This document shows positions 1-64,000 of a DNA stretch of 64,000 bases, one piece after another (position 1 is the first letter of the stretch; the number at the start of each line of letters is the position of its first letter). The translations under genes were made by a program, and so were the position numbers. The notes below the pieces were generated by a model, which was not told the DNA's origin, made no database searches, and saw only the letters and a list, made by a program, of their open reading frames with translations. The stretch is from Capsulimonadales bacterium (GTDB lineage: Bacteria; Armatimonadota; Armatimonadia; Armatimonadales; Armatimonadaceae). The stretch lies in the NCBI GenBank assembly GCA_033762295.1, contig JANRLW010000062.1, positions 1-64,000 of the forward strand, in the 5' to 3' direction.

Positions 1-2
1 CG

Positions 3-842
3 ATCCTCGCCGCCATCCTCGGAGGCAGCCTCTCCTACGACCAGGTGTGGGAGAAAAGCGATATCGACATGATTCTGGTCGGCGACGAAAGCCATAAGGA
101 ACGTTCGTTCACGCTGACGGAGGAGGGGGTGATCATCCACGCCTCGGTTATGCCCCGTAGCGCGTTTCGGAAGGCGATCGAGGGCAGCATCCGGAGTTCG
201 TTTTTCCATTCGTTCTTCTCCAAAAGCCGTTTGCTCTACACCCATGATGAATCGCTGTACGCCCTGTACGACAATATTCAGCAGGTCGGCGAGCGAGATA
301 AAGCGGCGCAGTTGCTCCGGGTGGTCCCCGCCGTGCTCTGGGCGCTACCGAAAGCGGAGAAGTGGCTCCATATCAAACGCGATGTCCGCTATAGTTTTCT
401 CTACATTCTGCTCTGCACCGGTCCCCTGGCGCAAATCGAGGTCGTTTCGGCCGGACGGATTCCGACCCGGGAAGCGATCTGGCAGGCGCTGGAGTTGAAC
501 CCCGGCTTCTTCCGCCGTATCTACACCGATCTGATCGATGGCCCGAAGGACGAACCGACTCTTCGGGACGCGCTCTCCGCCATCGAGGAGTACCTCCTTA
601 CCCGCGTCCGACGGATCTTTCAGCCGATCCTTTCCTACCTGGCCGAGGCGGGCGGCCCACGCAGCGCGTCCGAAATCGACGCCGAGTTCAAAAAGATGCT
701 GCAGATGGAGGGCGCGTCCGGCGTTTGCGAGTGGCTGAGCGAGAAAGGGATCGTCGAAAAAGTGCCGTTGCCGCTCCGACTGTCGCCGAAAAGCCCGGTC
801 GCCGTCAATGAAGCCGGATATTACTACGACGCCGGCGAGTAA
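3..842 (+). CDS. Pol-beta-superfamily nucleotidyltransferase-like protein with C-terminal winged-helix-like region (possibly YgxA-like); 5' end outside the window
   Basis: Frame is open from position 3 and reads ILAAILGGSLSYDQVWEKSDIDMILV, matching the hG[GS]...DxD NTase motif. C-terminus ILSYLAEAGGPRSASEI...VCEWLSEKGIVEKV resembles a wHTH. Confidence 0.6.
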   Translation: MLAAILGGSLSYDQVWEKSDIDMILVGDESHKERSFTLTEEGVIIHASVMPRSAFRKAIEGSIRSSFFHSFFSKSRLLYTHDESLYALYDNIQQVGERDKAAQLLRVVPAVLWALPKAEKWLHIKRDVRYSFLYILLCTGPLAQIEVVSAGRIPTREAIWQALELNPGFFRRIYTDLIDGPKDEPTLRDALSAIEEYLLTRVRRIFQPILSYLAEAGGPRSASEIDAEFKKMLQMEGASGVCEWLSEKGIVEKVPLPLRLSPKSPVAVNEAGYYYDAGE

Positions 843-905
843 GTCGGTCGCGTTCGGCAGGAAAACGTCCGCCTCATAGCCAAAAGGCACTGGGAGACAG
901 AAAGA

Positions 906-2477
906 ATGCCTGATTCCGCCGCCCCCTTACTCGCCTATAAGGAAGCCTCCTTGCCGTTGCCGGCGTCCTATCGTCGCTGGCATCTCTACGGCGCCGGACT
1001 GGAAAATGTCGGTCGGGACGGTCGACCGGAGGAGATCGAGTTGCCGTCCCCCGGCCCGGACGAACTGCTGGTCCGTCACGACGCCTGCGGCATCTGCTAT
1101 TCCGATATCAAAATCATCAACCTCGGCGGCGATCATCCGCGCCTGGTCGGCCGCGACCTGAACCGGAATCCCGTGGTCATGGGACATGAGGTCGCGCTGA
1201 CCGTCGTCGCGGTCGGATCGAATCTGACCGAGCAGGTGCGTATCGGCGAACGCTATATCGTTCAAGCCGATATCTACTATAAGGGTGTCAACCTGGCCTA
1301 CGGTTACGCGCTTTCGGGGGGGATGAGCGAGTATGGCCTGATCGGACCGGAGGTCCTTCGCGGGGACGAGGGCAACTATCTTCTGCCGATCGCCGGCGAA
1401 ACCGGGTACGCCGAGGCCGCTCTGGTGGAACCGTGGGCCTGCGTGGAAGCCGCCTACCACTGGCATACCCCGGAGTTTCCGACTCCCGACGAGCCGCATA
1501 TCCCGCTCGACGTTCCCGGCGCGTCGGCCATCGGTCATGGCAACCCACCGGTCTTTCAATGGCTCCGCTTCACCGAACCGCCCGATCCGGACGACTTCGA
1601 ACGGTTGACCGCCCGGCTCGCCCGACCGTCGATCTGCCGCCTGGAGTTTGCCGAACCGCTTTCCCGTCCGGTGCGGGTCGATATCGGCCGGATTCATTAC
1701 GACGGACTGTTCTTCGTCGGCCCGAAAGAGAACCATCGATCCGAACTCAAGGCGGGCGGAACTGCCTGGTTCATCGGCACCGCCGGTCCGATGGGAATGA
1801 TGCACGTTCAGCGCGCCCTCTCCCTTCCTCACCCTCCCCGCCGTCTCATAGGCACCGATCGCAACGACGATCGCATCGCCGCATTGAAAGATCGCTTCGG
1901 TCCGCTGGCCGAGGAACGGGGCGTCGAACTCCTGCTGTTCAACGTTCGAACCGAAGGGTTGCCGGACCTGAACCTTCTCGCGCCGAACGGGTTTGACGAT
2001 ATCGTGGTGATGGTTCCGAGCATCCCGGCGATCGAGGAGGCGTATCCGTACCTCGGTCAGGATGGCGTGATGAACGTGTTCGCCGGGGTCGCCCGGGGCA
2101 CGACGGCGACGCTCGATATCTATGACATCGTCGCCCGGAACGTCCGGATCGTCGGCACCTCCGGATCGACGATCGCCGATATGCGTATGGTCCGGGACAA
2201 ATTGGAATCCGGACAGCTGGATACGGGGGCGAGCGTGGCCGCCATCGGCGGACTGGACGCGTTCCGCGAAGGGCTTGATGCGGTTCGGGGATCGCGTTTT
2301 CCGGGCAAGACCGTGATCTTTCCGCACATTCCCGACCTTCCGCTGACCGCCCTTTCCGCTCTGAAAGAGGTCCGGCCGGCCGTCTACGCCCGTCTGAAGG
2401 AGGGCCGGTTCTGGACCCGGGAAGCCGAAGAGGAGTTGATTCGCGAATCCTTACCAACGGAACGGGAAGCGAGGTGA
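906..2477 (+). CDS. Zn-dependent medium-chain dehydrogenase, L-sorbose-1-phosphate reductase (SorE)-like
   Basis: CGICYSD, GHE and EPWAC motifs, GTAGPMG nucleotide-binding loop; coupled to an SrlD-like SDR. Confidence 0.7.
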   Translation: MPDSAAPLLAYKEASLPLPASYRRWHLYGAGLENVGRDGRPEEIELPSPGPDELLVRHDACGICYSDIKIINLGGDHPRLVGRDLNRNPVVMGHEVALTVVAVGSNLTEQVRIGERYIVQADIYYKGVNLAYGYALSGGMSEYGLIGPEVLRGDEGNYLLPIAGETGYAEAALVEPWACVEAAYHWHTPEFPTPDEPHIPLDVPGASAIGHGNPPVFQWLRFTEPPDPDDFERLTARLARPSICRLEFAEPLSRPVRVDIGRIHYDGLFFVGPKENHRSELKAGGTAWFIGTAGPMGMMHVQRALSLPHPPRRLIGTDRNDDRIAALKDRFGPLAEERGVELLLFNVRTEGLPDLNLLAPNGFDDIVVMVPSIPAIEEAYPYLGQDGVMNVFAGVARGTTATLDIYDIVARNVRIVGTSGSTIADMRMVRDKLESGQLDTGASVAAIGGLDAFREGLDAVRGSRFPGKTVIFPHIPDLPLTALSALKEVRPAVYARLKEGRFWTREAEEELIRESLPTEREAR

Positions 2478-3268
2478 CGACGATGCGGTTGCAGGATCAG
2501 GTAGCGATCGTTACCGGCGCGGCGCAGGGACTCGGCGAAGCGCTCGCGCGACGACTGGCGTCGGAAGGCTGTCAGGTCGTGCTGACGGACATTCACGAGG
2601 AGGCGGTCCGAACGACCGCCGCCCGGATCGCCGAGGAGTCGGGACGGCGGGCGATCGGTGTCCGGGCGGATGTGACACGGGACGACGACTGCGCCTACAT
2701 GGTCGAGCATACGATGGCGGCTTTCGGCAAAGTCGATATCCTCGTCGCCAATGCGGGAATTCTGAAAGCGGGCGACATCCTCGAGTTCTCCCCGGCGGAT
2801 TGGCGTCGGGTCATCGATGTCAACCTGGTCGGCTACTTCCTGTGCGCCCAGGCGGTCGCCCGCGTCATGATCCCGCGCCGCGCCGGTTCGATCGTTCAGA
2901 TCAACTCCAAGTCGGGGAAAAAGGGCAGTTTCCGAAACTCCGCCTACGCGGCGTCGAAGTTCGGCGGGATCGGCCTGACCCAGAGCATCGCGCTAGACCT
3001 CGCCCCGCACAATATCCGTGTCAACGCCGTCTGCCCCGGCAACCTGCTCGACGGCACTCTCTGGCAGGACTCCCTGTTCGAGCAGTATGCGCGAACGCAG
3101 GGTCTGACCAGGGAACAGGTCCGGGCCAAGTATGAGGGGCAGGTTCCGCTCGGGAGAGGAGCCACCTACGAGGACGTCGCGGGAGTGGTGGTCTTCCTCT
3201 GCTCGTCCGACGCCGCGTACATGACCGGGCAGGCGATCAACGTCACCGGCGGCCAGGAGATGCGATAA
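2474..3268 (+). CDS. srlD: Sorbitol-6-phosphate 2-dehydrogenase (SDR)
   Basis: TGAAQGLG, QINSKSGKKGS..NSAYAASKFGG, CPGNLLD and TGQAINVTGGQ are SrlD-typical; GTGA overlap with the upstream gene. Confidence 0.85.
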   Translation: MTTMRLQDQVAIVTGAAQGLGEALARRLASEGCQVVLTDIHEEAVRTTAARIAEESGRRAIGVRADVTRDDDCAYMVEHTMAAFGKVDILVANAGILKAGDILEFSPADWRRVIDVNLVGYFLCAQAVARVMIPRRAGSIVQINSKSGKKGSFRNSAYAASKFGGIGLTQSIALDLAPHNIRVNAVCPGNLLDGTLWQDSLFEQYARTQGLTREQVRAKYEGQVPLGRGATYEDVAGVVVFLCSSDAAYMTGQAINVTGGQEMR

Positions 3269-3295
3269 CGTCCGGCGCGGAAAACGTCCGGCGTC

Positions 3296-4117
3296 CTACG
3301 GACGCTTCGCCGGACTCTCCAGCAGGAATCGGCGCATGCCGGGCAGGTCGTCGGCGTTCAGCAGGTCGACCCCGGCCTCTCGCTGGACCCGCCAGATCGC
3401 TTCCGTATTCGGCGCACCCCAGAAGCGGACCAGGTATCCGCGCTGATGCGCCTTCCGAACGATCTCAACCAGACGCTTTCGCTCCTCTTCGGGGAACTCG
3501 CCTTCGCCGTTCCAGCGGAAGGAGCCGGGCCAGCTATCGCTGATCCAGGGGAAAACGCTCGGCGGGAACCCGGAGTCCAGATCGCCCAGCCGGCCGTCGA
3601 TCCCGCCGAACCGGCGTTTTTCCGCCTTCATCGTTTCGATATCCCGTCCCCCGGAAACGACGACCGTGACGGCTTTCCGGCGAACGCCGTCCGAACGAAA
3701 CTCGGTCAGGATATCGGAATATTGTTCGAGAACCTTTCGGAGCGCGGCATAGGTCGATTTCGCCTCGGACTTGACGTCGATCAGGAGGAAGAACCCGGGC
3801 GCGTCTTGATAGATCCGCCCGCCGTTGCGCCTGGCGCGCGCACGGAGCGGGTCCAGGTACAGTGCCCGGAGCGTGCGCCCCGGCTTGACCTGATTTCGAT
3901 CATGGGCGACCAGCAATTCACCGTCGACCAGATGGATGTCTGCCTCGACACTGCAAAAACCCTGATCCAGCGCATCGAGCAGCGGGCGAGTATGTTCGTA
4001 ATCGTTGTGCGCGTGAGCGTTGGGAAGCGCGGAAGGTTCCTCTGCGTATGCCGAAATCGGCGTGAGGGCGAAGACTGCCGCGCAGAGGAGAGGGAAAAAA
4101 GAGCGTCGTGTGAGCAT
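3296..4117 (-). CDS. Secreted PLC/glycerophosphodiester phosphodiesterase-like protein (Aim6-like)
   Basis: TRRSFF signal peptide; HAHNDY, SVEADI, LLVAHD and LLIDVK motifs. Confidence 0.75.
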   Translation of the reverse strand: MLTRRSFFPLLCAAVFALTPISAYAEEPSALPNAHAHNDYEHTRPLLDALDQGFCSVEADIHLVDGELLVAHDRNQVKPGRTLRALYLDPLRARARRNGGRIYQDAPGFFLLIDVKSEAKSTYAALRKVLEQYSDILTEFRSDGVRRKAVTVVVSGGRDIETMKAEKRRFGGIDGRLGDLDSGFPPSVFPWISDSWPGSFRWNGEGEFPEEERKRLVEIVRKAHQRGYLVRFWGAPNTEAIWRVQREAGVDLLNADDLPGMRRFLLESPAKRP

Positions 4118-4174
4118 GATGCGACCATTTTAACCGGAGCAGATTAAGAGAATATTAATTGCGGAGAAAGAACC

Positions 4175-5617
4175 GTGTCAAAAACCATACGCATCATCAA
4201 CGGGCTCGTTTTCGACGGCCTGGGTTCCGGAGGCCGGAGGTCCGATCTCCTGCTCCGGGACGACACCATCGTCGCCCTCGGCAGACCGATTCCCGGAACC
4301 GCGGACCTGACTCTGGACGCGGACGGCAAAGCGGTCGCGCCGGGCTTCATCGATACCCACAGCCACGCGTCCGGGGGTATCCTCGACCATCGGCACGCCG
4401 AAACGCAGGTCCGCCAGGGCATCACGACGGCGATTGTCGGCCAGGACGGCAGTTCCGAGTTTCCGCTCGCGGACTGGTTCGCCCGACTCGAACGAACTCC
4501 GGCAGCGATCAACTTCGCCTCGTTTGTCGGACATGGAACCGTACGCGATCGGGTCGTCGGCAAGGACTATCGACGCCCTTCGACGCCGGACGAAATCCGC
4601 CGGATGTGCGGTCTTGTGGAACAGGAGATGAAAGCCGGGGCGCTTGGACTTTCGTCCGGCCTGGAGTACGACCCCGGTCTGTTCGCCGGCACGGACGAGG
4701 TGATCGCTCTGGCGAAGATCGCCGCCCGCTTCCGTGGCCTGTACATCAGCCATGTCCGCGATGAGGAAAACGAAGCGCTGGCCTCCTTCAAGGAGCTGAT
4801 CCGTGTTGCCGAAGAAGGACGGTTACCCGCGCAAATATCCCATATCAAGCTTGCCTCCTCACCGGTCTGGGGCAAAGCGAAAGAGGTCTTCCGCCTGATG
4901 GACGAGGCGCGTCGGCGCGGCGTCGATATCACCGCCGACGTTTATCCCTACACCTACTGGCAGAGCAGTATTATCGTCCTGATCCCGACACGCGAGTGGG
5001 ACCGCCGCGATCTCTGGGAGACGGGACTTGCCGAAATCGGCGGCGCAAAGAATGTCCTGCTTTCCCGCTACGAACCCGATGCCCGCTGGCAGGGGAAGAC
5101 GCTTGCCGACATCGCGACCATGACGGGCAAAGACCCGGTATCGGTGATTCAGGAGATCGTGAAGAGAACCCGTAGCGAGCCGCGCGCCGGGGAATCGGTT
5201 GTCGTGACCGCGATGCAGGAGAAGGACCTGAAAGCGTTCCTCACCCATCCGCGCATCATGTTCTGCACGGATGGCGGTTTGCGTGGTTCGCATCCCCGTG
5301 GCGCAGGTTCCTATCCGAGAATTCTGGGCAAATACGTCCGCGAGGAGCGGGTCCTTCCCCTGAAGGAAGCCATCCGCAAGGCGACCTCTCTCCCGGCATG
5401 GCGTATGGGCCTGAAGGATCGCGGAACGATCGCGGTCGGTAAGAAAGCCGATCTCGTTCTGTTCGATCCCCGCACCATTCACGACACGGCGACGACCAAC
5501 GACCCGCAGTCGGTCCCCGTCGGTCTGACCGATGTGCTGGTCAACGGCGTCCCGGTCCTGCGCGACGGTCAGCCGACCGGCGAATATCCCGGACGAGTTC
5601 TTCGTCGGTCCGCCTGA
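4175..5617 (+). CDS. D-aminoacylase / N-acyl-D-amino-acid deacylase (amidohydrolase)
   Basis: PGFIDTHSH, GLSSGLEYDPG, SHVRDE, SHIK, HPRGAGSYPR and GKKADLVLFD motifs. Confidence 0.85.
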   Translation: MSKTIRIINGLVFDGLGSGGRRSDLLLRDDTIVALGRPIPGTADLTLDADGKAVAPGFIDTHSHASGGILDHRHAETQVRQGITTAIVGQDGSSEFPLADWFARLERTPAAINFASFVGHGTVRDRVVGKDYRRPSTPDEIRRMCGLVEQEMKAGALGLSSGLEYDPGLFAGTDEVIALAKIAARFRGLYISHVRDEENEALASFKELIRVAEEGRLPAQISHIKLASSPVWGKAKEVFRLMDEARRRGVDITADVYPYTYWQSSIIVLIPTREWDRRDLWETGLAEIGGAKNVLLSRYEPDARWQGKTLADIATMTGKDPVSVIQEIVKRTRSEPRAGESVVVTAMQEKDLKAFLTHPRIMFCTDGGLRGSHPRGAGSYPRILGKYVREERVLPLKEAIRKATSLPAWRMGLKDRGTIAVGKKADLVLFDPRTIHDTATTNDPQSVPVGLTDVLVNGVPVLRDGQPTGEYPGRVLRRSA

Positions 5618-5666
5618 CGACACCGGACGAAACGGAAAACGCCACCGGGGAACCTTCCCGTGTCGG

Positions 5667-6407
5667 CTACCGGGCCAGGACGCGGGCGAGGAACTCCCGT
5701 GTTCTGGCCTCTTTCGGGTTCTCGAAAATCTCCGCCGGGGTGCCCTGTTCCGCAATGCGACCGGCATCCAGAAAACAGACACGGTGCGCCACTTCGCGGC
5801 AGAAGCCCATTTCGTGGGTCGCGACCAGCATCGTCCGATTCTCCGCCGCCAGCGAGCGCATGACCTCAAGAACCTCGCCGACCAACTCCGGATCGAGCGC
5901 GGACGTGGGTTCATCGAAGAGAAGCAGGGCGGGACGCATCGCCAGCGCACGGGCAATCGCCACACGCTGCTGCTGACCGCCCGATAGCTCGCCGGGGAAA
6001 CTGCTCGCCTTGTCGCCAAGGAAGACACGTTCCAGCAGTTCCCTGCCCTCCCGTTCGGCGGTCGCCGCATCGACGCCCAGCACGACACGCGGCCCGAGCG
6101 TGACATTGTCCAGAGCGGTCAGATGCGGGAAAAGGTTGAAGCGCTGAAAGACCATGCCGATCTCTCGCCGCAGCCGGTTGAGTTCGGCGGAGGACGAACC
6201 GCATACTTTGCCTTGGAAGGAGATCGTCCCGGCGGTCGGCGTTTCCAGACGATTGATGCAACGCAAAAACGTCGATTTACCGCTCCCACTCGCGCCAATC
6301 AGGCCGATCACCTCGCCTTCCCGCACCGACAGGCTGATCCCTTTCAGCACTTCGTTCCGCCCGAAAGATTTCCTCAGGTTGTCGACAACCAGTATCGGAC
6401 CGCTCAA
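5667..6407 (-). CDS. Polar amino-acid ABC transporter ATP-binding protein (GlnQ-like)
   Basis: [24 protein letters not shown] and [11 protein letters not shown]. Start refined to TTG at 6407 (TTGA overlap with the upstream stop, GAGGGG SD). Confidence 0.9.
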
Positions 6408-7999
6408 CGGGTATCCCCTCCCCGACGGATCGGCTGCCAGCGGTTTTCCAGAAAGCGCACCAGCGAGGTAAGCGGCAGAGTCATCGCCAGGTAGAGCAGG
6501 GCGACCGCCAGATAGATCGTGGTGGGTGCGCCGGCATTGGTCGCCAGTTCCTTCCCCACCCGCATCAACTCCGAAAGAGCGACCACCGATACCAGCGAGG
6601 AGTCCTTGAGAAGCGCAACGGCTTCGTTGGTCAGGGGTGGCAGAACCCGTCGGACCGTCTGCGGCAGGATCACGTAACGCATGGTCTGCATGCCGTTCAT
6701 GCCCAGAGCGTGCGCCGCCTCCCGTTGTCCGACCTCGATGCTTTCGATCCCGGCACGGAAGATTTCGGCGACATAAGCCGCGGAGTTCAGCGAAAGCGCG
6801 GCCAGTCCGGCCTGAAACGGCGGAAGCGAGATTTTCAATGCGGGGAGCACGAAATAGAGCACATAAATCTGCATCAGGAGCGGCGTCCCGCGCACCACCT
6901 CGACATACACGGTCGCCAGCATACGGAGCGGAACCAGACCGGAAAGCCGGGCCAGCGCCATCATCAGCCCGCACGGGACGCCGATCAGCAGGGTGCAGAG
7001 GGTAAGGAGCAGGGTCAGTCGTGCGCCGGTCAGCAGCAGCGGCAGAGCGTCCCGCAAAACCTCCGTCCGGATTGACAGCGCGGAGCCGCCGACCGACTGA
7101 TCCGGGGCCGCGAACGAACGGGCCTGAGTCCCCGGCGCAACCATCGCCTCGATCTCCGGAGGAATCGGCGTCCCCATGCTACGAGCCGATTCCAGTTTCG
7201 CGAGCGTCGCGCCGGTCATCGGGGTCCGCATCCACTTCTCATAGATGCGGGTATATCGGCCATCGACGAGGATACGCTCCAGAGCTTGATTGACCGCGGC
7301 GATCAGATCGCGTCCGTCCCGGCGCGCGACGATGCCGAGATACTCCTCGACGAACGGCTGATTCGACGCGATCTCCATCTCCGGGTAGCCTTTCCGGATC
7401 ATATCGGCGAGCGCCGGTTGATCGCCGACCGCCGCATCCGATTTTCCGTTCCGGGTATCGAGCAGGGCGTCCTGCAGCGTATCGAAGCGATGGACACGCT
7501 CCTTCGACATCCCGCGCTTTTCCATCGCGTACTGCCCCGTCGTCTCCTGCTGCACCGCGACCGTCCGGCCGTTTTTCAGCAGATCGTCGGGAGTCGAGAT
7601 CGTGCGGTCCCCTTTCCGGCGGGCGATCACCTGACCGGAGAGGAAGTAGGGACGGGAAAAGGCGTTTCCCTTCTTGCGTTCGTCGGTGATGGTGACACCG
7701 GACATGACGAGATCGGCCTTATCGGTCTCCAGGGAGGCGAAAACCCCTGACCACTCCATCGAGATAAACCGGGCTGGCACCCCGATCTCCTTGCCGATTT
7801 CGTCGCCGATCTCGCGATCGAACCCGACGACCTTCTCCTTCTCGAGGAATTCGAACGGCGGGTAGGTCGCATCGGTGGCGATTCGCAGGACGCCGCGCGC
7901 CCGTACCTGAGCGAGTCGATCATCGGCATGGGCGTTCTGCGCGGTAAAGAGCAATAATCCGGTGAGGATCCGGGCAGAAAAACGACGGTTCCCGAACAT
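6404..7999 (-). CDS. Fused amino-acid ABC substrate-binding protein and permease
   Basis: Signal peptide, SBP_bac_3 motif ([15 protein letters not shown]) and permease motifs ([27 protein letters not shown]). Confidence 0.9.
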
Positions 8000-8047
8000 A
8001 GGCAATAGTGTACCATAGACCCGTATTCGAGAACCGTCGGAATGCCG

Positions 8048-10243
8048 TCACCGTTTCGGCGAATTCGCCTGACTCCGCTCCCGGAAGAACGCAGGCTCGT
8101 CCCGCACCATCTCGCCCAGACGATCCCGAAGCTCGCGATCCCGAACGGCGACCGAAACGACCGCTCCCGCATACAGAAGCAAGAGAACACCGGCCAGCGG
8201 AAGCCCGATCCGGTAGAAACCGCGCACCATCCCGACCGATACCGGCAGCCGTCGACGGTAACTTACCAGAGCCAGGACAAGCAGTCCGAGCGCCGGAAAC
8301 GCCAGTCCGGCGGACGCCAGGATCGACGGCACCCGAATGATTTCGAGGACCGTTCGGACGGCGTCACCGGTATCCGGGGGCGCGGGTAACAAAACGGACA
8401 GATCGCGCAAAAAGACGATCGGACCGGTCATCAGCAGTCCGCCGATCAGCGCCACGGCCAAAGTGATCATCACGGTCCGGAACGGCAGGAACCGGTTGGT
8501 CGGCGCACCGAAACCGGCGGAGACCCCTTCCGATCTCCTTCCGCCGGTTTGCGGCGAACGACCGGCGAGAAACAGACATAGCCCCGCCAGCACGAAACCG
8601 GCCGGAACCAGAAAGACCCCGTACGTATCCATGGTCGCCGCTCCGAAAAGGAACACCGGGACCGCCGTCAACAGGGCGAACCCCTGCGCCACGCCGGGCG
8701 GCATTCGCAACCCGCGCCGAACGGGTTCGGTCCGGACCAACTGTGCCGCCACCACGAACAACAACAGGGTCCAGATCGCCGCGAAAAGCAGAACGAACGA
8801 CGTACCGAACAGCATCAGGTACCCCGACATCCCCGGAAGCCCGGTGTTGAAGGTGTCCCCATCAAAGCCGAAGGCGAGCCACCCCTGGGCGTCCTGCCGC
8901 CACCCGGAAATTACCCGCGCCTGATGGGCGGCATACCGGGCTTCCGCCGTACCGACCCGCTTCACATAGGCGTCAAACCGTCGGAGGCGTAACGCATCCA
9001 GCCGACGACTTACTTCCGCGGTCATGCCGATCGGACTCGGTCGCCCGGTACCGGCTTCCGCCACATCCTCAGGTCGGACCTCCGGTTCGCCGTCCGGTCG
9101 GTTGATCGCGATCGCTCCGACCGCCGAGCCAACCAGACCGGCAAGGATCGTGGAGCCATCCCGCTGCATCTTTCGTGCGATCCGCAACAGGGCAAACCGG
9201 ATTGCGAACCCCTCCGCTCGTTTTCCCGTCGATTCCAGCCGTATGGCCTCGGCGTTCGCCGCACGCGCCAGCGCTCGAATCCGGGCCGTGTAAGCGTACA
9301 GGGTGGTCGAGCCGACGGCAAGCCGGGAAACGACGCCGGTTTCCCCGTGGGCCGCCATGGAAACGGCCCATTTGGCCCGGACCGCCTCCGGCGCATAGTC
9401 ATGAAACCGGTCCCTCGCCCCGGCCCGCCGCAGGGCCGCCATCGCTTCGTCGCGGCGACGATCCGACAGAAGGAACGCTGCGCGCATCAGCGGGAAAAAG
9501 GCGTTCTCCGGATCGGCCGTCTCACCGGCTTCCGAGTACGCCAGGCATTGCCGAACCAGTGCGGGGTCGTTCTCTCTTTTCGGAGCGGGCGTCCCTCCCG
9601 GCGTCTTTCTTCGGGTTTCTCCTTCCGTCTCCGTCGCGACGGAGGCAGGAGCGGCATTCAGGAGGAGTGCAAGGATTGTGGCTCGCTGTCGCTCGGGCGC
9701 CGGCAGGATTTTTTGCAGGTGGGTCCAGTGGTTGTCGGCCTCGTTGGGCCGCATCAACACCGCGCCGATCCGTAAGGTCAGGTTCTCCGGGTCGCGCCGG
9801 ACGGCGTTCGTGTACGCCGCCTGTCGATCCGTCTCGCTTTCCGGACGAACCAGGGCGACGACCCCTTCCGCAGCCAGGGAACGTAACTGTCGGCGGACGA
9901 GCCACCCGGTCGGCGGCAGGCAGCAGAGGGTCAATACGACGGTCAGCGCGAGAGCCGGCAAGGCAAAATGCCGTCTTCCCGGCGGCGGCCCCGCCCAATC
10001 GTTCGCTCCCCGACCGTCCGCGGTCGCCTCACCGGTCGGGATCGCAGGCCAGGTCGGCGCGGGTCGCCCCGGCGTCACCTCGCTGATTCGGCGAATATCG
10101 GCGTACAGCGTCCGGATCTCCTGCCATTCACGCTGCAGAGCGGGGGACCGCTCCAGATGACGGTGGACGAGCCAGCGATCCACCTCGGACAGTTCATCGG
10201 CCGCCAGATCGGGCAATTTGCGACGCGCCTGATCCTGATTCAT
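8048..10243 (-). CDS. Large multi-TM putative anti-sigma factor with degenerate zf-HC2 N-terminus
   Basis: Follows and overlaps an ECF sigma; GAAAGGAG SD; N-terminus LAADELSEVDRWLVHRHLERSPAL; one TM, a helical domain, then about 6 TMs. Confidence 0.65.
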   Translation of the reverse strand: MNQDQARRKLPDLAADELSEVDRWLVHRHLERSPALQREWQEIRTLYADIRRISEVTPGRPAPTWPAIPTGEATADGRGANDWAGPPPGRRHFALPALALTVVLTLCCLPPTGWLVRRQLRSLAAEGVVALVRPESETDRQAAYTNAVRRDPENLTLRIGAVLMRPNEADNHWTHLQKILPAPERQRATILALLLNAAPASVATETEGETRRKTPGGTPAPKRENDPALVRQCLAYSEAGETADPENAFFPLMRAAFLLSDRRRDEAMAALRRAGARDRFHDYAPEAVRAKWAVSMAAHGETGVVSRLAVGSTTLYAYTARIRALARAANAEAIRLESTGKRAEGFAIRFALLRIARKMQRDGSTILAGLVGSAVGAIAINRPDGEPEVRPEDVAEAGTGRPSPIGMTAEVSRRLDALRLRRFDAYVKRVGTAEARYAAHQARVISGWRQDAQGWLAFGFDGDTFNTGLPGMSGYLMLFGTSFVLLFAAIWTLLLFVVAAQLVRTEPVRRGLRMPPGVAQGFALLTAVPVFLFGAATMDTYGVFLVPAGFVLAGLCLFLAGRSPQTGGRRSEGVSAGFGAPTNRFLPFRTVMITLAVALIGGLLMTGPIVFLRDLSVLLPAPPDTGDAVRTVLEIIRVPSILASAGLAFPALGLLVLALVSYRRRLPVSVGMVRGFYRIGLPLAGVLLLLYAGAVVSVAVRDRELRDRLGEMVRDEPAFFRERSQANSPKR

Positions 10244-10880
10244 CGGCGTTGCTCCTTTCTTCATGAGAATCGGCGAAATGCCGGGGTTTCGGGGTGACGT
10301 TTGCGCCGGGCGCCAGGGAAGCCAGTTCGTCGTTTTGCAGCAGCAACCGCATCCGCCGGGTCGCCTCATGAAACCGCCATTTCACGGTCCCGACCGGCTC
10401 ACCGGTGATTGCCGCGGTCTCTCGATAGGTCAACTGCTGGCCGGCGATCAGGAGCAGGACCTCCCGGTATGCCGGTTCCAGCTGTGCGAGCGCCCGGTCG
10501 AGTGTCGTTCGATCGAGCACGCCCCGTTCGACGTCGTCCCGATGGGCCAGGGATTCGGATAACGGCAGGGTCGGCGGGGTCGCGGAGCGCTGCCGGTCGC
10601 GCCAGCGGCGAAACGCGATTCCGCAGAGCCAGGCGAGCGGTCGTCCGCGCTCGGCATAGGTCCCGCAGGCGGTATAGGAGGCGACGAACGTATCCTGGGT
10701 CAGATCCTCGGCCTCCGAACGGTTTCCCTGCGTCAGGCGCAGTAGCAGTCCCAGCACACGGGGCGCATACCGGACGTACAGCCGATCGAACGCCTCCCGA
10801 TTCCCCTGCCGCAACAGGGTAGGGGCAGGTTCGTTCTCCTCCGGGGTGCCGGCCACGTTTTCCGAAAGGGGTTTCGACAT
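10194..10880 (-). CDS. ECF-family RNA polymerase sigma factor
   Basis: AFDRLY, AEDLTQDTF, AWLCGIA and YRETAAITGEPVGTVKWR (regions 2 and 4). Confidence 0.9.
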   Translation of the reverse strand: MSKPLSENVAGTPEENEPAPTLLRQGNREAFDRLYVRYAPRVLGLLLRLTQGNRSEAEDLTQDTFVASYTACGTYAERGRPLAWLCGIAFRRWRDRQRSATPPTLPLSESLAHRDDVERGVLDRTTLDRALAQLEPAYREVLLLIAGQQLTYRETAAITGEPVGTVKWRFHEATRRMRLLLQNDELASLAPGANVTPKPRHFADSHEERSNADESGSGASQIARSGGR

Positions 10881-10939
10881 GGAGTTTCCTTCACCCTTAC
10901 TGGTAGCCGCGCATCGGCAAATGGTTGGCGAGATCCGCC

Positions 10940-11977
10940 CTATTTTTCGCTTGCCGGCGCGAGGAGGGCACGAAGTTCGGGATACTCCCGGAAACGCCAG
11001 ATCAGACCGTCGGTGTAGTAGTGGAAGATTACCAGCATGGTGGCGGGGACGAACACCCACATCGCCCAGCTGTCGGGATGGAGCAATCCCTCGATCTCGA
11101 TCACGCCGACGACCGCGCCGTACAGCAACGCCACCGCCGCCCACTTCATCGCCACATTCCGGATATCGGGGAAGCGACGCCGCTGAAAATGCATCATCCA
11201 GCCGTGATACTGGACATCATGGTAGGCGGTTTCCAGGGCTTCCGCTACCAGAAACGGTGTCGCCGTGGCGAAAAAGACGAAGAAATGGGTCGAAAGCGCG
11301 GACCCCATCAGCAACAGTTTCGGCAGATTGACCGGCTTTCCGGTTCCGGCCCGCCAGACCTGTCGAAAGACCACCAGGGTGATCAACACCAGAAACACCT
11401 TCCAGAGATTCTCGCCCCACTCACCCGGCAAAGTCGGCGCATGAACCCGGATATTTCCGTAGACGATCAGCGGATTTTTCGTATCCCCGTAGTCATTGAA
11501 GAAGCAGGCGAACATCCCGAGGTAATACGCCGCGCCGTCGAGGACGTTATCCGCGGGTTCCCGATCGTCGTTCAGCGCCTTGTAGATTTTTATAAAGCCC
11601 CAGTGCTGTCGAATGATATGCCAGGTGCCGTAGATCGCCGCGCCGACGATCAGATACGCTTCCCACTTCAGCAGGAGGAACACATACCCGACCAGAATGA
11701 ACCCGGCGAGTCCCCAGGTGTAGAGCCGTCGGCGTTTGGCGAACTCCTCACGGTCGAAATGGGTCCGGGAAAAGGTCTGGAAGATATGCGGGTGATCGAA
11801 GAACGCCGTAAAGAGAAAATAGGTAATCAGCACGGAGTCGCCGCGCCAGAGGAATCCCAGGTGATGCGCCGTCTGATAGATGCCGAAAAAGGCGAAGGTC
11901 AGGAGGCAGGACCCGATGAAAAAGGTCAGGTCGTAACCCGGCGAGACGATCCAGCGAACGGGCTTCGGCGCGCTCAC
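10940..11977 (-). CDS. Polytopic membrane protein with several His motifs (putative metal-dependent membrane enzyme)
   Basis: About 9 hydrophobic segments; DHPHIFQT, WHIIRQHWG, HDVQYH and FHYYTDGLIW motifs; GTG start overlaps the speD stop (GTGA). Confidence 0.7.
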   Translation of the reverse strand: MSAPKPVRWIVSPGYDLTFFIGSCLLTFAFFGIYQTAHHLGFLWRGDSVLITYFLFTAFFDHPHIFQTFSRTHFDREEFAKRRRLYTWGLAGFILVGYVFLLLKWEAYLIVGAAIYGTWHIIRQHWGFIKIYKALNDDREPADNVLDGAAYYLGMFACFFNDYGDTKNPLIVYGNIRVHAPTLPGEWGENLWKVFLVLITLVVFRQVWRAGTGKPVNLPKLLLMGSALSTHFFVFFATATPFLVAEALETAYHDVQYHGWMMHFQRRRFPDIRNVAMKWAAVALLYGAVVGVIEIEGLLHPDSWAMWVFVPATMLVIFHYYTDGLIWRFREYPELRALLAPASEK

Positions 11978-12372
11978 CGTGCGCTCTCTCCCCGTCGCTG
12001 AACCCGTCGCCCGGTGCGTCCCGGCGCAAGGGCGGCGCAAAACACGTCCGCCGCCCGGATCGCCGTCTCCTCCGAGCCGCAGGTAAAGACGTCCGCCGCG
12101 ACAAAACCCCGTTCCGGATAGGTATGAAACGCGATATGCGACTCCGCCAGCGGCACAAACCCGGTCAGTCCGCCGTTCGGAAACCGATAGACGACCGGAT
12201 CGGAAAGGCAGGTCAGGCCCGCGGTCTCCGCCGCCTCGATCAGGGTCCGACGTAACCGCTCGCCATCCGTCACCCGTTCCTGCGCCACCGCATACAGGTC
12301 CAGCAGTACGTGAACGCCGACGCCGTTTTCCGCCACGGAGGGTTCCCGCGCCTCAGGAAACACGTCGATCAC
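11974..12372 (-). CDS. speD: Pyruvoyl-dependent S-adenosylmethionine decarboxylase proenzyme (class 1B)
   Basis: GVHVLLDL and GLTGFVPLAESHIAFHTYPERGFVAADVFTCG with the ESH autocleavage site; GTGA overlap with speE. Confidence 0.85.
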   Translation of the reverse strand: MIDVFPEAREPSVAENGVGVHVLLDLYAVAQERVTDGERLRRTLIEAAETAGLTCLSDPVVYRFPNGGLTGFVPLAESHIAFHTYPERGFVAADVFTCGSEETAIRAADVFCAALAPGRTGRRVQRRGESAR

Positions 12373-13961
12373 TCCCATTTTCGCGTGCCTTTCTCGTAAA
12401 GATCCAGAATCCGGGGAAAATCCAGGGTCGACGGTTCCGAGACGACCCGATCCGTGTCGGCATCGAACGCCGCCATGCCGATCGCCGATGCGCTGTTGAG
12501 AAACCGGGTCGGCACCGGGCTTTCGGCGAGGCGCATGCCGGTCAGTTTCGGCGCGGCCTCGACCCCGGCCAGAATGAACCCCCACTCCCCGAACGATGGC
12601 ACGTAGACATGATACGGGGTCGTACGGAACCCCGCCTCGCTCATCGTCTTCTCGATACACCAGAACGCCTCCCGGGCGACCAGCGGCGAGGTCGCCTGAG
12701 TGACGAACACCCCACCGACGCCCAGACGGGTTCGCGCCAGCCGGTAGAACTCCCGCGCGTACAGTTTCGCCAGCGCTTCATGATTCGGGTCCGGCAGGTC
12801 GGCGATAATGACCCCGTACCGATCGCTTCCCTCTTCCAGGAATTTGAACGCGTCGGTGTGAACGACACGAACCCGCGGATCGTTCAGGGCATTCTCGTTC
12901 AGCCGCACCAGGGCAGGGTAGGTGCGCGCCAGCCGGGTCATCTCCGGGTCGATGTCCACCAGTGTCACCCGCCGGACGTCGGGATACTTCAGCGCCTCCC
13001 GGACCCCGAGACCGTCCCCGCCACCCAGAATCAACACCTCCTCGCGGGACGCCGACAGCCGCATCGCCGGATGCACCAGGGACTCATGATAGCGGTACTC
13101 GTCGTTCGCCGAGAACTGGATGTTGCCATCCAGGTACAGCCGGATATCGTCCCGCTGCCGGGTGATAATGATCTTCTGATACGGCGTCTGCCGGGCGAAA
13201 AGGATGGCGTCCTCGTAGAGACGACGCTCGAGCAGAGAGGCGCCGCGATCGGCGAAGGCGACCCCGGCGGCCAGTCCGGCGGTCGCCAGCAAGGTCGCCG
13301 TCCACGGCCCACGGATCGGCAGCCGGTGGCGGAACACATGCAGGTTATACATCGCGATGCCGAGATTGAGCAGACCGACGACGAAAGCGGTCCGGGTGGT
13401 CCCGAGCAACGGCAGCAGAACGAGGGGAAACGCGACCGAACCGAGCAGCGACCCGACATAGTCGAAGGAAAGCGCATGGGCGATGGTCGTTCGCAGCGCG
13501 CCGTACCGCCCGAGCAGACGGGTCAGCAGCGGCAGCTCGATCCCGACCAGACCGCCGATCAGGATCAGCAGACCGAACAGGGCGACGTAGTAGCCCGCCC
13601 CGAGGTAGGCGTAGGCCGCGAACAGAGTCCAGGCGGACAATCCTCCGACCGTCCCCAGAACGATTTCGACGGTCAGAAAGGTGGACAGAAGGTTTCGACC
13701 GACGAACTGCGAAACGTAGGACCCCAGTCCCATCGCGCCGATAAAGGTGCCGATACAGAGGGAGAACTGGGTGACCGACGATCCGAGAAGGTACGAGGAG
13801 ATCGTCGCGATCAGCAGTTCGTAGATCAGGCCGCAGGCCGCGACCAGGAAGACCGACGCCAGCAGCGTCAACGCTTCCTGGCGCATCGCCGGCGTCAGTG
13901 CGGTCTCCTGCGCGTGCGGCGAGTACCGCGTTTCCTCCGTGCCCGGGGCCGGGGTTTCCAT
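12369..13961 (-). CDS. speE: Polyamine aminopropyltransferase with N-terminal ~7-TM domain
   Basis: CGLIYEL TM domain; QTPYQKI, LYLDGNIQF, YHESLVHP, VLILGGGDG and DLPDP. Confidence 0.9.
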   Translation of the reverse strand: METPAPGTEETRYSPHAQETALTPAMRQEALTLLASVFLVAACGLIYELLIATISSYLLGSSVTQFSLCIGTFIGAMGLGSYVSQFVGRNLLSTFLTVEIVLGTVGGLSAWTLFAAYAYLGAGYYVALFGLLILIGGLVGIELPLLTRLLGRYGALRTTIAHALSFDYVGSLLGSVAFPLVLLPLLGTTRTAFVVGLLNLGIAMYNLHVFRHRLPIRGPWTATLLATAGLAAGVAFADRGASLLERRLYEDAILFARQTPYQKIIITRQRDDIRLYLDGNIQFSANDEYRYHESLVHPAMRLSASREEVLILGGGDGLGVREALKYPDVRRVTLVDIDPEMTRLARTYPALVRLNENALNDPRVRVVHTDAFKFLEEGSDRYGVIIADLPDPNHEALAKLYAREFYRLARTRLGVGGVFVTQATSPLVAREAFWCIEKTMSEAGFRTTPYHVYVPSFGEWGFILAGVEAAPKLTGMRLAESPVPTRFLNSASAIGMAAFDADTDRVVSEPSTLDFPRILDLYEKGTRKWE

Positions 13962-13976
13962 AAAATCGGAATCCGT

Positions 13977-14300
13977 CTACGGCGAAAGGATCGTCGCCGC
14001 GATGATCAGGCAGACGCCGAGGACGATCGCGCCCGCCAGAACCGCCGCCGCCATGTTCTTCTGTTCGAAGATCTCCTTCTCGATATCGTGGCGGACGACG
14101 ACATCGAAGAGTTTGAAGCCGACGATGGCGAGAATGATCCCGATCGCGCCGAAAACCAGCGTGCCGACGATGCTCTGTAGCATATCCCGACTTCGCGCCG
14201 GTGCGTTCGCCGGGTCCTGCGCCCAGGCCGCCGCCGAAAACAGCACGGACGTAAACGTTACCGCCGTCCTCCCCAGAAGCCGCCCGATCCTTGTCCTCAT
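13977..14300 (-). CDS. DUF350-family membrane protein
   Basis: FKLFD...DIEKEIFEQKNMAAAVLAGA motif with two TMs and a signal-like N-terminus; GGAGG SD. Confidence 0.8.
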   Translation of the reverse strand: MRTRIGRLLGRTAVTFTSVLFSAAAWAQDPANAPARSRDMLQSIVGTLVFGAIGIILAIVGFKLFDVVVRHDIEKEIFEQKNMAAAVLAGAIVLGVCLIIAATILSP

Positions 14301-14328
14301 GCCCATCCTCCCGATCCTCCGTCGATCT

Positions 14329-14517
14329 TTATTTCCCGTAACGCGGTCCGCCATCGATATCGATTCCGAGCCGGGCCGTTCGCTGCTGCAGAATCATCCG
14401 TTCGCGGATGGCGGCGTCATCCGTGGTGGAGATCCCCCACCCCAAATAGGACGCGGTCATCGACAGAAGCAACAAGCAAACCAGAACCGCCAGGGTGAAT
14501 CGGTATCCGATGCCCAT
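14329..14517 (-). CDS. Small single-TM protein ending GGPRYGK
   Basis: GGAGG SD; located between DUF4178 and DUF350 genes; N-terminal hydrophobic helix. Confidence 0.75.
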   Translation of the reverse strand: MGIGYRFTLAVLVCLLLLSMTASYLGWGISTTDDAAIRERMILQQRTARLGIDIDGGPRYGK

Positions 14518-14531
14518 CCGTTTCCTCCCGT

Positions 14532-15818
14532 CTAACTTTCCCAGACCTTTTTCTGCGCCGTGACGGAAGCCATTGCGAGAGCGATCAGCCCGATCCCCAG
14601 GGCAGGGAAGCCGAACCAGAGCAGATGGCTCGGGCAGGCGACTCCTTCCTCGATGGAGAAGAAGACCGCAATCTCCGGACTTCCGGGCGGCAATTCGGTT
14701 CCGTTGGGTCCTTCCGGGTCCGTGAAGACACGAACGAACACCTGACGCGGCTTGTCGAGATGGTACTCCTGCTGGGCGGCGGTCACCGACTCGCTCCAGT
14801 AGCCGTCATCATAACCGCTCTCGGCCCAGAACTCGCCGTCGAGTCCGAACAGCGGCTTTCCTTCCGGCGTTTCGATCACGCCCTGCGCCCAGGTGGACCG
14901 GTTATTCGGCACGCCGGCCGACAGACGGAATCGGGACGGACGGACGGTCTCCTTCAGCGCGAAAGGGCCGAAACGCAGCCCTTCCTCCGGCACCCGAACC
15001 CCTCCGGTCGTGCCCTGCGCAATGATTGTGCCCGTGTTCGGCATCAGGAAAAACCCGGCGAACGCGAAAAAGGCCATCCCGATCACGTACCACCCGAAGT
15101 TCCGTTGCGCCCGCGCCCTGCTTGCCTGAGCGATCTCCTTTCGGAGGAGATCGTCCAGACCGAACCAGGTCAGCACCTCCCGATCGTCCAGGGAACGACA
15201 GCGATACCACTCCGCCTCGCCGGTATCTTCCTTCAGTTCGAACCCGTAGGCGTCTCCGCCCATGGCCACGTCGGCGAAATAGAACGACTGACCGACACGA
15301 ACGGGCCAGGGCAACGCCCCTTCAATATCCGTGACCTCGCAGGTGCCGCAGTCCCGAACCGTTCCCATCCGACCGAAAACCGGAATCGGCATCCCTTCGT
15401 ACGCCTTCAGCGCCTGGCGAACGCTCTCCGGACCGGCAGGCTCGGTCGGTTCGGCGAGCAGCCACTTCCCCGCCTCAAATTCCAGATATCTCTCCTCGCC
15501 GTCGGAGGTCAGCAGAACGAACGTCTGCCAGAAATAGTTTTCATCCGTGCCCGTATCGGTGTTTCTCACGGTCTGACGATACGCGACGATCGCCACGAGG
15601 AAGTAGGTCCGCCCCGCCAGTTGCGCCTTCATGCCGACCCGAAGCGGCGTTCGATGCGGCACGGGATCGCCGGGACGAGCAAAATGGGATCGTGCCGGAA
15701 TCTCCTTCCCGCAGCGGGCGCAGACATAACCCGACCGGCCGGAGGACGGCAGGAAGGCGAATCCGCCACAGGCAGGACAGGTGGTTTCCGATGGTTCAGG
15801 CATACCCGGTTGATCCAT
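14532..15818 (-). CDS. DUF4178-domain membrane protein with N-terminal Zn-ribbon
   Basis: CPAC...CARC, TPLRVGMK, YFWQTFVL, EGALPWPVRVG and FWAESGYDDGYWSE; two TMs; operon context. Confidence 0.75.
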   Translation of the reverse strand: MDQPGMPEPSETTCPACGGFAFLPSSGRSGYVCARCGKEIPARSHFARPGDPVPHRTPLRVGMKAQLAGRTYFLVAIVAYRQTVRNTDTGTDENYFWQTFVLLTSDGEERYLEFEAGKWLLAEPTEPAGPESVRQALKAYEGMPIPVFGRMGTVRDCGTCEVTDIEGALPWPVRVGQSFYFADVAMGGDAYGFELKEDTGEAEWYRCRSLDDREVLTWFGLDDLLRKEIAQASRARAQRNFGWYVIGMAFFAFAGFFLMPNTGTIIAQGTTGGVRVPEEGLRFGPFALKETVRPSRFRLSAGVPNNRSTWAQGVIETPEGKPLFGLDGEFWAESGYDDGYWSESVTAAQQEYHLDKPRQVFVRVFTDPEGPNGTELPPGSPEIAVFFSIEEGVACPSHLLWFGFPALGIGLIALAMASVTAQKKVWES

Positions 15819-16054
15819 CCGTTCTCTTTTTGCGGAAGGTTCTCCTTCCCCTGTTCGTCAGACCGGCAACCATCGATCCGGTTGCGGTCGATTCTCCCCC
15901 TGCTCTTCCGGTCAGGCGGCGCGGCGGACGCCCCTCCTCTCTCGACGGATGCCCATCAGGAGCCGATCGGCTATTCTGAATCCGGAACGCAACTCCCGCC
16001 GGGTCGCCGCCGACGTGGCGGGAACGAAATCGGCGAAAGGATATCAAAAAGAAT

Positions 16055-16951
16055 ATGGATACCGCAGGAACGCTCACCGCCTTTTCGGGGGAACTCGCCG
16101 CCGCGGTCGCGCGGACGGGTGAATCACTGGTTCGGGTCGATGACGGGTCGCGCTTTACCGCGACCGGAATCCTCTGGGACACGGGTCTGGTGGTCACCAC
16201 CTCGCACGGGGTGGAAAGGGATGAGGAGATCGTCGTCATCACCGCGGACGGGGTCCGTCACGCCGCCACGCTGGTCGGACGGGACGCCGACAGCGATATC
16301 GCGGTGCTCAAAACGGCCGATTCCCTGTCGGCCCCGATCGCGAAGGAGACCGACGAACAGGCGGTCCGGGTCGGACACCTCGCGCTTGCCGTCGCCCGGC
16401 CCGGCGACAACGGTCTGACCGCCACCCTGGGCCTCATCACGCGCAAATACGAAACCGAGACCGAAGGAAACCCCGAATATATCCTGAACACCGACGCGAT
16501 TCTGTACCCCGGCTTTTCGGGCGGCGCGCTGATCGGCGTCGAGGGGAAACTGCTCGGCCTCCTGAACCGTCTCTTCGGTCAGGGACTGGGTGTCGCCCTG
16601 GGCGTACCGCTGGTGGAGCGGATTGTCGGACTTCTGGTAGCGCATGGAAAGATGCCGCGCGGTTACCTGGGTATCCGGACACAGGTTGTCGCCCTGCCGG
16701 AAAACCTCCGGGCCGGGCTGGCGCTGGCCCAGGAACGGGGCCTTCTGATCTCGGGCGTGTCCCCGCAGAGTCCCGCCGATACCGCCGGGCTCCTTCTGGG
16801 CGATACCCTGTTGAAAGTGAACGGCCAGCCGATTCAGGATACCGAGGAGTTGAAGCGTTACCTTCGGGTCGGCCAGACGATCGCCGTCACCCTTTTGCGC
16901 GGCGGTGTGCCGACGGAGCTTTCCGCCACCATCGAAGCCGAAAAAGAGTAG
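16055..16951 (+). CDS. S1C trypsin-like serine protease with PDZ domain, no signal peptide
   Basis: TTSH, SDIAVL and PGFSGG catalytic triad; RGYLGI and SPADTAGLLLGD PDZ motifs. Confidence 0.85.
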   Translation: MDTAGTLTAFSGELAAAVARTGESLVRVDDGSRFTATGILWDTGLVVTTSHGVERDEEIVVITADGVRHAATLVGRDADSDIAVLKTADSLSAPIAKETDEQAVRVGHLALAVARPGDNGLTATLGLITRKYETETEGNPEYILNTDAILYPGFSGGALIGVEGKLLGLLNRLFGQGLGVALGVPLVERIVGLLVAHGKMPRGYLGIRTQVVALPENLRAGLALAQERGLLISGVSPQSPADTAGLLLGDTLLKVNGQPIQDTEELKRYLRVGQTIAVTLLRGGVPTELSATIEAEKE

Positions 16952-16991
16952 GGAGTAGAGCAGGGAAGTAAGGAAGCACAGGAGAAGTCTC

Positions 16992-17678
16992 TTGACGGAT
17001 TGCGCACGGGTTCTGATCGTTGCCGGATATCCCTCGGTCCGGGCGGGGCTGCACGCCCTGCTTTCGGACGCCGACGGTCTGACCGTTCTGGGGGCGGTGG
17101 AAGGGGCGGGCGAGACGCTGGCTCGCCTCCTTCCGGAACTGTCCCCTCAGGCGGTGCTGCTGGATACGGCCGGGTGGGACCGCTCCGGTTCCGAGAGCCT
17201 GAACGACCTGCTGGAACTGCTCGCGATCAATCCCGCCGCGCTGATCATTCTCGGCGATACGCCCGAGAACGATCTTCCCCTGCTCGCGGAAGCCGACCTT
17301 CCCGGCTATGGCTACCTGCTCCGCCAGGTGGACGGTCCGCAGATCGTGGCAGCCGTCCGCGCCGCCGCCGCGGGTCTGACCGTGCTCGATCGCGGTCTGC
17401 CGCTGCCGCTCTTATCCCCGGTCGAGGACGACCCCGAAAACCTTCCGGCCGCCGCGCCGACACAGGAAGAGATTCCGGGCGAAACCCTGACTCCGCGCGA
17501 AATCGAGGTGCTGGAACTGATGGCGCAGGGCCTGCCGAACAAGATCATCGCCGCCCGCCTCAAAATCAGCCTGCATACGGCCAAGTTCCATGTCGCCCAG
17601 ATCCTGGGCAAACTGAATGCCGCCTCACGAACCGAAGCGGTGACCACCGGCGCGCGTCGCGGCTATGTCACGCTGTGA
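16992..17678 (+). CDS. NarL/LuxR-type regulator with atypical receiver domain
   Basis: LTPREIEVLELMAQGLPNKIIA...TAKFHV LuxR HTH. Confidence 0.85.
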   Translation: MTDCARVLIVAGYPSVRAGLHALLSDADGLTVLGAVEGAGETLARLLPELSPQAVLLDTAGWDRSGSESLNDLLELLAINPAALIILGDTPENDLPLLAEADLPGYGYLLRQVDGPQIVAAVRAAAAGLTVLDRGLPLPLLSPVEDDPENLPAAAPTQEEIPGETLTPREIEVLELMAQGLPNKIIAARLKISLHTAKFHVAQILGKLNAASRTEAVTTGARRGYVTL

Positions 17679-17764
17679 CGTCCCGGATCGTCGCGCATCG
17701 GCACGAAACGCGGACGGGGCCGTTCCGCTCTTCGGGTACAATACCGACCGGAGGTACTCAGACC

Positions 17765-18244
17765 ATGGCAGAACGACCGACCGAGGGGCAGGAGGCCCCG
17801 GATTTTTCCCTCGCCACCCAGACCGGCGACCAGCCGATCCGTCTTTCCGACTTTCGCGGCAAACAGGCCGTCGTTCTCTACTTCTACCCGAAGGACGACA
17901 CCCCCGGATGCACCACCGAGTCCTGCGCGTTTCGTGACCTGAACCGGGACTTCGCCGACGCCGGAGCGGCTATCCTCGGTATCTCGCTCGACGATGTCGA
18001 CTCGCATCGAAAATTCGCCGAAAAGTTTCAACTGTCGTTCCCCCTGCTTGCGGACACCGAAACGACCGTCTCCGATGCCTACGGCGTCTACAAGGAGAAG
18101 AACAACTACGGCAAGAAGTACATGGGCATCGAGCGAACCACCTTCGTGATCGACAAAGAGGGAAAGATCGCGAAAGTGTATCCGCGTGTCAAGGTGGATC
18201 AGCACGCCGAGGAGGTGCTGGAGTTTGTGAAAAGTCTTTCCTGA
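17765..18244 (+). CDS. bcp: Thioredoxin-dependent peroxiredoxin Bcp/PrxQ
   Basis: LYFYPKDDTPGCTTESC and GIERTTFVID; GGAGG SD and TACAAT upstream. Confidence 0.92.
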   Translation: MAERPTEGQEAPDFSLATQTGDQPIRLSDFRGKQAVVLYFYPKDDTPGCTTESCAFRDLNRDFADAGAAILGISLDDVDSHRKFAEKFQLSFPLLADTETTVSDAYGVYKEKNNYGKKYMGIERTTFVIDKEGKIAKVYPRVKVDQHAEEVLEFVKSLS

Positions 18245-18328
18245 CACCGTTTAGCGGATTGTTCGAACCGGGCGATAGGAATATGTACGGTTTTTGACGA
18301 CGTATCTTTTTGAAAGGGGGCGATTCCA

Positions 18329-18397
18329 ATGACATTCACTCGATGTATTGCCGCATGGTTCGTCCCCGTCTTCCGGATATCTCCTCCGGTAGCCTGA
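18329..18397 (+). CDS. Putative 22-aa leader peptide MTFTRCIAAWFVPVFRISPPVA
   Basis: AAAGGGGG SD 8 nt upstream of ATG; ends 54 nt before the RIO1 gene, next to a hairpin that covers the RIO1 SD. Confidence 0.55.
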   Translation: MTFTRCIAAWFVPVFRISPPVA

Positions 18398-18451
18398 TTT
18401 CAGGAACGGTCTCCGAACGTGCGGCCCTGCGCGCGTCTGTTCGGAGGCTTT

Positions 18452-19198
18452 ATGTCGGAACCCTGGAATCCGCTGGATTCACTCCATCCCTTCTTCACGA
18501 ACGAAACATTGATCGAGGTTCTCTACCTCGTCAAAAGCGGTAAGGAAGCGACGGTCTTTTGCTGTCGCGGCGGCGCCAAGATCGGCGGCGGTCTGGTGGC
18601 GGCCAAAATCTACCGTCCGCGCGAACACCGCCGATTCAAAAACGATGCCATCTACCGGCAAGCGCGTCTGACCGGCAATAGTCGCGAGGCGCGGGCGGCC
18701 CGCAGCAAATCCGGCTTCGGCAGGGAAGTGCTGTTCGGTGAGTGGGTCGGTCATGAAATGGCCGCCCTGCGAACGTTCCACGACGCCGGTATCCCCGTGC
18801 CGAAACCGCTGACGTCGACCGATACCGCTCTGTTGATGGAGTTTCTCGGCGACGAGGAAACGGCGGCCCCACCGTTGATTCAAACCCGACTGCGGCTCCA
18901 TGACGCGGTTCGGCACTATCGCCGGATGCTGAACGTTATCGAAGCCATGCTGAACGTCCGGCACGTCCATGGCGACCTGTCCGCCTACAACCTGCTCTAC
19001 TGGCGGGAGCAGGTTTTCGTGATCGACGTTCCGCAGACGGTACACCCCTGGGAGAACCCCGATGCCCTCGATCTGTTGATCCGGGATGTCACCAACGTCG
19101 CCGATTACTTCGCCGACCAGGGCGTACGTACCGGTGACCCGGAAAGGATCGCGCACGGCATGTGGCACCGTTACCGCTACGAACGGGCAACCTACTGA
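18452..19198 (+). CDS. RIO1-family atypical kinase/ATPase
   Basis: KSGKEATVF, AAKIYR, HGDLSAYNLL and IDVPQ; GGAGG SD. Confidence 0.9.
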   Translation: MSEPWNPLDSLHPFFTNETLIEVLYLVKSGKEATVFCCRGGAKIGGGLVAAKIYRPREHRRFKNDAIYRQARLTGNSREARAARSKSGFGREVLFGEWVGHEMAALRTFHDAGIPVPKPLTSTDTALLMEFLGDEETAAPPLIQTRLRLHDAVRHYRRMLNVIEAMLNVRHVHGDLSAYNLLYWREQVFVIDVPQTVHPWENPDALDLLIRDVTNVADYFADQGVRTGDPERIAHGMWHRYRYERATY

Positions 19199-19247
19199 AA
19201 ACCGGGGGCGACGGAGAGACGGGCATCGTGCGTTTCGCCCGTCCTCC

Positions 19248-20189
19248 TCACCCGTTCCCCGGCGGAACCTCCGCCTTCCATCCGTAGGGCAGATAACGGT
19301 AGGTCAGGTCGTCGCCGCTCACCCGCACGATTCCGAACCCTTCCGGGTGGATGCCGAACCGCTTTCCCTGCCACCAGTTGCCGCAAACCGCCCCACCGCA
19401 GATATAGCGAGTCCCGGCGTACAGACACTCCTCCACCGCATGGGTATGCCCCTGAAGAACGGCTTTCACCGCTCTCCCCTGGAACATCTCGATGATCGCC
19501 CTGCCGTTTTTCACAATCATGTTCTCCCCCGGACCGAGCGCCGGGTCGTCATCGTAAAGGCCGTAGGCGGTCAGGATCGGAATATGGGTCAGGACGACAA
19601 TCGGCTGCTTGGCGTCGGTCTTTCGCAACACGCCGTCCAGCCAGTCCAGTTGCTCCCGGTCGATCTCGCCGTAGTACGGTAAATCCCCGTCGGTCCGGAC
19701 CGAGTCCAGGATGATAAATCGCCAGTCCCGGTGATCGAAGGTCAGGAAACGTTGCGAGAGGCCGAGACGCTTTTGCCACCAGCGTTTGCCGTACTCCGGG
19801 TCCTGCGCCGCCAGACGGTGGATGCCCGCCGTGCCCAGACAGTCGCCGTTGCCGACGCTGTAATAAAGGGGCAAAGCCAGGACGGCGGACGCTTCCTGCC
19901 AGAGGTCGTAAAGCCGTTCGGCGCGCTTCTTTTCGGCGTGGCTGGCGGCATGGACGATGTCGCCGCCAATCAGGACGAAAGCGGGCTTTTCCGGAAGATG
20001 CGCAACCGCCTGAAGCGCCATTCGCACGCCTTCGACGGCGCGGTTTTCCGGCATGATATGCAGGTCGGTCAGGTGGACGAAGGAAAAAGTGGGAACCTCC
20101 GCCGTCGTGCGAGCGGCAAGCCACGGGGATACCGTCATGGTCGCGCCCAGTTGCGCCATCGCCTGACGTCGGGAAAGAGGATTGCTCAC
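19248..20189 (-). CDS. Tat-exported calcineurin-like metallophosphoesterase
   Basis: SRRQAM signal; TDLH, GGDIV, GNGD, THIP and GHTH motifs. Confidence 0.85.
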   Translation of the reverse strand: MSNPLSRRQAMAQLGATMTVSPWLAARTTAEVPTFSFVHLTDLHIMPENRAVEGVRMALQAVAHLPEKPAFVLIGGDIVHAASHAEKKRAERLYDLWQEASAVLALPLYYSVGNGDCLGTAGIHRLAAQDPEYGKRWWQKRLGLSQRFLTFDHRDWRFIILDSVRTDGDLPYYGEIDREQLDWLDGVLRKTDAKQPIVVLTHIPILTAYGLYDDDPALGPGENMIVKNGRAIIEMFQGRAVKAVLQGHTHAVEECLYAGTRYICGGAVCGNWWQGKRFGIHPEGFGIVRVSGDDLTYRYLPYGWKAEVPPGNG

Positions 20190-20201
20190 GGAAACTCCTG
20201 C

Positions 20202-20231
20202 AAAAGAGCCTTCCCCCTTCCGGGGGAAGGC
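20202..20231 (-). terminator. Intrinsic terminator after the prepilin-like gene
   Basis: 10-bp stem GCCTTCCCCC/GGGGGAAGGC followed on the minus strand by TCTTTT. Confidence 0.7.
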
Positions 20232-20239
20232 GGGATCAT

Positions 20240-21157
20240 TTAGATTCGGAAGTCAGGGATCGTGCCGTCGTTGCCGAAATCGGCACCGCGGCTATCGTTG
20301 AAGCCGCACATTCCCCGGACACGCTCGGGGCGCAGCCACTTGGCATGCCCGTCGACGAAGCCGTAGTTGGCCCCGCCGCTGTGCCGCCGGCTCGAGAGCT
20401 GCGCACGCTCCTTGTTGGCCTGCTCCGGTTGGATACCGTTGACGATACCAAAGAAGTTCGTCTGGTCGTTCGTGGCATTGGTGGCGTCATACATGTTACA
20501 GGGAACGCCCGCCGGGGTCCAGGAGGTGTATTCGGTGGAGCGGATGATGGTATTGACCGCGCCATAGCCACGTTCGCCCCGCTGACCGCCGCCGCCCGTA
20601 TTCGGAGCGAACTCCAGGATCAGGATGGTATTGGCCGGAAAATTCACCTGTGCCAGCGCGGTGGTGTTGTTGCCGTTGTTGGCGAAGTTGTTGTTGCGCG
20701 CATAGGAGCAGCGCCACTCGCCGCCACGCGCCCAGGGGTTGTCGCCCCCCTGCGACCAGTCGTAGAAGACGAAGCCGTCCGTGCTGGGTTGATCCTGCTG
20801 GTTCAGCGTACCTGCCGGGACCCGGACGGGGGTGGTCGGGTCGGAGGGGCATTTGAAGATGCCCGGCCCCTTGACGTAAGGCATCACCAGGTCCATCCAG
20901 CCACGCATCGTCTGATTGGGTTTGCAGGCCGGAACCGCCGGGTTCGGCAGATTGCACTCCCGGTTGAAGGCGACGGTCTCGTCCCAGTCCTGCATATACA
21001 TCATCTGGGCAAGAACGATCTGCTTGACGTTCGAAATACAGGTGATCGCGCGCGCCTTTTCCCGCGCCTGAGCAAATACGGGGAACAGAATCGCCGCGAG
21101 GATGGCGATAATAGCAATAACAACAAGCAATTCGATCAGAGTGAACGCTTTACGCAT
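20240..21157 (-). CDS. Prepilin-type N-terminal cleavage/methylation protein (DUF1559) with H-X9-DG C-terminus
   Basis: [42 protein letters not shown] and [17 protein letters not shown]. Confidence 0.9.
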
Positions 21158-21307
21158 ACGAATGACCTTTCTCTTTGCGTCTCCGGGACTGTCCGCTCCC
21201 GTCCGTCGAAGCACCGGCGCTTCCCGGGGAATGACCTCTCCCCCTTACCTGCCCCTGGCATCTCCTTTTTGATGACTGTTCTTGATTTTGATGGATTGTC
21301 ACAACGT

Positions 21308-22426
21308 TTACGGTGTCAGCGGTCCGGGCAGGCGACACCTGGCCCGATGGACCGGACGTTCGCTCTCCGGAGATCCTCCCTCCATCCGGCGGATCAACTC
21401 CTGCAATAACAGTCGGGCCAGTTCCGTCGGCGATACCTCCCAGCGGGCGATCCGATCCCCCCACGGAGCAAGGACCGGACAGCCTTCGTTCGCATGGGTC
21501 GCAACATGGACCGTCTCGCCGATCGCAATTCCAAGATCGCGCAGTCCGACCACGATGCCCTGGGAGAACAGTTCGCTCGGGGAGACGATCCCATCCGGAC
21601 TCGTCCCCTGACTCTCCTTACCGAAGAGTCGCTGCGCGTGAACGTACCCCTGATCCCAGTAGGTCAGGCGTCCCCGTCGCTCCTCCGGATCACCCAGACG
21701 ACGGGCATCATGAATCAGTCCCTCGTCAAAAAATCGATCGTTCGCGGTCAGGGCACGCCGATACCCGTCTCGGACGGTATCCATCACCTGGAACGGAGCC
21801 AGCAAGGCGATACGCTGACATCCGCGTTCGATCAGGTACTCCGTCGCCTCATACGTCAGGGACTCCATATCGATCCGAACATCGTTCAGTCCCGCCACCG
21901 GCACCTGATGGTGTGTCAGCAGATCGATTGCCTCCCCAGTCAAGCCGACCCCGACCACCCCCTGTATCCGTCGCTCCTCGATGATACGCAGAAAGTCGTC
22001 GAAAAACGGCCGTCCGGGATCATCCGGGGTGGAGAAATGTAATGAGAAGGAGAAATCATGCTCCGCGACATAAAAGCGAATCTGCTCCAGCATGATCCGA
22101 TAGAACGGCGATACCTCGGGTCCGTCAAAAAAGTGCGGGTTATAGACCAGCGCGATACTGCGCTGCATCGTCGGAGAGACAAAAAGCCCGACCCCGTGTC
22201 GTCGGACGATGATTCCCTGCAACTCCATCTGCTCCAGCACCCGATTCAACGTTACGGTGCTCACATCGAGACGTTCACGCAGTTCCGCCACGGTCGGCAG
22301 TTGCCGGTTTGGTCCCAGATCCCGCGCCAGGCGTGTCAGGTGAGTGAAAGCTTCCTGCGCCCGGTTCGGCGGAAATTCTCCGTTCCCGCCCGTTTGAATC
22401 GGCTCGCTCGTTTTTATGGATCGCAT
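21308..22426 (-). CDS. GntR-wHTH / LacI-type sensor hybrid transcriptional regulator
   Basis: QLPTVAELRERLDVSTVT...RRHGVGLFV followed by a periplasmic-binding-fold domain (YLIERGCQRIALL). Confidence 0.85.
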   Translation of the reverse strand: MRSIKTSEPIQTGGNGEFPPNRAQEAFTHLTRLARDLGPNRQLPTVAELRERLDVSTVTLNRVLEQMELQGIIVRRHGVGLFVSPTMQRSIALVYNPHFFDGPEVSPFYRIMLEQIRFYVAEHDFSFSLHFSTPDDPGRPFFDDFLRIIEERRIQGVVGVGLTGEAIDLLTHHQVPVAGLNDVRIDMESLTYEATEYLIERGCQRIALLAPFQVMDTVRDGYRRALTANDRFFDEGLIHDARRLGDPEERRGRLTYWDQGYVHAQRLFGKESQGTSPDGIVSPSELFSQGIVVGLRDLGIAIGETVHVATHANEGCPVLAPWGDRIARWEVSPTELARLLLQELIRRMEGGSPESERPVHRARCRLPGPLTP

Positions 22427-22431
22427 AGAGT

Positions 22432-22498
22432 TACTCTGTATCAGTGTTCTGTAAAACTAGAACACTCAGAGTATGCCGTTCCTTTTCACGGTTGTCAA
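22432..22498 (-). promoter_or_regulatory. Sigma70 promoter of the GntR/LacI gene with overlapping inverted-repeat operator
   Basis: TTGACA-N17-CATACT on the minus strand; AGTGTTCT-N8-AGAACACT inverted repeat at 22443-22466. Confidence 0.65.
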
Positions 22499-22553
22499 GT
22501 CCCTGCTTCAAAATTTTCCGGAATTCGGGCAGGGAGAGATTTGACCAGCGGAA

Positions 22554-22898
22554 TCACGGCGTGTTTTCACCCTGTTCCTCGCGCAACGCCGCCCACTTCA
22601 GAAGAGCGTCGAGTGCCGGACAGAGCGCCTGCCCCCAGTCGGTCAAGCCATATTCGACCTTCGGCGGCACCTGATGGTGGACAATTCGACGCACGATCCC
22701 GTCCTTTTCCATCTGACGCAGTTGCTGAATCAGCATTTTTTGCGTGATACCGGGAATCGCTCTTTCAAGCTGGGAAAATCTTAGCAGATTGCCACCGAAC
22801 AGATGGAAAAGGATAACTAATTTCCACTTTCCTTCGAGAATTTTAAGAGCCTGCTCGACGCCATCGGCGGCTGATGTCGGTGTCCATTCTTTTTTCAT
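22554..22898 (-). CDS. HxlR-family transcriptional regulator
   Basis: GKWKLVIL, RFSQL, ITQKML.QQLR and VPPKVEY.LT. Confidence 0.92.
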   Translation of the reverse strand: MKKEWTPTSAADGVEQALKILEGKWKLVILFHLFGGNLLRFSQLERAIPGITQKMLIQQLRQMEKDGIVRRIVHHQVPPKVEYGLTDWGQALCPALDALLKWAALREEQGENTP

Positions 22899-22927
22899 AC
22901 TTTTTCGTTAGTACCTTACTTTTTTGT
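22898..22927. promoter_or_regulatory. Tandem putative HxlR operator
   Basis: Direct repeat TACTTTTTCGT (22898) and TACTTTTTTGT (22917) in the divergent promoter. Confidence 0.5.
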
Positions 22928-23022
22928 GTGTTCTTGTTGTTTTCGAAGTCTACCCTTATACTGTTGAAAAATCCCATCGGAGGGCATAAACCGATTCGCT
23001 CATCCGTGAAGGAGTAATCCGA

Positions 23023-23349
23023 ATGCCTGTTGACCTTCCCAAACCTATCGAAGCGTATTTTACTGCGGACAGGGGAGACAGCGAAGCTGTCGCCAGGTGC
23101 TTCACAGACAATGCGGTTGTCAAGGACGAAGGCCAAACCTACCAGGGTCTGGCCGCCATCAAGCAGTGGAAAACCCATTCCTCGGCGAAGTACGTCTACA
23201 CGAGCGAGCCCTTAAATTTCGAGGAGCGGGATGGAAAAACCATCGTGACGAGCCGAACGACCGGTAACTTTCCGGGAAGTCCCGTCGACCTTCGGTACTT
23301 CTTCGGCCTCGAAGGCGATAAGATCGCATACCTTGAGATCGTTCCATGA
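23023..23349 (+). CDS. SnoaL/NTF2-like protein
   Basis: [22 protein letters not shown] and [14 protein letters not shown]. Confidence 0.85.
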
Positions 23350-24128
23350 GCTTCATCCTTGAACTCACCGACCGCCGAGCGCTTGTTACGGGGGGCACGA
23401 AGGGCGTTGGCGCAGCGGTCGTCGCCGTACTCCGTGACGCCGGCGCCCGGGTTATGACGACCGCACGTTCGGTTCCCGGTGCCTTGCCTGACGGGGTCGG
23501 CTTCTTCCCGGCGGACCTGTCGACCGCAACGGGTTGTGCCGCCCTTGCGGAGGCGGCTCAGGAACGGCTGGGCCGGATCGATATACTCGTGCATGTCATG
23601 GGTGGGTCAGCCGCGCCAGGGGGTGGGTTCGCTGCGCTCAGCGACGATATATGGTGGCAGGAGTTGAACCAAAACCTGCTGGCGGCAGTCCGCATTGATC
23701 GGGCACTTTTGCCGCCGATGATTGAGCGGGGCGACGGTGTCATTCTTCACGTCACCTCGATCCAGCGCGAGTTGCCGCTCCCCGAATCGACAACCGCTTA
23801 TGCCGCGTCAAAAGCGGCGCTTTCGACGTACAGCAAGAGTCTGTCGAAAGAGGTCGCTCCGAAGGGAATCCGGGTGGTGCGCGTTTCGCCGGGCTGGGTG
23901 GAAACCGAAGCCTCCGTCGCCCTGGCGGAGCGCGTCGCACAACAGGCGGGTACGGACTATGAGGGAGGCAAGCAAATCATCATGCAGGCGCTGGGTGGCA
24001 TCCCCCTTGGGCGTCCCGCAAAGCCGAAGGAAGTAGCCGACCTGATCGCTTTTCTGGTTTCGCCCCGGGCCGCTTCCATCACCGGTACGGAGTATGTCAT
24101 TGATGGCGGAACCGTGCCGACGGTTTAG
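23346..24128 (+). CDS. SDR-family oxidoreductase
   Basis: [13 protein letters not shown] and [14 protein letters not shown] overlap. Confidence 0.9.
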
Positions 24129-24209
24129 AGACGGATCAGAGAAGTTTGACGGACGTCTAACCTTCCGGGTACGCAGGGAAACCGAAGCCGACGGAGGAAT
24201 GGAAGGGAC

Positions 24210-25109
24210 ATGAGCGATTCGATTCCCATTCTGTTCGACACCGATATCGGTTCCGATATCGACGATGCCGTCGCCCTGGCCTACCTGCTGAAACAGACCC
24301 GGTGCGAACTGGTCGGCATCACCACCGTGACCGGCGATACCCGGAAACGAGCCGCCCTCGCCGAGATCGTCTGCCGCGCGGGTGGCCGTACCGATATTCC
24401 GATCCATGCCGGCCTCGAAAGGTCGCTGCTGTTCGGACCCGGACAGCCGGAGGTGCCGCAGTTCGAGGCGGTCGCCGATCAGCCGCACCGGACCGATTAT
24501 GATCTGTCCGCCATCGACTTCCTTCGCGCGACAATCCGCTCCCGCCCGCATCAACTGACCCTGCTCGCGGTCGGTCCGATGACCAATATCGGCGCGCTGT
24601 TCGCCGCCGATCCGGCAACCGCTCTCCTGCTGAAAAATCTGGTTCTGATGTGCGGCGTGTATACCGGAAACGCCGGTCATGGGCCGGGCGCGACCGAGTG
24701 GAACGCGGACCGTGATCCGATCGCCACCGCTCTGACCTACAAGTTCGGCTCGGGGAAACTTCTGGGCGTCGGGCTGGACGTCACGCAGAAGTGTCAACTC
24801 TCGGCGGACGAATGCCGGAAGCGGTTCGTCGCGGCGGGCGGCGCACTTGGCGTCGTCGGTCGGATGGCGGAGGTGTGGTTCCGTCACTCACCGCAGATCA
24901 CGTTCCACGATCCGCTCGCGGCGGCCCTGGTCTTCGAACCGACCCTCTGCGAGTATGCGACCGGCACGGTGACCGTCCTTCCCGAGGGAGGACCGCTCGC
25001 CGGACTGACCCGATGGCGTTCCGGAGGGGATGCGCCGCCGCACCGGATCGCAGTGACGGTGGACCCGACGCGGTTCTTCGAACACTACTTCGGCGTCACC
25101 GGCGGATGA
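24210..25109 (+). CDS. Inosine/uridine-preferring nucleoside hydrolase family protein
   Basis: DTDIGSDIDD, GPMTN, EWN, GLDVT and HDPLA. Confidence 0.9.
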   Translation: MSDSIPILFDTDIGSDIDDAVALAYLLKQTRCELVGITTVTGDTRKRAALAEIVCRAGGRTDIPIHAGLERSLLFGPGQPEVPQFEAVADQPHRTDYDLSAIDFLRATIRSRPHQLTLLAVGPMTNIGALFAADPATALLLKNLVLMCGVYTGNAGHGPGATEWNADRDPIATALTYKFGSGKLLGVGLDVTQKCQLSADECRKRFVAAGGALGVVGRMAEVWFRHSPQITFHDPLAAALVFEPTLCEYATGTVTVLPEGGPLAGLTRWRSGGDAPPHRIAVTVDPTRFFEHYFGVTGG

Positions 25110-25501
25110 TACGGTTCCTGATCGTCGGACTGGGCGGATTCCTCGGGGCCAACGCGCGGTTTTACGTGGGGAACTGGGTGGCGCAACGCTGGGGCAACGC
25201 CCTGCCCTACGGCACGTTCGTCGTTAATATCGCCGGCTGTTTCGTGCTCGGTTTGTTCGCTACCCTCGCCGTGCGCTTCGCCTGGCGGGAGGAGTGGCGG
25301 ATGCTCGTCGCGGTCGGGTTCGTCGGCGGGTTCACCACCTTCTCGACGTTCGAATACGAGACGCTGCAACTGATCCTGGAAGGGCGGCACGGATGGGCGG
25401 CGTTCGCCTACGTCCTCGGAAGCGTGGTCGCCGGTCTGCTGGCGGCGTTTCTCGGAGTTTGCGCCGCCCGTCTCCTCCTGCTCCCTTTCCGGTCGCCCTG
25501 A
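25106..25501 (+). CDS. crcB: Fluoride efflux channel Fluc/CrcB
   Basis: GGFLGANAR, PYGTFVVNIAGCF and GFVGGFTTFSTF; ATGA overlap with the hydrolase. Confidence 0.92.
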   Translation: MIRFLIVGLGGFLGANARFYVGNWVAQRWGNALPYGTFVVNIAGCFVLGLFATLAVRFAWREEWRMLVAVGFVGGFTTFSTFEYETLQLILEGRHGWAAFAYVLGSVVAGLLAAFLGVCAARLLLLPFRSP

Positions 25502-25505
25502 CCGG

Positions 25506-26327
25506 TCACTTCGCCGCGAGGCGGCGGGCGTCCGGATCGAGGGACGGAATCGCGGACAGCAGACGCTGGGTATAGGCTTCCTTCGGTCGGTCGAAGATCT
25601 CGTCCACGGTCCCCCGTTCGACGATCTTTCCCTTCTCCATGACGCAAACCTCGTCGGCCAGATACTCGACGACGGCCAGGTTATGGGTGATGAACAGGTA
25701 GGTCAGTCCGTTCTCGCGCTGCAATCGACGTAATAGGTTCAGCACCTGGCTCTGCACCGACACATCGAGCGCCGAGGTCGGCTCGTCCAGAACGATAAAC
25801 TGGGGACCGACCGAAAGGGCGCGGGCGATGGCGATTCGCTGCCGCTGACCGCCGGAGAATTCGTGCGGATACCGATCCAGTGCGGTTCCCGGCAGGCCGA
25901 CCTGCGCCAGAAGCTGTGCCGCTCGATCCTCGCGCTCCTTCGCGTTCGCGCCGATCCTCTGGATGATCATCCCTTCGGTCAGCGTCTCCCGAACCGTCAT
26001 GCGGGCGTTCAAACTGGCGTACGGGTCCTGGAAAACGACCTGCATCTCGCGGCGCAACGTTCCGCGATCCCGGCGGTCGGCCATGTTGACCCCTTTGAAC
26101 CGGACCTCACCCCCGGTTATCTCCAGCAGTCCGAGTAGCATCAGGCCGACCGTCGATTTTCCGGAACCGGACTCTCCGACCAGTGCCAGCGTTTTTCCGA
26201 CGGGAATCTCGAAGGAGACATCATCGACGACCGTTTTGTACGTTGTCTTTTCGAAAAGGCCGCCGCGCACCGGATACTGCTTGATCAGGTGACGGACGGA
26301 GATAAGCGGGGAGGCGTTCTCGGACAT
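25506..26327 (-). CDS. Oligopeptide/dipeptide ABC ATP-binding protein (OppF/DppF-like)
   Basis: [30 protein letters not shown] and DEPTSALD. Confidence 0.9.
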   Translation of the reverse strand: MSENASPLISVRHLIKQYPVRGGLFEKTTYKTVVDDVSFEIPVGKTLALVGESGSGKSTVGLMLLGLLEITGGEVRFKGVNMADRRDRGTLRREMQVVFQDPYASLNARMTVRETLTEGMIIQRIGANAKEREDRAAQLLAQVGLPGTALDRYPHEFSGGQRQRIAIARALSVGPQFIVLDEPTSALDVSVQSQVLNLLRRLQRENGLTYLFITHNLAVVEYLADEVCVMEKGKIVERGTVDEIFDRPKEAYTQRLLSAIPSLDPDARRLAAK

Positions 26328-26416
26328 TCTCCCGCGATTGTACCATGGGAACCCTGGGATTGGATCGGATTCGCGCGAATCCCGATCGACGCGTTCGCCT
26401 GCGATACAATGGTCCC

Positions 26417-27454
26417 GTGAAAATCATTCACAGCGAGCGGCATATGCTCCATGCCACCTCCGAGAACGTGCCCGGCTGCGCCTTCGCCTTTCGTGAGGTG
26501 CCCGAACGCGCGGAGCGTATCCTTGCAGCCCTGGAATCGGCCGTACCGGGGGAGTTCCGCCCGCCGGACGACTACGACCGGGCGGCGCTGACGACCGTCC
26601 ATCCGGAGGGATATTTGGACTACCTCCGGGATGCCTACTCCCTGCGTCAGACGTTCCTGGCCGACGGTCACCCGGTCGTCGCCGAAGCGTTCGCGGTCCG
26701 AAGCGCACGCCGTCGACCGAACACCTATCCCGGAATCGTCGGAAACTACCATTTCGACAACGCCGCGCCGATTCTTGCCGGAACCTGGGAAGCCGTATTG
26801 GCCTCGGCCAACTGCGCCCTGACCGCGGCGGACGCCGTTCGATCCGGCGACCGGGTCGCCTATGCCCTCTGTCGCCCGCCCGGCCACCATGCCGCCGCCG
26901 ATCTGGCCGGGGGATACTGCTATCTGAACAATGCCGCCCTCGCCTCCCGGCACCTGCAACGGGGAACGGACACCCGGGTAGCGATCCTTGACGTCGATTT
27001 CCATCACGGCAACGGCACGCAGGAGATCTTCTATAGCGACCCGACGGTGCTTTATCTCTCGTTGCACGCCGATACGACGGTCGAGTATCCGTTCTTCTGG
27101 GGCGGCGAGGAGGAGACGGGAGCCGGAGCGGGCGAGGGATTCAATCGCAACTTTCCGCTGCCCGACGACACCGACGACACCCTTTATCTCGAAACGCTGG
27201 ATCGGGCGATCGACGTCCTTCGGGACTTTCACCCGGAATACCTGGTCGTCTCCGCCGGTTTCGATCTGATGGAGGGTGACCCGGAAGTTCTCGGCCTCGG
27301 TTTCCGGATCACCGGGGTCGGACTGGGGGAGATCGCTCGCCGCCTTGCGCGACTCTCGCTGCCCACCGTCCTCGTGCAGGAAGGCGGCTATCGACTCACC
27401 CACCTCGGGGAGTACGCGGCCACCTTCCTGCACAGCTTCAACGACGCGCTTTAA
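26417..27454 (+). CDS. Histone-deacetylase-family amidohydrolase, acetylpolyamine amidohydrolase-like
   Basis: ALCRPPGHHA..LAGGYCYLNN, LDVDFHHGNGTQ, SLH, SAGFD and QEGGY; GTG start 6 nt after TACAAT. Confidence 0.85.
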   Translation: MKIIHSERHMLHATSENVPGCAFAFREVPERAERILAALESAVPGEFRPPDDYDRAALTTVHPEGYLDYLRDAYSLRQTFLADGHPVVAEAFAVRSARRRPNTYPGIVGNYHFDNAAPILAGTWEAVLASANCALTAADAVRSGDRVAYALCRPPGHHAAADLAGGYCYLNNAALASRHLQRGTDTRVAILDVDFHHGNGTQEIFYSDPTVLYLSLHADTTVEYPFFWGGEEETGAGAGEGFNRNFPLPDDTDDTLYLETLDRAIDVLRDFHPEYLVVSAGFDLMEGDPEVLGLGFRITGVGLGEIARRLARLSLPTVLVQEGGYRLTHLGEYAATFLHSFNDAL

Positions 27455-27833
27455 ACAGGACGAATCCCAGGCAGGCGGCGGCCAGTAATACCTGCGGCAG
27501 AACCGATTCGGTCTTTCTGCCGTGAACGCCGAGGTGGGACGGATAGCGCATGGCTTCCGGGGGAATGATGCCCGCCAGCATGGCCGCATTCTCGATATCG
27601 GGGGCAACCGCCGCGCAGGCCCCGACGAACTCCGGTGAGTCGGGACCGCATTTCCAGGCAAGGACGCTCATGGTCGCCGCCAGCAACGGGGCTTCCACCT
27701 GCACCGGAAAGTCCCGATGCGGCAGCAGATCGCAGAGGAGATGCGAGCCGAACCCGGCCATCAACGCCCCCTTCGGTTCCCCCGCCACCTTGCCGATCGC
27801 CGCGCCGACCAGGGCATGGACCGCCGCGATCAT
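27438..27833 (-). CDS. Small hydrophobic protein with HALVG / SHLLCDLLPH motifs
   Basis: ATGA overlap with the SLT gene; hydrophobic segments with His/Asp motifs. Confidence 0.7.
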   Translation of the reverse strand: MIAAVHALVGAAIGKVAGEPKGALMAGFGSHLLCDLLPHRDFPVQVEAPLLAATMSVLAWKCGPDSPEFVGACAAVAPDIENAAMLAGIIPPEAMRYPSHLGVHGRKTESVLPQVLLAAACLGFVLFKARR

Positions 27834-28996
27834 ATCTTATCCTCTCCGCCGTTATCGGCCGCGCGGGCATTTCCGGCCGCGTCGTCCCGGCAGAGCTGCC
27901 GGTAGATGCGCTCGATCTTCTTGACATAGTTTTGGGTTTCGCGGTACGGCGGCACGCCGCCATACTTTCGGACCGCGCCCATTCCCGCATTGTACGAGGC
28001 CAGCGCCAGCACGATATGCCGCATCGAGGCGTCCTTGAACGAACCGCTACCACTGTATTTGTTGAGCCGCTCCTTCAGGAGGAAGGACACGCCCGCGATA
28101 TTCTGGACCGGGTCATAGGGATTGCTCAGGCGCAGTCGCCGCACCTCGTCCTTCATCAATTGCCCCAGACCCATCGCGCCTTTGTGACTGGTTTCGCCGG
28201 GTCGAAAATCGCTCTCGGCGATGATCAGAGCGACCATCAGGCGCGGATCGAGGTCGTACGCTTCCGAGTAGAGCAGGATCGACGCGGCGATCGCCTCCGC
28301 CTGCGCGGGGGCGAGCCGTCGGTTGTAACGCCGTACGAAGTCGAGATAGGCCGGATAGATGGCCTGTGCCTTCTCGGAAAGGTTGTACCCGGCGACACGC
28401 CTGCTGTCGGCCATGCGCCCCGTTCCGACACGCGGTGCGTTTCCGGCGCGGTTTGATCCGCTCAGTTCCTCCTGTGCCGCCCGAAGCCCGGCTTCCCGCT
28501 GACGCGCCCGGCGCGCCCGTTCGGCGGCCTCCGCCTGCCAGGCCAGTTCCGCCGCGGAAATATCGGACGCCGATGCCACCGATACGACCTGGAAATCCGG
28601 TATCCCTGCAAGCACCGTGCCGTCCGCCGGGCTGGTCACCACGACCAGGAGACGCAGACGCGTACCCGGCTGAACCCAGGACGGCATCTGCGTCATCGTG
28701 AGGTTCAGATGTCCGTCCCGGGGCGAGGTCAGCATCAGCAAGCAGCCGCCTTCGGACTGCTCCACGATGCCGGACAGCGTCCCTTCCAGTTCCATGGTCG
28801 CGCCCCGATACCGCCCCGGATCGGCGCCGACCAGAACCGGCGTCAGGCCGCGGGTCGGCGGATACAGTCGGCGGAGCGATAGATACTGCTCGGACGGGGA
28901 GCGGGAATCGTCCGTCGTTTGAGCGGACGCCGCCAGCGGTCGGAGCGTCAGATAGACAAGGGCGATTACCCCGACAAAGAGCGAACAAAAGCGCAT
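27830..28996 (-). CDS. Secreted lytic transglycosylase (SLT domain)
   Basis: IIAESDF, SHKGAMGLGQLM, ASYNAG and ETQNYV; signal peptide. Confidence 0.9.
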   Translation of the reverse strand: MRFCSLFVGVIALVYLTLRPLAASAQTTDDSRSPSEQYLSLRRLYPPTRGLTPVLVGADPGRYRGATMELEGTLSGIVEQSEGGCLLMLTSPRDGHLNLTMTQMPSWVQPGTRLRLLVVVTSPADGTVLAGIPDFQVVSVASASDISAAELAWQAEAAERARRARQREAGLRAAQEELSGSNRAGNAPRVGTGRMADSRRVAGYNLSEKAQAIYPAYLDFVRRYNRRLAPAQAEAIAASILLYSEAYDLDPRLMVALIIAESDFRPGETSHKGAMGLGQLMKDEVRRLRLSNPYDPVQNIAGVSFLLKERLNKYSGSGSFKDASMRHIVLALASYNAGMGAVRKYGGVPPYRETQNYVKKIERIYRQLCRDDAAGNARAADNGGEDKI

Positions 28997-29038
28997 ATGT
29001 CCGGTTCCTTAGGATCGTGGGGGGCAGGCGGAAGGGAG

Positions 29039-29130
29039 CGGAGAGATCGGGATTCGAACCCGAGGTACGGATATTACGTCCGTACAACCGCTTAGCAGGC
29101 GGCCGCTTTCGTCCACTCAGCCATCTCTCC
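29039..29130 (-). tRNA. tRNA-Ser(GCT), long variable arm, CCA not encoded
   Basis: GGAGAGA/TCTCTCC acceptor stem, anticodon loop CT-GCT-AA, GGTTCGAATCC T-arm. Confidence 0.95.
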
Positions 29131-29235
29131 CTGCGGGCGTGATCGGACTGCCGCCCGGCGGGCGTATACGAAGTCCTATCCCCTCGATTCTAACATAACT
29201 GTCGGCAGGGCGCAACGCAAAAGAGAGAGCCATTC

Positions 29236-30321
29236 TCACCAGGCAGACTGCCCGAACCAGCGTGGCGTCTGCCGTTCCGCCCGAACCGCCGCTCTAGCCG
29301 CGACAAATTTCCGATTCCGGGCGGGCGTCCTTCCCTCCAGTGAGATACGCTGCCCCGGCAGGATCTCCCCGAACCGGACCGCCGCGCCGGTTTCCTCCTC
29401 GCGGACGACCGTCCCCGGCGCGACCCGAACATAGGTCCGGCCGGGCCGGGTCGCGGCGAACGTCCCTTTTCGATCGGTCGTCGCCAGAAGATTCAGAATC
29501 AGAACGCCCCGCCCCGGATCGACGCCGACCACGATGCCGTCGTACCGCAGCCAGCCGACGGGAGGACGCTCGTCGGTAACGGAGACATCGGGAAGCGCAC
29601 GGGTCCGTCGGGCGGCACGCCGCAGCGAGGCCGTCGGGTTGGTGACCATTCCGTCCGGCCCCCAGAGTTCGAAATGCGTATGCGACGGAGTCGATTCCGC
29701 GTTCCCGCTGTTGCCGACCCAGCCGATGAACTGACCGGCGCGAACCTGCTGTCCGGAGACCAATCCCGGAGCGAACGCGTACCCCGCGCCGCCGCGCCCG
29801 TCGTTCGTTCCCGGAGTGTCGTTATTAACATGCATGTATTTGGCGGTGTACCCGTTGTCGCCGTCCAGACGCAGGATATGATGGGGCGCGGAACCATCCG
29901 CACGTCCCCCGTAGGAGTAATGGTGGATCGTCCCGTCGAATACGGCGACAAGCGGGGTCATCTTCGGCGCGAACAGGTCCTGACCGAGATGACGGTGGCC
30001 GTCGCGCTGCGCGCCGAACTGATCGGAAAACCCGTACCCTCGCCCCAGGATCGGGAAGACCATCGGTACCGTCGCCGTGGAGTTCGGCGCGCCGTAGGCG
30101 TTCCTGCCCGCCGGAGCGTCGAACGTCCGGGGGTCGATATCATTGACCGAACGGAAGTTGTTGACGCCGGAAGCGTCCGGGAAACCCGAAAAACCGGGGG
30201 TCCGGCGGCCGGCGGCGAGCCGTCGTGCCGATCCGCCATACTCCGCGCCGCAGGAAATCGTCGAAAAAGCCAGCAGCAACACGCCACCGGTGAGAAGGGA
30301 GGGGAATCGTGGAGGTGTCAC
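29236..30321 (-). CDS. M23-family metallopeptidase, exported (possible lipoprotein)
   Basis: HLGQD, YMH, GWVGNSGNA and HTHFE. Confidence 0.88.
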   Translation of the reverse strand: MTPPRFPSLLTGGVLLLAFSTISCGAEYGGSARRLAAGRRTPGFSGFPDASGVNNFRSVNDIDPRTFDAPAGRNAYGAPNSTATVPMVFPILGRGYGFSDQFGAQRDGHRHLGQDLFAPKMTPLVAVFDGTIHHYSYGGRADGSAPHHILRLDGDNGYTAKYMHVNNDTPGTNDGRGGAGYAFAPGLVSGQQVRAGQFIGWVGNSGNAESTPSHTHFELWGPDGMVTNPTASLRRAARRTRALPDVSVTDERPPVGWLRYDGIVVGVDPGRGVLILNLLATTDRKGTFAATRPGRTYVRVAPGTVVREEETGAAVRFGEILPGQRISLEGRTPARNRKFVAARAAVRAERQTPRWFGQSAW

Positions 30322-30427
30322 ACCAACCCCTACGTTCGAAAAAGCCGTTCCGGTTTCCGGACCGGGCGATTCTGCGGGAACGCCACCGGGGCCGGGTCCG
30401 CTTCTCCGAAGGGGTCGTCACGTATCC

Positions 30428-31282
30428 CTAGGTATCCGGTGTATCCCGGTCCGAAGGGTCCGCATACTGCCGTCGATACTCTCTCGGACTCACCCCCAGA
30501 TGCTTGCGGAAACGGAGGGTGAAGTAGAACGGACTCTCGAAGCCGACCTCCCCGGCGATGGCCGCCACCGGACGCGTCGTCAGGGTCAATAACTGCCGCG
30601 CCCGTTCCATCCGTTCCCGTTCCAGAAACTGACCCGGCGTCTCCCCGATCTGCTCGCGAAAGAGATGGGCCAGACGGGACGCCGAGAGGCCGACCGACCG
30701 CGCCACCCCCGGCAGATTCACCGGTTCGGCAAGGTGCGCCCGGAGATACTGCCGTGCCTGCTCGACACGCGGGTCGCGCGTCGCCCGACTCTGACGGGGG
30801 TTCACCCGGTCACAATGCAGCAACGCCTCCTCCAGCGCGTTCATGGCGAACGCCTCGCGGCGTGTCAGGCCGCCGGAGGCGCGACGGTGCATCTCCCAGC
30901 AGAGATGGGTGACGACGTCGCGTGTCTCCCCCGAAAGCGCCATCCATCCGATCCCGTCGACACCCGGAGCGATTTCGGGCCAGAGCAGCCACTCGGCCCA
31001 GTGAGGATAGGGCAGAAAATGCGCCCAGAGCAGTTCCCAGCCGGCGGTACCCCGTGCGGTCCCGTAGTCGTGACGCGTTCCCGGCGAAAGGATCGCGATC
31101 TCGCCGACCCGAACGATCCGTTCGCCGCCCGCATACCCGATACGCCCCTCCCCGCCCAGCGTCAGCATCAAAAGCCAGTCCCCCGTCCCGGAGGAACGCC
31201 AGGTATGGTAGTTCGGTCGTTCCCGGAAATAGCCCGTAACGATGGGCGCGACGGTCGGCGCTGCGGCTTCCTGAATACGCAT
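30428..31282 (-). CDS. AraC-family regulator (AraC-binding domain plus HTH)
   Basis: LMLTLGGEG, HDYG, LSASRLAHLFR and GFESPFYF. Confidence 0.92.
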   Translation of the reverse strand: MRIQEAAAPTVAPIVTGYFRERPNYHTWRSSGTGDWLLMLTLGGEGRIGYAGGERIVRVGEIAILSPGTRHDYGTARGTAGWELLWAHFLPYPHWAEWLLWPEIAPGVDGIGWMALSGETRDVVTHLCWEMHRRASGGLTRREAFAMNALEEALLHCDRVNPRQSRATRDPRVEQARQYLRAHLAEPVNLPGVARSVGLSASRLAHLFREQIGETPGQFLERERMERARQLLTLTTRPVAAIAGEVGFESPFYFTLRFRKHLGVSPREYRRQYADPSDRDTPDT

Positions 31283-31401
31283 TTTGTGCCAATCAGCAGA
31301 ATATTATAGGTGAGTAGCCGGTTTTGCCATGTTCCGACGACGATAATCGCCGTATCGTTATGTTACCATCCATCTGGCCTTATGAACGGAGTTACGACGC
31401 C

Positions 31402-32238
31402 ATGACCACGATGCCCATCACGCCGGAAGATCCGGTCGCCCGGTTCGAACAGGACGGGTACGCTGTCGTCCGGGGACTGTTCGCTCCGGAAGAGGTGGCC
31501 GAACTGCGCGACACCTTTACCGATCTGAATGCGAACGGTCCGATTGAGGGACTCTCGGAGATCCTTCGGGGGAAGGACGGCTACACGGACAGCGATCCTC
31601 TCTCCTTCTATCCGCGCATGATGCATCCGCATCGTCACCTCGACAAACCGGTCGGCCCGCTCGCCCTGCGACGGATGCTCGATGCCCGGTTGTACCCCCT
31701 GCTCAAAGCGTTTATGCAGGATGAACCCGCCGCCGTCCAGAGCATGTTCTATTTCAAACCGGCGGGCGCGCGGGGACAGGACCTGCACCAGGACAACTTC
31801 TATCTGCGCGTCAAACCGGGCACCTGCTGTGCGATGTGGCTGGCGGTCGACGATGCGGACGAGGAGAACGGCGGTATGGTCGTCGTTCCCGGAACCCACG
31901 ACATGGAGGTGGTCTGCCCGGAACCGGCCGACAAAACCGAGTTCTTCACCGACCACCATGTCGACGTCCCGGAGGGCAAGGAAGCGGTGCCGGTTCGTCT
32001 GAAAGCCGGCGACGTTCTCTTCTTCAACGGCAGCGTCATCCACGGTTCCTATGCCAACCGGAGCAAGGATCGGTTCCGTCGCGCCTTTATCTGCCATTAC
32101 GTTCCCGCCTCCTCGGCGGAACTGTCGCACTGGTATGTCGAACCGCAACTGTTCGACGGCACGACCATCGAGATTCCGGAGGCGACCGGGGGCGGTCCCT
32201 GCGGAAGGGCGGAGGCCGGCATCCGCAGTCCTCACTGA
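31402..32238 (+). CDS. Phytanoyl-CoA dioxygenase (PhyH)-family Fe(II)/2OG oxygenase
   Basis: FEQDGY, HQD, ENGGMVVVPGTH and HGS..N.S..FRR. Confidence 0.88.
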   Translation: MTTMPITPEDPVARFEQDGYAVVRGLFAPEEVAELRDTFTDLNANGPIEGLSEILRGKDGYTDSDPLSFYPRMMHPHRHLDKPVGPLALRRMLDARLYPLLKAFMQDEPAAVQSMFYFKPAGARGQDLHQDNFYLRVKPGTCCAMWLAVDDADEENGGMVVVPGTHDMEVVCPEPADKTEFFTDHHVDVPEGKEAVPVRLKAGDVLFFNGSVIHGSYANRSKDRFRRAFICHYVPASSAELSHWYVEPQLFDGTTIEIPEATGGGPCGRAEAGIRSPH

Positions 32239-32322
32239 CCCGGTTTTCTCCGGTATTGGCGGTCGACACCTGGCGAAAATCGAAAACCCTCCGGTTGGGG
32301 TACTATCACCGGGGGGTTTTCC

Positions 32323-33324
32323 ATGAACTATCGCGCACTGGGACGAACCGGCGTCCGGGTCAGTCCGCTTTGTCTGGGTTGCATGAACTTCGGAGACGAT
32401 ACGAGCGAGGACGACTCGATCCGGATCATGCACCGCGCCATCGATGAAGGCATCAACTTCTTCGATACCGCCGATGTCTACGGTCGAGGGCGTTCCGAGG
32501 AGATTGTCGGGAGAGCGCTGTCCGAGGACGGACGGCGCGACCGCGTCTTTCTGGCCACCAAGGTCTACAACCGGATGGACGACCACGACCCGAACGCCTG
32601 GGGAAGCCATCGCTACCACATCGTCAAGGCATGTGAGGACTCGCTACGCCGGTTGAAAACCGACCATATCGACCTCTATCAGATGCATCGCCCCCAGCCG
32701 TCGATCCCGATCGACGAAACGCTGCGCGCTCTGGACGATCTGGTCCGCCAGGGCAAGGTCCGTTACCTGGGGACGTCCACCTTCGCCGCCTGGCAGGTCG
32801 TCGAATCCCTCTGGGCGAGCAAGGAGCTGGGCCTGAACCGCTTCATCTGCGAACAGCCGCCGTATAACCTGCTGGACCGGCGGATCGAACGCGAACTCCT
32901 GCCGATGTGCCGAACCTACGGTATCGCCACCATTCCCTGGGCCCCGATTGCGGGCGGACTGCTCAGTGGCAAGTACCGCCCGGGTCAACCGCCTCCGGAA
33001 GGCGCACGGTACGCCACCCGGACCGCGCCGTTCCGCCGGGACAACGAGACGGCGCTGGCGGCGGTCGGGGAGTACCTGACGTTTTGCGAACGGCGGGGAG
33101 TCTCGCCGACCCGGTTCGCCGTCGCCTGGTGTCTGAACCAGCCGGGGGTGACGTCCCCGATCATCGGACCACGCACCATGGAACAGTACGAGGACTATCT
33201 TCGATCGCTCGAGATCGCCGTGACCGTGGAGGATCGCCAGGCGATCGATACGCTCTTCCCGCCCGGCACGCATGTCTCGGAATACTATCGCGCCGAGTTC
33301 GGCCCGAACGAGCGGTGGATCTGA
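32323..33324 (+). CDS. Aldo/keto reductase
   Basis: GINFFDTADVY, SLRRLKTDHIDLYQMH and GKVRYLG. Confidence 0.92.
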   Translation: MNYRALGRTGVRVSPLCLGCMNFGDDTSEDDSIRIMHRAIDEGINFFDTADVYGRGRSEEIVGRALSEDGRRDRVFLATKVYNRMDDHDPNAWGSHRYHIVKACEDSLRRLKTDHIDLYQMHRPQPSIPIDETLRALDDLVRQGKVRYLGTSTFAAWQVVESLWASKELGLNRFICEQPPYNLLDRRIERELLPMCRTYGIATIPWAPIAGGLLSGKYRPGQPPPEGARYATRTAPFRRDNETALAAVGEYLTFCERRGVSPTRFAVAWCLNQPGVTSPIIGPRTMEQYEDYLRSLEIAVTVEDRQAIDTLFPPGTHVSEYYRAEFGPNERWI

Positions 33325-33457
33325 GCCGTGAGCCTGAGCGGTTTCGATCGGGTCGCCGAACCGTCCCGGCCCGGAACTTCAGGGGATCGCACGGCGTATG
33401 ATATTCTGGTGAAAACATCAAATCCCATTGGCAAAAACGGAGAAAGCGGGGGCAATC

Positions 33458-34213
33458 ATGCGAACGGCTAACCCAACTCTCAACGAAGAAACTCTGAATA
33501 ATTTTGCCCGAAACGGCTACTTCGACCGCGCCGCCGGTCGAATGACGATCGAGGGCACCGTCAACAAGACGGCCATTCTGTTGCTGCTGGCGGTCGCTGC
33601 GGCGGCCTACACCTGGAACCTGGTCCTGACCGGCGGCGCGGCATTGGCGATGCCGATCGCCTTCGGCGGAGCGATCGGCGCGTTGATCCTCGCGGTGGTG
33701 ACCTCGTTCAAACCGGACGCCGCGCGGTTCACCGCACCGCTGTACGCCGTTCTGGAAGGGCTCTTCCTCGGCGCGTTCTCGGCGATCATCAATGCGCGGT
33801 TTCCCGGCATCGTGCCCCAGGCCGTGGCCCTGACCTTCGGTGTCCTGGCCGTGATGCTCGTCGCTTACCGGGCCGGGGTGATCCGGGCATCCGGCAAGTT
33901 CGTCATGGGCATCGTCGCCGCCACCGGAGCGATCGCGGTCTTCTACCTCGTGCTAATGATCGGCAACCTGTTCAACCCGATGTTCAGTTCGTTCATGTGG
34001 CAGCCGTCGCCGCTCTCGATCGGTATCAGCCTGGTCGTGACGGTGGTCGCCGCTCTGAACCTGGTGCTGGACTTCGACCTGATTGAGGACGGGGTTCGTC
34101 GGGGCGCGCCGAAGTGGATGGAGTGGTACGGCGGCTATGGTCTGATGGTAACGCTGGTATGGCTTTACATCGAAATCCTTCGCCTTCTGTCGCTGCTTTC
34201 GCGGCGCGACTGA
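33458..34213 (+). CDS. Bax inhibitor-1/YccA-like membrane protein
   Basis: MTIEGTVNKT, LVLDFDLIE and GAPKWMEWY..GLMVTLVWLYIEILRLL. Confidence 0.88.
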   Translation: MRTANPTLNEETLNNFARNGYFDRAAGRMTIEGTVNKTAILLLLAVAAAAYTWNLVLTGGAALAMPIAFGGAIGALILAVVTSFKPDAARFTAPLYAVLEGLFLGAFSAIINARFPGIVPQAVALTFGVLAVMLVAYRAGVIRASGKFVMGIVAATGAIAVFYLVLMIGNLFNPMFSSFMWQPSPLSIGISLVVTVVAALNLVLDFDLIEDGVRRGAPKWMEWYGGYGLMVTLVWLYIEILRLLSLLSRRD

Positions 34214-34278
34214 CCGACGTTCGGTCTGTCCGAGACTACCGGTTTTGTCAGGAAGGGCGGTGCCAACCGCCCTTTCAT

Positions 34279-34308
34279 TTGCCAAATAGCGGAAAGACAG
34301 CGTATCAT
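34279..34308 (+). promoter_or_regulatory. Sigma70 promoter for a leaderless transcript
   Basis: TTGCCA-N18-TATCAT, 5 nt before ATG 34314. Confidence 0.55.
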
Positions 34309-34313
34309 TAGGT

Positions 34314-34733
34314 ATGTTGCCACCGGATGACCGCCAGGAATCGGAACCCGATCCCGACAACGCCGGGAATGCCCTGACCCCGTCGGAAAAAGCCGCGCTC
34401 GAAGCGTTGTTCTCCGAGCCGTTTCCCCAGAAGCCCTATGCTCTCGTTCCGGCAAACGGATCCTCCACACCCGAATACACCGATTATCTGATCCACAAGG
34501 ATATCGGCACCGAAAATCAATGCATCTTCCTTTTTGACTCGATCGTCGATGCTCTGGGCGTCGCCGAGGAGTACAAGGAGGCCACAGGGAGGGACGCCGA
34601 ACCGGTCGAATGCGACGTCTACTCTCTTGAGGAACGTTTCTGGGTGAAGTACTATCGGGCGAACGGCGTCGTCGTAATGATGCCCGTCACCGACTACCGG
34701 ACCCATATCGGAGTCCGCTACAGCTATGAATAA
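34314..34733 (+). CDS. Hypothetical acidic protein
   Basis: Fills the intergenic space, host-like codon usage, upstream promoter. Confidence 0.7.
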   Translation: MLPPDDRQESEPDPDNAGNALTPSEKAALEALFSEPFPQKPYALVPANGSSTPEYTDYLIHKDIGTENQCIFLFDSIVDALGVAEEYKEATGRDAEPVECDVYSLEERFWVKYYRANGVVVMMPVTDYRTHIGVRYSYE

Positions 34734-34745
34734 CCTGCCGATCCG

Positions 34746-35675
34746 TCAACCGGTCTCGGGAAGAAATGTCGGATGGACGATGCCGCGCGGTTCCTGCCAG
34801 ACGCCCCGCACCTGAGCGAAGTGCAACTCGCAGTTTTTCGCTCCCCAGGCATAGCACTGCCGAACAAGATGCGCCGCCTGCATCGGCACCAGAAACACCG
34901 GAGAACGTCCGCGCTGTCGATCCAGTTCCGCATAGAGCAACGTCGCCGACACCGCCTCCGTCGCTGAGACGCCCGGTCCGATCATGTTACTGGCCGGATG
35001 CGTCACCGACGCCAGGAAGCCGCGAAGGCTCCCCATCTCCTCATAAACCGATAACGACCAGATCCCCTGCCGGTTCTCCAGGAAATGGCGGTAATCCTTC
35101 TCCCGCTCGATCCCGACCAGTTCGTACTCGAGGGCGGCGATTGCCGGCAGGTCCGCCGGAGTCGCCGCCCGCACCTGCGCAAGCCCCGGAGGCGCGGTCT
35201 GTGTCATTCCCCCCTCGGGAACCGCCAGAAACATATCCTGAAACGCGGTCCGTGGGACGAATCCGCATCGGGTGTACAGGGAGAAGGAGTCCAGATTCAT
35301 CGCGCTCGATACCAGACGTAACGGCTTCTCGGACTCCAATGAGAGGCGAACCACCACATCCAGCAACCGACGCGCCACGCCACGCCCGAAGTGGTTCGGA
35401 TGGACGTTCACAATTCCCAGCGAGAGATGCGTCGAACGCGGATGGTAGAAACAGGAGCCGATGATCCGTCCGGTTCGCGGTTCGACCGCCAGAAGGCAAC
35501 AGCCGGGGTCCAGCATTTCATACGTTTCACAGAAGATACGGCAATTCTGCGGGTCGCCCGTAAATATCGGCGGCTTCCCACTCGAAACGTACCAGTAATT
35601 GGTGGACAGGTAGATCAGTTCGGCGACTTCCGGCAGGTCGTCCGCGGTCATCGCTCTTAACTCCGGCACCCTCAT
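34746..35675 (-). CDS. GNAT N-acetyltransferase (tandem-GNAT-like)
   Basis: VHPNHFGRGVARRLL and SLYTRCGF. Confidence 0.85.
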   Translation of the reverse strand: MRVPELRAMTADDLPEVAELIYLSTNYWYVSSGKPPIFTGDPQNCRIFCETYEMLDPGCCLLAVEPRTGRIIGSCFYHPRSTHLSLGIVNVHPNHFGRGVARRLLDVVVRLSLESEKPLRLVSSAMNLDSFSLYTRCGFVPRTAFQDMFLAVPEGGMTQTAPPGLAQVRAATPADLPAIAALEYELVGIEREKDYRHFLENRQGIWSLSVYEEMGSLRGFLASVTHPASNMIGPGVSATEAVSATLLYAELDRQRGRSPVFLVPMQAAHLVRQCYAWGAKNCELHFAQVRGVWQEPRGIVHPTFLPETG

Positions 35676-35735
35676 CGGCAGTCCTCTCGCCCGCATTCCT
35701 CCCACGTGGTTTCGGGGAACACGATACAATACCTT

Positions 35736-35969
35736 ATGCACAACGCGCCGCCGGTCCTGCCTCCGACCCGCCAATGGATCAAAGATATCCTGTCGGCGGT
35801 CGCTTTCCTTGCGCTGGCCTTTGCGCTGGGGAAAGCGGCATGGCGAACTCTGGGTCCGTTTGGCGGCGTCTTTTTTCTGGCCGTCTCCCTGGGTTTGAGC
35901 TGGCTTTTCGCCCGTGCGGCATGGCGCGGTCTGTTGACCGGTCGTTCGGAACGCGGCCCGCGCCGCTAA
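35736..35969 (+). CDS. Small two-TM membrane protein
   Basis: Two hydrophobic helices; TACAAT 5 nt before ATG. Confidence 0.6.
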   Translation: MHNAPPVLPPTRQWIKDILSAVAFLALAFALGKAAWRTLGPFGGVFFLAVSLGLSWLFARAAWRGLLTGRSERGPRR

Positions 35970-35974
35970 CCCCT

Positions 35975-37522
35975 TCAGGGAACGCTGATGTTGATGGCGG
36001 CCCGGCTTGGCTTCTCGCCCGGAAGTCGCTGCAGGACTTCCAGCGTGACGGTATCGCCCGGTTTCGTCTTCGCTATCACCTGATCCAGTCCGGCGCTGGT
36101 ACTGATCGGCGTGCCGTTGATTCCGACAATGACGCTGCCGGTGATCAAGCCTTCCTGTTGCGCCAACCCGCCCGGTGTCACGGACCTTACCAGCAGTCCC
36201 TTGATACCGGCCGGCAGTCGTCGTTGGGTGACCATCTCCGTCGTCAGGGGAGCCGCTTCGAAGCCCAGTTCCACCAGTTGGCGCGCGGGATCGTTCTCCA
36301 CGGCGGTCCGGGGCGTCGTATCCTCCCGTCGCTCCCCGAGAATCGCGGTGATCTTTTCCTCCTGACCGCGTCGCAAAACGGACAGTAGCACCCGGGTTCC
36401 GGGCGCGGTCATCGCAATCGCTTCCCGAAGGTCGTTCTCGCTGGTAATGGGACGGGTGTTAAACGCGGTGATGACATCCTCCACCCGCAACCCTGCTTTA
36501 TACGCCGGTCCGTCCTCCGGAATCTCCTTGATATACGCGCCGTTGTTGGTTCCGAGACGCCGTCGAAGTCCGGGCGGAACGTCGTCCGGAACGACTCCGA
36601 GCGATCCGCGTACCACTTTTCCCTGGGCGATCAACTGATCCGCCACCATTTTGGCGGTGTTGGCCGGAATCGCGTAACCGATCCCCAGACTGGTGCCGGT
36701 CGGTGAGTAGATGGCGACATTGATACCGATCAGTTCCCCGTGGATGTTCAGCAGCGGACCGCCGGAGTTGCCGGGATTGATCGAGGCATCGGTCTGAATC
36801 AGGTTGGGATACAGGCGCGTATCCCCGCTGTCGCCGATCATTCGCTTTCGGTGGAGCGCGGAGACGATACCCGTCGTCACCGTGTTCTGCTGTCCGAACG
36901 GCGAACCGATCGCTACCGCCCATTGCCCCACACGCACCTTGCCGGAATCGCCGATCCGGATGAACGGCAACGGTTTTTCCGGCTGAATCCGCACCACCGC
37001 CAGGTCCGACGTAAAATCACGTAGCACCTTGCCCTTGTAAACGGTTCCGTCGGCCAGGGTAACCGTGACGGTCCGGTTGCGAGCGCTTTCGGTAATGTGG
37101 TCGTTGGTCAAAATGTAACCATCCGGGCGGATAATCACGCCGGAACCGGTCGCGGTCGCGGACCGTGGGGAACGGCGAAAGGGATTGGCATTGGGACCGA
37201 ACAGATCGTCGAGGGGATCGCTGTCATTGTCCGGCGTGGACGGTGAAGGTTTCACCCGTGGCCTGGCCTCCGGGTTCGAACGACGCGGTTCGGGAAGTGT
37301 TTCCGAGGCGGAGATCGATACGGTCGCCGGCCCGACGGTTTCGGCGACGTGCATGAACGCTCCTTCCAGCGACGTCGCAACGTTCAACTGGCTCGTGGTC
37401 AGCGCGGACGTCTCCTGCGCGACGACGGAACGACTGCCCAGCGGCAACAGGAGAGCGCCGGAGGCGAAGCCAACCACTCCCACGGAGACGATGCCCCATC
37501 TCAAACGACCGTTGTTCGGCAT
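35975..37522 (-). CDS. htrA: DegP/HtrA serine protease with two PDZ domains
   Basis: TNDH, SDLAV and QTDASINPGNSGG; two PDZ domains; signal peptide. Confidence 0.92.
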   Translation of the reverse strand: MPNNGRLRWGIVSVGVVGFASGALLLPLGSRSVVAQETSALTTSQLNVATSLEGAFMHVAETVGPATVSISASETLPEPRRSNPEARPRVKPSPSTPDNDSDPLDDLFGPNANPFRRSPRSATATGSGVIIRPDGYILTNDHITESARNRTVTVTLADGTVYKGKVLRDFTSDLAVVRIQPEKPLPFIRIGDSGKVRVGQWAVAIGSPFGQQNTVTTGIVSALHRKRMIGDSGDTRLYPNLIQTDASINPGNSGGPLLNIHGELIGINVAIYSPTGTSLGIGYAIPANTAKMVADQLIAQGKVVRGSLGVVPDDVPPGLRRRLGTNNGAYIKEIPEDGPAYKAGLRVEDVITAFNTRPITSENDLREAIAMTAPGTRVLLSVLRRGQEEKITAILGERREDTTPRTAVENDPARQLVELGFEAAPLTTEMVTQRRLPAGIKGLLVRSVTPGGLAQQEGLITGSVIVGINGTPISTSAGLDQVIAKTKPGDTVTLEVLQRLPGEKPSRAAINISVP

Positions 37523-37615
37523 TTCCTACTCCTCCCGAAACCCGGGCGTCGGGCGATGGACGCGGACGCCGGAATCACTACCCTTATGTACACTTTATGA
37601 ACGAAATTGTAGCCG

Positions 37616-37644
37616 AAAAAACAAAAAGCAGGGCGAAGCCTGCT
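37616..37644 (-). terminator. Intrinsic terminator between anti-sigma and htrA
   Basis: AGCAGG/CCTGCT stem followed on the minus strand by TTTTGTTTTTT. Confidence 0.55.
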
Positions 37645-37722
37645 CCGTTCCCTGCCATCGACCCGGTATCCGTCGGGAGGTCAGGGGGACGACGATCCGG
37701 GTCGCCGCCCCCGCCTCTCACC

Positions 37723-38520
37723 CTATCGCCACATCACATCCACTGTGCTTCGCTCCGATGGCATCATACCGGGGATGCCGTACGCCACCGGGGAGATCCC
37801 GTCGCGGCCCGACGCGTTCCCGGATCGCGGCGACGCGGTCCGGTACAGCGGCATGGCGATGTCGGCAGGCATCCCCTCCATCCGAAGGTCCGCCGTGCCG
37901 TCGGACCCGGAGTTGCGATCGACCGCCGAGCGTTCCGCCAGCCGACCGAAATTCGTGGGGAAAAGCGACGAACGGACGCTTTCGGCCGTCAGGGAAACGC
38001 GTCGGCGGGCCGCCCGGACGATCCTCCCATCCGCCGTCAACGCCAGAATCGTGACCGAGGCGGGCATTGTCGCCATCGTAACGGGCATTGACGTTACGGG
38101 CGGCACGGTAGACACCAGCACCGGCGTCATGCTGACCGGAGTCATGGTACCGACGACCGGTTCGTAGCCGACCGGCAGACCGCTCCGGCGCCAGTCTCGC
38201 GGCCCATCGAGCGAGGTCGTCGCCAGCCACAGTCCGGCCAGCGACAAAACCGCCGTCGCCAGCATCGGGTGTCGGCTCCGCCCGTTCGAGCGTTGTTCCC
38301 GAACTTCCGCCTCCGCATCGGCCAGAAGACGGGCGATCTCGTCGCGCGGAACACGATTTGCCAGCGAAGCCACCGCGTGCTTCGTTCGTAACAACGTTTC
38401 ATGCTCCAGGCGACAGGAGGAACAGAAAGTGAGATGCTCCCGCACCGCCCTCATGTCACCCTCCGGCAGTTCCGCGTCGATAAACGCGGAAAGAAGAGAG
38501 TTTACCTTTCGGCAGTTCAC
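37723..38520 (-). CDS. zf-HC2 anti-sigma factor
   Basis: CRKV..LLSAFIDAEL...HLTFCSSC, single TM; directly downstream of an ECF sigma. Confidence 0.85.
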   Translation of the reverse strand: MNCRKVNSLLSAFIDAELPEGDMRAVREHLTFCSSCRLEHETLLRTKHAVASLANRVPRDEIARLLADAEAEVREQRSNGRSRHPMLATAVLSLAGLWLATTSLDGPRDWRRSGLPVGYEPVVGTMTPVSMTPVLVSTVPPVTSMPVTMATMPASVTILALTADGRIVRAARRRVSLTAESVRSSLFPTNFGRLAERSAVDRNSGSDGTADLRMEGMPADIAMPLYRTASPRSGNASGRDGISPVAYGIPGMMPSERSTVDVMWR

Positions 38521-38572
38521 GTCGTACCCCTCAATTCACCGGATCGCTCCGGCGACTCAAAACATTTCAAGG

Positions 38573-39163
38573 CTACTTGATCCCGAAACCGGCCAGTTTC
38601 GATCGCAACAGCTTCCGTCCTCGATGCAGACGAGACCGTACCGTTCCCAGAGAACAGTTCATGGCCGCACTGATCTCCTCGTAGGACATTCCTTCGATAT
38701 CGGCCAGGATGACCGTCGTTCGGAAGTCGGCCGGCAGTTGCGCCAGCGCCTTCTGAATCTGCTCATCCAGCTCCTCATGCAGGACGACACGCTCCGGATT
38801 TTCTCGCGTATCCGGAATCTCAAAGAACGCGTTGCCCTCTCCCGACGAATCCGTACTTACCGGCGCATCCAGAGAATGAATCCGGGCCTTCGGTTTTCGG
38901 CGCAGATCATCCACGAACAGATTGGAGATAATCCGGTAAAGCCAGTTCTCGAACGGGAGGTCACGGCGATAGTTGTCGAAGAACCGAAACGCTCGGACAA
39001 ACGCTTCCTGGGTCAGGTCCTCTGCGTCGGCGTGATTGCCCGTCAAGCGATAGGCAATGTTGTACGCCTGCTTATGGTATTTCCGGACCAGATTGTCGAA
39101 CTCCCGTTTCGGCCTCGTTGCCATCCGCCCGACGATCATTCCCAGGCTATTCGCATCGGTCAT
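38573..39163 (-). CDS. ECF sigma factor (RpoE/SigE-like)
   Basis: DAEDLTQEAF, WLYRI and SYEEIS...GTVRSRLHRGR. Confidence 0.93.
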   Translation of the reverse strand: MTDANSLGMIVGRMATRPKREFDNLVRKYHKQAYNIAYRLTGNHADAEDLTQEAFVRAFRFFDNYRRDLPFENWLYRIISNLFVDDLRRKPKARIHSLDAPVSTDSSGEGNAFFEIPDTRENPERVVLHEELDEQIQKALAQLPADFRTTVILADIEGMSYEEISAAMNCSLGTVRSRLHRGRKLLRSKLAGFGIK

Positions 39164-39380
39164 TTAAAAAATCCGCCTCCCTACGTCACTTTACGAAAGA
39201 CAGGCCGTCCGTCGTTCCCATGGCGACGAATCCCTTCGTCACATTTTTCCGGGTCACTTCGGCCGATCCCCTTTTTCTGATCCACCATCCGCTGTTACTA
39301 TTACAGACACAATTTTCAGCAGAAAAGTTCACCGTATCTCTGATTATCGTCCCATCGTCGCCGGTTCCCTATTGGAATTC

Positions 39381-40136
39381 TTACAGGATGGCCAGGCCGC
39401 CGTCGGGCGCGAGATTCGCCCCGGTTACAAAGTCCGCCAGCGGCGAACAGAAGTACAGGACCGCATTGGCCACATCCTCCGGTTCGGCCAGCCGTCGCAA
39501 GGGAGTCCGGTCTCGAACCGCCGCTCGCTCCTCCTCCGGAAGTGACTGCGAGTACTCCGTCAGGGTCATACCGGGCGACACGGCGTTGACCGTTACCCCG
39601 CGCGGCCCGACCTCCCGCGCCAGCGTGCGCGTGAACGCCAGCACGGCGGCTTTCGCCATGGCATGCGCGCCATAGGTCGGTGCGGGACGCTGCAAAAGCG
39701 TCGCCGAAAGATTGACGATCTTTCCATGCCCCTGGGCGGTCAGAATCGGGAGCGCCGCCCGCGTGACGGTGAACACCGGCTTGACCACCGCCTGCCACTC
39801 CTCGTCCAGATCGCTCCAGTCGGAGTCCTCCAACCGTTTCGCCGGACCGAACCCCGCCGCGTTGTTCACCACAATTTCCAGACCGCCAAGTTCCGCGACG
39901 GTCGATGCCACCAGCGCGTCGGACTGCGCCCGGTCTCGCAGGTCGGCGGACAGAACCACCGCCTTCCCCCCGAACTCCGCGATCCGCCGGGCAGTCGCGT
40001 CCGCCCCGTCCCGCGACGAGCGATACGCCAGCGCGACCGCCGCTCCCTCCTCGGCCAGTCGCAACGCGATGACCGGGCCGACCCCGCGCCCCGCCCCGGT
40101 TACCAGCGCCCGCATTCCGTTCAGCAACGACGGCAT
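39381..40136 (-). CDS. SDR oxidoreductase (FabG-like; HxxxK in place of YxxxK)
   Basis: TGAGRGVG, NNAA, YGAHAMAK and NAVSPG. Confidence 0.88.
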   Translation of the reverse strand: MPSLLNGMRALVTGAGRGVGPVIALRLAEEGAAVALAYRSSRDGADATARRIAEFGGKAVVLSADLRDRAQSDALVASTVAELGGLEIVVNNAAGFGPAKRLEDSDWSDLDEEWQAVVKPVFTVTRAALPILTAQGHGKIVNLSATLLQRPAPTYGAHAMAKAAVLAFTRTLAREVGPRGVTVNAVSPGMTLTEYSQSLPEEERAAVRDRTPLRRLAEPEDVANAVLYFCSPLADFVTGANLAPDGGLAIL

Positions 40137-40279
40137 CCTGTTTTGACCTCTTCCACCGGGCAGCCTTCAACCGTCCCGATACGCTCTCCCCGCTCCTCTT
40201 TCAACGTCGGCAACCGGAGGTCGGTTCCCCACCTCCGGCTGCCGAACCCACACCCCGATACCGGGCCAACCCGGCAGGA

Positions 40280-41311
40280 TCAATCCCAGTTCAGCGAAAA
40301 CCGATAATCGCCCCGGCCCGCTTCGGGATCGGAAATCCGGATCACCGCCGTATAGCCGTTCCGGGCGCTCGGCTGCTCCACCAGTTGAATCCGACCACGT
40401 CCCTCGGTACCCACGAGCGAGACACGCACCGGACGCGAGGGCAGGCTCCGTCGAAAGGACGACCGCATATCGACGATCGGGCGCCCGCCGGTCGATTCCG
40501 CCTGAATATTGGCTCCTCGAACGTACAGCACCACCCCCTGATCGACACTCCCGCTCCAGCGAACCAGTCCGTTCTCGCGATCAAACCGGGAATCGCGATC
40601 GTTACGGGGACGATCATCATCCCGATCCCATCGGTCCCGATCCCTTCGATCTCGATCCCATCGGTCCCGGTTCCATCCGTCCCGGTCCCATCCGTCCCTA
40701 TCCAAACGATCCCAACGATCCCGTGGCGCGCCGCCGTTATCGCGACGATCCGGGTACCAGGGACCGTTTCCGAACCCGTCACGACGGAAAGAAAACGGAC
40801 CGTCCTTTCCGTACATGCCCGGATTATTGGTGCTCAGCCGCAGACGACGCTCCTCGATTCGTCCGGTGAACCGCGCGTTATCCCGACGCCCGGCGATGTC
40901 ACTCAGCTGGATCGTGAGCGCATTGCCGTCCCCGCTCCAGGTGCCCGTATGCGTGACCCGTCGATCCCGTTCCAGGTAGACATACAGGAGGGAGCCGAAA
41001 TCGTCGTCGGTCCGTCGGTCCCGCCGATAACGGCCGGATCGTTCCGCTTCCAGGACCGCGCGTCCGTCCTCACGCAAAACCAGCCGGTAACGGATCTCCC
41101 CTTCGCCGTACCCGGAGATCGACCGGGTCAAACTCCAGACCCCTCGCACCTCGTCACGATCCCGATAATCCCGATAATCCCGATCCCGCGCGTCGTAGGA
41201 CCGGTCGCGGGGAGAAACATCGACCTGAGCGCGAACCGGCGGGGCGAAGACCGGAACCGTCAGGGCGAAAGCCAGCGCGAACCACGGCGTTCGCCGCAAA
41301 AACATCCTCAT
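40280..41311 (-). CDS. Secreted protein with Arg/Asp/Trp low-complexity linker and C-terminal beta-rich domain
   Basis: Signal peptide (VRA-Q); RDxWD repeats; WSGSVD...GRG.I.L.EQP...DYRFSLNW C-terminus. Confidence 0.75.
   Translation of the reverse strand: MRMFLRRTPWFALAFALTVPVFAPPVRAQVDVSPRDRSYDARDRDYRDYRDRDEVRGVWSLTRSISGYGEGEIRYRLVLREDGRAVLEAERSGRYRRDRRTDDDFGSLLYVYLERDRRVTHTGTWSGDGNALTIQLSDIAGRRDNARFTGRIEERRLRLSTNNPGMYGKDGPFSFRRDGFGNGPWYPDRRDNGGAPRDRWDRLDRDGWDRDGWNRDRWDRDRRDRDRWDRDDDRPRNDRDSRFDRENGLVRWSGSVDQGVVLYVRGANIQAESTGGRPIVDMRSSFRRSLPSRPVRVSLVGTEGRGRIQLVEQPSARNGYTAVIRISDPEAGRGDYRFSLNWD
40615..40725 (-). repeat. Degenerate 15-nt coding tandem repeat (RDRWD/RDGWD units)
   Basis: Repeated cccatcggtcccg / ccatccgtcccgg units. 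Confidence 0.7.
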
Positions 41312-41474
41312 TGCAAAAACCCTTTCTCCGACACAGCACGACTGTTACGCTTCTACGAACCGCCGGTATCCTCCGGCGCATTTTCTCTGACAACAAACCG
41401 GGGCAAACGGTGCGGCTTCCTTGTTCGACCGCATGACTCGGGCCGTTCTCCGCCGAATTGCGAACGGCCAGCCC

Positions 41475-41502
41475 TTGCCTACGGCGATATTCGTGGTATA
41501 GT
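41475..41502 (+). promoter_or_regulatory. Sigma70 promoter of tRNA-Arg
   Basis: TTGCCT-N16-TATAGT with extended TG. Confidence 0.65.
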
Positions 41503-41520
41503 GAGTTTCGTTCGAAATGG

Positions 41521-41594
41521 GCACCCGTAGCTCAGCGGATTAGAGCATCAGGTTGCGGTCCTGGAGGTCAGGGGTTCGAGTCCCTTCGGGTGCG
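41521..41594 (+). tRNA. tRNA-Arg(GCG), CCA not encoded
   Basis: GCACCCG/CGGGTGC acceptor stem; GCTC/GAGC D-stem; TCAGG-TT-GCG-GT-CCTGG anticodon arm; GGTTCGAGTCC T-arm. Confidence 0.93.
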
Positions 41595-41603
41595 TGTGAA
41601 GCA

Positions 41604-41642
41604 CAATCGGCGCGGTTCAAAACCGCGCCGATTGCTTTTCTC
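41604..41642 (+). terminator. Intrinsic terminator after tRNA-Arg (possibly bidirectional)
   Basis: 14-bp perfect stem CAATCGGCGCGGTT/AACCGCGCCGATTG followed by CTTTTCT. Confidence 0.85.
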
Positions 41643-41679
41643 TCCTCGTTCTCTCCGTCGAACCCCGGTCGCTGTCCTG

Positions 41680-42021
41680 TCAATCCCACCGGTCGCGACG
41701 GTCCTCGCGCAGTTCGCGATAGCCGCCGCGAATCTCCCGCCGTTCCTGCCGCGCGCGATCCCAGTCGTTCCGACGGACCGCATTTCTCAGCTGCTGCCGA
41801 TCCCGGTCGATTCCCCGCAGGTCGCGGCGGATCTCCCGTCGATCCTGACGGTGATCCTGACGTCGATCCGAATCGTTGCTCCGCCAGCCCCCGATACGGC
41901 AATTCGCCTCCGAGCGTGTTCGGTTCGAATAGGTTTGCGCCTGCGCCGGTTGAACCGCCAGCCAGCCCAGGGTTGCGGCCACCAGAGTGACGGCGCCTAA
42001 CGATTTGATTACCATTCCCAT
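41680..42021 (-). CDS. Small secreted Arg/Asp-rich protein
   Basis: Signal peptide (AQA); DRREIRRD-type charged repeats; GGGAGAGAGGAG SD. Confidence 0.75.
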   Translation of the reverse strand: MGMVIKSLGAVTLVAATLGWLAVQPAQAQTYSNRTRSEANCRIGGWRSNDSDRRQDHRQDRREIRRDLRGIDRDRQQLRNAVRRNDWDRARQERREIRGGYRELREDRRDRWD

Positions 42022-42073
42022 CTGTGTGCTCCTCTCTCCCAACTTCGTCGAACCCCGCAGGGTTCTGTTTATG

Positions 42074-42100
42074 TAGACGCGTGTCCCAGCGAAAAGTTCA
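42074..42100 (-). promoter_or_regulatory. ECF-sigma-type promoter
   Basis: TGAAC-N16-CGTCTA upstream of the 42021 gene. Confidence 0.6.
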
Positions 42101-42108
42101 TCCCTCCC

Positions 42109-42990
42109 CTACGGCAACGCGCCGAGGTGTTCGGAAAACCATTCCGCCAGCAACGGTATCTCGTTCTCGATTCCCGCCCAACCGTGCCCCTTGCCCTCGC
42201 GGACGATCAGTTTGTTCGGCACACGAAGCTCTTTCAGACGGTCGATCACCGTCCTCGACTGCTGGATCGGCACCAGCGTATCGGCGTCCCCGTGAATGAT
42301 CAGGGTCGGAGGCGATCCTCCGGAAAGGCCGTAAACGGGCGAAAGGGTTCGGGCGATCCGTTCCCGTTCGGCGTCGGTCGGTGTGGCGGACATCGCGAAA
42401 ACGTGCCGGAACGGCTTCAACGGTTCATAGGACAATGCGTTACGCCCCTTCTCTCCGTAATTGACAAAATCGGTCGGAGGAAAGAGGACCGCCACCGCCT
42501 GTACCTGGCTGCCGGCCCGGTCCACCGGGTCTTTCGCCCCCGAATCGCCCGTCGCGCCGTAGGCCGCCATCATCAGGGAGAGATGTCCGCCCGCACTCGC
42601 GCCGCAGATCCCGAGCCGATTCGGCTTTACACCGTACTCGGACGCCTGCGACCGGATAAATCGGACGGCACGATGAATATCCTCCACGATCTCCGGCAAC
42701 GTGAACTTCGGCTGACTCCCGTGCACGACCTGAAACACCGTCTGTCCGCGATCGGTAAAGTATTTGCTGAGCTGCGGATTGATGGCTTTATGGTCGGACA
42801 CCCAGCCACCGCTCACCATCCAGATTACGCCGATTCCGTTGGGCTTGGCCGGCTTGAAGATGTCCATCGTCAGGGCGACGCCCATTTTGCGCCCGTAGAC
42901 GACGTCGCGCAGGTGACGGGGTTCCTCCTGCGCCCGCGCGACCGCAACCCAGAGAAAAAGAAAGAGCACACCGCCCCAACGTTTCGTCAT
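42109..42990 (-). CDS. Secreted alpha/beta hydrolase (BD-FAE/acetyl-esterase-like)
   Basis: SGGW, GASAGGHL, HGDAD and GHG; signal peptide. Confidence 0.88.
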   Translation of the reverse strand: MTKRWGGVLFLFLWVAVARAQEEPRHLRDVVYGRKMGVALTMDIFKPAKPNGIGVIWMVSGGWVSDHKAINPQLSKYFTDRGQTVFQVVHGSQPKFTLPEIVEDIHRAVRFIRSQASEYGVKPNRLGICGASAGGHLSLMMAAYGATGDSGAKDPVDRAGSQVQAVAVLFPPTDFVNYGEKGRNALSYEPLKPFRHVFAMSATPTDAERERIARTLSPVYGLSGGSPPTLIIHGDADTLVPIQQSRTVIDRLKELRVPNKLIVREGKGHGWAGIENEIPLLAEWFSEHLGALP

Positions 42991-43001
42991 CCTGGCCTCC
43001 G

Positions 43002-43955
43002 TTACGCCGCTTTCGAAAAATATCCCCCGTTGGGATCGGTACCGCCGTCCTCCGTTATCCGCCCGCTGAGCAGAAACTCCATCGGGATCGTCAAACGTTC
43101 CTGCCATGAACGTTCGCTATGCTCCGCGCCATCGAATTTTCGGGTGACCCAGTTCTCCGGAGTAAAACCTCTGGCCCGCATCAGGATATCGACGCTGTAC
43201 TGGTGTGGTTCGTACAGGGCGTCCAGTGTGGCGGTGCCGAAATCGAAATAGACGCGACACCGGTCCGGGTCCGGAAGCCGGAGGTCCAGATAGCGCAAGA
43301 AGACATCCCGGAACTGAGAGTTATTCGGTTCGTGAACGATCGGCCAGTGCGTGGAGAGGCACGCCGCCGCGCCGAAGATATGCGGATACTCGCACAACGC
43401 ATACAGGGAGATCAGTCCCCCCATGCTCGAACCGGAAATGAAGGTGTTGTCCCGATCCGGAAGTGTTCGATATGCGTCGTCGATCACCGGTTTGAGTTCC
43501 CCGGTCAGGAATCGCAGGTAGTCATCGGAATAGGAGTTCGGAAGGTAGTGCTGCTCCCGAAACCGCTCCCGATCCTGCGGCGAAAGGTATTCCAGCGGCT
43601 TGTTCGGGATGTACTCCATGAAGCGCAGGTCCGTGTTCCAGACCCCGACGACCAGGCACTCAGGCGCGCGGCCCTGTTCGATCAACCGGTGCAGGGCGCT
43701 ATCGACTCCCCATGCCACCCCGGTGTAGGAGTAGTACGGATCGAAAAGATTCTGCCCGTCATGCATATACAGGACGGGATACCGCTTCTCCGGATTCTCC
43801 CGGTAACCGGGCGGCAGCCACACATCCACGTTACGAACCTTAACATGCTCCGATTCGATATGCGGCAGACGTTCCAGCGTACCGATGCTCGGAATCGGCG
43901 GCTGCGTCACAAAACAGAGCGCGAAAAACGAAAGAAGTCGATCCCTATGGTCCAT
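43002..43955 (-). CDS. Alpha/beta-fold esterase
   Basis: YPVLYMHDGQNLFD, GSSMGGLISLY and HSERSW. Confidence 0.88.
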   Translation of the reverse strand: MDHRDRLLSFFALCFVTQPPIPSIGTLERLPHIESEHVKVRNVDVWLPPGYRENPEKRYPVLYMHDGQNLFDPYYSYTGVAWGVDSALHRLIEQGRAPECLVVGVWNTDLRFMEYIPNKPLEYLSPQDRERFREQHYLPNSYSDDYLRFLTGELKPVIDDAYRTLPDRDNTFISGSSMGGLISLYALCEYPHIFGAAACLSTHWPIVHEPNNSQFRDVFLRYLDLRLPDPDRCRVYFDFGTATLDALYEPHQYSVDILMRARGFTPENWVTRKFDGAEHSERSWQERLTIPMEFLLSGRITEDGGTDPNGGYFSKAA

Positions 43956-44017
43956 AAAAGCGCTGTCCCCCCGGCGTCAGATAGATTGCTCGCGTGCTAT
44001 TTTCACCCCAATGCATA

Positions 44018-46429
44018 TTACCGCCAGCGAACGACCGTGACGGAGCGCGGCGCGATGTTCAGGCGGAATGCCGGCGAACCGTTCTCCCGGATCACCGGCA
44101 GCGCCGCCTTAGTTCGCCGGGGCGCAATTCGTTCCGGCGTCTCGAACGAGTTTTCCGCCGAAAGCGCCTCCCCGGTCAGGGTCGTTATCTCCGCCATCAC
44201 CGTCCCTGCGTCGGCGTCCGCCCTGCCGGAAAGCGCGACGACCGCCGTCTGCGCGGTCTCCGCTCCGTTGACGACCTTCAGAACATAGTCCCTTCCCGCC
44301 CGACCCACAACGGCGTGGAACAGCGGCGTTCCCGGCTCCTCGAACGTATGCACCGCTTTCCCATCCAGGAAACAGACGATGCGAGGGCCGCGAACCTCAA
44401 CCCGGATGTCGTACCATCGCCCGGTCTCGATGCGCCCCTGTGTCTCCGCTCCGGGTGGTATGCTTTTGCCGCCATTGTGCATGCGTTCGACGGCATGGCG
44501 TGTATTTCCCCACCCTCCCAGATTCCACCAGTACAGGTTGCGATCGTCCCCGGCCCGGAACAGGATCAGAAAACCTTCCGCCCCGCCCGTCTTGCGCGCT
44601 TTCAGTGACAGCGTGTAATCGCCCCAGGACGCGTCTCCGAACATGATCCGCCGATCGTTGCCCGACTCGGTCTGCGACAGCACGTCGCCCTGCCGGTTCC
44701 AGGTTCCCGACACGATCCGTTCCCCCGTCAACGGGAACGGGGTTCCGTCGACGCCGGTGACCGTCACGTCCCGAAACTCCGCCTGCGTGTCCCACGTGCC
44801 GAGTCCCACCGCACCCCGGAGCGGCGGCTGCAACGACGTCGCTTTCCGACTCGCCTCCGTCATTTCCAGGGTTGTCGGCAGGGAAACCTCCGGGCGGGCA
44901 TGAGCGAACAATCGCTGAACGTGGTAGGAGGGAGTTCCGAAGACCGATCCGCTGTTGAAGACGATCGCATCCGGGTTCCAGGCGCGATTCTCTGCCCGGA
45001 CGAACAGCGGCGCATAGGACGACATCGAGACGACATCGGCGTTTCGCTCCATGCCGATCATAAAGGCGGCCTCGCCGAGCGCCGCATGCAGGTTCCCCGT
45101 GCCCGCCCCCTGCGTGACGGCGTACTCGCCCACATAGACCTTCGGCCCGGTTCGGGGATAGTCATCGTAACGTCGGGCGTTGCGGAAGAAGAAATCCGGG
45201 TCGCTGTAGTAATGTTCATCGATCAGGTCGTACGGTCGACTCTTCGGCGCGCCCCCCCACAGATCGGCGATAATCCGCACCTCGGGATGGTGTTTCCGCA
45301 GGGCATCGACGAACAGGGCGAACCGCTCGTCGTAGGCCGGACCGCCGTTTTCGTTGCCGATCTCGATAAACTTCAACCCGAACGGCTTCGGATGGCCCTG
45401 CTGCGCCCGCAGCGCTCCCCATTTTGAGGTGACCGGACCGTTCGCATACTCGATCGCATCCAGCGCATCCTGCACCCACGGCCCCATCTCGGCCATCGGG
45501 ACGACGTCCCGGTGGGCCATACCGCAGTTCACAACCAGCAGCGGGACCGCTCCGACGTCCTCACAGAACTGCAGATATTCGTGGTAGCCCAGTCCTTCCG
45601 TCGAACGATACCCCCACAGGCAGGCGCGACTCGGCCGAGATTCGATCGGCCCGATCGTGTTCTTCCAGCGAAAGGCCGACGCCATCGTCTCGCCCTCGAC
45701 GAAGCAGCCGCCGGGGAAGCGCAGGAAGGCGGGCCTCATCGCCGCGACGGTCGTGGCCAGATCGGGGCGCAGTCCGTTCGGGCGGTTTTTGTACGTCTCG
45801 GGAAACAGCGAGACCATATCGAGGAAGACGGTCCCGACGCCCCGGGTCGCCAGAACCAGATGGGCGTCCGTCGCGTCCGCCGTCGGCTTCAGAACCGCCG
45901 TCTGCCGTTTCCAGTCCGCGCCGGGCGCGGTCAGGGGCGCTTTCGCCAGGGTTTTCCCGAGACGATCCTGCAGGCGCACCTCGATCGGCCCACGGAACCC
46001 CGGTGTCGCGCGGGCGAGGAGCGAGAAGTCGTACCGCTTCCCTTTTCGCAGGGTGATTCCCCAGTAGCCGGTATTGGAAAGCGTCACTTCGCCCGGATTG
46101 GAGGTGATTTCCAGCCGCAGAGAGGTCGGGTTGTTCGCATGGACCGATGGACTGCGGTCCTGCCGCCAGGTCGCGCTACCGCCCTCGCTCACATTCAATG
46201 CCCAGGCGTCGGTTCCGTCGCGTCCGTCCTCGAACGAGCGGTTCCTTACCAGTTCGCCATACAGCCCGCCGTCGCCGGCATGGTTTATCTCCTCGAAGAA
46301 GACCCCGTAGAGGTAAGGACTGACCGGGGTGCCCGAGGCGCGGGCATCGGCCCGAATCACGATCGGCGCGGGCTGCGCAAGGACCGGGGCCGCTCCGAAA
46401 ACCGCCAGCATGGCCGGAATCCGTTTCAT
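44018..46429 (-). CDS. Secreted alpha-L-arabinofuranosidase (GH51) with an inserted beta-sandwich domain
   Basis: GVFFEEINHAGDGG, RFPGGC, IEIGNEN, DEHYY, GEYA and SYAPLF. Confidence 0.9.
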   Translation of the reverse strand: MKRIPAMLAVFGAAPVLAQPAPIVIRADARASGTPVSPYLYGVFFEEINHAGDGGLYGELVRNRSFEDGRDGTDAWALNVSEGGSATWRQDRSPSVHANNPTSLRLEITSNPGEVTLSNTGYWGITLRKGKRYDFSLLARATPGFRGPIEVRLQDRLGKTLAKAPLTAPGADWKRQTAVLKPTADATDAHLVLATRGVGTVFLDMVSLFPETYKNRPNGLRPDLATTVAAMRPAFLRFPGGCFVEGETMASAFRWKNTIGPIESRPSRACLWGYRSTEGLGYHEYLQFCEDVGAVPLLVVNCGMAHRDVVPMAEMGPWVQDALDAIEYANGPVTSKWGALRAQQGHPKPFGLKFIEIGNENGGPAYDERFALFVDALRKHHPEVRIIADLWGGAPKSRPYDLIDEHYYSDPDFFFRNARRYDDYPRTGPKVYVGEYAVTQGAGTGNLHAALGEAAFMIGMERNADVVSMSSYAPLFVRAENRAWNPDAIVFNSGSVFGTPSYHVQRLFAHARPEVSLPTTLEMTEASRKATSLQPPLRGAVGLGTWDTQAEFRDVTVTGVDGTPFPLTGERIVSGTWNRQGDVLSQTESGNDRRIMFGDASWGDYTLSLKARKTGGAEGFLILFRAGDDRNLYWWNLGGWGNTRHAVERMHNGGKSIPPGAETQGRIETGRWYDIRVEVRGPRIVCFLDGKAVHTFEEPGTPLFHAVVGRAGRDYVLKVVNGAETAQTAVVALSGRADADAGTVMAEITTLTGEALSAENSFETPERIAPRRTKAALPVIRENGSPAFRLNIAPRSVTVVRWR

Positions 46430-46683
46430 AAAACACCGTTTCATGGTGGGTAAATTCCCTGCGCCAGCGGAAGGATTCCTTCTCGCGACGCACCGCTTCG
46501 CTTCCCCGGTACGTGTCCGGTCGGTGAAATAGTCCTCCACCCGGCAGGAATCTCGCTTCGCACAGGCGAACAAGACGGCGGTGACCCGAAGGCTCTCCGC
46601 CGACCGGTCACGCTCTTAATACGGGTTCGCCCCGGCAGACGTACGGCTCGATTCGGCCTCTGCCGGCTTCTAAGGAGGGTAGC

Positions 46684-47736
46684 TTGTTCCACACGGGTCA
46701 TTCGCGCCGCGCCGCGCTTCGTCTTTTGGGAATCGCCGGATTCTGCCTGCTGCCGTTCTCGCTGGGCTGCCCGGCGGCGGAGAACCCCGCCCCCGGTGAA
46801 TCCGCCTCTCCGGCGACCGCCCCGGACGGCTCTCCCGCCGCGTCGACCACGAGCGGGAAATCCCTGAAGCTCGCCTTCGTCACCAACAACGCCTCCGATT
46901 TCTGGACCATCGCCCGCAAAGGCGTCGAAAAGGCGGACACCGAACTGGACAACGTGACGACCGAGTTCGTTATCCCGTCCGACGGTACCGCCGCCGAACA
47001 GCGTCAGAAAGTCGATGACCTCCTGACCAAAGGCATCGACGGCTTCGCCATCTCCCCGGTCGATCCGGCCAACCAGACCCAGATGCTCAACGAGGCGGCC
47101 AAAAAGACCCTGGTCGTCACGCAGGACTCCGACGCGCCGGAGTCCGAACGCCTCTGTTACGTCGGCACCGATAACGTGGCGGCAGGGAAACAGGCCGGCG
47201 ACCTGATCAAGGAAGCCCTTCCGAACGGCGGAAAGGTCATGCTGTTCGTCGGCAAGAAGGACGCCCAGAACGCCAAGGAGCGCGAACAGGGGATCCGGGA
47301 ATCGCTTCAGGGCAGCAAAGTGGAGATCCTCGATGTTCGCACCGACGATACCGACCGAGTCCGCGCCAAAGCCAACGTCGCCGATACCCTGGTCAAGTAC
47401 TCCGACATCGCCGGACTTGTCGGCCTCTGGAGCTACAACGGCCCGGCGATTCTGAACGCCACCCGCGAAGCCGGGAAACTGGGCAAGGTAAAGATCATCT
47501 GCTTCGACGAGGAGGAGGAGACGCTTGCCGGTGTGAAGGAGGGACACATCTCCGGGACCATCGTCCAGCAGCCCTACGAATTCGGGTACCAAAGCATCCT
47601 GCTCCTGGCAAAGGTCGCGGGCGGCGATCGGTCCGTGGTCCCCGCCGACAAGAAGAAGATCATTCCCACGCTCATCATCCGGAAAGATCAGGTCGACGAG
47701 TTCTCCGCGAAACTCAAGGAACTGCGCGGGAAGTAG
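46684..47736 (+). CDS. Sugar ABC substrate-binding lipoprotein (RbsB-like)
   Basis: AAGGAGG SD; SRRAAL plus SLGC lipobox; DSDAP, YVGTDN and QQPYEFGY. Confidence 0.9.
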   Translation: MFHTGHSRRAALRLLGIAGFCLLPFSLGCPAAENPAPGESASPATAPDGSPAASTTSGKSLKLAFVTNNASDFWTIARKGVEKADTELDNVTTEFVIPSDGTAAEQRQKVDDLLTKGIDGFAISPVDPANQTQMLNEAAKKTLVVTQDSDAPESERLCYVGTDNVAAGKQAGDLIKEALPNGGKVMLFVGKKDAQNAKEREQGIRESLQGSKVEILDVRTDDTDRVRAKANVADTLVKYSDIAGLVGLWSYNGPAILNATREAGKLGKVKIICFDEEEETLAGVKEGHISGTIVQQPYEFGYQSILLLAKVAGGDRSVVPADKKKIIPTLIIRKDQVDEFSAKLKELRGK

Positions 47737-47749
47737 GCGGAGCCGTCGA

Positions 47750-49303
47750 TTGAACCCCTCACCGGAATCCGATGCCCCGCTGCTCGCCATGCGGGGCATC
47801 ACCAAACGCTTCGGCGGCGTCGCCGCCCTCACCGACGTTTCCCTCTCCGTCCGTCGCGGCGAAATCCTGGCCCTGATCGGTGAAAACGGCGCGGGCAAAT
47901 CCACCCTGATGAAAGTCCTCGGCGGGGTTCATCGCCCGGACGCCGGGGAACTGCTCTGGGAAGGTCAGCCGGTACGTATCGGGTCCGTCACGGACGCGTC
48001 CCGCCTCGGGATCGCCTTCATTCACCAGGAATTGACCGTCCTCGACAATCTGGATGTCGCCGGGAACGTCTTTCTCGGACGCGAGCCGCGACGGAACGGC
48101 TGGCTGCTCGATCGGGCGAAGATGGAGGAAGTGACCTCCGGACTGCTCGTCCGCCTTGGTTTAAACGTCGCTCCGACCACCCCGGTCGCCGCTCTCTCCC
48201 TCGCGCAGCGACAGATGGTCGAAATCGCCCGCGCCCTGTCACAGGCGTCCCGGCTGATTATTATGGATGAGCCGACCGCCAGTCTGACCCCGGCCGAAAC
48301 CGATCGCCTTCTGGAAGTCACCCGGGACCTGCGGCAGGCGCAGGGCGTCAGCATCATCTACATCTCCCACCGCCTCGGCGAAATCGTTCGACTGGCCGAC
48401 CGGGTGACCGGACTGCGGGACGGCAAAAACGCCGGGGACCTGACCAGGGAGGAGATCTCCCAGGAACGCATGGTGCGCCTGATGGTCGGGCGGGACATCC
48501 TGCGGGAACGCAGCGAGCCGGTGCGGGAGGATCTGTCCGTCCGCCTGGAGGTTCGCGACCTTCGCACCCGGCGTTACCCCACCCGAACCGTCTCTTTCAC
48601 GCTCCGCGCCGGGGAGATTCTCGGTTTTGCCGGCCTGGTCGGCGCCGGTCGAACCGAACTCGCCGAGGCGGTGTTCGGGATCGCGCCTCCCCTGTCCGGC
48701 GAGATTCTTCTGGATGGGCAGCCAAGATCGATCCGTCAGCCGCACGACGCCATGGCGGCGGGCATCGCCCTCGTCCCGGAGGACCGCCGCCGTCATGGCC
48801 TCATTCTCTCCCTTCCGATTCGGGAAAATATCACCCTGCCGTCGCTGCGTGATCTGGCCGCTCCGAAAAGCCTCCTCGGACTGGTGAATCCGGGCGAGGA
48901 GCGAACCGTCGCCGGGGAGGCCGCCCGCCGCGCCGATGTACGCTCCGCCGCCGCCACCATTGAGGCGCCGGCCACCACGCTCTCCGGCGGCAACCAGCAA
49001 AAAGTCGTTCTGGCGAAATGGCTCGCCCGTCAGCCAAGGGTGGTCATTCTGGACGAGCCAACAAGGGGCGTCGATGTCGGAGCGAAGGCGCAGATTTACG
49101 AACGCATCCGCAAACTGGCGCACGAGGAGAATGTCGCCATCTGGGTGATATCCTCCGATATGGAGGAGGTCCTCACCCTCTGCGACCGGATCGCCGTCCT
49201 GCACGAGGGCGCCATCACGGGCTTTCTCACCGGAAGCGAGGCGACCGAGGAGAGCATCATGCGCCTCGCCGTCGGCCAGGGAGCGCAGGGAAAGAACGTA
49301 TGA
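47750..49303 (+). CDS. Sugar ABC ATP-binding protein (RbsA-like)
   Basis: GENGAGKSTL, MDEPT, LSGGNQQK and DEPTRGVDVGAK. Confidence 0.93.
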   Translation: MNPSPESDAPLLAMRGITKRFGGVAALTDVSLSVRRGEILALIGENGAGKSTLMKVLGGVHRPDAGELLWEGQPVRIGSVTDASRLGIAFIHQELTVLDNLDVAGNVFLGREPRRNGWLLDRAKMEEVTSGLLVRLGLNVAPTTPVAALSLAQRQMVEIARALSQASRLIIMDEPTASLTPAETDRLLEVTRDLRQAQGVSIIYISHRLGEIVRLADRVTGLRDGKNAGDLTREEISQERMVRLMVGRDILRERSEPVREDLSVRLEVRDLRTRRYPTRTVSFTLRAGEILGFAGLVGAGRTELAEAVFGIAPPLSGEILLDGQPRSIRQPHDAMAAGIALVPEDRRRHGLILSLPIRENITLPSLRDLAAPKSLLGLVNPGEERTVAGEAARRADVRSAAATIEAPATTLSGGNQQKVVLAKWLARQPRVVILDEPTRGVDVGAKAQIYERIRKLAHEENVAIWVISSDMEEVLTLCDRIAVLHEGAITGFLTGSEATEESIMRLAVGQGAQGKNV

Positions 49304-50241
49304 AAAAAGAACTCGGTCTCCTGATATTGCTCGTCGTGCTCTGTGGAACGGTCGCCCTCCTCAACCATGACTTCCTCAGCGCGGTCAACCTGCAAAACAC
49401 CGCGCGACTGATCGGGATGTACGGCATCTTCAGCCTCGGGCTGGGATTCGTCATCATCACCGGCGGCATCGACCTCTCCGTCGGCTCGGTCCTTGCCCTG
49501 CTCGGCGTTCTTCTCTCAATGGCGCTGACCGAATGGCGCTGGCCCGCCGCCGTCGCCGTCCTGTTCATCGTCCTGATGGGGGTCTTTCTCGGAACGATCC
49601 ACGGTCTGTTTATCACCCGCGTCAAACTGCAGCCGTTTATCGTCACCCTGTGCGGCCTGCTATTCTATCGGGGGCTGGCTCGCTTCATCTCGCGTGACGA
49701 GACCAAGGGGTTCGGCGACGCTTCCGGGTTCAAGGGACTGCAGGAAGCGCTGACCGGGAAAATTTTCGGCGTCCCGATGCCGTTCGTCTTCCTGTTGTTC
49801 CTGGCCGCGATCCTCGCCGTGGTGCTGCACCGCTCGGTCTACGGGCGACATCTGCTGGCTCTCGGGCGCAACGAGGAGGCCGCCCGGTATGTCGGCATCG
49901 CGACCGACCGGATCACGCTCAGTGTCTACGTCCTGTCGGGCGGGTTAGCCGGCGTCGCCGCTCTGTTCGTCGCCTTCTATACCAATTCGGTCTCGCCCTC
50001 GTCCCACGGTAATTTCTATGAACTGTACGGCATCGCGGCGGCGGTTCTGGGCGGATGTTCGCTTCGGGGAGGCGAGGGGTCGGTCGGCGGCATCCTGATC
50101 GGCACGGCCCTGCTTCAGGTGCTGCAGAATCTGGTCAACCTGCTGGGCATCCCGTCGTCGCTCAACTTCGCCGTTATGGGAGCGGTGATTCTGATCGGGG
50201 TTACTCTGGACCAATTGCTCTCGAAACGTCGGAAAGCATAG
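49300..50241 (+). CDS. Sugar ABC permease (RbsC-like)
   Basis: TGGIDLSVG, PFIVTL and YELYGIAAAVLGG; ATGA overlap. Confidence 0.93.
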   Translation: MKKELGLLILLVVLCGTVALLNHDFLSAVNLQNTARLIGMYGIFSLGLGFVIITGGIDLSVGSVLALLGVLLSMALTEWRWPAAVAVLFIVLMGVFLGTIHGLFITRVKLQPFIVTLCGLLFYRGLARFISRDETKGFGDASGFKGLQEALTGKIFGVPMPFVFLLFLAAILAVVLHRSVYGRHLLALGRNEEAARYVGIATDRITLSVYVLSGGLAGVAALFVAFYTNSVSPSSHGNFYELYGIAAAVLGGCSLRGGEGSVGGILIGTALLQVLQNLVNLLGIPSSLNFAVMGAVILIGVTLDQLLSKRRKA

Positions 50242-50300
50242 CGAAAGCGGGAGTTTGGCAAGTGAACCGGGGCAGGAGTTCCCTCCGCCCCGGTCGATAC

Positions 50301-51095
50301 CTACGCCGAACGGCGACGGCGGGCGAACCACAGACCGGCGGCCATCGGCAGCATCAGCGCCAGGCTGTCCGCTTCCGGCGCGGCGGCCGTGATCGTGCGC
50401 AGACCGGTGATGAACGTGGTATTCTCTCCGCCGTTCGCCAGACCGGGCGTCACGTCGCCGGTGGCGACCCCGGTCGTCCAGTTGGCCGTATTGGTGATTC
50501 CGGCGAGGCTTCCGTTGAAGACATAGCCCGTGTTATTGGTGCTCGCGCCGAAATCGACATCCGCCGCCGGGGTAAATCCCCCCACGGTCGTTCCGATATC
50601 GATCCCGAAACCGTCCGCGGAAATCGTTGCACCGGTCGCAACGGTATCGACCCAGACCACGTCGTTGGCGGCGATATCTCCGGTGTTGCCCGTGTTCGCG
50701 TTCGGCAGGAAACTCCCGTTACCGGTCAGAAGCAGGCTCCAGTCGCCCGCCGTCGGGTCATAGGAAGTATCCTGAGCGAAACGCCCGGTTCCGCCGACGG
50801 CGATAATCGTCCCTTTTCGGAAGATCGACGCGATCGATCCCATGTTGGTGAACTCGTACGCCGCAAACTTGTTGTTCTTCGCGGTAGTCGAATCCCCGAC
50901 AAAGAAGGTTTCCAGTTCGGTCGACGTCAGGTCCTCAATCAGGAGCAGTTCGATGTATTCATCGCCGGTTCCCTGCAGCGTCCCACCACGGTAGAACTCA
51001 TTGATGACGATCTTCTGCGCCCGCGCGGCCGACATCGGGCCGATGCAGAGCGTGACCGCGGCCAGAGCGGCAAATCCCATCCGGCTTTTCAACAT
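50301..51095 (-). CDS. Secreted PEP-CTERM-like sorting-domain protein with lamin-tail-like N-terminus
   Basis: Signal peptide; IVINEF...DEYIEL; C-terminal APEADSLALMLPMAAGLWFARRRRSA. Confidence 0.75.
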   Translation of the reverse strand: MLKSRMGFAALAAVTLCIGPMSAARAQKIVINEFYRGGTLQGTGDEYIELLLIEDLTSTELETFFVGDSTTAKNNKFAAYEFTNMGSIASIFRKGTIIAVGGTGRFAQDTSYDPTAGDWSLLLTGNGSFLPNANTGNTGDIAANDVVWVDTVATGATISADGFGIDIGTTVGGFTPAADVDFGASTNNTGYVFNGSLAGITNTANWTTGVATGDVTPGLANGGENTTFITGLRTITAAAPEADSLALMLPMAAGLWFARRRRSA

Positions 51096-51335
51096 AGATT
51101 GGCACCCCGTCATTCGTATTTTGTGCGGCAATAATGGCGAAACCGGCGTTTTTTCACGCAGGTTTGCGCCGGGCGCACTCCGACGATTATACCCATCGCT
51201 CCCTCGGGGGTGACCTACGAAATATTAACAAAAGATTAAATTTCCGAAGACTTCATTGGACTCGCGACACCGCGGAAACACGTCCGGCACGCAGGAAACC
51301 TTTTCCCCACGGGTGAAATTGACAGCGATAACGCC

Positions 51336-52790
51336 ATGACCCGTCGACAATTTCTGGCCGCCTCCGTACTGGCAACGCATATGAAGAATCCTGCGCCCGC
51401 TCCCTATGGTATTCTGCCGTCCGAACGTCAGCTGCGCTGGCATACGCTGGAGTACTACGGCTTCCTGCACTTCACCACGAATACCTTCACCGACCGGGAA
51501 TGGGGATATGGCGACGAAGACCCCGCCGTCTTCGCCCCGACCGATTTCGACGCCGACCGGATCGCCGCCGTCGCGCACGAAGTCGGACTGCGCGGACTGA
51601 TCCTGACCGCGAAACATCACGACGGTTTCTGCCTCTGGCCGACGAAAACGACGACGCACAATGTGACCCTCAGTCCGTTCCGGGACGGCAAGGGGGATGT
51701 CGTCCGTGAGATGGCGGACGCCTGTCGGCGACACCGGGTCAAATTCGGCGTTTACCTGTCCCCCTGGGACCGGAACCACCCGCACTACGGAGAGCCGAAG
51801 TATGTCGATGTCTACCGGGAACAGCTCAGGGAACTGCTGACGAACTACGGCGAACTGTTCGAAATCTGGCACGACGGAGCGAACGGAGGCGACGGGTACT
51901 ACGGAGGCGTGCGCGAGAAACGGCAGATCGATCGGCGAACGTATTACGGCTGGGAGGAGACCTGGGCGATGGCTCGCGAACTCCAGCCCAACGCCGTCAT
52001 CTTTTCCGATGTCGGTCCCGATATCCGCTGGGTCGGCAACGAAAACGGAATTGCCGGGGAACCCTGCTGGGCAACCTACGATCCGGTCGGTGAGGACGGA
52101 GGCCCGCCCGCGCCGGGGTATACCCGGTGGCAGGAGGCCCCGCAAGGACACCGGAACCGCGGACGCTGGCTCCCCGCCGAATGCGACGTCAGCATCCGAC
52201 CCGGCTGGTTCTGGCATGAATCGGAAAACGATCGGGTGCGGACCCCGGAGAACCTGCTGGACCTCTACTTCCGGTCGGTCGGACGGGGCGGTTCCCTGCT
52301 GCTCAACATCCCGCCGGACCGACGCGGCCACTGGCATGAAAACGATGTCGCCGCCCTGCGCGGGTTCAAAAAACTCCGGGATTCCGTCTTCGGGCGAGAC
52401 CTGGCCCGAACCGCAACGGCGACGGCGAGCCATGTCCGGGCCGGAGATCGCCGCTTCGATCCGCGCAACCTCCTCAACGGCAAACCGGACACCTACTGGA
52501 CGACCGACGACGACGCGTCGAATCCGACCGTAACGCTGACTCTGAAAAAGCCCGCCCCGTTCAACGTCGTCCGCCTCCGCGAGTATCTGCCCCTCGGTCA
52601 GCGAGTGGACACGTTTGCGATCGATATCCGGGAGAACGACGGCTGGAAGGAGGTGGCGCAGGCGGAGGGGATCGGTAGCTGTCGGATGGTTCGCATCCCG
52701 ACGGTCACCGTCGACCAGGTTCGTCTGCGCATCGTCAAAGCGGCCGCCTGCCCGGCTCTCACCGAGTTCGGGCTATTCGCCGCCCCCTGA
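51336..52790 (+). CDS. Alpha-L-fucosidase (GH29) with C-terminal F5/8-like domain
   Basis: TRRQFL Tat signal; TAKHHDGFCLW, YLSPWDR, WHDGA, ECDVSIRPGWF and LLLNIPP. Confidence 0.92.
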   Translation: MTRRQFLAASVLATHMKNPAPAPYGILPSERQLRWHTLEYYGFLHFTTNTFTDREWGYGDEDPAVFAPTDFDADRIAAVAHEVGLRGLILTAKHHDGFCLWPTKTTTHNVTLSPFRDGKGDVVREMADACRRHRVKFGVYLSPWDRNHPHYGEPKYVDVYREQLRELLTNYGELFEIWHDGANGGDGYYGGVREKRQIDRRTYYGWEETWAMARELQPNAVIFSDVGPDIRWVGNENGIAGEPCWATYDPVGEDGGPPAPGYTRWQEAPQGHRNRGRWLPAECDVSIRPGWFWHESENDRVRTPENLLDLYFRSVGRGGSLLLNIPPDRRGHWHENDVAALRGFKKLRDSVFGRDLARTATATASHVRAGDRRFDPRNLLNGKPDTYWTTDDDASNPTVTLTLKKPAPFNVVRLREYLPLGQRVDTFAIDIRENDGWKEVAQAEGIGSCRMVRIPTVTVDQVRLRIVKAAACPALTEFGLFAAP

Positions 52791-52829
52791 ACGGACCGAC
52801 CGGGCGACCCGCCGCCCGGCAGGGTTCTC

Positions 52830-53267
52830 TCAGTGCGTCTGACAGCTTCGACAGGTCAGGCAGAGATACTGGTTGAACAGATGCGCGCCGGCCACGATCA
52901 GTCCGCCGACCACGACCGCCGGAACGCCCCAGGGACCGATATGGCGGCTTTCGAGGATACGCCCGACCGAGGCAAGGCCGATACCGACGCTCAAAAGCGT
53001 CAGGGCGCGGCGCGAACGATGGGTACGGAATCCCAGACAGAGCGAAACGATACCGACCGTCGCCGAAAGCGCGAGCAGCCCCCATTCCACCCGTTCGTCC
53101 GCCAGGAAGGAAAGACCGATCAACGGAAGCAGGGTGACCACGAGCGGCATCAACGCGCAGTGAACCGCGCAGGCGATCGACGCCGTGGCTCCGACCCTGT
53201 CCAGAACATCGACGGTCGCTGTCGGCCGATCGGCCGCGGGCTTTTCCGGATTCGCTCTTCCTTCCAT
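52830..53267 (-). CDS. MerC-domain membrane protein
   Basis: LDRVGATASIACAVHC; four TMs; C-terminal CxxCxxC. Confidence 0.85.
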   Translation of the reverse strand: MEGRANPEKPAADRPTATVDVLDRVGATASIACAVHCALMPLVVTLLPLIGLSFLADERVEWGLLALSATVGIVSLCLGFRTHRSRRALTLLSVGIGLASVGRILESRHIGPWGVPAVVVGGLIVAGAHLFNQYLCLTCRSCQTH

Positions 53268-53281
53268 AAGACCCCCCCCAG

Positions 53282-53298
53282 ATGCAAACTGATTACAT
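53282..53298. promoter_or_regulatory. Putative Fur/Zur-type operator
   Basis: Near-palindrome ATGCAA-N5-TTACAT just upstream of the MerC-domain gene. Confidence 0.45.
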
Positions 53299-53477
53299 TT
53301 ATACCATCGGCGGCCCGATTTTGCACATACTACTTTTTCGCGCGGTTTATCATCGCCAATAATTCACAACAACAAATAAAATGCGCGAAAAGCGCCCTTC
53401 GGAGTGCGCCGTGTGCGCCCCTCACCGCAGATGTGCCATAATCAGGGAATGCGGGTCAACCCCGTCGGTTTCGAATC

Positions 53478-54134
53478 ATGGCCTACCTGCAATCCCTGCT
53501 TCACGAAATCCTGCGCAGCATGACGCCCCTGGAACTGGTCGCGGCGGCGACCAGCCTCCTCTGCGTCTACCTGACCGTGCGGAATAACATATGGAACTGG
53601 TTCTGGGGCTTTATCGGCGTTATTCTCTACGGTTGGATCTTCTGGCAATACCGCAATTATGCTAACACCGGACTGCAAATTCTGTACTTTCTGCCGATTC
53701 AGTTTTATGGATGGCGGGTCTGGCTCAAGGGCAACCCGGCGCAGGACGACGCCCTCCCGATCTCCGTCCTCAGTAACCGGGAACGGGTCCTCTGGACCGG
53801 CGCGATGGCCGCACTGACCATGGCCCTCTATTTCGTGTTGCTGCGGACCAACGATCCCCTGCCCTTCGCCGATGGCCTGACCACGGCGATGAGTATCGTC
53901 GCCCAGTATCTTCAGGTCCATAAACGTTTCGAAAACTGGCTGATCTGGATCGCCGCCGACCTGATCTATGCCTTCTACATCTTTCCCGTACAACATCTTT
54001 ATGTGTCTATGGGACTGTATATTGTCTTCACCGTCCTGGCGACGCTCGGCGCGATTCAATGGTGGCGATTGTACCGGACGCAGCGGGAACCCGATTTGAC
54101 GGAGACGCCCAACGGGGATAAAACAGGGGTATGA
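53478..54134 (+). CDS. pnuC: PnuC-family vitamin transporter (nicotinamide riboside type)
   Basis: NIWNW..G, QFYGW..W, DGLTTAMSIVAQYL and ENWLIWIAAD. Confidence 0.88.
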   Translation: MAYLQSLLHEILRSMTPLELVAAATSLLCVYLTVRNNIWNWFWGFIGVILYGWIFWQYRNYANTGLQILYFLPIQFYGWRVWLKGNPAQDDALPISVLSNRERVLWTGAMAALTMALYFVLLRTNDPLPFADGLTTAMSIVAQYLQVHKRFENWLIWIAADLIYAFYIFPVQHLYVSMGLYIVFTVLATLGAIQWWRLYRTQREPDLTETPNGDKTGV

Positions 54135-54766
54135 CTACCATCCCTCCCGCCGGGAAGCAGGGAGACACGCTTCCCGATACCTCCGGCGGAACCGAACACT
54201 ATATCCGGGACTACTTCTCCGGTTTGAAGGCCCTGCTCGAAGCGGTCGATGCGACCGTCATCACCCGGATCGTGGACATTCTCCTCGACGCGTACCGCAA
54301 CGACCGCCGCCTGGTCATGTGCGGCAACGGAGGTTCCGGTTCCACCTCCTCGCACATGATCTGTGATTTTCAAAAGAACATCCTTCTGGACGGCGGAAAA
54401 CCGTTCGAAGCCATCGCTCTGACCGACTCTCCGGCCCTGCTGTCCGCCTGGGGGAACGATACCTCCTTCGAGAACATCTTTGCCGGGCAGGCGCGGACCT
54501 GGCTGCGCAAGGACGATGTGCTGATCGCCATTTCGGGGTCCGGTAACTCCCCCAATATTCTCAAAGCGGTGGAGACGGCCAACGAAATCGGCGCATTTAC
54601 CATCGGCTTCTGCGGCTACGGCGGCGGGAAACTGGCCGGACAGGTACAACTGGCCGTCATCGTCGATCGGCGCAACATGCAGCAGGTGGAAGACCTCCAC
54701 ATGATTCTGGGACACGTGGTCTACTCCGCTCTCCGTGACCGGATCAAAGGCATTCTGGTCGCCTGA
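54131..54766 (+). CDS. gmhA: D-sedoheptulose-7-phosphate isomerase (SIS domain)
   Basis: CGNGGS, AWGND, ISGSGNSPNI and QQVEDLH...H. Confidence 0.85.
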   Translation: MTTIPPAGKQGDTLPDTSGGTEHYIRDYFSGLKALLEAVDATVITRIVDILLDAYRNDRRLVMCGNGGSGSTSSHMICDFQKNILLDGGKPFEAIALTDSPALLSAWGNDTSFENIFAGQARTWLRKDDVLIAISGSGNSPNILKAVETANEIGAFTIGFCGYGGGKLAGQVQLAVIVDRRNMQQVEDLHMILGHVVYSALRDRIKGILVA

Positions 54767-54768
54767 GT

Positions 54769-55335
54769 ATGTCACGACCGGCGGTATTTCTGGACCGGGA
54801 CGGCGTTCTGAACGTCTATTTACCGGAGGATTACGTCAAGACCTCGGACGAACTGATCCTGCTTCCGGGCATCGGCGCGGCGATCGCCCGATTGAACCGC
54901 GCGGGTCTGCCCGTCTTCATCATCTCCAACCAGCAGGGCGTCGGCAAGGGATTGATGACCGAGGACGACCTGACCGCGATCGACCGCGCGCTGTGTGTCG
55001 AGATCGGACGGACGGGCGGCTCGATCGAGCGGTCCTACTACTGTACCGCCCTTGCCTCCGAGAACAGCGAGGAGCGAAAGCCGCGGCCGGGCATGTTGCT
55101 GCGCGCGGCCCGCGAACACGACCTGGACCTGTCGGCGTCGGTGTTTGTCGGCGACACGGAGACGGACGCCCTGGCCGCCCGCGCCGCCGGGGTCGGCCAT
55201 TTCGTTCTGGTGCTCACCGGCAAGCACCGGACCGCCGACATCGCCGCGAACCCGGCCCGTTTTCCGCACCCCCCCGATCACGTCGCGGCGGACCTGGCGT
55301 CCGCCGTCGACTGGATTCTCACTCGGACCCGCTGA
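54769..55335 (+). CDS. gmhB: D,D-heptose-1,7-bisphosphate phosphatase (HAD IIIA)
   Basis: FLDRDGVLN, SNQQGVG, RKPRPGML and VGDTETD. Confidence 0.88.
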   Translation: MSRPAVFLDRDGVLNVYLPEDYVKTSDELILLPGIGAAIARLNRAGLPVFIISNQQGVGKGLMTEDDLTAIDRALCVEIGRTGGSIERSYYCTALASENSEERKPRPGMLLRAAREHDLDLSASVFVGDTETDALAARAAGVGHFVLVLTGKHRTADIAANPARFPHPPDHVAADLASAVDWILTRTR

Positions 55336-57541
55336 CCGCGACCGCCTTGCTCCGCTGACGCGCCTGAAGAATGACTTCGCCGAGCAGGATATAGGTCTGT
55401 TTGTCCGCCTTACCCAGGCTGATCACCTGACGCAGGGCGGTCTCCGCCCGCGCGAAATCGCCTCGCCGTATGTAAAGGTCTCCCAGCTGACGGTACTTCT
55501 CTCCGTCCGGTGGCGACAGTTCCAGGTACTTTTCCAGCGCTTCCTGTTCGTTCTCGAACTGCCCTTTCTCCCGGTAGAGTTCGGCCAGACGCCGATACGC
55601 TTCGGGATTGTTCGGGTCGGTAATCAACGCCTTATCGAACAGCGCCTCCGCCTCTTTCATCCCCTGTTCTTCGAATTTCAGGTTCAGACTGCCGAGGCTG
55701 AGCAGGGTCGGCGTATGATGGGCGTCGATCTCCTGAACGATTCTGGTGAAGACCTCCTTCGCCTCCTCCCGATTTCCACGGGCCAGAAGCGCCTCGCCCA
55801 GCGCATGATGCGCTCCCAGGTGCTTGATGCCCTCCGGAAGCTGAATGGCCTTCCGCAAAAGTCGGATGGCGGTAGGATAGTCGGCGTTCTGCTGAACCAG
55901 CAGGGTCGCCGTTTCATACTGGGCCAGGAAACTTTTCGGCAGCAGACGCGCCGCCGACTGATAGTAGGTGAGGGATTTTTCGAACTCGCTGCGGGCTCGC
56001 AGTTCCTGGGCCAGCCGAAGGAACATCGGCCCGTCCTTCGGGTTCTGCTCCACGGCGCGTTCCCAGAGCATCAGGGCGACGTCGTTGACCCGCTCCTCCC
56101 CGGTATAGGCCTTGGCCAGCGCATCGATCATCTCCGGCGACGCCTCACCCCGTCGGAACATCTCCTCCCAGAGACGCAGCGCGGGAACCCGCCGTGTTCC
56201 GACGTAGGCATTGTTCACCAGGTAAGCGGCGGCCAGCACCGCTTCGAGTCCCGCCTCCGGGGAGCCACCTTCGATCGCGCGTTCGTACACCTCCACCGCC
56301 TTCATGGAGTAGTCGGCGCGCAACATCAGCACCCGGGCGTACCAGCCCCAGAGTTCCCGATCCTCCGGGCACAGTTTGGTCGTCCGGTCGAACAGGTCCG
56401 TCGTTGCCTCGTCGGAACGTTTTTCGGTCGCGTACGCGACGGCAAGGGCACGCACGACCTGCACCCAGTTCCAGCGATGCGCCTGAAAACGGGGCATCAG
56501 GATTTCCTCACGCTCCAGCGCTTTTTCGAGGAACGGAATGGTCTCGTCATCGTGCGCCCGGTTTCTTCGCCGGATATAGGACGCCAGGTAGCCCGCTTCC
56601 AGATCCCGATCCTCCGGATGCATCGCATACGCTTTGCGATACGTTTCGAGGGTGGAGTCATCCGCGCGGTTCAATGCCAGGAAGGTCTGCGCGAGGCGGA
56701 CGGTCCATCGGTTCGCCTCCTCCCCGCTGCCCTGCGCCTCGCACTGCGCGATCATTCGCGCGTAGATCGCGCAGGCGTTGGCGTCCCGGCGGACGTGATC
56801 ATGGTAGGCGCGGGCCAGAAAGGCGTTATTCTCCTCATCCTCGGGCGCGTTGACGAACAAAAAGCGGTAAACCGTCTCGGCGGTCGTGTCCTGTCGTCCG
56901 GTCGAACGATAGGCGGCGGCGATATAGCGTGCGAACGCCATCCGATCCGGGGAGGTCTCCGCGCACTCCTCGAGCGCCTCCTCAACCAGGGTAACTCGCT
57001 CCGGCGTCAGAATGTCGGACTCATTCAGATAGATCCGTGCCAGTTCGGCACGAAGTCTTTCCGGTTTCAGGGAGAACTTTCGCCAGTAGGGAGAGCGTTT
57101 CCGTTCCGGTTCCAGCACGCGCGCATACGCGTCACGACGGATCGTCACATCGTCGAGCTGCCCGCTCGCGCACAGAGCGGCGATATAAAACCCCGCTCGC
57201 TCGTCGTCCGGAAACGACTGAAAGGCGAGGCGGTAGTGATCCGCATAGGCGGCGCAGTACCGCCCCGCTTCCATGTCGCACCAGAGCAGGCAGAGAGCGA
57301 TCTTTCCCCGGACGTCCGCGCCGGCTGACGGTAGGGCGGCCGCGTAGAAGCCGGCTTTATCCGGTTCGATCGGCGGAATCGGCGCGCGAGCCCAGTTGAC
57401 GGCCATGGCCGGACCGGTCACTCGCTGCCAGGCGGAGATGCTCTCCGCCACCGGCATCAATCCGGCGGGAACTCCCGCCCGTGCGGTCTTCGGGCGAGCA
57501 GCGGAAGCGGCATTATCGTCGGACGCGCTCTTTGCTATCAT
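55319..57541 (-). CDS. Large cytoplasmic tetratricopeptide-repeat protein
   Basis: Many TPR-like units (EALFDKALITDPNNPEAYRRLAELY); no signal peptide. Confidence 0.8.
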   Translation of the reverse strand: MIAKSASDDNAASAARPKTARAGVPAGLMPVAESISAWQRVTGPAMAVNWARAPIPPIEPDKAGFYAAALPSAGADVRGKIALCLLWCDMEAGRYCAAYADHYRLAFQSFPDDERAGFYIAALCASGQLDDVTIRRDAYARVLEPERKRSPYWRKFSLKPERLRAELARIYLNESDILTPERVTLVEEALEECAETSPDRMAFARYIAAAYRSTGRQDTTAETVYRFLFVNAPEDEENNAFLARAYHDHVRRDANACAIYARMIAQCEAQGSGEEANRWTVRLAQTFLALNRADDSTLETYRKAYAMHPEDRDLEAGYLASYIRRRNRAHDDETIPFLEKALEREEILMPRFQAHRWNWVQVVRALAVAYATEKRSDEATTDLFDRTTKLCPEDRELWGWYARVLMLRADYSMKAVEVYERAIEGGSPEAGLEAVLAAAYLVNNAYVGTRRVPALRLWEEMFRRGEASPEMIDALAKAYTGEERVNDVALMLWERAVEQNPKDGPMFLRLAQELRARSEFEKSLTYYQSAARLLPKSFLAQYETATLLVQQNADYPTAIRLLRKAIQLPEGIKHLGAHHALGEALLARGNREEAKEVFTRIVQEIDAHHTPTLLSLGSLNLKFEEQGMKEAEALFDKALITDPNNPEAYRRLAELYREKGQFENEQEALEKYLELSPPDGEKYRQLGDLYIRRGDFARAETALRQVISLGKADKQTYILLGEVILQARQRSKAVAVSGSE

Positions 57542-57980
57542 TTCGGAACCGTTACCTCTCCCATTGTTGCGTAACGCCGAATTCTCGGTCCGTACCTTCG
57601 GCCGCGCCGGATGGCCGGCGGACGCGAACCTGGGTTAACGGACCAGGAATTAACACCCCTACCCGTTTGTACAACTATTCATGCAAAAAGGCAGGTACTC
57701 CTGCACAATAGGAGTTATTCCTGAACATTTCCGTTGGTTTTTTCGGTTTTTGCGGATAGACATAACCGTTATTTGTTGTCGGATTGACGAATCGACAACT
57801 GCATAGGAAAATACGTCCGCGCGACCCAACTTTTTCGACGATTTCGCCTGACCGCCGTCGGCCACAGGCAATCGCCGTCAAACCATCGTAAAATCGCCAG
57901 GAAAAGACCAATGCCTCCCTGCAGTTCCGTATCGGCCCTTCCGAAAATGGCCTTGGTGCGGACGGAAAGCGCACGAATTT

Positions 57981-58958
57981 ATGATCATCACCCAGACGCC
58001 GCTGCGAATCTCGTTCGCCGGGGGCGGCACCGACTTCCGAAAATATTACGAACGAGCGGGCGGCGCCGTCCTTTCGACCGCGATCGATAAGTATATCTAC
58101 GTCATCATCAAGGAGCGATTCGACCGCAAACTGCGCATCGGCTACTCACGGACCGAGATGACCGACTCGGTCGACGAAATCGAGCACGAACTGGTCCGGG
58201 AATCGCTGCGCCGGGTCGGCATCGACGCCGGTGTGGAGGTGGCGACCATGGCCGATATCCCGTCCGAAGGGTCCGGTCTGGGTTCCTCTTCCGCCGTCAC
58301 GGTCGGTCTGCTTCATGCCATGTATACCTACCAGGGAGAACTGGTAACCCCGGAACGGCTCGCCCGCGAAGCGTGCGAGATCGAAATCGATGTTCTCGGA
58401 AAGCCGATCGGAAAACAGGATCAGTACATCGCCGCCTACGGCGGTCTCCGCCGGATCCGCTTCCGTCCGGATGAAACGGTCGAGGTCGAACGGGTCCCCT
58501 GTTCGGAGGAGCAGCGGCGGCGGCTCGGTGAGAATCTCCTCCTGTTTTACACCGGCATCGCGCGCAAGGCTGACACGATCCTTTCGGAACAGCAGGACAA
58601 CATCGAACGACGCCGGGAGACGCTGGATCGCCTGCACCAGCAGACGGAGGAAATTTACGAAGCATTGACCGGCGAGAACCTGATGCGGGTCGGGCGCATT
58701 CTGGCGGAAGGCTGGCGTCACAAGCGGCAGCTTGCGGAACGGATCACCAACCCGGAGATCGATTCGATGTACGATCGTGCGCTCGATGCCGGGGCGGTCG
58801 GCGGGAAGATCGCCGGAGCGGGCGGCGGCGGGTTTCTTCTTTTGCTCTGCCCTCCCGACCGACAGGCCGCCGTCCGCCAGGCGCTCAAATCGCTCCGCGA
58901 ACTGCCGTTCGCTCCCGAACGCGACGGCACCAAAGTGATCTTCAACGCCCGGCGTTGA
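57981..58958 (+). CDS. hddA: D-glycero-alpha-D-manno-heptose-7-phosphate kinase (GHMP)
   Basis: [27 protein letters not shown] and [11 protein letters not shown]. Confidence 0.85.
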
Positions 58959-59223
58959 ACCGGACCGCCGGAGAGGCAACGGAATCGTCCGGGAATCGGG
59001 CACCCGAATCAGGCACCCGGTGAAAGTGCGTTTTTTTGCCCTCAGGTGCGGGAACAACAGGTTTTAGTCTACTGAAGTTCGGGAAGAATCATGAGGGCAA
59101 GTATATACCAGAGGGCTACAGGACATTTGATCCGGGGACACCGACGTTCCGCTTTGTCGCCCCTGTCCGGGGCCGGGGCCTGGCGGACGGGAACGAATCC
59201 ATGCAAGCAGGAGACGACTAGCG

Positions 59224-60036
59224 ATGTCTATCACCTCGTTTGACCGCAATCAAAGTCAATCGAACACGCCGGAAACGGCCCCCTCGGCGATGTCCGGAGG
59301 CGTCGTACCGGGTTCCCTGACCGCCGTCGCTTCACCCGGCGCCCTCTCCCTTCATCCCAGTCCCTGCGGCAAAACCAGCAATGTCCGCATCGGACGGCAC
59401 TCGATCCACCTTCCGGTAACACTCGATCCCGGCCCCCTGTACGCTCCGACGAAACGGGCGATCGATGTTTTCGCCGCCGTTGCGCTGCTGATCGTGCTGT
59501 CGCCGGTGTTCGCCGTCGTCGCTCTGCTCATCTTTCTGGAGGATCGCGGACCCGTTTTCTACTACCAGACACGAGTCGGCAAGGACGGACAGCACTTTCT
59601 GTTCTACAAGTTCCGCAGCATGGTGACCCGGGCCGACCTGATCCGACATCAACTGGAAACGCAAAACGAAGCGGTCGGCCCGATCTTCAAAATGAAGAAC
59701 GACCCCCGGATCACCCGCGTCGGTCGCTTCATCCGCCGGTATTCGATCGATGAGCTGCCCCAGCTTTTCAACGTCCTTCGCGGGGAGATGAGCCTGGTCG
59801 GACCCCGCCCGCATCTGCCCCGCGAGGTCAACTACTATACCGATCCGCAAAAAGGTCGTCTGGCCGTTCAGCCGGGCCTGCTCTGCCTCCGGGAGATCCT
59901 GGGACGGTCGAACATGACGTTCGAGGAGTGGATCGAACTCGATCTGCTGTACATTCGTCATCGCTGCCTCCGCACCGATCTGATGATCCTGGCGCGCACC
60001 ATTCCCTCGATTCTCGCCGCCGACGGCGCTTATTGA
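59224..60036 (+). CDS. Priming polyprenol-phosphate sugar phosphotransferase (Bac_transf)
   Basis: KRAID, YKFRSM, DPRITRVG and DELPQLFNVLRGEMSLVGPRP. Confidence 0.92.
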   Translation: MSITSFDRNQSQSNTPETAPSAMSGGVVPGSLTAVASPGALSLHPSPCGKTSNVRIGRHSIHLPVTLDPGPLYAPTKRAIDVFAAVALLIVLSPVFAVVALLIFLEDRGPVFYYQTRVGKDGQHFLFYKFRSMVTRADLIRHQLETQNEAVGPIFKMKNDPRITRVGRFIRRYSIDELPQLFNVLRGEMSLVGPRPHLPREVNYYTDPQKGRLAVQPGLLCLREILGRSNMTFEEWIELDLLYIRHRCLRTDLMILARTIPSILAADGAY

Positions 60037-60050
60037 TGCCGTACCGCCGT

Positions 60051-60098
60051 AACAAAAGACCGGGCGCCGTCCGCGAGGAAACTGCGGACGGCGCCCGG
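60051..60098. terminator. Strong hairpin after the sugar transferase; T-tract on the minus strand
   Basis: 15-bp perfect stem 60060-60074 / 60084-60098; AACAAAAGA on its left side. Confidence 0.65.
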
Positions 60099-60163
60099 CG
60101 ATTTACGTCCGTTGAGAGAATTTCCACACCGTCGGAATTCACCGCAATTGGTTGTCCCCGGGC

Positions 60164-60192
60164 TTGCTGAAATGATTAATCCCCCGTATAGT
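60164..60192 (+). promoter_or_regulatory. Sigma70 promoter for the wzc operon
   Basis: TTGCTG-N17-TATAGT. Confidence 0.6.
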
Positions 60193-60645
60193 TTCTCTGG
60201 GTTACGAACGGCGGCACCACACCGGACCAACTCATACCGCACACCGGCAGCCGCCCTGAAACAAGTCGATTCGGGAAATTGCCTAAATCCGGCAGGAATC
60301 CCAACAAGTTCGGAAGAATACGGAATCATGCGACCGTCACCGGTCGCTCCTCCGGCGTCATGACCGCCGTCGCTCCTGCGCCGCCAATTCGATAGTCAAA
60401 CCTCCGAGCGTCGAACGTTTGGCTAAGCGAGGCTGTTTTGGTGTCTCTGTCGTCGGGACGAACGCCGTCCTCGGGGTTCGTCACAACCGGAATAATTTTG
60501 TTTTGTCGTGTCGATGCGGCTCCAGGTCGCAGGCGACGCGCGGTCGGTTCGTCGGCTTTCCGGTCGGCGAAGGGTTCGCGCGTCCATACCGCACTGTCGG
60601 AGCATCCGCTCACGGCTGCTGCGAGAACCCTGAAATAGGACTTCG

Positions 60646-62889
60646 ATGCAAGATTCTTTCCCCGCCTCACAAGAAACCCCTACTAACCTGACCTTGCGGG
60701 AGTATGGGGATATTCTGCGTCGCCGTCGGGCGATCATTCTCCAGACCTTCGTGATCGTTCTGGTAATCGGCATCCTGGTCAACCTGTATACGCCGCTGAC
60801 CTACAGCGCGTCCGCACGGCTTCTGACCGAGGCTCCCCGGTTCCAGATCAACACGGTCAACACCTCCGACCCCCTGAGCGACCTGTTCCAGACGAACCAG
60901 GTCTACTCCCTGCCGACGCAGGTACAGATGATCCAGGGGCCGGACATGATGAAGAAGGTCAAGGAGAAACTGGGGAACGCCCCGTTGCCGGCCTTCTCCG
61001 TCAAGCCGATCGAAGGGACGCAGATCATCGAGGCGACCGCCGAAGGGGAAAGTCAGGATGTCGTCGCCAACGCCCTCAATGTCCTCCTCGAAGCCTACAA
61101 AGAAGAAATCCTTCGACGAAGCACCGAAAAGCTGAAAAAAGCCCTCGACCTGGCGACCACTCAATCCAGGGAAGCACAGGCCAAAATCGAGGACCTGCAG
61201 CAAAAGACCAACCGATTCAAGCGACGAAACTCCGTCTACTCCTTTGATGCGAACAAAGAGGAGTATGTCGGCCGGGTCAAGGACCTCAACGACCAGTATC
61301 AGGCCGCTCTGTCCGACATGAAGGCGCTGACCGGCAAGATCGACGCCACAACGGCCGTGCTTCGGACCCAGAAAGCGACCCTGCTTCCGTTCATCAGCAA
61401 AACCGGCGACCCGCGGATTCAGGGGATCGATGACAAACTGGTCGAACTGGACGCCAGCCGACAGGCGCTCAAAAAAGCCAGCGGGTTCAAGGACGACATG
61501 CCCCAGGTGCAGGCGATCGATGCCCAGATTCAGCTCTACAAGATGCGGAAACTGGAACTGCTCAACTCCTATGTCGCCCGGAACGCCGTGCCCAACCCGG
61601 CGGCCCGTACCCTGTCCGATCAGATCGGTGCGCTCCGGATCGAAATGACCGGGCTTCAGGCAAGGACCAACGACGTTCGCCGACGTCTGGCCGAGGCGAA
61701 GGCCCGACTCGCCAACTTCCCGGATTGGGAGCGGGAATGGAGCAGCCTGAACGGTCAGTTGGCCAAGGCCCAGAGCGATTTCACTTACTTCTCCAACCAG
61801 TTGAACGTTCTGACACTTCGCTCCAAAGCGACCGAAGGCAGCGGACCGACCATCCTTCAGTACGCCGTGCCGCCGACCAAGCCGATTCGCCCGAACCGTG
61901 AACAGAACATTCTCTTCGCCGGTCTGCTCGGTGTCTTTTTCGGACTCTGTCTTGCCCTCCTTCAGGAACTGTTCGACGACCGGATCAATACCCCGGAAGA
62001 GTCCGAACGACTGCTCAATCTGCCGAGTCTGGGCTGGATTCCGATGATCGAGGAGGAGGGTCTGCGTCTGATCAAGGAAACCAGCAGTTTCTCCCCGCTC
62101 ATGGAATCGTATCGCTCTCTGCGAACGAACATCAATTTCGCGGCGGTCGGTCGCCCGGTACGCTCCCTGGTCGTCACCTCCTCACTCGCGGCGGAAGGCA
62201 AGTCCACCACCGTCGCCAACCTGGCCATGGCGATGGCGATGGAGCGCAAACGCGTCATCATCGTCGACGCCGACCTTCGCCGCCCCAGTCTGCATCGTCT
62301 GTTCAAGGTGGAGGCGACGCCGGGCCTGACCGACGTTCTGGTCGGTACGCACACCATCGATGAGGTGCTGCAGCCGGTCGAGGGCGTCGAGAATGTGTAT
62401 GTCATTCCGGCCGGTTCAACCCCGCCGAACCCCGCCGAACTTCTCGGGTCCGAGGAGATGGGGCGGTTCATGGAAACGCTGGAAACCAAGTGCGATGTCG
62501 CCCTGTTCGACTCGCCTCCGACCGTCATGGTGGCGGACAGCGTCGTCCTCGCGTCACGCGCCGATGGCGTCCTTCTGGTCATTGCGTTCGGCGAAACCAA
62601 GAAAGCCAATACCCGACAGGCGCTGCAGCGACTGGCCCGGGCGAACGCCAACGTGCTGGGCACCGTCCTCAACCGCATGGAAGGCCACGGCGGCGGGTAC
62701 TACGGCTACTACTACGGCAAGTACTATGTGCCGGTCTCCGATCGCGCCCGTCCGGCCACCGGAACGAACGGGAACGAGAGCGGCAATTCGCTGGCGTTGC
62801 CGCAGAACGCGTCCGATACCCCTCCCCTGACCGGAACGCCCACGGGCGTCGTTCGCTATGAAGACGACAAAACGGAGAAGAACGGATAA
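60646..62889 (+). CDS. wzc: Polysaccharide co-polymerase / tyrosine autokinase
   Basis: Two TMs with coiled coil; ESYRSLRTN, EGKST, DADLRRP, DSPP and a YYGYYYGKYY cluster. Confidence 0.92.
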   Translation: MQDSFPASQETPTNLTLREYGDILRRRRAIILQTFVIVLVIGILVNLYTPLTYSASARLLTEAPRFQINTVNTSDPLSDLFQTNQVYSLPTQVQMIQGPDMMKKVKEKLGNAPLPAFSVKPIEGTQIIEATAEGESQDVVANALNVLLEAYKEEILRRSTEKLKKALDLATTQSREAQAKIEDLQQKTNRFKRRNSVYSFDANKEEYVGRVKDLNDQYQAALSDMKALTGKIDATTAVLRTQKATLLPFISKTGDPRIQGIDDKLVELDASRQALKKASGFKDDMPQVQAIDAQIQLYKMRKLELLNSYVARNAVPNPAARTLSDQIGALRIEMTGLQARTNDVRRRLAEAKARLANFPDWEREWSSLNGQLAKAQSDFTYFSNQLNVLTLRSKATEGSGPTILQYAVPPTKPIRPNREQNILFAGLLGVFFGLCLALLQELFDDRINTPEESERLLNLPSLGWIPMIEEEGLRLIKETSSFSPLMESYRSLRTNINFAAVGRPVRSLVVTSSLAAEGKSTTVANLAMAMAMERKRVIIVDADLRRPSLHRLFKVEATPGLTDVLVGTHTIDEVLQPVEGVENVYVIPAGSTPPNPAELLGSEEMGRFMETLETKCDVALFDSPPTVMVADSVVLASRADGVLLVIAFGETKKANTRQALQRLARANANVLGTVLNRMEGHGGGYYGYYYGKYYVPVSDRARPATGTNGNESGNSLALPQNASDTPPLTGTPTGVVRYEDDKTEKNG

Positions 62890-62890
62890 T

Positions 62891-64000
62891 ATGATCAACC
62901 AAGCGCAGCGAACTCGCAAGTCCCTCCGCGGATGGCTGACTCTGGGTATCGTCCTGTGTGGTCTGCTTCGGACCGGAGTCGCCCGGGCGCAGGAGACCGC
63001 ACCCTCCGCACCCCCTGCCGGTAATCCGCCGGCAGCGCCCGCAGGCAGTCCCGCGACGCCCGGAACGCCCGCCACCGCCAATCCGGCCCCGGGCCTGATC
63101 ACGTCGCCGACCTACCGGATTCTGGTCGATGACGTTCTTCAGGTGACCGTCACCCCGCTCAACGGCGTCGGACAGGTCCATACCAATGAAACGCTGGCCG
63201 TTCTCTCCGACGGAACCGCCGATGTTCCGTTCCTCGGCGAGACCAAAGTGGTCGGTCTCACCCTTTCCGAGCTGAAGGGACGCATCAAGAAGGTGGCCGC
63301 CAAATATTTCGAGGACCCTCGTATCTCGATCGCCGTGCGTGCCCGTTTTCAAAAGACCGTCAATGTCAACTCCACCGTCCTGCCGAACCGGGGCAAAATC
63401 ATCCTCGGCGAGAACTGGAAGGTCCGCGATGTGATTTCCGCCGCCGGCAGCCTTCCGACCGACCGGTATGACCTTCTGGAAGCGTCTCTGTACCGGAATG
63501 CGACCGGGGAGGTCATCACTCTGGATCTCCAGCGGCTACTGGGGGACCTGGACCCGGCGCAAAACCTGCCGGTGGAAGCGGGCGACTTCCTGACGGTCAA
63601 GGAGATCGATCCCACCCGAACCCAGATTCAGGTGATCGGCCAGGTACAGAAACCCGGACCGGTTGTCATTCCGCGGAATCGCTCGCTCGTCGAAGTCCTT
63701 CAGGCGGCGGGTGGCCCGACCGAACGGGCCGCGCTTTCGGAAGTCCGGATCGAACGGGAAGGGAAGGACCTCATCGTCAATATGACCGACTACAGAAAGA
63801 CCGGTTTCGAACCCGCCGAGAAACTGAAGATGGGCGACCGCGTCATCGTTCCGGAGAATCGCAAGGAGATTCTGCTGCAGGGAGCGTTCGGACGGGGCGG
63901 TATCATGCCCTATCCGGATGACCAGACACTGACCCTAACCCAGGTGATCGCCAGAGCCGGCGGACAGGTGCAGGGCGCCGAACTGAAATCGACGCGAATC
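62891..64000 (+). CDS. Polysaccharide export protein (Poly_export plus SLBB domains, Wza-like); runs off the window
   Basis: Absent from the ORF track because there is no stop in the window. Reads MINQAQRTRK...signal, YRILVDDVLQV, DGTADVPFLG...GLTLSEL, VIGQVQKPG and LQAAGG. Confidence 0.85.
   Translation, partial: MINQAQRTRKSLRGWLTLGIVLCGLLRTGVARAQETAPSAPPAGNPPAAPAGSPATPGTPATANPAPGLITSPTYRILVDDVLQVTVTPLNGVGQVHTNETLAVLSDGTADVPFLGETKVVGLTLSELKGRIKKVAAKYFEDPRISIAVRARFQKTVNVNSTVLPNRGKIILGENWKVRDVISAAGSLPTDRYDLLEASLYRNATGEVITLDLQRLLGDLDPAQNLPVEAGDFLTVKEIDPTRTQIQVIGQVQKPGPVVIPRNRSLVEVLQAAGGPTERAALSEVRIEREGKDLIVNMTDYRKTGFEPAEKLKMGDRVIVPENRKEILLQGAFGRGGIMPYPDDQTLTLTQVIARAGGQVQGAELKSTRI

What the first reader, a model, noticed from the sequence alone, without database searches (positions are those of the whole stretch)
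10940..15818. Six-gene membrane-associated aminopropyl-transfer operon
Seen: DUF4178, a 62-aa TM protein, DUF350, TM-anchored SpeE, SpeD and a multi-His membrane protein are co-oriented with gaps of 28 bp or less, and the last three are joined by GTGA overlaps. Five of the six products are membrane proteins. Known: SpeD supplies decarboxylated SAM to aminopropyltransferases, and DUF4178/DUF350/TM-SpeE neighbourhoods recur in bacteria without a defined function. Inference: not routine spermidine synthesis but a membrane machine that aminopropylates and further modifies an envelope substrate such as a lipid, exported amine or the small protein. Best candidate for an undescribed system here.
Basis: partly seen in the sequence, partly recalled or inferred. 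Interest (0 to 1): 0.75.

Follow-up and report, generated by a model that had tools for sequence, protein, structure and literature searches.

The report
Envelope protein lysine aminopropylation operon
These six bacterial genes probably export an activated amine donor and attach it, on the outer face of the membrane, to the last lysine of a small membrane protein encoded alongside, which would be a protein modification not found in the papers searched and a testable substrate for a widespread orphan enzyme family.

Summary
The six genes, their spacing and their domains are real. The operon family is already in print (Ravi 2024, passages read; Li 2019, recalled), so it is not an undescribed system. 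Two results go further. (1) Topology: the SpeE-like protein is one MFS half plus a seventh helix, which places its intact aminopropyltransferase domain outside the membrane (charge bias 46 of 46). The partner flavin oxidases of related loci carry Tat/lipoprotein signals (25 of 26). (2) Candidate substrate: the gene before DUF350 encodes membrane-anchored proteins with several unrelated bodies that all end in Gly/His-Lys (36 of 42 loci against 6 of 471 controls; terminal Lys in 5 of 5 held-out loci). Where the enzyme is a YgiC-type peptide-spermidine ligase, the partner ends in Gly-Gly or Gly-Ser and never in Lys. Best model (0.55): SpeD makes dcSAM, the half-MFS exports it, and the outer domain aminopropylates Lys62 of the 62-aa protein. 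No step is shown biochemically. The multi-His gene belongs to an unnamed family that recurs in 25 of 49 loci; its role is open. This Armatimonadota-like variant has no oxidase, PspA or band-7 gene in the window.

The parts
14532..15818 (-). g1, 428 aa: N-terminal CxxC zinc-ribbon-like segment, divergent DUF4178 domain, TM 241-259, extracytoplasmic domain (inferred), TM 399-417. Accessory or scaffold; role unknown.
   Evidence: no DUF4178 hit, weak Zn ribbons; E 5.5e-16; 37% to L024 orthologue
14329..14517 (-). g2, 62 aa: one TM (7-25) followed by an Arg/Gly-rich tail ending in Gly-Lys62. Proposed aminopropyl acceptor.
   Evidence: 116 of 120 listed homologues end in Lys; G26 and K62 invariant in 34 rows
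14332..14334 (-). Codon for the terminal Lys62 of g2, the proposed site of modification
   Evidence: sequence, translation
13977..14300 (-). g3, DUF350/YjfL two-helix unit. A signal-peptide-like N-terminus occurs in the five Armatimonadota rows only; conserved Gly, Glu and Asn. Shared by SpeE-type and ATP-grasp-type operons.
12369..13961 (-). g4, 530 aa PRK03612-family fusion. Residues 17-217 form one MFS 6-TM half with conserved intramembrane acids E48, E99, E142 and D167; TM7 is at 217-236; residues 243-527 are the aminopropyltransferase domain (D316, D338, D388, D391, Y291, H292 kept), predicted outside.
11974..12372 (-). g5, class 1b S-adenosylmethionine decarboxylase with the Glu77-Ser78 self-cleavage site, His83 and Cys98. 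No signal or TM, so cytoplasmic. Alternative ATG at 12378.
   Evidence: (TIGR03330 99.7 bits, cut-off 75.65)
10940..11977 (-). g6, 345 aa polytopic membrane protein (10 long helices) of an unnamed family. Invariant D16, H64, H120, Q124, H253 and H319, with D61, Q256 and D323 at 90% or more: a probable four-helix metal site in the inner half of the membrane (inferred).
   Evidence: (1376 representatives at E<=0.001)

Best explanation
The operon writes a polyamine-like mark on an envelope protein, on the outer face of the inner membrane. Step 1 (family assignment shown, activity inferred): cytoplasmic SpeD makes decarboxylated SAM. Step 2 (inferred): two copies of the 6-TM MFS half of g4 pair into a 12-TM carrier, and its buried acidic residues move the cationic dcSAM outward. 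Step 3 (topology predicted by two methods, chemistry inferred): the aminopropyltransferase domain, hung outside by TM7, transfers one or more aminopropyl groups (+57.058 Da each) to the epsilon-amine of the C-terminal Lys62 of g2. Step 4 (speculative): DUF350 and g1 present or read the modified tail; g6 is a metal enzyme or redox partner acting on it or on its by-products; in other phyla an exported flavin amine oxidase removes or oxidises the mark. ATP-grasp operons would reach a similar end product by ligating spermidine to a Gly-Gly tail. The likely purpose is envelope or membrane stress control, given the PspA and band-7 links of related operons.
For: Terminal Lys: a Gly/His-Lys-ending ORF lies directly upstream of DUF350 in 36 of 42 loci with room, against 6 of 471 control anchors. 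With hand-added cases one gene further up or next to speE, the count is 41 of 49. The carriers have several unrelated bodies: small TM peptides, DUF4247 proteins, other lipoproteins and DUF4178-TM fusions. Held-out plasmid loci: 5 of 5 with full-length SpeE have a Lys-ending membrane partner, four G/H-K and one V-K. Swap test: partners of YgiC-like ligases end GG in 5, GS in 2, are absent in 1 and end in K in 0 of 8 loci. YgiB, YjfM and three Saprospiraceae partners end GG. K-12 annotation names YgiC and YjfC peptide-spermidine ligases, and a 2025 review says their physiological substrate is unknown. Topology: residues 17-217 match MFS halves at Z up to 19.2, rmsd 3.2, 192 aligned; exactly one further hydrophobic segment precedes the catalytic domain in 46 of 46; K+R bias puts the N-terminus and loops 2-3, 4-5 and 6-7 inside in 46 of 46. 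Partner oxidases carry a twin-arginine-like motif plus Cys in 25 of 26. Lys tails sit on lipoproteins or after a single TM. Two loci encode a stand-alone half-MFS without a catalytic domain besides the full gene. Catalytic residues are invariant or nearly so.
Against: No biochemical step is shown. The G/H-K pattern was defined, and 13 of the 49 loci are Chryseobacterium, so counts are not independent. The homologue search used a profile that contained the Lys. Eight of 49 loci show no Lys tail: two contigs end just upstream (L002, L020), three Saprospiraceae have TM-SpeE beside a GSP-synthetase with a GG partner, and three (L012, L017, L021) have room but no tail. D391 (46 of 46) and E245 (37 of 46), which match the distal-amine-binding acids of spermidine synthases (mapping recalled), are kept, and that suits a free diamine or triamine as well. 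The top solved relatives are polyamine enzymes. A terminal Lys is common in exported proteins (over 20% in E. coli) and has a known use in peptidoglycan tethering. The orientation of g2 itself was not determined, and charges on its two sides are ambiguous. SpeD is missing from 18 of 49 loci. The ATP-grasp parallel has an unexplained gap: ATP-dependent ligation of an exported tail would have to happen before export.
Confidence: 0.55

Rival explanations
1. The outward-facing enzyme makes or lengthens a free polyamine at the cell surface (acceptor putrescine, cadaverine, agmatine or spermidine). The Lys-tailed protein is a binding or regulatory partner.
For: The acceptor-pocket acids D388 and D391 are invariant. 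Closest solved structures are triamine/agmatine and thermospermine synthases. In three Saprospiraceae loci TM-SpeE lies beside a spermidine-type ligase with a GG partner and no Lys tail. A periplasmic route to surface norspermidine has been proposed for Pseudomonas (passage).
Against: It does not explain why the last residue of unrelated partners is Lys with SpeE and Gly with the ligase. Li et al. 2019 reported that genomes with these fusions lack spermidine and that the domain does not complement E. coli speE (recalled; paper not held).
Confidence: 0.15
2. The terminal Lys is an Lpp/OutB-type anchor that L,D-transpeptidases join to peptidoglycan. SpeE aminopropylates something else, or extends that tether.
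For: Lpp and the inner-membrane protein OutB are tethered through a C-terminal Lys, and the box tolerates substitutions (10.1101/2024.09.03.610988, passages). The tails are predicted extracytoplasmic.
Against: The equivalent partners in ATP-grasp operons end in Gly or Ser, so the last residue tracks the enzyme and not a wall anchor. No transpeptidase gene was seen among the recurrent neighbours annotated (only part of the neighbours was annotated). The two ideas can combine: an aminopropylated Lys still offers a primary amine.
Confidence: 0.13
3. The acceptor is a membrane lipid or cell-wall amine (for example phosphatidylethanolamine, an aminoacyl lipid or LPS ethanolamine), with g6 as a lipid-modifying metal enzyme.
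For: The catalytic domain sits at the outer leaflet. g6 has a His-rich intramembrane site, and one distant homologue, P0208, is fused to an FAD/NAD reductase. MFS halves resemble lipid and choline carriers such as SPNS and FLVCR among many others.
Against: It gives no reason for the conserved Lys tail. The system spans monoderms and diderms with very different lipids. g6 is absent from 24 of 49 loci.
Confidence: 0.12
4. An ordinary cytoplasm-facing spermidine synthase with a membrane anchor or exporter; the neighbours are incidental.
For: NCBIfam names the family polyamine aminopropyltransferase; SpeD is adjacent; the active site is intact.
Against: It is below the canonical SpeE cut-offs (TIGR00417 143 against 249.55; NF002010 171 against 260). 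Topology places the domain outside. The neighbours recur across many phyla.
Confidence: 0.05

Closest known systems
DUF350 / 7TM-spermidine-synthase operons of Ravi et al. 2024 (PMC11237479; passages and supplement rows read), e.g. Shewanella SO_3765 region and the band-7 + AdoMetDC + polyamine oxidase variant
   Same: DUF4178, DUF350, TM-fused synthase, AdoMetDC, and a secreted or lipoprotein partner (noted there as having a low-complexity part). They suggest aminopropylation of other substrates.
   Different: The window has no PspA, CesT, band-7 or oxidase gene and adds the multi-His gene. The passages read do not mention the terminal Lys, the outward-facing catalytic domain, dcSAM export or the His family.
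MFS-SpdSyn fusions with AdoMetDC, Li, Kurihara, Kim, Liang, Michael 2019 Biochem J (PMID 31467246; not held; title seen in reference lists, content recalled); NCBIfam PRK03612.1 and NF037959
   Same: Same enzyme family (622 bits against cut-off 472). As recalled, the paper concludes that the acceptor is not putrescine and notes DUF350 linkage.
   Different: As recalled, the acceptor was left unidentified. I could not check whether the paper discusses topology or the Lys tail.
E. coli YgiBC and YjfIJKLMC: peptide-spermidine ligases YgiC/YjfC (Pederick 2023, PMID 36745518; not held; seen as citations)
   Same: DUF350 in the yjf operon, and a lipoprotein-like partner with a basic, Gly-rich tail. 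The expected product is a polyamine at a protein C-terminus.
   Different: Uses ATP-grasp ligation of spermidine to a carboxyl group; the partner ends Gly-Gly; there is no SpeD and no half-MFS.
Braun lipoprotein Lpp and Dickeya OutB
   Same: Envelope protein with a functional C-terminal Lys.
   Different: There the Lys is acylated by L,D-transpeptidases; no dcSAM enzymes are involved.
Hypusine on eIF5A and polyamine-modified lysines of diatom silaffins (recalled, no call)
   Same: An aminoalkyl group on a protein lysine, sometimes followed by a metal-dependent hydroxylation.
   Different: Hypusine is an NAD-dependent aminobutyl transfer from spermidine in the cytoplasm by unrelated enzymes. 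Neither involves a transporter-fused, outward-facing enzyme as far as recalled.

Membership tests
Canonical spermidine synthase SpeE (TIGR00417 / NF002010) | Score above the curated cut-off | tested here: not met
   143 against 249.55 and 171 against 260 bits
Canonical spermidine synthase SpeE (TIGR00417 / NF002010) | dcSAM-binding GGGD/E-G motif and catalytic Asp-x-x-Asp | tested here: met
   D316 44 of 46 (E in 2), D388 and D391 46 of 46; alignments
Canonical spermidine synthase SpeE (TIGR00417 / NF002010) | Soluble cytoplasmic enzyme | tested here: not met
   Seven TM helices, domain predicted outside; prediction only
Canonical spermidine synthase SpeE (TIGR00417 / NF002010) | Converts putrescine to spermidine | not testable with these tools
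   needs assay
PRK03612 / MFS-SpdSyn fusion family | Score above cut-off; MFS-like TM domain fused to aminopropyltransferase | tested here: met
   NF002956 622 against 472; NF037959 45.1 against 40; MFS half Z 19.2, enzyme Z 36.3
MFS transporter | Twelve-helix, two-lobe carrier with transport activity | tested here: inconclusive
   Only one lobe per chain. Pairing and transport not tested; stand-alone half genes seen in L023 and L026.
Class 1b AdoMet decarboxylase | HMM cut-off, Glu-Ser cleavage site, His and Cys of the active site | tested here: met
   TIGR03330 99.7 against 75.65; alignment to 2iii
Class 1b AdoMet decarboxylase | Acts on SAM, not Arg or Orn (some homologues switch substrate; recalled) | not testable with these tools
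   needs assay
DUF4178 (PF13785) | Pfam gathering score | tested here: not met
   No hit for g1
DUF4178 (PF13785) | Homology to proteins that carry the domain, same operon position | tested here: met
DUF350 (PF03994) | Pfam gathering score | tested here: met
   51.7 against 26 bits
PSP-linked polyamine operons (Ravi 2024) | DUF4178 + DUF350 + TM-synthase core | tested here: met
PSP-linked polyamine operons (Ravi 2024) | PspA/CesT dyad, DUF4247+DUF2617 or band-7 gene, and polyamine oxidase | tested here: not met
   Profiles for PspA, band-7 and the oxidase find nothing in the 64-kb window. CesT and DUF2617 were not profiled, but no such ORF lies in the operon. The rest of the genome was not seen.
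Lpp/OutB peptidoglycan tethers | C-terminal Lys on an envelope protein | tested here: met
   K62
Lpp/OutB peptidoglycan tethers | Covalent link to the stem peptide by an L,D-transpeptidase | not testable with these tools
   needs sacculus analysis
Known His-ligated membrane oxygenases (fatty-acid hydroxylase/desaturase, Brp/Blh) for g6 | Family HMM match or shared fold | tested here: inconclusive
   No Pfam or NCBIfam family is shared by more than 1 of 109 members. Best fold match is Z 6.9, rmsd 5.8, 184 aligned, to rhodopsin bundles, below the level that means kinship. No direct profile comparison with Brp/Blh was possible.

The most novel reading that the evidence does not exclude
Bacteria of many phyla run an extracytoplasmic protein-polyamination system. 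A half-MFS exports dcSAM; its fused enzyme aminopropylates (perhaps repeatedly) the C-terminal Lys of a membrane-anchored tail; an exported flavin oxidase and an unnamed His-metal membrane enzyme erase or convert the mark. DUF350 operons with YgiC-type ligases reach an equivalent product by joining spermidine to a Gly-Gly tail, so YgiB and YjfM are the missing physiological substrates of YgiC and YjfC.
Probability: 0.4. Interest if true: 0.88.

Novelty: new variant of a known kind. Interest (0 to 1): 0.72.

Why it matters
The acceptor of the transporter-fused aminopropyltransferases and the physiological substrates of YgiC/YjfC are open questions in the papers seen. The tail-versus-enzyme pattern names one residue to test in each system with a simple mass shift. 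If true, it adds lysine aminopropylation as a bacterial protein modification outside the cytoplasm, gives a first candidate dcSAM exporter, ties DUF350, DUF4178, DUF4247 and DUF1190 to one process linked to PspA-type envelope stress, and opens a large unnamed His-metal membrane family (1376 cluster representatives).

Tried and rejected
Complex prediction of g4 (residues 22-530) with g2 gave no answer: score 0.02, mark 0.32, controls not run, partner fold uncertain. It is not used for or against binding. g6: no PDB sequence match; no Foldseek match at E<=0.001; only weak rhodopsin-like bundle matches; Atlas neighbours unnamed, and the best named cluster scored 0.78 with TPR on 11% of members; no tblastn match in plasmids. 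A quick tree (81 rows, two over-long ORFs and eight proteins shortened, 11 Chryseobacterium rows left out; the careful search did not finish) puts g6 with L024 and L033 apart from the 12 oxidase-linked His proteins. Because the context of the other rows is unknown, independent recruitment is not claimed. No Rfam hit in 8000-18000. Promoter and terminator scans were at chance level. Phage records hold no full-length fusion. The downstream ECF sigma/anti-sigma pair was rejected as a conserved part because it is absent beside the operon in L024 and L033. The first DUF4178 profile was too narrow (26 loci) and was replaced. Literature: 10 searches found no paper proposing the Lys acceptor or the outside topology. 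I judged most hits from listings only, the library lacks most subscription papers, and the two most relevant papers (Li 2019, Pederick 2023) were not held. bioRxiv supplements were closed.
Full report
Observation. The six minus-strand ORFs are present at 14532-15818, 14329-14517, 13977-14300, 12369-13961, 11974-12372 and 10940-11977. Gaps are 14, 28, 15, -4 and -4 nt, with GTGA at both overlaps. Pfam and NCBIfam confirm DUF350, an intact aminopropyltransferase of the PRK03612 fusion family (622 bits, cut-off 472; below canonical SpeE cut-offs) and a class 1b AdoMet decarboxylase. Gene 1 misses the Pfam DUF4178 model but is a clear homologue of proteins that carry it. Genes 2 and 6 match no family. 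The closest loci are Armatimonadota, at 64-71% identity for g4. Two of them (L024, L033) keep all six genes in order, with insertions between speE and speD; two others are cut off or disrupted after speE.

What is already known. Ravi et al. 2024 (PMC11237479; I read passages and supplement rows) describe operons built on DUF4178, DUF350 and a 7TM-fused spermidine synthase, with PspA/CesT, DUF4247 or band-7, and in one variant AdoMetDC and a polyamine oxidase. They also describe a sister group with a glutathionylspermidine-synthetase-like ligase and DUF1190. They suggest aminopropylation of other substrates and cite Li et al. 2019, which I could not read and recall as showing no spermidine synthesis by these fusions.

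Conservation. Of 49 loci fetched with g4 (Acidobacteriota, Bacillota, Bacteroidota, Myxococcota, Planctomycetota, Elusimicrobiota, Actinomycetota and others; 13 are Chryseobacterium), DUF350 is in 43, SpeD in 31, a flavin amine oxidase in 26, the multi-His family in 25, and PspA and band-7 in 3 each; DUF4178-like proteins are in 38. His gene and oxidase go together: both in 23, His only in 2 (the two Armatimonadota), oxidase only in 3, neither in 21. With Chryseobacterium collapsed the counts are 11, 2, 3 and 21 (loci are not fully independent, and some are short contigs). The window holds no oxidase, PspA or band-7 gene.

The terminal lysine. The gene before DUF350 is not one family. It may be a 60-aa single-TM peptide, a DUF4247 protein, another lipoprotein or a DUF4178-TM fusion, yet it ends in a Gly/Arg/Ser/Tyr-rich tail with Gly-Lys or His-Lys as the last residues. 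A same-strand ORF with that ending lies directly upstream of DUF350 in 36 of 42 loci with room, against 6 of 471 control anchors. The pattern was chosen. Counting partners one gene further up or next to speE gives 41 of 49 (hand-curated list). The eight exceptions are two contigs that end just upstream, three Saprospiraceae loci with a ligase and a Gly-Gly partner, and three real absences in view. As a held-out test I fetched 6 of 133 plasmid records. The five with a full-length gene all have a Lys-ending membrane partner (four G/H-K, one V-K); the sixth holds only a gene fragment. Of 120 listed homologues of the small protein (142 hits), 116 end in Lys; this is partly circular because the profile contained the Lys.

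The swap. In operons with a YgiC-type ligase, the partner ends differently. YgiB and YjfM of E. coli K-12 and three Saprospiraceae proteins end Gly-Gly. In 8 of 146 plasmid records fetched, five end GG, two GS, one has no partner and none ends in Lys. YgiC and YjfC are annotated as peptide-spermidine ligases, and a 2025 review states that the physiological substrate is unknown (PMC11762307, passages). The last residue thus follows the chemistry of the enzyme: an amine for a transferase, a carboxyl on Gly for a ligase. This is the main reason to name Lys62 as the acceptor. It is a correlation, not a reaction.

Topology. The AlphaFold model of g4 (pLDDT 91) has seven helices before the enzyme domain. 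Residues 17-217 align with one half of many MFS transporters (best Z 19.2, rmsd 3.2, 192 aligned), and 243-527 with Thermus aminopropyltransferase (Z 36.3). MFS halves begin and end in the cytoplasm (established knowledge), and exactly one more hydrophobic segment precedes the enzyme in 46 of 46 sequences. Lys+Arg bias gives the same orientation in 46 of 46 (L025, L042, L048 and L049 were left out of the alignment). The enzyme domain is therefore predicted to be outside, while SpeD has no export signal. The donor must cross the membrane, and the half-MFS has buried acids E48, E142 and D167 (46 of 46) and E99 (44 of 46) suited to a cationic substrate. Two loci also encode a stand-alone half without the enzyme. 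Consistent with work on the outer face, the partner oxidases show a twin-arginine-like motif followed by Cys in 25 of 26 (loose pattern), and Lys tails lie on lipoproteins or after a single TM. The orientation of g2 itself was not settled.

The multi-His protein. g6 folds confidently (pLDDT 94) into ten long helices. It belongs to a family of 1376 representatives without a Pfam or NCBIfam name. Across 109 diverse members, D16, H64, H120, Q124, H253 and H319 are invariant, and D61, Q256, Y257 and D323 nearly so. They fall on helices 2, 4, 8 and 10 in the mid-to-inner part of the membrane (mapping), which suggests a four-helix metal site. One distant homologue is fused to an FAD/NAD reductase, a single hint of redox chemistry. 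g6 sits in a different clade from the oxidase-linked copies. My best guess is a metal-dependent oxygenase or redox partner acting on the modified tail or its oxidation products; I give any specific role under 0.3.

Mechanism and rivals. Most likely (0.55): SpeD makes dcSAM, paired half-MFS domains export it, and the outer domain aminopropylates Lys62 of g2. Shown here: gene content, family assignments, conserved residues and the tail pattern. Predicted: topology. Inferred: transport, acceptor and chemistry. Speculative: the roles of DUF350, g1 and g6, and a function in envelope stress. Against it: the distal-amine acids of spermidine synthases are kept (mapping recalled), the nearest structures are polyamine enzymes, terminal Lys is common in exported proteins and is used for peptidoglycan tethering (passages), and six loci with room lack the tail. 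Rivals: a surface polyamine (0.15), a wall tether (0.13), a lipid acceptor (0.12), ordinary spermidine synthesis (0.05).

Novelty and verdict. The operon kind is known; this is a new variant of it (no PspA, band-7 or oxidase in the window; His gene of a separate clade). The terminal-Lys signature, the Lys/Gly swap and the outside topology did not appear in the passages I read or in the listings of ten searches. Li 2019 and Pederick 2023 were not available and may anticipate parts of this. Other papers seen as passages only: PMC12568646, PMC11107197, PMC10948618, PMC9992855, PMC7990898, PMC8854784, PMC3726780 and 10.64898/2026.10.24.761521; none of those passages proposes an acceptor. Interest 0.72, because one mass-spectrometry experiment can now test the acceptor of two orphan enzyme families.

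Noticed in passing
window 10194-10880 (-) and 8048-10369 (-): ECF sigma factor and a zf-HC2 anti-sigma-like membrane protein, co-oriented 59 nt after g6; not beside the operon in L024 or L033.
   Followed up: partly
window 16055-16951 (+) and 16992-17678 (+): Divergent HtrA-like trypsin-PDZ protease without an evident signal peptide, followed by a NarL-type regulator. Could share the intergenic control region.
   Followed up: no
window 13977-14300; L022, L024, L025, L033: Armatimonadota DUF350 proteins carry a signal-peptide-like N-terminal extension that the other 19 aligned copies lack; it would put the conserved acidic loop in the cytoplasm.
   Followed up: partly
L025 1049-2989: The 3' end of the TM-SpeE gene is replaced by a tyrosine-recombinase-like reading frame (recognised by eye), suggesting an element integrated in the gene.
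   Followed up: no
L024 9515-10196: A small ORF plus a nucleotidyltransferase (DUF6036, weak AbiEii) pair is inserted between speE and speD.
   Followed up: no
L049 7989-9475: TM-SpeE is split into two ORFs; frameshift or assembly error.
   Followed up: no
L027 2662-6746, L028, L048: Saprospiraceae place TM-SpeE (with SpeD in L027 and L028) back to back with a GSP-synthetase-like ligase and a Gly-Gly-ending membrane protein: both chemistries in one locus and no Lys tail in view.
   Followed up: partly
L023 4215-4862 (-), L026 4122-4796 (-): Stand-alone 7-TM half-MFS paralogue without catalytic domain, between DUF350 and the oxidase.
   Followed up: partly
L004, L011, L015 about 7496-7963: Two tandem half-size DUF350 genes in Clostridia, suggesting that the two-helix unit works as a dimer.
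   Followed up: no
L016 7558-7752 and Chryseobacterium relatives: The small Lys-tailed protein has a conserved Cys-x-Cys just after its TM helix.
   Followed up: no
protein P0208: A eukaryote-like member of the multi-His family is fused to a cytochrome-b5-reductase-type FAD/NAD module; three other members are fused to TPR repeats.
   Followed up: partly
window 12369-13961, residue R290: Arg290 beside the catalytic Tyr is invariant (46 of 46) where the three solved enzymes shown have Tyr or Ile; a candidate for binding a C-terminal carboxylate.
   Followed up: no

Follow-up and report, generated by a model that had tools for sequence, protein, structure and literature searches.

Six co-oriented genes of the window (the whole 64,000-nucleotide stretch of DNA that was analysed) are a real copy of a published type of envelope module; we read it as one that would modify protein outside the cytoplasm, and consider the chances of that reading to be even. 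The core of the operon (DUF4178, DUF350, a PRK03612 protein and an AdoMet decarboxylase) is already known from the literature; new here is the sixth gene, a four-His protein whose close relatives occur almost entirely in module-bearing bacteria. The fuller proposal, an unrecognised extracytoplasmic modification combining exported decarboxylated SAM (dcSAM), a portable C-terminal Lys tag, and tailoring or erasing by the four-His family instead of a flavin oxidase in this lineage, appears doubtful as a whole. The features of the locus are:

14532..15818, minus strand: gene 1, DUF4178-like, 428 aa
14329..14517, minus strand: gene 2, small Lys-ended protein, 62 aa
14332..14334, minus strand: codon of Lys62, the C-terminal and proposed modified residue
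13977..14300, minus strand: gene 3, DUF350 (YjfL/UPF0719), 107 aa
12369..13961, minus strand: gene 4, PRK03612-type membrane aminopropyltransferase, 530 aa
13314..13913, minus strand: MFS half of gene 4, residues 17-216
12381..13235, minus strand: aminopropyltransferase domain of gene 4, residues 243-527
11974..12378, minus strand: gene 5, SpeD, 132-134 aa, start at ATG 12378 or GTG 12372
10940..11977, minus strand: gene 6, four-His membrane protein, 345 aa

All six genes lie on the minus strand, separated by gaps of 14, 28 and 15 bp and then joined by two overlaps, in agreement with the co-oriented run with gaps of at most 28 bp described in the earlier note. The GTGA joins reported there among the last three genes hold for the 4-bp junction between SpeD and the four-His gene, and for the SpeE/SpeD junction only if SpeD starts at GTG 12372; with the in-frame ATG 12378 as the start, that overlap is 10 bp. 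Hydrophobic segments are present in five of the six products, the number that had been called membrane proteins. Within 8 kb of the four-His protein, in 52 genome loci retrieved via this protein, we found the transferase in 22, a DUF4178-like gene in 19, DUF350 in 17 and SpeD in 15; since the partner genes recur in this way, their grouping is not due to chance, and the genes are indeed conserved together as had been supposed. Scans of the locus for promoters and terminators stayed at chance level. We do not count the ECF sigma/anti-sigma pair located 59 bp downstream as an operon member: when the neighbours of 59 related loci were clustered, it did not recur.

Operons joining DUF4178, DUF350 and a 7TM-spermidine synthase, with PspA-less variants that have AdoMetDC and a polyamine oxidase, are described by Ravi et al. 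2024 (mSystems PMC11237479; bioRxiv 10.1101/2020.09.24.301986), so that the core is not the undescribed system for which it had been taken. These authors tie the operons to membrane structure, associate them with PspA/CesT-Tir and Band-7 stress scaffolds and list Rv2597-2601 of M. tuberculosis in their supplement; with reference to Li et al. 2019, they put forward 'aminopropylation of other substrates' as the activity (PMC11237479). Like theirs, the present operon unites DUF4178, DUF350, AdoMetDC and the 7TM-fused synthase, but it lacks the PspA/CesT, Band-7, lipoprotein, DUF2617 and oxidase genes and does not take the strict form of the published module (CesT/Tir-PspA dyad, DUF4247/DUF2617, or Band-7 with a polyamine oxidase). 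A Lys-ended 62-aa peptide and the four-His protein are present here, and neither appears in the passages of that work used for the comparison; in its main text and one supplement file, the word 'lysine' has 0 occurrences.

Gene 4 matches PRK03612 over residues 18-529 (622 bits against an NCBIfam cut-off of 472), a type that NCBIfam names 'polyamine aminopropyltransferase' and that was found in 13/201, 70/201 and 21/201 genomes of three samples. Its seven TM helices comprise a six-helix MFS half and a seventh helix. The model of residues 17-216 resembles an MFS half (VIA Z 19.3, rmsd 3.1, 192 residues aligned to 9w1p; Z 15-19 and rmsd about 3 against many MFS chains), with near-invariant acidic residues at E48, E99, E142 and D167, and residues 243-527 superpose on 1uir (VIA Z 36.7, rmsd 2.5, 278 aligned). 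The GGGDG motif and D388/D391 are intact, the D/E of GGG(D/E)G being described as the dcSAM-amine acid (PMC11107197). The active site (Q262, Q282, Y291, H292, D316, D370, D388 and D391) is invariant in 89/89 homologues, and D316, D388 and D391, present in every one, mark these proteins as aminopropyltransferases rather than methyltransferases. An MFS half plus a seventh helix would place the transferase domain outside the cytoplasm, and we hold this predicted outward-facing topology with high confidence; in the homologues, loops 2, 4 and 6 carry a mean of 1.9, 2.9 and 3.1 K+R, as against about 0.1 in loops 1 and 3, and beyond TM7 the segment is net acidic. Only one MFS half is encoded and a twelve-helix unit would need a dimer; as such a dimer, the MFS half is proposed to form a dcSAM channel. 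Fold and active-site residues are shared with T. thermophilus 1uir and E. coli SpeE 3o4f, whereas the MFS-half fusion, the outward topology predicted for gene 4 and its obligatory-looking partners set it apart from soluble aminopropyltransferases.

Gene 5 encodes a soluble class 1b AdoMet decarboxylase with S80, H85, P88 and C100 (AdoMet_dc 96.9 bits, above cut-off; TIGR03330 99.7 bits against a cut-off of 75.65). The spacing of S80/H85/C100 is that of T. maritima S63/H68/C83 (Ser pyruvoyl, His +5, Cys +20), and P88 may be equivalent to the diagnostic Pro that separates AdoMetDC from the neofunctionalised SpeDA/SpeDC forms (PMC10407285). A search of the genome gave two PF01564 matches, both membrane fusions, and no soluble spermidine synthase, and gene 4 is the sole GGGDG-type transferase found there; a deoxyhypusine-synthase homologue is also encoded.

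The product of gene 2 has a single TM helix (residues 7-25) and a Gly/Arg-rich tail with the C-terminus ..GGPRYGK. Co-encoded proteins with a Gly-rich, Lys-ended tail were found on the operon strand at 64 of 89 non-redundant loci as against 5 on the opposite strand, and no last residue other than Lys gave a comparable strand skew across these loci. The terminal Lys was present in 32/32 small proteins tabulated. The tail is borne by mutually unrelated proteins, 57 of them small peptides and 16 of them longer ORFs, among which are DUF4178 fusions and lipoprotein-like proteins; internal Lys is avoided in it (1.2%, vs 12.4% for Arg). At 16 of the 89 loci no Lys-ended tail was found within 1.6 kb upstream; split operons are common in Bacteroidota. 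By a crude charge test, no more than 31 of the 50 small peptides covered are oriented N-in/C-out. When the transferase domain and the peptide tail were predicted as a complex, the median was 0.22 (runs 0.44/0.22/0.01; mark 0.32), a result that we count neither for nor against their binding. Among the substrates that the earlier note had offered, a lipid, an exported amine or the small protein, the last is best supported by the Lys-ended tails, and the lipid drew no support here. Judged from sequence, the 62-aa protein would be the likeliest aminopropyl acceptor, with Lys62 as the proposed site; as it is one residue and the expected mass shift is defined, the substrate question becomes directly testable. 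Alternatively, the conserved terminal Lys could be a sorting or cross-linking signal.

As for the other partners, the family names given earlier to DUF350, SpeE and SpeD stand, their cut-offs being passed, but DUF4178 does so for positional orthologues and not for the 428-aa protein itself, which PF13785 did not match at E<=0.1. This protein has an N-terminal zinc ribbon (CxxC...CxxC), a divergent DUF4178 domain, a TM, a beta-rich domain and a further TM. Since orthologues about 30% identical to it pass PF13785 (L016 56.8, L065 49.5 and L117 38.7 bits; cut-off 25), we regard it as a divergent zinc-ribbon, DUF4178 and two-TM protein and a probable scaffold or chaperone; two others scanned (L153, L161) and P0278 did not match the profile. 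In other lineages, the Lys tail is fused to a DUF4178-type protein (L170, L244, L191, L221, L240, L255, L265, L268). Gene 3 passes PF03994 (DUF350; 46.8 bits, cut-off 26) and has a signal-like N-terminus followed by two TM helices.

Gene 6 encodes a ten-helix membrane protein with invariant H64, H120, H253 and H319, plus Q124, D61 and D323. The four His are kept in 186-187 of 187 family sequences and, by helix position, lie from mid-membrane to the inner leaflet, not at the outer face, the presumed location of the tail. The family has 1376 representatives at 50% identity; 0/103 members matched any Pfam family at E<=0.01, NCBIfam gave single-member chance matches only, Foldseek found no match to gene 6 in PDB or BFVD at E<=0.001, no PDB sequence matched the 103-row family profile, and the ESM Atlas returned unnamed clusters only. 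A VIA fold comparison, which addressed the fatty-acid hydroxylase/desaturase, CREST and cytochrome b561 folds, gave rhodopsins as the best match (Z 7.0, rmsd 5.7, 171 aligned), within noise for helical bundles. Homology to the Brp/Blh beta-carotene dioxygenases (PF15461) was rejected (hhalign probability 11.8% over 32 columns); the four His on separate TM helices resemble these and other His-motif membrane metalloenzymes in pattern only. A search of mainly open-access literature found no paper naming the His family or a Lys-tail substrate. By its conserved residues, gene 6 is probably a membrane metal enzyme without a family name, and one family member (P0209) has an FAD/NAD(P)H reductase module as a fusion partner.

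Among genomes with a close gene 6 relative, 51/52 encode the transferase, against a background of 13/201 genomes in the phylum of the source and 70/201 in Cytophagales, counts that overstate independence because the genomes are related. Gene 6 is very probably a dedicated partner of the transferase system, though an accessory one and not the integral part of the machine that had been imagined, a family member lying near the transferase in 0/19 Pseudomonadota and 2/23 metagenome loci picked via the latter. A separate clade of the family occurs in oxidase-containing versions of the operon in Cytophagales. The gene 6 clade occurred together with the flavin oxidase in just 1/50 genomes. The second clade and this oxidase were together in 15/15 loci, and the family is therefore not in general a simple oxidase substitute; a family-wide rule of oxidase replacement was rejected. 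An oxidase orthologue was not found in the source genome (best 31.5 bits). The partner flavin oxidase of L149 carries a Tat signal that passes its cut-off. Through the context of gene 6, a large family with no name, no Pfam entry and no solved-fold match can for the first time be approached functionally.

A sequence of steps can be proposed. Cytoplasmic SpeD would, very likely in view of its intact motifs, produce dcSAM, and the MFS half, probably dimeric, would move it across the membrane, a transport step that we somewhat favour on the modelled fold. With a similar slight inclination, we suggest that the outward-facing transferase domain may place the aminopropyl group on the 62-aa peptide, at the epsilon-amine of its last Lys, while DUF350 and the DUF4178 protein hold the peptide, and that the product would be a membrane-tethered, Gly-rich tail with a polyamine-like cap. 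More tentatively, the four-His protein may be a mononuclear metal oxidoreductase acting on the cap, to tailor or remove it, or on what is released, and may replace the exported flavin amine oxidase in this lineage. The likely purpose would be the handling of envelope stress alongside PspA/Band-7 scaffolds. If true, it would be unusual for a SAM derivative to be exported and used in a reaction beyond the cytoplasm; PRK03612 proteins are widespread and routinely annotated as spermidine synthase, and the question of their substrate matters.

Other readings can be set against this one. The outward transferase could act on a small exported amine, a lipid or a cell-wall amine. The peptide would then serve as a structural subunit or as a carrier, and the product would be further modified by the His protein, a lipid enzyme of the hydroxylase, desaturase or transferase kind. 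Lipids are common substrates of multi-His membrane enzymes, and the intramembrane His site fits a lipid substrate. The link of such operons to membrane structure drawn by Ravi et al. (PMC11237479) points the same way, but this reading leaves unexplained both the terminal-only Lys on unrelated carriers and the avoidance of internal Lys, lipid-biosynthesis genes were never recurrent among the neighbours in 59 clustered loci, and we judge it unlikely. It could also be that the system is a sensor, the transferase domain binding dcSAM or polyamines and gating the MFS half. The Lys tail would in that case plug the device or imitate a product, and the His protein would be a metal-binding permease or hydrolase for the clearance of methylthioadenosine. 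The association with PspA/CesT-Tir and Band-7 would suit this, a His gene adjoining a CesT-PspA pair in L047, as would the alternative 'monitors polyamine concentration' offered by Ravi et al. (PMC11237479). However, the fully conserved catalytic Asp and the dedicated SpeD point to turnover, and an exported amine oxidase calls for a covalent amine product, which makes a sensor improbable.

Ordinary spermidine/spermine synthesis from putrescine by a membrane SpeE, the remaining genes being passengers or serving to export polyamines, would agree with catalytic residues like those of spermidine synthases, with the NCBIfam name and with the lack of a second GGGDG-type transferase among those found in the genome. 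Yet the transferase domain is predicted to face outward, and its partners are tightly kept across phyla, in line with the earlier view that this is not routine spermidine synthesis. Clusters of AdoMetDC, an MFS/SpdSyn-like fusion and DUF350 were reportedly studied by Li et al. 2019 (Biochem J 476:2579), who are said to have found a functional AdoMetDC beside the membrane-fused protein and no spermidine made, and to have named no substrate; the failure of such fusions, as reported, to complement E. coli speE likewise speaks against ordinary synthesis, which we hold to be very improbable. That the His protein is unrelated, a mere hitch-hiker in Armatimonadota, might be argued from the 30 of 52 loci with no transferase within 8 kb, where the neighbours vary, and from the many family representatives, most of the 1376, without known context. 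But 29 of those 30 genomes have the transferase elsewhere and the separate clade sits in the same operon in Cytophagales; co-occurrence and operon data largely refute the hitch-hiker view, to which we give scarcely any credence.

Modification of the Lys-ended protein outside the cytoplasm, the reading that we prefer, can be compared with E. coli yjfIJKLMC and tolC-ygiBC, which encode DUF350, DUF1190 and a peptide-spermidine ligase (RefSeq names; Pederick 2023). Shared are DUF350, a membrane-tethered protein with a Gly-rich tail, a polyamine-group enzyme and a linkage to PspA. In the E. coli type, ATP-grasp ligation is to a C-terminal Gly-Gly carboxylate, whereas here dcSAM transfer to a C-terminal Lys is proposed; the sister operons of DUF350, DUF1190(..GG) and ligase would give the same kind of product by other chemistry, and the Lys-tag cap, if true, converges with the Gly-Gly/spermidine-ligase system. 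The DUF1190-type and transferase systems, in 17 and 21 of 201 genomes, show no overlap, a weak result as about 1.8 would be expected by chance. None of the DUF1190 proteins has a K end, and a GG end is present in 12/17 as well as in E. coli YgiB and YjfM.

The six co-oriented genes at 10940–15818 are, in operon order:

14532–15818, minus strand: gene 1, ORF of 428 aa
14329–14517, minus strand: gene 2, ORF of 62 aa
13977–14300, minus strand: gene 3, ORF of 107 aa, DUF350
12369–13961, minus strand: gene 4, ORF of 530 aa, PRK03612 (the transferase)
11974–12378, minus strand: gene 5, ORF of 134 aa (132 aa if the start is GTG 12372), AdoMet_dc/TIGR03330 (SpeD)
10940–11977, minus strand: gene 6, ORF of 345 aa, four-His membrane protein (the His protein)

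The compact cluster with gaps of at most 28 bp reported in the earlier note was confirmed, genes 1–4 being separated by 14, 28 and 15 bp and the remaining two junctions overlapping. Operon GC is at the usual level for the window, and close relatives are named Armatimonadota. In a family search of the six products, the labels DUF350, SpeE-type PRK03612 and SpeD held above cut-offs, while genes 1, 2 and 6 gave no match; DUF4178 could be assigned to gene 1 via orthologues only. The same strand carries, 59 bp downstream, an ECF sigma factor (10194–10880) and a zf-HC2 anti-sigma-like membrane protein (together 8048–10880), possibly co-transcribed with the operon; a neighbour comparison did not find the pair recurring beside the system in relatives.

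The system had been put forward as undescribed, but its core has been reported: the excerpted text of Ravi et al. 2024 (preprint, PMC11237479) describes operons of 7TM-fused spermine/spermidine synthase, DUF350, DUF4178 and a lipoprotein, with variants containing AdoMetDC and polyamine oxidase, and proposes polyamine monitoring or, citing Li et al. 2019, 'aminopropylation of other substrates'. Since, in addition, an excerpt of a 2024 paper (PMC10948618) states that experimental data are still absent for the related PspA operon, the core is known but unsolved, and the six-gene operon is a variant of it.

The transferase model (pLDDT 88.9) has seven membrane helices. By model comparison, residues 17–216 resemble half of an MFS protein, with Z 19.3 and rmsd 3.1 over 192 aligned residues; for residues 243–527 the counterpart is the aminopropyltransferase of T. 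thermophilus, with Z 36.7 and rmsd 2.5 over 278. MFS halves both start and finish in the cytoplasm, and the seventh helix is therefore predicted to place the enzyme domain outside. The positive-inside rule agrees across 89 homologues, in which loops 2, 4 and 6 average 1.9, 2.9 and 3.1 K+R, loops 1 and 3 about 0.1 and loop 5 0.9, with a net acidic stretch beyond TM7. Active-site residues are invariant (89/89), and acidic residues of the membrane half are kept (E48 in 87, E99 in 88, E142 and D167 in 89), which would suit a cationic cargo such as decarboxylated SAM (dcSAM). The proposed mechanism is that dcSAM is exported across the membrane and that an acceptor lysine is aminopropylated outside the cytoplasm, with DUF350 and DUF4178 as putative scaffolds.

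The candidate acceptor is a Gly-rich C-terminus ending in Lys, carried here by gene 2. All 32 small proteins listed end in Lys (17 found via sequence clustering, 15 chosen by position). For a count, 217 transferase ORFs were reduced to 127 at <80% identity, of which 89 had 3 kb or more of upstream sequence and were kept; locus L213 was excluded beforehand and L160 supplies three paralogues. An ORF within 6 kb ending in Lys, with at least 3 Gly among the last 12 residues or an aromatic-His before the end, was present on the operon strand at 64/89 loci and on the opposite strand at 5/89; the same rule gave 27/18 for a last Gly and 27/35 for Arg. In the window's own genome 21 of 5549 long ORFs satisfy the Lys rule. 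A looser rule fixed after the data were seen, [GHV]K within 1.6 kb upstream, is positive at 73/89 loci, a few probably by chance, and finds no such tail at the other 16. The tail is carried by 57 small peptides and by 16 longer ORFs, among which eight are DUF4178 fusions. The 20 residues preceding the end contain 1.2% Lys and 12.4% Arg, and a charge test backs an N-in/C-out orientation in just 31 of 50 peptides. Membrane fusions of this type are said, after Li and colleagues in 2019, to fail to complement E. coli speE; because the Lys side chain is similar to one half of the putrescine molecule, such an acceptor would explain an active site kept intact without spermidine synthesis. The tail Lys offers a sharply testable substrate candidate for this operon. 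At L160 (G362:C13:1-18000), three membrane aminopropyltransferase paralogues lie within 18 kb; two are each paired with a Lys-tailed partner, the third with an oxidase and a His gene.

DUF350 is also found in a sister system. Its companions there are YjfC/YgiC, peptide-spermidine ligases by RefSeq name, whose physiological substrate is unknown according to an excerpted review (PMC11762307). In E. coli the DUF1190 proteins next to these ligases have Gly-Gly as their last residues, and the same ending occurs in 12 of 17 sampled genomes (GS/SS in four, otherwise one weak match, Lys in none). Tails ending in Gly-Gly thus accompany a ligase, whereas those ending in Lys accompany an aminopropyltransferase, each enzyme type being matched with the end its chemistry requires.

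The S/H/C residues of SpeD are spaced as described in the excerpted text of PMC10407285, and the protein has no membrane segment. In the genome, which is 94% complete, PF01564 matches two proteins, each a membrane fusion; the second (G000:C42:2652-5432, plus strand), a 926-aa spermidine-synthase-like protein with GLGSG replacing GGG(D/E)G, is probably a methyltransferase-like fusion from another family. A deoxyhypusine-synthase homologue (G000:C125:28462-29439, minus strand) is a candidate for the homospermidine route of the organism. An unlinked second SpeD-like gene (G000:C69:127922-128380, minus strand), without an adjoining polyamine gene, may have neofunctionalised into an arginine or ornithine decarboxylase; on the same contig, an 804-aa ORF (124095-126509, minus strand) resembles RtcB with an intein, judging by its motifs.

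Gene 6 has 260 close homologues, and 1376 representatives after 50% clustering. Its confident model (pLDDT 92.2) has ten long helices and a beta-hairpin on the outer side. H64, H120, H253, H319 and Q124 are conserved in 186–187 of 187 sequences, and the four His lie 12–17 residues into helices 2, 4, 8 and 10, all directed from outside to inside by loop charge; these positions would fit one predicted intramembrane metal site. Pfam gave no family match for any of 103 family members, and fold searches with the model gave none. Redox chemistry is hinted at by a single homologue, P0209, with a fused FAD/NAD(P)H reductase module, and an oxidoreductase can be proposed tentatively, at well below even chances; a hydrolase or transferase is somewhat less likely, and the remaining, sizeable share of probability goes to lipid-acting or permease roles. 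Two other members, P0264 and P0276, have repeat-like C-terminal extensions.

Genomic linkage gives this unnamed, metalloenzyme-like membrane family its first functional connection. Among 201 genomes of the phylum the transferase occurs in 13 and a close His homologue in nine, all within those 13; a tenth, distant match falls outside. For 52 His-protein loci from several phyla, the transferase lies within 8 kb in 22; of the 30 genomes without it nearby, 29 encode it at another position (in one, as just a fragment). A Cytophagales-centred sample of 201 genomes contains the transferase in 70 and a close His homologue in 19, with an overlap of 18. Fifteen further genomes there have a distant homologue, which in 12 ends a transferase and FAD oxidase operon, 11 of these in the order SpeD, DUF4178-like, Lys-peptide, DUF350, transferase, oxidase, His gene. 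The Fisher values are small, yet they overstate the independence of genomes. Against general membership in the system, the His gene is absent near most transferase loci (it is present near 0/19 in Pseudomonadota and 2/23 metagenome loci). The two His groups form distinct clades (support 0.98 and 0.87) whose common ancestor covers 123 of 188 leaves, and so suggest two recruitments or one old association. The clade of gene 6 is without oxidase at 17/17 loci and in 49/50 genomes; in Cytophagales this holds for 19/19 genomes, with the oxidase present in 17 others, absence meaning not found with the query used, which missed a divergent oxidase in G362. At L014 (7518-8199), a small ORF and a DUF6036/AbiEii-like nucleotidyltransferase, resembling a toxin-antitoxin pair, lie between transferase and SpeD. 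At L047 (6264-9014), a His-protein gene immediately follows a CesT/Tir-PspA pair, and the transferase is elsewhere in that genome.
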